Shown here: piece after piece, positions 1 through 10,765 of the stretch
Numbering within the stretch: position 1 is the first letter of the stretch
Layout: each line of letters starts with the position of its first letter
Origin: Candidatus Helarchaeota ASGARD archaeon Hel_GB_B
GTDB lineage: Archaea; Asgardarchaeota; Lokiarchaeia; Helarchaeales; HEL-GB-B
Assembly (NCBI GenBank): GCA_005191425.1
Contig: SUPR01000105.1
Location: 1 to 10,765 of the forward strand
DNA: 10,765 nt
Reading direction: 5' to 3'
The notes under the pieces: model-generated
Databases searched by the model: none
What the model was told of the DNA's origin: nothing
What the model saw: the letters and a program-made list of their open reading frames with translations, nothing else
Position numbers and translations under genes: made by a program

Positions 1-109
1 AATATAAACGAACAACGAATTTTTAACAAAATTCATATCCAATCAAAATCTTTTATTTACATAGTAAAAAAGAATATAAATAAATTAAAAAAATTTATTT
101 TTATTTAGC

Positions 110-343
110 TTAAAATTGGTCAATTTGTACCTTAAAAATCTCATAAATATTATCTTTATTGGCATCTATTTCCTGATTACTGTCGTTTTCTAAGTATTTG
201 ACCGCTAATTCAGAACCATTGCATTTAACTAAAGCTACAGGTCTATGATATTTTTCACACCAATTATGAAATTGACTTCTCATATTTTCAAATTGTTTTA
301 ATTTCTTAAATTTTTCACATAACATACATTTTTTCGGAGTCAT
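110..343 (-). CDS. Small hypothetical protein with a putative zinc-binding motif (77 aa; ORF extendable to ATG at 376)
   Basis: C-x2-C-x16-H-x2-C-x3-H (KCMLCEK...FHNWCEKYH). A GGTGA Shine-Dalgarno at 358-354 lies 10 nt before the ATG at 343, favouring that start over 376. Confidence 0.6.
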   Translation of the reverse strand: MTPKKCMLCEKFKKLKQFENMRSQFHNWCEKYHRPVALVKCNGSELAVKYLENDSNQEIDANKDNIYEIFKVQIDQF

Positions 344-828
344 CAAATTAAAATCACCAATTATTTTTTGAATCATAATTTAAGACATTATAAATATTAA
401 TCCAAGTATTATGGAGATATTATTTTAAATTAATAGATATGAAACTTTAAGAGTTCTAGTGCATAAAATTAAAATTAAATGATTATTTCAATATTTAATT
501 GATAATAATGATTAATTAATAATTTCACGAGATTTAAAATAAGGACTATAAAAGGCTAAGAGCAAAATACATTTAAACTTCAAAAAAGATTATTATTTAG
601 ATAAATTTTATTGATTTTTTAAATTTAGTGGAACGAAATTGTAAATTTAATAATTATTTTTAACCATTAATAATTTTTATATATTTAATTTATTCTTTTG
701 AGTAATAGATTTTGAAATGAGTAATTAGCTAAAAAATTCAAAAATCTCCCAAATTATAATAAAACAAAAAATTTTTAATTCTAAATTTAATGTTGATAAC
801 AATTCAAAAACAAAGAAAGGTAGTCTAA

Positions 829-1209
829 TTGGTAAGAAGAATTAAAGTTAAAGTAAAGTCTGCCAATTTAGAATTAGAAGGAGAATTATTTGATACTCCA
901 TCGGCAAATGCAATATGGGGTGCTTTACCATTTAAAAGTAATATCAATACATGGGGAGAGGAAGTTTATTTTGATATACCCATTATTTTAGAATTGGAAC
1001 CTGATGCCCGTGCTAATGTAGATATTGGAGAAATTGGGTATTGGGATGTTGGAAAAAGTATGTGTATTTTTTGGGGCAGAACTCCAGCAAGTAAAGATGA
1101 TAAACCAATAGCTGCAAGTCCAGTAAATGTCTTTGGAAAAATTCTTGGCGATGTTAAAATACTATCTCACGTTAAAGATGGTGATGAGATAGTTGTAGAA
1201 AAATATTAA
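829..1209 (+). CDS. Cyclophilin-like fold protein (DUF369 / TM1367-like family)
   Basis: Family-typical sequence TPSANAIWGALPF...NTWGEEVYF...GEIGYW...MCIFWGRTP...VNVFGKI. The TTG start is forced by an in-frame TAA at 826-828; AAGGT lies upstream. Confidence 0.88.
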   Translation: MVRRIKVKVKSANLELEGELFDTPSANAIWGALPFKSNINTWGEEVYFDIPIILELEPDARANVDIGEIGYWDVGKSMCIFWGRTPASKDDKPIAASPVNVFGKILGDVKILSHVKDGDEIVVEKY

Positions 1210-1554
1210 TTATAAATTTCAATTATTTTTTTAATTTGATTAAATTTTTATAATTTAAATTATAAAATGCTATAATCTAAATACTTTATATTGACTAATT
1301 ATATAATTTTGAGATTGAGATAATATTAAAATAAATTTATTTGTTCATAAAAATCTGGATTTTTCTAAAGGTAAAAAATTTGAAAATATAGTCTGCTGAT
1401 ATTATGGAATATCTATTAAATTATCCCATAATATTTAATAATGTCTAATAATTTCATATTTTTTAATTAAAATAATGATTTTTAGATAATTTTTTATTTT
1501 ATGAATTTCTTAAATAAAAACAATTAAAGTGTAGATTAAATTTAATATAATTTA

Positions 1555-1560
1555 AAGGAG
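1555..1560 (+). promoter_or_regulatory. Shine-Dalgarno sequence of asd
   Basis: AAGGAG 10 nt upstream of the TTG start at 1571. Confidence 0.6.
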
Positions 1561-1570
1561 AATTGTTAAC

Positions 1571-2620
1571 TTGAAAAAATTAAAGTCTGCGATCTTAGGA
1601 GCAACAGGAATGGCTGGTCAGCAGTTTATAGAGGCGTTAGAAGGACATTCTTGGTTTGAAATAACGGATTTATATGCATCGGAAAGATCGGCGGGAAAAA
1701 AATACAAAGAGCGGGTAAAAGTATGGCATGGGCCCAATCCACCCTCTGATGAAATTTGGGAAAAAAAAGTTAAACTTGTAGATGATATCGACCTTGACGC
1801 TATAGACATCGTTTTTTCGGCATTACCTGGTTCTATTGCAAGAAAATATGAAGAAAAGTGCGCTAAATATAAGCCTGTTATATCTACTGCATCTGCATTT
1901 CGGTATGATGATGATGTACCTATTTTAATTCCTGAGACTAATATTGAGCATATTAAATTAATTGATGTACAACGAAAAAACAGAGGATGGGATGGATTCG
2001 TAGTACCCGGTCCCAACTGTACTACTGTAGGTTTAGTTATGTCGCTTAAGCCAATTTATGATGCATTTGGTCTTGAATGGGTCATAATGGTATCAATGCA
2101 AGCAATTTCTGGCGCAGGTTATCCAGGAGTCCCGTCATATGATATTATAGCAAATGTTATTCCATATATTGAAAATGAAGAATCAAAAGTTAAAAAAGAA
2201 ACATTAAAGATCCTCGGTAAATTTCAGGATGGAAAAATAATTAATGCAAATTTTAAATTAGATTGTAAATGTAATAGAGTTACTTCAATAAATGGACATA
2301 TGGAAAGTATCTTTATAAAAACTAAAGACCCTTGTGGCTTAGAAGATATTAAAGATGTATTGCAAAAATACCCTGGACTTGACCCTAATAAATATCCTAC
2401 TGCAATAACTAACCCAATAATAGTAACAGATGATCCATATAGCCCCCAACCACGCGTAGATGTTGAAAAATATGGTGGTATGGCTACTATCGTTGGTGGA
2501 CTTGATGAAACTGCTTTTAATGGATTTAAATATACATGCCTATCTCATAATACAAAACGTGGTGCTGCAAAAGGCGAAATATTAGTTGCTGAGTATCTAT
2601 ATAAAGAAGGATTTATTTAA
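1571..2620 (+). CDS. asd: Aspartate-semialdehyde dehydrogenase, archaeal/fungal type
   Basis: Rossmann ILGATGMAG; NADP-binding ASERSAGK; FRYDDDVP; catalytic Cys in GPNCTT; QAISGAG; IPYIENEESK...ETLKILG; substrate Arg and catalytic His in CNRVTSINGH; C-terminal SHNTKRGAA. Confidence 0.93.
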   Translation: MKKLKSAILGATGMAGQQFIEALEGHSWFEITDLYASERSAGKKYKERVKVWHGPNPPSDEIWEKKVKLVDDIDLDAIDIVFSALPGSIARKYEEKCAKYKPVISTASAFRYDDDVPILIPETNIEHIKLIDVQRKNRGWDGFVVPGPNCTTVGLVMSLKPIYDAFGLEWVIMVSMQAISGAGYPGVPSYDIIANVIPYIENEESKVKKETLKILGKFQDGKIINANFKLDCKCNRVTSINGHMESIFIKTKDPCGLEDIKDVLQKYPGLDPNKYPTAITNPIIVTDDPYSPQPRVDVEKYGGMATIVGGLDETAFNGFKYTCLSHNTKRGAAKGEILVAEYLYKEGFI

Positions 2621-2628
2621 TCTATTAT

Positions 2629-3861
2629 TTAATCATCAATAACTGGTTTATCCATTATTTTTGCTATCCAAAATCTTTTTACTCTCAAATAACTTGCTAA
2701 ACTTTTGCCCATAATTGAAAGTAGAAGATTTTTAATGCGTTGATCCGTTCTATGTTTTATTTTTTCACCAATACCCATTTGTACTATTTCAATTAAATGG
2801 TAAATTGGTAATTTTGAAAGTGATACATTTTTAGCTAAAGTTAAATACCAATTACACCCTCCGCAGTAATCAACGATAAAATCAGCACCTTTTACATCTA
2901 ATTCTCTTAATCTTTTTCGAGCTGATTTAACAGAATATATTATACTATAATTTGAAGCTGCTGCACCAATTCCGCAGCACAATGCATTTTCTCTTGTATG
3001 CTTAGGTTCGACCACATCTATTTCAAATGCTTTTAAAATATTCCTTACTTTTTCAAAAAATATATTTCCAGATGCTTTAGGCCAACAATTATCATGAATT
3101 GCTACAGTTTTTTTCAAAGGTTGTGGTTCAATTTCACCCTTTTGAATTTGTTCCCATAGCCAATCAATAATTGAAACTACTTCAAAATTGAATTTAATAT
3201 TAAAAATATCATTATATACATATTTGAACATATGATATCCAGCAAGACAGACTGTAATCATTTTTCTAATTTTCATTTGATCAAATTGTTCCTTTAAATA
3301 TTCGCCAACAGTTTTTCCTGCATCTAAACACCCCATCCTATAAAGTGGTTCTCCACAACAGAGTTCTAAGGATCCAAAAATGGGGATATCTTTAAAAATC
3401 TTTGAGTCTAATAAAAATGGCTGTAAAAGTGAATTACATCCTGTATAAATCATAACATCTGAGTCAGGTGGATTTTTCCAGTTCATATTCCATATTTTTA
3501 TAAGATTTTTTTCGTCTTTAGGTATGTGTTTAATAGTGAGAGAATATAAATTTGGGAAATGATACGGCAGTGCTAGGCGTGCTCTTTCAGGAAGTCCCTT
3601 TTTTAGGTATCTTTCATTCCATTTAGATAAAATGAGCGAATGTGGATTACAATTATTCGGGCAATAATGATTACAAGCCATGCAACTTGTGCATTTATTT
3701 AATACATATTTAGATCTCCCTGATTTAACAAGCGACTTTATTTCATTTTGAGCCAATTCAATAGGCAATTTCAAAACTGGACATTTATGAAAACATAGCC
3801 CACAAAAATCACAAGCGTCCTCTTTAAATGTTAATGAAAATTGAAATTTCTGAAGTGTCAT
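2629..3861 (-). CDS. Heterodisulfide reductase D / GlcF-like Fe-S oxidoreductase (2x[4Fe-4S] plus two CCG domains)
   Basis: CDFCGLCFHKCP and CTSCMACNHYCP ferredoxin motifs; CCG domains YTGC...LCCGEP...VCLAG and HDNC...LCCGIG...YCGGC. Confidence 0.88.
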   Translation of the reverse strand: MTLQKFQFSLTFKEDACDFCGLCFHKCPVLKLPIELAQNEIKSLVKSGRSKYVLNKCTSCMACNHYCPNNCNPHSLILSKWNERYLKKGLPERARLALPYHFPNLYSLTIKHIPKDEKNLIKIWNMNWKNPPDSDVMIYTGCNSLLQPFLLDSKIFKDIPIFGSLELCCGEPLYRMGCLDAGKTVGEYLKEQFDQMKIRKMITVCLAGYHMFKYVYNDIFNIKFNFEVVSIIDWLWEQIQKGEIEPQPLKKTVAIHDNCWPKASGNIFFEKVRNILKAFEIDVVEPKHTRENALCCGIGAAASNYSIIYSVKSARKRLRELDVKGADFIVDYCGGCNWYLTLAKNVSLSKLPIYHLIEIVQMGIGEKIKHRTDQRIKNLLLSIMGKSLASYLRVKRFWIAKIMDKPVIDD

Positions 3862-3883
3862 TATATAATTTTTTGAAATTAGA

Positions 3884-3891
3884 TTTTTATA
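3884..3891 (-). promoter_or_regulatory. Putative TATA box of the HdrD-like gene (leaderless transcript)
   Basis: Minus-strand TATAAAAA 23-30 nt upstream of the ATG at 3861, with purine-rich sequence upstream and no SD. The AT-rich background limits significance. Confidence 0.4.
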
Positions 3892-3966
3892 TTTATCTAT
3901 TACACATATTTTTAATTTAATAAATGTTGCCCATTTTTCAATTGAATTGGACGCATCTGTTTGATA

Positions 3967-5079
3967 TTATAAATATTTACACTTATTCTTAAGACACTCA
4001 TTTCTATCACAAACATAGTAAATGCTTTTTGGATCATTAAGAAATTTACACCAGGTTTTTAAATCGAATTTATGTGGATTTTTGAAATAATAATTACAAT
4101 AGAAACATATTTTCCAAGGTTCTTTATTATTTTCTGTAGAGTTTAAATAAAATCTAAAAAATGTGGCTATCTCTTCTATTGTAAATCCTTTATTTTGTAA
4201 ATATTTTAAAATAATTACTCTTTTATAATGACTCTTTTTTTCCGACTTAATTAATTGTATTGCTTTTTTAATACAATATGGTGAATCTTCTAATATATCC
4301 TTAATTTTTTTCATAGAAATGATCCAATTTCCTGAAAGATTTTCTCCCACATTTGGTATATTTAAATCATAATTTGTTTTCCAATATCTGTTTTTAAAAC
4401 CTGGATTTCTTGATTTGATATTTGGACTTAAAAAATTAAAAAACTGGAATTCGGGGATCGAGAAATTTTCGATTTTTAAGTTTGATTTGACCGAATCATC
4501 CAATATTTTAGAAATATCCCACTTTTTAATAGGAATAGAAAAATACTCTTCATTTTTAATTTTCCAATATGGCGAATATACCCATCTTATTAGTTTAGGA
4601 TATTCTGTCATATCTAGGTCAACGCCAATTTTATAATCTATACTGTCATATTGATAATTGTGAAACAAATATTTTTTGGACTTCTTCCAGCCTGACTTTT
4701 GTGGAAATAGTTCCTCAAAAACCTTTTTAAATCGCATTGGGTTAATTTCATCGTTAATGTATTGCATAGCGTGAATTCCTACCCCTGAAATTTTCCAAAA
4801 GAAATTATAATCCTGGTTTTTCTCCTTCCAGTTTTCCCAAAATTCTAATATAATTTTTAAAGAAAGTTCTCTTGAAATATTTGCAGAAATAATTTCACTA
4901 TCAATAACAAAATAAGTATCTTTTCCAGTAGTAGTCCTGAAAAATGGACGTGTGAAATCAATCAATGAGAAATCATCAAACCATGATGTAATTTTTTCTC
5001 GTCCATCTACTAATGTTGCATTAGCAAATGCATCTGCTTTAATCATTGAATATTCATTTACTTTTCTAATTTGTTCCAT
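3967..5079 (-). CDS. AEP-superfamily primase/primase-polymerase catalytic domain fused to a PriL-like C-terminal (putative 4Fe-4S) domain
   Basis: Motif I YFVIDSE (D60, E62); motif II KISGVGIH (H103); motif III GVD (D154) followed by PKLIRWVYSPYWK. The C-terminus PYC(269)...SHYKRVIILKYLQNKGFTIEEIATFF...WC(344)...VC(357)...C(362)...C(367) matches the PriL/p58 C-terminal pattern. Confidence 0.8.
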   Translation of the reverse strand: MEQIRKVNEYSMIKADAFANATLVDGREKITSWFDDFSLIDFTRPFFRTTTGKDTYFVIDSEIISANISRELSLKIILEFWENWKEKNQDYNFFWKISGVGIHAMQYINDEINPMRFKKVFEELFPQKSGWKKSKKYLFHNYQYDSIDYKIGVDLDMTEYPKLIRWVYSPYWKIKNEEYFSIPIKKWDISKILDDSVKSNLKIENFSIPEFQFFNFLSPNIKSRNPGFKNRYWKTNYDLNIPNVGENLSGNWIISMKKIKDILEDSPYCIKKAIQLIKSEKKSHYKRVIILKYLQNKGFTIEEIATFFRFYLNSTENNKEPWKICFYCNYYFKNPHKFDLKTWCKFLNDPKSIYYVCDRNECLKNKCKYL

Positions 5080-5104
5080 TCAAATCAAATTTTATTTATC
5101 CAAT

Positions 5105-5112
5105 TATTTAAA
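5105..5112 (-). promoter_or_regulatory. Putative TATA box of the primase-like gene (leaderless transcript)
   Basis: Minus-strand TTTAAATA (archaeal consensus TTTAWATA) 26-33 nt upstream of the ATG at 5079; no SD in between. Confidence 0.5.
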
Positions 5113-5273
5113 AGAATCATATCAATTTCTTAACATAAATTTTTCTCAAATAGTCTAATCTTTAATTTAAATTAGAAATTTTAAAAATTGGATAAAATGA
5201 ATGATTGAACATTCAATTAAATAAAAAATTAAAGGTTAATTTGCCAGATTTTCAATTTACTAATCTAATTTTT

Positions 5274-6063
5274 TTATTTTCTATCTTTTAATAATTTTAA
5301 ATAATAAAATATAACATAATAACCCATAAAAAAGCCCGCTGACTCTACCAGTCCATTATAACCATACATTATCAATATATCTAAAAAGATATTTACTCTA
5401 GAATATGAAACTCCATTAAAATATTCAATATACCAGATACCGCCAACATGTAAAGGAATTATCATACATAATGAAATCAGGACTATTCCTAAATAATAAT
5501 ATAAGAGCCCAAATTTTATTTTTCTGGGGATCGATTTCCAAGGTAATATACCAATGACTGAAACAGAATACATAACAATCAAAACAATAATTCCACCTTC
5601 AGAAAAAATTTGTCTTCTTGTAATTTCAAGTTCAGCTGGATTTGTTAGGCGCATTCGGGTTATCATTAAATAACCAGATATTTCAAAAAAAAAGAATAGC
5701 TATAATCAGCAGAAAATATTTGAATGCAAATTTGTCTTTATAAATTATGCACCGCATAAATAATAACCCTGATAATCCGACCAATCCCCCTTCAAATAAG
5801 CCCATTATTATTGGAATGAATGGATACCCCACTGGAATTACCCCAAATAATAGTGTAGTTTCTACCATTCTGGTACCCATTCCTTGTGCAATTAGCTCAA
5901 CCGTTGAATGAAAAGCTGTCGTAAGAAGAAAAACCAATAAAGGAGCTTTATCCTTTTTCAATAGTGCAACAATTATGCAGCTGATACAAATTGCAGCTGC
6001 AAAAATCAATTCAAATGTATATAATAAGTCAGTCGTATACCGGGAAACAAAAAATGGCAACAT
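5274..6063 (-). pseudogene. Polytopic membrane protein (about 262 aa) split into ORFs 5683-6063 and 5274-5666 by a 1-nt frameshift in a homopolymer; could be a sequencing artefact or a slippage site
   Basis: Both ORFs are hydrophobic with multiple TM segments. Removing one T from the minus-strand T9 run (A9 at 5685-5693) gives continuous ...LLIIAILFF-EISGYL-MITRMRLTNP.... Confidence 0.7.
5685..5693 (+). repeat. A9 homopolymer at the frameshift junction
   Basis: tttc-aaaaaaaaa-gaatagc at 5681-5700; the last A of the minus-strand run forms part of the premature TGA (5683-5685). Confidence 0.85.
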
Positions 6064-6255
6064 TTCTTCCTAATATCTATAAATTTAAATAAAAATATTT
6101 CGAGATTTTTCTAATTCCAATATTTAACGACCTGACTTTTATAATCTTGATTTAAATAAAATAGTTGTATTTTACAACATTTTCAGTTAATTCTGCATCT
6201 TTTTTATTGCTGGTAAGGGACTTTATTTACAATTGTTTAAAAATAATAAATAAAA

Positions 6256-6999
6256 TCATTGTTTACCAAAATAATAGTCTAATTTTCTTATATTTTTCTC
6301 TTTTTTATTATTTCCGTCATCAAGAAAATACAATACTTTTTTATATGAACGAGATGGATGTTTGATAAGTTGATATTCAATGTGGTTATCAAATGTAATT
6401 ATTCGGACAATTATATTTGGATAATGCTGGCATGATTTTCCACCAGCAGGTTTATAATTGGAATTTAACGCCACATAATTAGTAGCAATAACAATTTTTT
6501 TTCTAACAGATGCTAATCGCTTTAATGTCCCCATAATTTCAATCATATGTTGTAAATCTTCGGGCGCTAAATTTGGTTCGGGGACTATGCCAGAAACTAA
6601 AACTAATTTTGCATTATTTACTGTAGTAATTTCTTCTAGTGAATTTGTAATAATTTCATGAAGGTGTGGAAAAATGAACGCTCGAGAAATAAAAATATTT
6701 TTTAAAACTCGAGTTGGACTAAGTCCAATTGAAATAGATTTTCTACCAATAATATATGGATTGAAAATATTTTGTGCGTCCACGAATATAACTTTGCTAT
6801 TCAAGCCACCATGACTTATTGGTAATTGTGCTGTTACTGCTAAGCTCCGCAGAATATCTGCTGTTAGACTAGGCGAATCGTATAACATATAAAACAGCCC
6901 TTTTTCAAATCCACCTAAAAGTTCATCAAGTGGTTTTATACCACTGATTAATTTCTCCTGCTCTAATTGCTTTTTATAGTATTTCGATGCATCTAACAT
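6256..6999 (-). CDS. RadA/Rad51 paralog, predicted ATPase-inactive, lacking the N-terminal HhH domain
   Basis: Collinear with the RadA core: ISGIKPLDELLGG, LAVTAQLPISHGGLNSKVIFVD, VLKNIFISRAF, IATN, KPAGGK, LIKHP. Walker A position reads YDSPSLTAD, the catalytic DTE reads DAQ, and Walker B reads LVLVSG. Confidence 0.85.
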   Translation of the reverse strand: MLDASKYYKKQLEQEKLISGIKPLDELLGGFEKGLFYMLYDSPSLTADILRSLAVTAQLPISHGGLNSKVIFVDAQNIFNPYIIGRKSISIGLSPTRVLKNIFISRAFIFPHLHEIITNSLEEITTVNNAKLVLVSGIVPEPNLAPEDLQHMIEIMGTLKRLASVRKKIVIATNYVALNSNYKPAGGKSCQHYPNIIVRIITFDNHIEYQLIKHPSRSYKKVLYFLDDGNNKKEKNIRKLDYYFGKQ

Positions 7000-7319
7000 T
7001 ATTTTTCATTGACCAAATTATTATTACCTTTAAATGAATAAAGAATACTTCTAATAAAAATATTTTAAGTTTATACAGAGATATATACAAATAAAAACAT
7101 AATAATAATGAATTTATTTCCTGACTTTTAGAAAAATTTATTAATATCATAAATTTTCTAGTTAAGAGAACTGATAAATAAAGAGATTTTTAAAAATAAA
7201 TATGATAAAAGAGTTAATTCAAAAAAATTTTAATTTTTTCAATTTGATCAAAAAATATTTTTAAGATAAGGATTTATTATAAAAAAAGCTGTTATTCATT
7301 TTTAGTATAGGTGTTTTTA

Positions 7320-8633
7320 TTGCTAGGAGACATTAGCGATGAGGAAACTAATAAATTAATAGCATTAGTTTCAGAAAATGTAAGAAAAAATTTAATGGGG
7401 AGAAATGTTGTCGAGTCTAAATTATTCCCCGTTTCTCATTATATTCATACTGCTACATATATTTTATATGACCAAGCATATCAATATAATATCACAAAAG
7501 AATTAGCGAAAAAGGTTAAACCTGAAGAAATTGGCCGGAGATCTAAAACTCTCGGTTCTCCAATTAACCAGCTTGCTATGAATTCGTTTGTAATGTTATA
7601 TTTACATGGCAGAGCTCAAGTTATCCATGATAATATTTATAAAAAGTCTCATTCTGGTGCACAAACAGTTGTTGAGCCTGAAGAAAAGAAAAAACAGACT
7701 AAATTTATTCTAGATTTCTGGCGTCGAATGATCCCTAATTATCGAAATGATGGAAAATTAACTGCTGAAGATAAGAAAATCCAATTCTTATCAAACAAGA
7801 ATATCGAAGATTTAAAAGATGATATGATTGCTATTAATAACGATAATCTCGATATAATTAAAAAATTAAAAAGAATAATGGCTGAACTCACTATATATAA
7901 CTTTATTTTTCAAGGCGAATGTAGGGCCGGAATATTCGAATCGGGCCCCTATTATTTTGAAGATAACCCCGATCCACTTATCTTTAAAGAATTTCAATAC
8001 CTTTATACTGGTGATAATATGTTTGGAATAGATGTTTCAGAATATTTACAATTCCATAAAATCTCAAAAACTGCACCTATTCCAAATGTAATTTTTGGGA
8101 TGACTTTAGACCATACTCAGATAAAGAAACTTGAATTTAATGATTGGGGTACCTTATTTATAGAGCCTACAGAATTTTCTCCATATATTAAATCTATTGG
8201 AATTTGGACTAAAGAATTAATACACCCAAAAGATATGCGTTATCCTGATAAATTAGGACAATTAAATCCTTTAAATATACAAATTTTCGATGAATTGTCC
8301 TCTTTTGCAAACCAAGCAACTAAAGAATTATATATCAAATTTTCTAAAATGAATTATACTGAAAAATTAATGCTCGGTACTAATTTATATGCAAATTTTA
8401 TGGCATTATTTGCTATTTTTGGTGGAATTGAAAACGAATTTTCCTGGACCTGGCCATATGAGTATGCGAGAAATGAACCATTTAAAACTAATTTGTTAAA
8501 TAAGGACGAAATAACTCGTTATATAAAAAAACTCGAACATTTTCCAAATGGTGCGCATCCATTTCTTACAAGGTTATTCAGACGTAAGAAAATTCACAAA
8601 ATCGATCCAATGTACTATTTTCTTCAAAATTAA
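7320..8633 (+). CDS. Hypothetical soluble protein (about 437-440 aa)
   Basis: Long uninterrupted ORF with globular composition. AGGTG at 7309-7313 sits 6 nt before TTG 7320, so TTG is preferred over GTG 7311. No recognisable family; enzyme-like segments ESKLFPVS, GECRAGIFESGPY and FNDWGT. Confidence 0.75.
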   Translation: MLGDISDEETNKLIALVSENVRKNLMGRNVVESKLFPVSHYIHTATYILYDQAYQYNITKELAKKVKPEEIGRRSKTLGSPINQLAMNSFVMLYLHGRAQVIHDNIYKKSHSGAQTVVEPEEKKKQTKFILDFWRRMIPNYRNDGKLTAEDKKIQFLSNKNIEDLKDDMIAINNDNLDIIKKLKRIMAELTIYNFIFQGECRAGIFESGPYYFEDNPDPLIFKEFQYLYTGDNMFGIDVSEYLQFHKISKTAPIPNVIFGMTLDHTQIKKLEFNDWGTLFIEPTEFSPYIKSIGIWTKELIHPKDMRYPDKLGQLNPLNIQIFDELSSFANQATKELYIKFSKMNYTEKLMLGTNLYANFMALFAIFGGIENEFSWTWPYEYARNEPFKTNLLNKDEITRYIKKLEHFPNGAHPFLTRLFRRKKIHKIDPMYYFLQN

Positions 8634-8734
8634 CTTTTCTATTTTGTTATAAATTGATTAAATTCTATTTTCATTAAATTTATTAATCTGTTTTTATAAT
8701 TTCTTATTTAATAATTTTAAATTTAAAATAAGAG

Positions 8735-8968
8735 TTGAAAATTATAATGGTATCTGGTTCGATTATTAAGAAATTAAAAGAAGCTCAACTCCCTCAACAC
8801 GAAATTGCTAATTTAATCCATAATCTGGACGAACTCGAACAAACAGGTGGTAAACCTAAAAAGATTGAAAAGTTTGTAAATAAATTACTTAAAAATTCTG
8901 AACTAAAACAAAAATTTATATCGGATTATACTATTGGTTATAAAGAAATTGGAATAAAACCCCCATAA
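8735..8968 (+). CDS. Small hypothetical helical protein (73-77 aa; alternative ATG start at 8747)
   Basis: Lys/Glu-rich amphipathic sequence; ends 15-27 nt before the next same-strand gene. Confidence 0.6.
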   Translation: MKIIMVSGSIIKKLKEAQLPQHEIANLIHNLDELEQTGGKPKKIEKFVNKLLKNSELKQKFISDYTIGYKEIGIKPP

Positions 8969-8995
8969 ACCGAATTTAATAATTTGTGGTCGCTT

Positions 8996-10147
8996 ATGAA
9001 AAAACAACAAAAAATTTTCTTATTTGTGGGACTTCCATTTATCGCTTTTTTCATTTTTATCATTTCAATTTCTCTTGTAATTATGGGTACCTTTATGACT
9101 GTTTTTGTTATAGTTTTTATTATTGGTTTTTGTCTAAATAAAAAAGACCGAGCCTTGAACTTCACGAAATTGGGAATTTTGTTGTTTCTAATTTTTTTTA
9201 TTATGTATCCAAATATATTTGACTGGGGAAACCAAATCTCGCGGAGAATTGATAAACATCAATTAATTACATCTAACAGCCCTAAAATTGCAATACTAAA
9301 TAATAGCTTTTATGACTGGTATAGTAAATACAATGATACCTATTTTGGAGTTTCATCAACAACTAATTTTAATGATTTAAACGAAATTTTACAAGTAAAA
9401 CTTGTACAATTCTTTATCTATAATCATTCTAATCCCAACCAAATAATTGATTATAGTTACGATTTTATGGCACCATCTAGATGGGCTTACGACCATCTTG
9501 CAACTGTAGATGAAATTCTGAATGCTAATGCTACTCATGGTACTGATGATTGTGATGGAATAGCAGTGGTAACATGTTCATTATTAATCTATATGGGTTA
9601 TGATGCCTATATTGCTGAAGGAGATTTTCATTGGTGGACAATTGTCTTTTTTAATGGTACCCGTTATTGGAATGAAAATAATCCTGTTATGTTAAATTGG
9701 TGGCCTGAAGTTGGAAAACCTTACTATTTATTCAATGAAAAATATACTATTTTTCCTCAACCACTTCCTATTAGTATGTTAAATGTATTATCTGAGACCG
9801 GAAATTATGTTTACGGTGATTTTTATTATGATGTACTCATTGGAAAATATATTAACCCAATTCTTGCTTGGATTGCAATTATTTCAATCTTTCTGCTTTT
9901 ATCTATTGGTATTCAATATTTCTTAATTATTCCACGAAGATGGAAATTTAAAAAAGCAGACCTAACTGAAATTCTTTTTGGATGGTCTACTATTACAATA
10001 ATTGGAATTACTTTATTCTTTTTAGTTCACTTTAATTTGGCAATTTATGGTCATCTTTTAGTATTCACAAGTTTAACTGTTATAATCTTTAGTATGAGCC
10101 AAAAATTACCCCAAAAACTCCCTTTTTTCCGTTTATTTGTTAGATAA
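8996..10147 (+). CDS. Multi-pass membrane protein with a transglutaminase-like (papain-fold Cys-His) extramembrane domain (alternative TTG start at 8984)
   Basis: N-terminal and C-terminal hydrophobic helices flank a soluble domain containing TDDCDGIAVVTCSLLIYMG (Cys codon 9551-9553) and GDFHWWTIV (His codon 9629-9631). Confidence 0.75.
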   Translation: MKKQQKIFLFVGLPFIAFFIFIISISLVIMGTFMTVFVIVFIIGFCLNKKDRALNFTKLGILLFLIFFIMYPNIFDWGNQISRRIDKHQLITSNSPKIAILNNSFYDWYSKYNDTYFGVSSTTNFNDLNEILQVKLVQFFIYNHSNPNQIIDYSYDFMAPSRWAYDHLATVDEILNANATHGTDDCDGIAVVTCSLLIYMGYDAYIAEGDFHWWTIVFFNGTRYWNENNPVMLNWWPEVGKPYYLFNEKYTIFPQPLPISMLNVLSETGNYVYGDFYYDVLIGKYINPILAWIAIISIFLLLSIGIQYFLIIPRRWKFKKADLTEILFGWSTITIIGITLFFLVHFNLAIYGHLLVFTSLTVIIFSMSQKLPQKLPFFRLFVR

Positions 10148-10385
10148 TATTTAAATTAATTTATCAATTATTTTTTTAATTATTCAAATTTGATTTTTTT
10201 TAATTTCAATTTTAAAAATACGAACAATTATTGTAAATTATTAATAAAAATAGAGGATTCTAAATATGAAATTAAGTTATGTTTTATTTAATTTTGATGA
10301 AATATGAAATATAATAAAAACCTTTATTAAATGTTTAACCACTGAAAACCTTTTATTTTTAATTTGAAATTTGTATTTTTTTAAG

Positions 10386-10765
10386 TTAATCTAATGGAAT
10401 ATCTTTTAATATTTCCTTTAATTGATCTTTAGGAAGATTCTTTAATAATTCTTTTAATTGCTGGGGAGTCAGTCCTTTTAATTGCTGGGGAGTCAGTCCT
10501 TTTATTGCATCGACTGGAATATTTTTTACATCTTTTGGACTTAAAAGTTTCATTAATTCTTGCTTCCAATCTTCTACTTCCGTCATAATTACCACGTGTT
10601 TTTTTATTATTTCGGTTAAAAAAATCTCTTTTTTTTCTTTTTCTGAAGTATTATATATATACGATAATATAAATTTTTTTCGATTTTTTAATAAAAAAGG
10701 ATCATTTCCAGAAGTTTTTGAAATAGAATCGAAGATGTATTGGAGATTTATATCTCCTTTTTTAT
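10386..10765 (-). CDS. 3' part of a hypothetical protein (at least 125 aa, 5'-truncated by the window edge) with a C-terminal 8-residue repeat
   Basis: The frame of the listed 69-aa ORF stays open from 10595 to the window end (KKGDINLQYIFDSISKTSGNDPFLLKNRKKFILSYIYNTSEKEKKEIFLTEIIKKHVVIMTEVEDW...), so the GTG at 10595 is probably internal. Confidence 0.7.
   Translation of the reverse strand, partial: KKGDINLQYIFDSISKTSGNDPFLLKNRKKFILSYIYNTSEKEKKEIFLTEIIKKHVVIMTEVEDWKQELMKLLSPKDVKNIPVDAIKGLTPQQLKGLTPQQLKELLKNLPKDQLKEILKDIPLD
10451..10504 (+). repeat. Perfect in-frame tandem repeat, 24-nt unit x 2.25
   Basis: cttttaattgctggggagtcagtc at 10451-10474 and 10475-10498, then ctttta at 10499-10504; encodes KGLTPQQL twice on the minus strand. 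Confidence 0.95.

Follow-up and report, generated by a model that had tools for sequence, protein, structure and literature searches.

A single-chain AEP/PriL-like primase beside the canonical primase of an Asgard-type archaeon, and its relationship to long viral primase-helicases

The window, that is the whole stretch of DNA analysed here, is one complete contig of 10,765 bases (C8) from a genome of 3.54 Mb in 182 contigs, which is 93.7% complete and has a GC content of 28%. On its minus strand an intact open reading frame, here called P0001 (3967..5079), was read from the sequence; it starts with ATG and codes for 370 aa plus the stop codon, and its orthologs share the same end. The first 219 aa (4423..5079, minus strand) constitute an AEP catalytic domain, delimited by the AlphaFold2 model and by comparison of this model in VIA-align and Foldseek. 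Motif I, D60-S61-E62 (4894..4902, minus strand), lies on the beta strand 55–63 of the model. Motif II, S98-G-V-G-I-H103, is located at 4771..4788 (minus strand; codon of H103 at 4773-4771), and motif III consists of D154 (4620-4618) together with the putative nucleotide-binding tail R165..Y168-S169..K173 (4561..4620, minus strand); motifs I to III were all assigned from the family alignment described below. A basic linker follows (aa 220–236; 4372..4422, minus strand), which is predicted to be flexible, as residues 225–236 are the sole segment of the model with a pLDDT below 50. The remainder (aa 237–370; 3970..4371, minus strand) is a helical domain with conserved cysteines that resembles the C-terminal domain of PriL (PriL-CTD), judged by the Pfam model PF04104, hhalign and fold matches. 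It carries the PriL-like string P267-Y-C269, H284-Y-K-R287, L294, G298, E302-E-I and F307-F308, and cysteines at positions 269, 325, 328, 344, 357, 362 and 367, among them C269 (codon 4273-4275), C328 (4096-4098), C344 (4048-4050), C362 (3994-3996) and C367 (3979-3981; all on the minus strand). The preliminary description of this gene had placed the motifs at the same positions, and frame and coordinates were confirmed. Upstream of the ATG lies an AT-rich spacer of 194 nt (5080..5273, minus strand), in which the TATA-like sequence TTTTAAATAA was read at 5104-5113, 25–34 nt before the start codon; judged from its sequence, it may be the promoter of P0001.

Relatives of P0001 are rare. Among 1.84 billion representative proteins, searched exhaustively with HMMER, only 31 were found. 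Three orthologs with 56–58% identity were found in a word-indexed search, one of them from the NCBI assembly Candidatus Lokiarchaeota archaeon, and the HMMER search added a fragment from the clade of these short forms. Nearly all relatives outside the short clade (25 long forms) have a length of 1100–1320 residues and match P0001 within their first 390–470 residues, while P0029, P0031, P0033 and P0034 are more distant and match only parts of it. The few database entries of this family are unnamed or annotated as 'hypothetical protein'. From this set a family alignment (A2) of 29 sequences was derived, comprising 4 short forms and the N-termini of 25 long forms.

Throughout these 29 sequences motifs I to III are kept. 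D154, W33, R48, G52, N313 and N318 are invariant, and at least 90% conservation is seen for D60, T55, F57, R70, G101, R165, Y168, S169 and P183 as well as, within the C-terminal domain, for C269, R287, L294, F310 and C344. Therefore, both the three AEP motifs and the central part of the PriL-like string characterise the whole family. The SGxGxH of motif II is conserved too, with Tyr taking the place of His in roughly half the long forms. The DxE of motif I had previously been taken as a mark of PrimPol-type enzymes. This assignment did not survive the comparison: the short forms and the long form P0006 have Glu at position 62, but most other long forms have Asp and hence a DxD, and since this residue varies within one family, DxE alone does not mark P0001 as PrimPol-type. 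The set of cysteines proposed earlier for the C-terminal domain had to be revised in part. Positions 269, 344, 362 and 367, together with 328, are invariant in the four short orthologs, whereas C325 and C357 vary even among these; C357 is conserved in the long forms and lost in three of the four short ones. Only within the short forms is the linker sequence PGFKNRYWKT invariant.

An AlphaFold2 model of P0001, built on the 29-sequence alignment only, reached a mean pLDDT of 89. When this model was compared exhaustively with 48,161 PDB chains by VIA-align, the protein was split into two parts, with residues 1–219 matching AEP enzymes and residues 232–370 matching helical domains. For the first part, ten AEP structures were matched with Z between 13.9 and 10.4 (rmsd 3.2–3.9 Å, 176–200 residues aligned): the NHEJ polymerase of Methanocella (5dmu; Z 13.9, rmsd 3.2 Å, 198 residues), Prim-PolC (6sa0; Z 13.8), the polymerase domains of LigD (2fao, 2iru; Z 12.5), yeast and human Pri1 (8b9a, 8b9d; Z 11.3), a CRISPR-associated Prim-Pol (7nqd; Z 11.0) and the PriS proteins of Sulfolobus (1zt2; Z 10.9) and Pyrococcus (1v33; Z 10.4) are among them. 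Human PrimPol (7jk1) matches by its AEP domain alone, at Z 7.3, the C-terminus of P0001 resembling PriL-CTD-like folds instead. Foldseek recovered the same families, with AEP enzymes nearly filling the best 34 matches in the PDB at a probability of 1.0. The structural neighbours in the AlphaFold database include MCM-fused, PriX-labelled and conflict-system (TOTE) primases, and look-alikes found by a language model in the ESM Atlas are tailed-virus proteins of 320–390 residues labelled PriCT_1, PF04104 or PF01896. The predicted structure thus clearly assigns residues 1–219 to the AEP fold, in agreement with the preliminary description. The picture from sequence models is very different. PF01896, the Pfam model for PriS, has no match in P0001 or in any of the 29 members at E up to 0.1, nor does any other Pfam AEP model match one of these; an hhalign comparison of the family profile with the PriS of the same genome gave a probability of 7%, that is, no alignment. 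Therefore, the catalytic domain represents a family which the sequence models do not cover. A search of PDB sequences with P0001 or the family profile likewise gave no meaningful match.

For the C-terminal domain, homology to PriL rests mainly on profile comparisons. PF04104 matches residues 255–314 of P0001 with 16.9 bits (E 0.004), below its gathering threshold of 22.4 bits, which is exceeded in the relative P0015 (26.4 bits); altogether, 12 of the 29 family members are matched at E up to 0.1. A search within the own genome aligned residues 264–317 with its PriL at 35% identity (E 3e-4), and hhalign of the family profile against the same PriL gave a probability of 89.7% (E 1.8e-6, 81 columns), placing the PPC of the family on the PPC of PriL and C344 on the second PriL cysteine. 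Also the spacing of the cysteines, C269-x74-C344-x12/17-C, resembles the order PPC ... YNC ... GIC ... WC of that PriL. The fold matches of residues 232–370 point into the same direction, at Z values of about 5 to 7 that helical domains can reach by chance: the Fe-S (6-4) photolyase PhrB (4dja; Z 7.1), other photolyases and cryptochromes (Z 5.8–6.9), the Fe-S domain of yeast PriL (6di2; Z 6.5), the C-terminal domain of human PRIM2 (8d0k_E; Z 5.3), the helix-bundle domain of pRN1 (6gt7; Z 4.9) and PriX (5of3_C; Z 4.7). PriL-CTD and photolyases are structural kin, which agrees with this series of matches. We conclude that the C-terminal domain of P0001 is homologous to PriL-CTD, as had been suggested from the sequence. 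The conserved cysteines are likely to hold a 4Fe-4S cluster, for which C269 and C344, aligning with PriL cysteines, would provide two ligands; the other two may be sought among the candidates C328, C357, C362 and C367. The 370-aa gene thus has the make-up of a compact, self-contained AEP primase, in which a catalytic domain is joined to a PriL-like helper domain and which, by analogy to characterized enzymes, would be active in primer synthesis.

This gene is not the only primase gene of its host. On contig C124 lies an intact priL of 399 aa, showing the cysteines PPC ... YNC ... GIC ... WC, and directly after it comes priS, likewise intact, which codes for 364 aa including DIDCD, SGNRGYH and the tail RFPNSLHGK. 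P0001 is, as anticipated in the preliminary description, an additional primase, accessory to the canonical PriSL. None of the three outcomes named there as refuting it was observed: neither a fold other than AEP, nor motif residues that vary freely among homologs, nor P0001 as the sole primase of its genome. It might be argued that P0001 is nevertheless the replicative primase of the organism, a PriS-PriL fusion like those of Nanoarchaeum and other DPANN archaea, with which it has the two-domain logic of NEQ395 in common (PMC10250227). We regard this as practically negligible, as canonical priL and priS genes exist elsewhere in the genome, intact and adjacent to each other; furthermore, neither a genome of the same genus nor 398 others of the phylum possess P0001, and the PriS model of Pfam does not match it. 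The contig itself belongs to the host, its tetranucleotide correlation of 0.997 being above the median of all contigs and its GC content being 27% versus 28% for the genome. The DNA of P0001 is present in metagenome runs from hydrothermal vents; among the RNA sequencing runs, none was listed as carrying its DNA sequence.

P0001 ends exactly at the point where in the long forms a helicase starts. Their C-terminal 700–850 residues (alignment A3) show KTTRAGVTT, which resembles a Walker A, DE(I)S as Walker B and a QxxGR motif, and four conserved cysteines are found within the first helicase domain. A profile of this region gave a weak match to archaeal XPD. The AlphaFold2 model of one such C-terminal half (pLDDT 82.6), when submitted to Foldseek, had XPD, DinG and CasDinG filling the upper part of its list of matches (3crv, E 1.4e-15). 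On the basis of these profile and model matches, the usual form of the family consists of an AEP domain, a PriL-CTD-like domain and an SF2 helicase of XPD/DinG type. Genes for the long form are found on contigs of up to 65–87 kb, amid runs of small co-directional ORFs, and have as neighbours genes for PolB, the large subunit of terminase, AAA_24, dUTPase, Dam and other methylases. This setting is a tailed-virus signature. One 39-kb contig with a long form (G336:C161) was assigned by binning to a different genome of this phylum. Further searches were negative: one query with the helicase half retrieved nothing from the own genome, tblastn against 50,697 phage records gave no match, nothing was found in single-protein scans of IMG/VR with P0012 and P0001, and no spacer-like match was detected between the own genome and six virus-like loci. 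We found no published description of a fusion of AEP, PriL-CTD and XPD/DinG helicase in the literature, and papers on Asgard viruses refer to AEP primases and PrimPol in a general way only. This viral parent fusion is probably undescribed, and it is a more novel object than P0001 itself.

The short form has a very narrow distribution. When 400 genomes of the phylum were searched with a profile, only one, the genome of the window, was found to carry it; the same-genus genome G126 (93% complete) has no short form. When 185,579 species genomes were scanned with the alignment of the short forms, a method which finds close relatives only, no further relative turned up. All four short forms have kept the reading frame, the same C-terminus, every catalytic motif and the cysteine motifs, and their dN/dS ranges from 0.08 to 0.16 (Nei-Gojobori; dS saturated). 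Purifying selection acts on the short forms. In a maximum likelihood tree they are united in a single clade (SH-aLRT 99), which has a long stem and lies within an unresolved polytomy together with several deep lineages of long forms. Many deep viral lineages facing a single shallow cellular clade, which has the DxE in common with P0006, make a transfer from virus to cell the simpler reading; as the tree is unrooted and its base unresolved, this direction is the more parsimonious rather than a demonstrated one. Most likely, the short form is an offshoot that lacks the helicase and was captured from a virus with the long form. One might also see in P0001 the decaying remnant of a primase-helicase from a virus, truncated ahead of its helicase part and today devoid of function: its end coincides with the start of the helicase, the short form is distributed sporadically and a neighbouring membrane gene looks split. 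Four orthologs with 56–58% identity, which have intact frames, the same C-terminus and the catalytic and cysteine motifs preserved, are hardly what decay would leave behind; a dN/dS of about 0.1 and the coherence of the short clade, despite its long stem, argue in the same direction. We therefore give this explanation only a very slight chance.

A comparison of gene neighbourhoods gave further information. G126 possesses homologs, at 69–77% nucleotide identity, of the asd gene, a cyclophilin-like gene, the membrane gene, the RadA paralog and the ORFs of 440 and 387 aa, which are scattered over different contigs. Only two genes of the window are missing there, P0001 and the adjoining CCG/4Fe-4S gene (2629-3861), the latter from a family that comprises more than 20 paralogs, all of them at 29% identity or less. 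A damage-tolerance module, formed by P0001 together with the RadA paralog, was considered and rejected. The three ortholog loci have no neighbour in common with the window, so that a conserved module of this kind fails, and G126 has the RadA paralog without P0001.

These observations bear also on the question whether P0001 might still serve a mobile or satellite replicon, be it an integrated element, a plasmid or a virus satellite, rather than the host. The gene had initially been described as lying outside any visible mobile element. This holds for the 10.7-kb contig, on which neither an integrase nor a tRNA was found near P0001, no repeats flank the gene, repeats, tRNA and Rfam hits mark no border of an element and the neighbours have no match in PHROG or PADLOC (in PHROGs, none was obtained for P0001 either); the relatives beyond its own small clade, however, are modules of virus-like primase-helicases, and the gene is sporadic. 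A mobile replicon would account for the viral relatives, for the occurrence in 1 of 400 genomes with the lack of both P0001 and the CCG/Fer4 paralog in G126, and for the three ortholog loci without neighbours in common with the window; moreover, the contig is only 10.7 kb long and terminates in a dispersed repeat. Yet, besides the missing integrase, tRNA, flanking repeats and PHROG or PADLOC matches, both flanks carry genes that are conserved in G126, including asd, the composition of the contig is indistinguishable from that of the genome, and the variable segment (2629-5270) comprises only about 2.6 kb, with a redox protein as its other gene. On balance, we judge service to a replicon of this kind to be unlikely.

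Within P0001 itself, PADLOC reported JetD on the helical domain at 18 bits, which was judged spurious. A role in the conflict between viruses and their hosts, for which a virus-derived protein could be reused, either to interfere with the replication module of related viruses or to produce primers or nucleotide signals, a function that has been proposed for AEP domains in conflict systems, deserves mention since neighbours in the AlphaFold database are labelled as primase domains of TOTE conflict systems, one PDB match is a CRISPR-associated Prim-Pol and the gene is both sporadic and related to viruses. Such fold matches reflect the general AEP fold, though, and defence genes are lacking near P0001, with the JetD match being weak and probably spurious; neither a spacer nor another link to the related viruses was found. 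This role appears highly improbable to us.

Taken together, we consider it fairly probable that P0001 is an accessory single-chain AEP/PriL-like primase, which was captured from a virus encoding a primase-helicase and has been kept in a narrow lineage of Lokiarchaeota type. How it would work can be sketched by analogy to PriS/PriL, NEQ395, PolpTN2 and pRN1 ORF904. D60, E62 and D154 would bind two catalytic metal ions, and the SGxGxH loop (S98-H103) and R165, S169 and K173 the incoming nucleotide. The PriL-like domain may swing on its flexible basic linker and hold the template together with the initiating 5' nucleotide, and by this hold it would allow the first phosphodiester bond, and hence a dinucleotide, to be formed. 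In the viral parent, the XPD-type helicase might move 5'-3' on the lagging-strand template and feed single-stranded DNA to the primase, a coupling that would follow the logic of DnaB-DnaG or of T7 gp4. As the helicase is gone in P0001, the protein must gain access to single-stranded DNA by other means, stalled forks being one example. Such an access would be compatible with a role in repriming and is not evidence for it. In the cell, P0001 may have an accessory function in priming or repriming, or it may serve an element not yet seen. That no obvious route to a template exists for a protein with neither helicase nor known partner counts against the favoured reading. A more far-reaching version of the favoured reading, in which a lineage of Lokiarchaeota type domesticated the primase module from a primase/XPD-helicase of a tailed virus as a stand-alone cellular repriming enzyme next to PriSL, is tempting but rather doubtful. 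It would make P0001 the Asgard counterpart of eukaryotic PrimPol, which is likewise an accessory AEP with viral primases as its closest kin, and the viral parents an undescribed type of replicative primase-helicase that has a 5'-3' Fe-S helicase of the XPD/DinG family and thereby two Fe-S domains within a single chain.

What sets P0001 apart is that a stand-alone accessory enzyme of apparently viral origin is found in an Asgard-type archaeon with a full PriSL, and that its parent family has an XPD-type helicase. A replication enzyme appears to have been transferred from tailed viruses to the chromosome of an Asgard archaeon already equipped with the complete canonical primase. With 370 aa and two domains only, P0001 offers a tractable object to study the contribution of a tethered PriL-like domain to initiation. 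The viral AEP/PriL-CTD/XPD-DinG fusion, for its part, would be a new way to couple priming to 5'-3' unwinding on the lagging strand.

Several known systems come close to P0001 in one respect or another. One of these is NEQ395, the monomeric replicative primase of Nanoarchaeum equitans, to which related fusions in DPANN archaea can be added (PMC10250227): it is a single chain of similarly small size, with an AEP domain followed by a PriL-derived Fe-S domain. NEQ395 is, in contrast, the sole AEP of its genome and derived from canonical PriS and PriL, whereas P0001 coexists with these, is not recognised by the PriS model of Pfam and has viral relatives. PolpTN2 of the Thermococcus plasmid pTN2 is likewise a highly diverged fusion of a PriS-like and a PriL-like part, is borne by a mobile element and shows four cysteines and the brown colour of an Fe-S protein (PMC3973330); a family of PolpTN2-like proteins has been described (PMC5862659). 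By its description it is set apart from P0001, as it has 923 aa, a PriCT-1, both the N-terminal and the C-terminal domain of PriL and a winged helix, and lacks the His of motif II. P0001, with its 370 aa, retention of this His and only the CTD-like part of PriL, is too short for such an architecture.

The canonical PriS-PriL heterodimer (1zt2, 1v33, 8b9a, 6di2) agrees with P0001 in the catalytic fold (Z 10.4–11.3), in motifs I to III and in a PriL-CTD-like domain with the PPC cysteine and further cysteines downstream of it, but P0001 is a single chain, has no N-terminal domain of PriL and no zinc knuckle or C-terminal domain of PriS, and shows DxE versus DxD. ORF904 of pRN1 (3m1m, 6gt7, 9aam) and the PriCT primases of mobile elements resemble it by combining a DxE AEP domain with a tethered helical helper for initiation. 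The PriCT domains of the AEP-PriCT proteins are related to PriL-CTD, and a protein of the Bacillus prophage phBC6A51 is another example of an AEP/PriL-like fusion (PMC5862659). ORF904 and the parents of P0001 are furthermore alike in being fused to a helicase, which belongs to SF3 in pRN1 and to XPD/DinG-type SF2 in the parents of P0001. The helper of pRN1 has no Fe-S cluster, unlike the PriL-CTD-like helper of P0001 with its conserved cysteines, and the fold matches are lower (Z 7.3–7.7 and 4.9). NHEJ polymerases and Prim-PolC (5dmu, 6sa0, 2fao) yield the best matches to the catalytic domain, Z 12.5–13.9, but they are polymerases of DNA repair that lack a PriL-like domain, and identity is only about 10–15%; the similarity is one of fold and not of family. 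Summarizing, the architecture of P0001 is already known from DPANN archaea, plasmids and viruses, whereas the family to which it belongs and the setting in which it is found are new.

The gene of the 370-aa primase has on one side, at 2629-3861 of the window on the minus strand, a CCG plus 4Fe-4S (HdrD/GlpC-like) gene. The family of this gene is large in the same-genus genome (more than 20 paralogs), but the particular paralog of the window is absent there, as is the primase gene. On the other side, two membrane ORFs follow each other in separate reading frames (5274-5666 and 5683-6063, both on the minus strand); they correspond to one single ORF of 301 aa in the same-genus genome (locus L018, 1462-2367). 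Either the gene has been split or frameshifted here, or the assembly is in error.

The beginning of the contig (1-107) is occupied by a repeat, about 85-100 nt long, that is dispersed through the genome. Elsewhere in the same genome it occurs 27 more times: 15 copies have 93-100% identity and the rest 70-91%, and a few are partial. Approximately 26 copies occur in the same-genus genome. This repeat resembles a MITE-like element, and it is probably the reason for the assembly break at this position. Near the opposite end, an exact 24-nt tandem duplication (10451-10498) within a truncated ORF leads to repetition of the peptide LKGLTPQQ.

The Hel_GB_B genome also holds a third AEP-like gene, which is unusual. 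It is located on contig C56 (11201-14011, minus strand; locus L027) and codes for a protein of 936 aa. The N-terminus of this protein is weakly PriS-like and is accompanied by a segment resembling Gins51_C; after these come TGT_C2/PUA, a PAPS-reductase domain with a strong match, and a 4Fe-4S dicluster domain.

The long relatives of the primase (1100-1320 aa) combine the AEP and the PriL-CTD-like domain with a helicase of the XPD/DinG family of SF2, whose domain 1 has four conserved Cys. Their genes (L011, 10001-13534; L012, 10001-13807; L009, 2465-5803; L013, contig C161 of genome G336, 19898-23431) are adjoined by PolB and terminase on virus-like contigs of 65-87 kb. No paper describing a primase fused to an XPD-type helicase in this way was found.

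When contig C161 of G336 (L025/L026) is compared with L011, the virus-like locus matching it, an ORF of 907 aa (11442-14165) occupies the slot of the terminase large-subunit gene and one of 1662 aa (23412-28400) that of PolB. The counterparts on the related JGI contig are far shorter, 507 and 905 aa, respectively. Inteins or fusions are possible sources of the extra length.

Within the 29-sequence family alignment, about half of the long viral forms have Tyr (SGKGxY) instead of the His of the motif SGxGxH (H103 in the window's primase). PolpTN2, the primase-polymerase of the Thermococcus plasmid pTN2 (PMC3973330), likewise lacks the motif II His.

Follow-up and report, generated by a model that had tools for sequence, protein, structure and literature searches.

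The gene at positions 6256–6999 on the minus strand of the window analyzed here, a stretch of 10,765 nucleotides (contig SUPR01000105.1) from the Asgard archaeon Candidatus Helarchaeota Hel_GB_B, probably encodes iRadA, a catalytically dead RadA-like subunit of a predicted PolB2 translesion complex made up of PolB2, iRadA, and a PPB2 trimer; we put the probability of this reading at about three in four. The window protein (P0001; host genome, G000; second genome of the same genus, G004) is a member of this known family, in a setting of dispersed gene order, and not a new kind of paralog. Inactivated RadA-family proteins were described by Makarova, Krupovic, and Koonin in 2014 (PMC4104785) in predicted operons with PolB2 and a helical protein of ∼90 residues (arCOG07300). 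The names iRadA (arCOG04294, arCOG08101, and arCOG07763; PMC4104785, PMC11791011) and PPB2 (arCOG07300) were given in 2025 by Timinskas, Timinskas, and Venclovas (PMC11791011), who modeled a PolB2:iRadA:PPB2×3 heteropentamer with one iRadA per complex. In their models, a PolB2 loop mimicking the RadA/Rad51 oligomerization motif binds iRadA, and many iRadA proteins were found to carry a C-terminal PCNA-binding motif, usually in place of one on PolB2. Their tables include operons from Lokiarchaeota and Heimdallarchaeota and a PCNA:iRadA model for one Lokiarchaeon. PolB2 is active in vitro by itself (PMC11791011, discussion), and the function of iRadA has so far been deduced from comparative genomics and AlphaFold models only. 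A preliminary description of this DNA had interpreted the gene as a pseudo-enzyme paralog of RadA; the pseudo-enzyme part stands, whereas the existing description of the family as iRadA had been missed.

A RadA core without ATPase motifs

The coding sequence is intact and specifies 247 residues plus a stop, corresponding to a RadA/Rad51 core that lacks the HhH domain. An in-frame TGA at 7006–7008 (minus strand), two codons 5′ of the ATG, bounds the open reading frame, so that translation can start only at the Met on the 6999 side or at a downstream one. In the same-genus ortholog and in genome G005, too, the first start codon encodes the Met of the N-terminal motif (see below). A longer N terminus, already rejected in the preliminary description because of the TGA, and any other start were ruled out by the stop and this first-start analysis. 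Residues 17 to 177 matched Pfam Rad51 above its cut-off (E 4.9e-14), and the closest solved relative was P. furiosus RadA (1pzn; E 2.6e-15). An AF2 model of P0001 was obtained with a pLDDT of 92.5 and a pTM of 0.87, and its top Foldseek matches were RAD51/RadA cores (TM ∼0.8). When compared with curated models for RadA, RadB, Rad51, and Dmc1, P0001 scored far below every cut-off, reaching 58–60 bits with RadA models (cut-offs 259–361) and 30.9 bits with the RadB model TIGR02237 (cut-off 172). A profile of the family matched RadA at 1.5e-40 and RadB at 2.8e-16, with RAD51D, XRCC3, RAD51B, and RAD51C likewise much farther away than RadA.

Alignment of P0001 by BLASTP with one RadA of the host genome located the losses at the ATPase site. 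The degenerate P-loop (residues 40–48; 6856–6882, minus strand) is one residue shorter than that of RadA and holds no G-K-T/S; with one gap, Y-D-S-P-S-L-T-A lies opposite G-A-F-K-S-G-K-T of host RadA. Gln takes the place of the catalytic Glu in V-D-A-Q-N (6769–6783, minus strand; host RadA, I-D-S-E-G), and Ser that of the Walker B Asp in L-V-L-V-S-G (6589–6606, minus strand; host RadA, L-L-I-I-D-S), followed by a Gly that is invariant across the family. Relative to host RadA, L1 has lost 7 residues and L2 has lost 6. These replacements and deletions, together with the missing HhH domain, had all been recognized in the preliminary description and are borne out by the alignment. Five close homologs (72–99% identity), from Helarchaeota or Lokiarchaeota-type metagenome-assembled genomes, share every motif loss, and the start M-L-D-A-x-K-Y-Y-K-K and the C-terminal K-L-D-Y-Y-F are invariant among them as well. 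The losses also hold in ∼90 distant relatives, consistent with a conserved pseudo-enzyme derived from RadA. When columns were ranked by information content in a 54-sequence family alignment (247 positions), the degenerate P-loop and the position of the catalytic Glu ranked low. Following the published AlphaFold-Multimer models, iRadA is predicted to hydrolyze no ATP. P0001 as a RadA recombinase was ruled out by the absent HhH domain, the lost Walker A and B motifs, the L1 and L2 deletions, and the sub-cut-off scores. Orthology to RadB, aRadC, or a RAD51 paralog was excluded by the model scores, the profile comparison, the tree (see below), and the lack of a Walker A motif, in agreement with the distinction from RadB and aRadC drawn earlier.

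Two other surfaces are retained. The equivalent of the F-x-x-A acceptor site, N-x-F-N-P-Y ... L-x-x-I-x-x-S-R-A-F, spans residues 77–108 (6676–6771, minus strand), and N77, F79, P81, L99, I102, R106, and F108 all hold ranks from 3 to 24 among the 247 positions in the 54-sequence alignment. We take these residues to be those lining the F-x-x-A pocket of RAD51, as seen in the BRC4-RAD51 structure 1N0W and in work on humanised RadA (HumRadA). By this ranking, no surface of iRadA is better conserved than the acceptor site, which matches the published docking model for the PolB2 loop. At the other end of the protein, a PIP-box-like tail, I-R-K-L-D-Y-Y-F (6268–6291, minus strand), follows a variable Lys-rich linker. 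The tail does not contain the canonical Gln of the PIP box Q-x-x-[LIM]-x-x-[FYW]-[FYWLIM]; L240, D241, and an aromatic residue at position 243 (F/Y/W) are highly ranked across the family alignment. The same pattern is found in tails of clamp partners encoded by the host genome, namely Fen1 (Q-K-R-I-D-H-Y-I), RNase HII (Q-R-K-I-D-T-F-I), and PolB (K-S-T-L-D-K-W-M). On this resemblance, the tail of iRadA is a putative PCNA-binding motif.

Loss of every catalytic motif would also be expected of a decaying, functionless duplicate of RadA, and a few extra copies elsewhere do carry in-frame stops (on contig C24 of G036 and C193 of G192). However, all seven genomes of the order, and most of those in several Asgard families, hold an intact open reading frame at 30–40% identity, the noncatalytic motifs are strongly conserved, and the AF2 model is confident, making this explanation most improbable. 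That P0001 itself is a pseudogene was ruled out by the intact open reading frame and conservation of the family. The copies with in-frame stops (G036:C24:37674-38303 and G192:C193:3067-3756) are second iRadA-like copies in some Lokiarchaeial genomes and appear to be decaying duplicates.

Family membership and partner genes

P0001-type genes, defined as open reading frames of 240–310 codons scoring above 72 bits with the single-sequence query, were sought in 201 Asgard genomes. Genes of this type were present in 37/40 genomes of family f4, 39/43 of f10, and 3/3 of f16, while families other than those rich in them gave RadA-level matches only. Within the order, each of the seven genomes holds one ortholog (33–74% identity). 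A HMMER search against 1.8 billion representatives returned 118 matches below 1e-10; those of ∼250 residues all lack Walker A and by source name belong to Asgard archaea, Bathyarchaeota, and Nitrososphaeria. In a maximum-likelihood tree of 63 proteins (SH-aLRT support), all Walker-less proteins formed one clade with a support of 100, separate from the RadA clade, and the two short RadB-like genes of the host (L006 and L007) fell outside it. P0001 and its same-genus ortholog were sister, with a support of 93, to PPB2-linked iRadA proteins of the same order. A Nitrososphaeria-type subgroup of Walker-less proteins (P0073, P0084, P0088, P0118, P0120, P0151, and P0161) bears a Cys-rich, zinc-ribbon-like N-terminal extension where the N-terminal peg described below would be.

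Gene order and co-distribution connect this clade to PPB2 and PolB2. PPB2, recognized by its M-G-R-T start and length of ∼90 residues, is the next gene in 14/35 Asgard P0001-type loci, among them all five loci from other genera of the same order, and a family B polymerase follows PPB2 in 8/35. Four genomes showed the complete iRadA-PPB2-PolB2 operon (L067–L070). A profile search for PPB2 gave nearly the same family-level distribution as that of the P0001-type gene: both are present in f4, f5, f10, f16, and f24, and both are missing from f6, f7, f8 (0/21), f11, f17–f20, and f23. In f15, f25, and f29 (and weakly in f22), PPB2 was matched and the P0001-type gene went undetected at the threshold of the single-sequence query. 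The PPB2- and PolB2-linked orthologs, the clade in the tree, and the co-distribution with PPB2 together identify P0001 as iRadA.

Both partners are encoded in the host genome. The single PPB2 gene (L064; contig C151:477-764) starts M-G-R-T-V-P-T-F-R; it is adjoined by an acyl-CoA dehydrogenase gene, and the end of a convergent gene comes after it. The single PolB2-type polymerase (L031; C19:1-2026) has its N terminus cut off by the contig start; its motif C reads H-G-I-V-D-C, with the first Asp replaced, and the I-V-D variant is listed for PolB2 (PMC11791011). It contains the loop E-K-F-K-T-G-L-K-M-V-K-S-D-K-G-G, of the type F-K-T-G ... D-[KR]-G-G that is also found in other Asgard PolB2 proteins and that resembles F-K-T-A of host RadA. 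No PIP-like motif was found in the tail of the host PolB2, and its presence on iRadA instead agrees with the published either/or pattern; in this organism, iRadA rather than PolB2 thus carries the predicted clamp-binding motif.

P0001 is not in an operon with PPB2 or PolB2, the operon being typical of the family but not universal. In both genomes of the genus (G000 and G004), iRadA, PPB2, and PolB2 lie on three different contigs, and no genome of the order has PolB2 linked to iRadA-PPB2. Since the genes are unlinked in both genomes of the genus, the assignment of P0001 to a PolB2 mutasome is drawn from orthology and co-occurrence; given that orthology and the presence of both partners, the unlinked position is read as a derived gene order and not as exclusion from the complex. 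The operon has come apart in this Asgard order while all three genes are intact, and function is therefore independent of co-translation.

The N-terminal donor motif and a proposed arrangement

The first four residues, M1-L-D-A4 (6988–6999, minus strand), correspond to the F-x-x-A donor (polymerization) motif of RadA; the initiator Met stands where RadA has Phe. Alignments with the RadA linker begin at residue 3–4 of P0001 in general. In that with 1pzn, residue 3 lies opposite RadA residue 99, which places M1 on F97 of F-M-R-A; in BLASTP with host RadA, L2 lies opposite residue 88, so that M1 corresponds to F87 of F-I-S-A. Homology of the N terminus to the RadA polymerization motif, as first proposed from the letters of the sequence, is therefore upheld. 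Conservation of the motif was assessed among Asgard-type representatives no more than 50% identical to one another, with the offset counted back from a G-x-x-x-L-D anchor. A hydrophobic residue at position 1 and Ala, Gly, or Ser at position 4 occurred at the RadA-equivalent offset in 21/30 representatives, as compared to 0–25% at 18 control offsets. Position 1 in the 21 is Phe in 7, the initiator Met in 7, and Tyr, Ile, Leu, or Val in the remainder. Among Walker-A-bearing RadA-type representatives, Met occupied donor position 1 in 0/24 and Phe in 15/24. Met-first forms (M-L-D-A, M-I-T-A, M-R-P-A, and M-Q-W-A) occur in at least three separate tree clades; the start is M-x-F-[DN]-S-G in Lokiarchaeial orthologs and M-N-S-A in G005, and in family f2 the motif F-[TI]-E-A comes ∼10 residues into the protein. 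Methionine aminopeptidase leaves the initiator Met in place before a large second residue; as every Met-first form has such a residue there (L, I, R, Q, or N), its Met should be retained. The searchable text and supplements of the two iRadA papers (PMC4104785, PMC11791011) describe only loss of the N-terminal domain (NTD) and do not mention a donor motif; the motif [F/M]-x-x-[A/G] at the extreme N terminus of iRadA thus seems unreported and goes beyond the published description.

Such a peg could serve a regulator of RadA filaments that acts without PolB2, capping, nucleating, or inhibiting them through M-x-x-A in the manner of BRC repeats or RAD51 paralogs, as the preliminary description had suggested. 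The conservation of the donor motif at the right offset and its invariance in close homologs fit this role, as do the separation of iRadA from PolB2 and PPB2 in the genus, the four full-length RadA paralogs of the host genome, and the filament capping reported for NTD-less paralogs (PMC7618403). However, orthologs reside in PPB2/PolB2 operons, the phyletic pattern tracks that of PPB2, and the PIP tail and conserved acceptor pocket are accounted for by the mutasome model. In addition, a clear peg was not seen in the Bathyarchaeal/Nitrososphaerial branch, where core and tail are kept, which indicates that the peg is not the core function of the family. Because of the ortholog operons, and because the acceptor surface is given to the PolB2 loop in the published models, a stand-alone role is disfavored and is considered improbable. 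The peg might alternatively mediate self-association or auto-inhibition, filling either its own pocket or that of a second iRadA molecule until F-K-T-G of PolB2 displaces it. Donor and acceptor elements are indeed combined in one protein, the competing PolB2 motif is nearer to the RadA consensus, and residues 1–10 were modeled with fair confidence (pLDDT 79). This reading is nonetheless unlikely, as the published models hold one iRadA per complex and the ATP-mediated interface between cores that stabilizes RadA polymers has been destroyed. Beside self-association, the peg as a purely structural remnant is a further alternative.

With P0001 taken as the iRadA subunit of a PolB2 complex, the pieces can be arranged as follows. 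As in the published models (PMC11791011), the PolB2 loop would plug into the acceptor pocket of iRadA in the way that neighboring RadA protomers are joined, and the MGRT arm of PPB2 would be inserted between PolB2 and iRadA. The tail of iRadA would anchor the complex to PCNA where a primer end has stalled, making iRadA an ATP-independent scaffold that, with PPB2, holds PolB2 through F-K-T-G. This leaves the M-L-D-A peg free, and from its sequence it could dock the complex on the tip of a RadA filament by entering a RadA-type acceptor pocket. In RAD51 filaments, the linker of a protomer, with F86, engages the neighbor on the 5′ side, and the XRCC3 complex caps the 5′ end, where the terminal RAD51 offers its linker to XRCC3 (PMC7618403). 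If RAD51 polarity applies, an iRadA with a peg and no NTD would join the 3′ tip of a RadA filament with its own pocket facing 3′, the side on which docking of PolB2 is predicted. This 3′ tip would, on a gapped template, lie against the primer end and PCNA. Plugging of the peg into RadA would thus fit the polarity of RAD51 filaments, and iRadA can tentatively be pictured as a two-sided adaptor, with its peg in the free pocket at the 3′ tip of a RadA filament on the template strand, its own pocket holding F-K-T-G of PolB2, and its tail holding PCNA; we regard this arrangement as possible but rather doubtful. Were it true, PolB2 would be delivered or licensed at a stalled primer end beside a RadA filament, and the parallel to Pol V would be complete. 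A peptide of ∼10 residues that includes the peg also offers a handle on a possible coupling of archaeal translesion synthesis to RadA filaments, comparable to that of Pol V to RecA.

P0001 shares with published iRadA proteins the RadA core without NTD, the dead ATPase site, iRadA-PPB2-PolB2 operons among its orthologs, the retained acceptor site, an oligomerization-like PolB2 loop, and the placement of the PCNA-binding motif, putative in P0001, on iRadA instead of PolB2. It differs in the distribution of the three genes over three contigs in this genus, in the order-wide unlinking of PolB2, and in the N-terminal donor motif, whose Phe position is taken by the initiator Met. The predicted complex is reminiscent of Pol V, in which a recombinase-family protein is likewise a subunit of a damage-induced translesion polymerase and is bound via a mimic of the oligomerization motif. 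In contrast, the RecA subunit of Pol V is an active, ATP-requiring recombinase from the 3′ tip of a filament, whereas iRadA is a dedicated dead paralog that bears the predicted clamp-binding motif itself. Accessory proteins of the RadB/XRCC2/Rad55 type are also short RecA-fold proteins without NTD and without recombinase function, but they retain Walker A and have neither linker nor peg. They cap filaments, and iRadA, having a donor motif but lacking the NTD, would be expected at the other (3′) end. As in BRCA2, a short F-x-x-A peptide outside the recombinase would be able to fill the acceptor pocket, although BRC repeats are isolated peptides in a large scaffold and the iRadA peg is a retained RadA linker on a RadA-fold body.

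Upstream block, RadA complement, and neighboring genes

A block composed of T-C-T-C-T and a TATA-like box (7054–7081, minus strand) lies 82 nt 5′ of the iRadA ATG and is a candidate promoter or regulator site. It matches the same-genus ortholog at 13/14 bases and at equal distance from the ATG, and a near-identical 14-mer, matched by 2/200 shuffles, is found 5′ of the unlinked PolB2 gene of G004. The pentamer stands upstream of 8/8 readable iRadA, PPB2, and PolB2 genes of the order (including L063, L071, and L064), compared with 7% of host open reading frames that have it 50–160 nt upstream; the composite occurs upstream of 0.27%. The upstream region of PPB2 showed no significant match to the block. 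A genome-wide regulon was discarded, as the loose pattern picks 26 unrelated host genes that form no coherent set. The block, a pattern found post hoc, is therefore offered as a lead for co-regulation and may be a site for a shared regulator.

The host genome contains four full-length RadA-type genes (HhH domain and Walker A) and two short RadB-like genes (L001–L004, L006, and L007, on contigs C147, C182, C11, C106, and C113), a RadA copy number that is provisional because genome contamination is estimated at 4.9%. Two of the four RadA genes are close copies; a divergent one is marked by F-K-T-G, by G-P-E-G-T-G-K-S, and by a tail that is long and basic. The divergent gene lies on C106 with one RadB-like gene, an XPD-like helicase fragment, and Fen1.

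The neighbors of iRadA in the window are genes for two membrane proteins, a primase-like gene, and a gene for a 440-residue protein. iRadA is the sole gene common to the window and the G004 locus, so the primase-like neighbor is not a conserved partner. A damage-tolerance module formed with this gene (3967–5079) was ruled out by its absence from the G004 locus and by the GatD and CooC-like neighbors seen in other families. The primase-like product (3967–5079, minus strand; 370 residues) gives a weak match to the primase large subunit and has a Cys-rich C terminus. The 440-residue protein (7311–8633, plus strand), encoded divergently to iRadA, has no Pfam match and is not encoded next to iRadA in G004; its C terminus, I-D-P-M-Y-Y-F-L-Q-N, fits the clamp-binding pattern [ILM]-x-x-[FY]-[FL].
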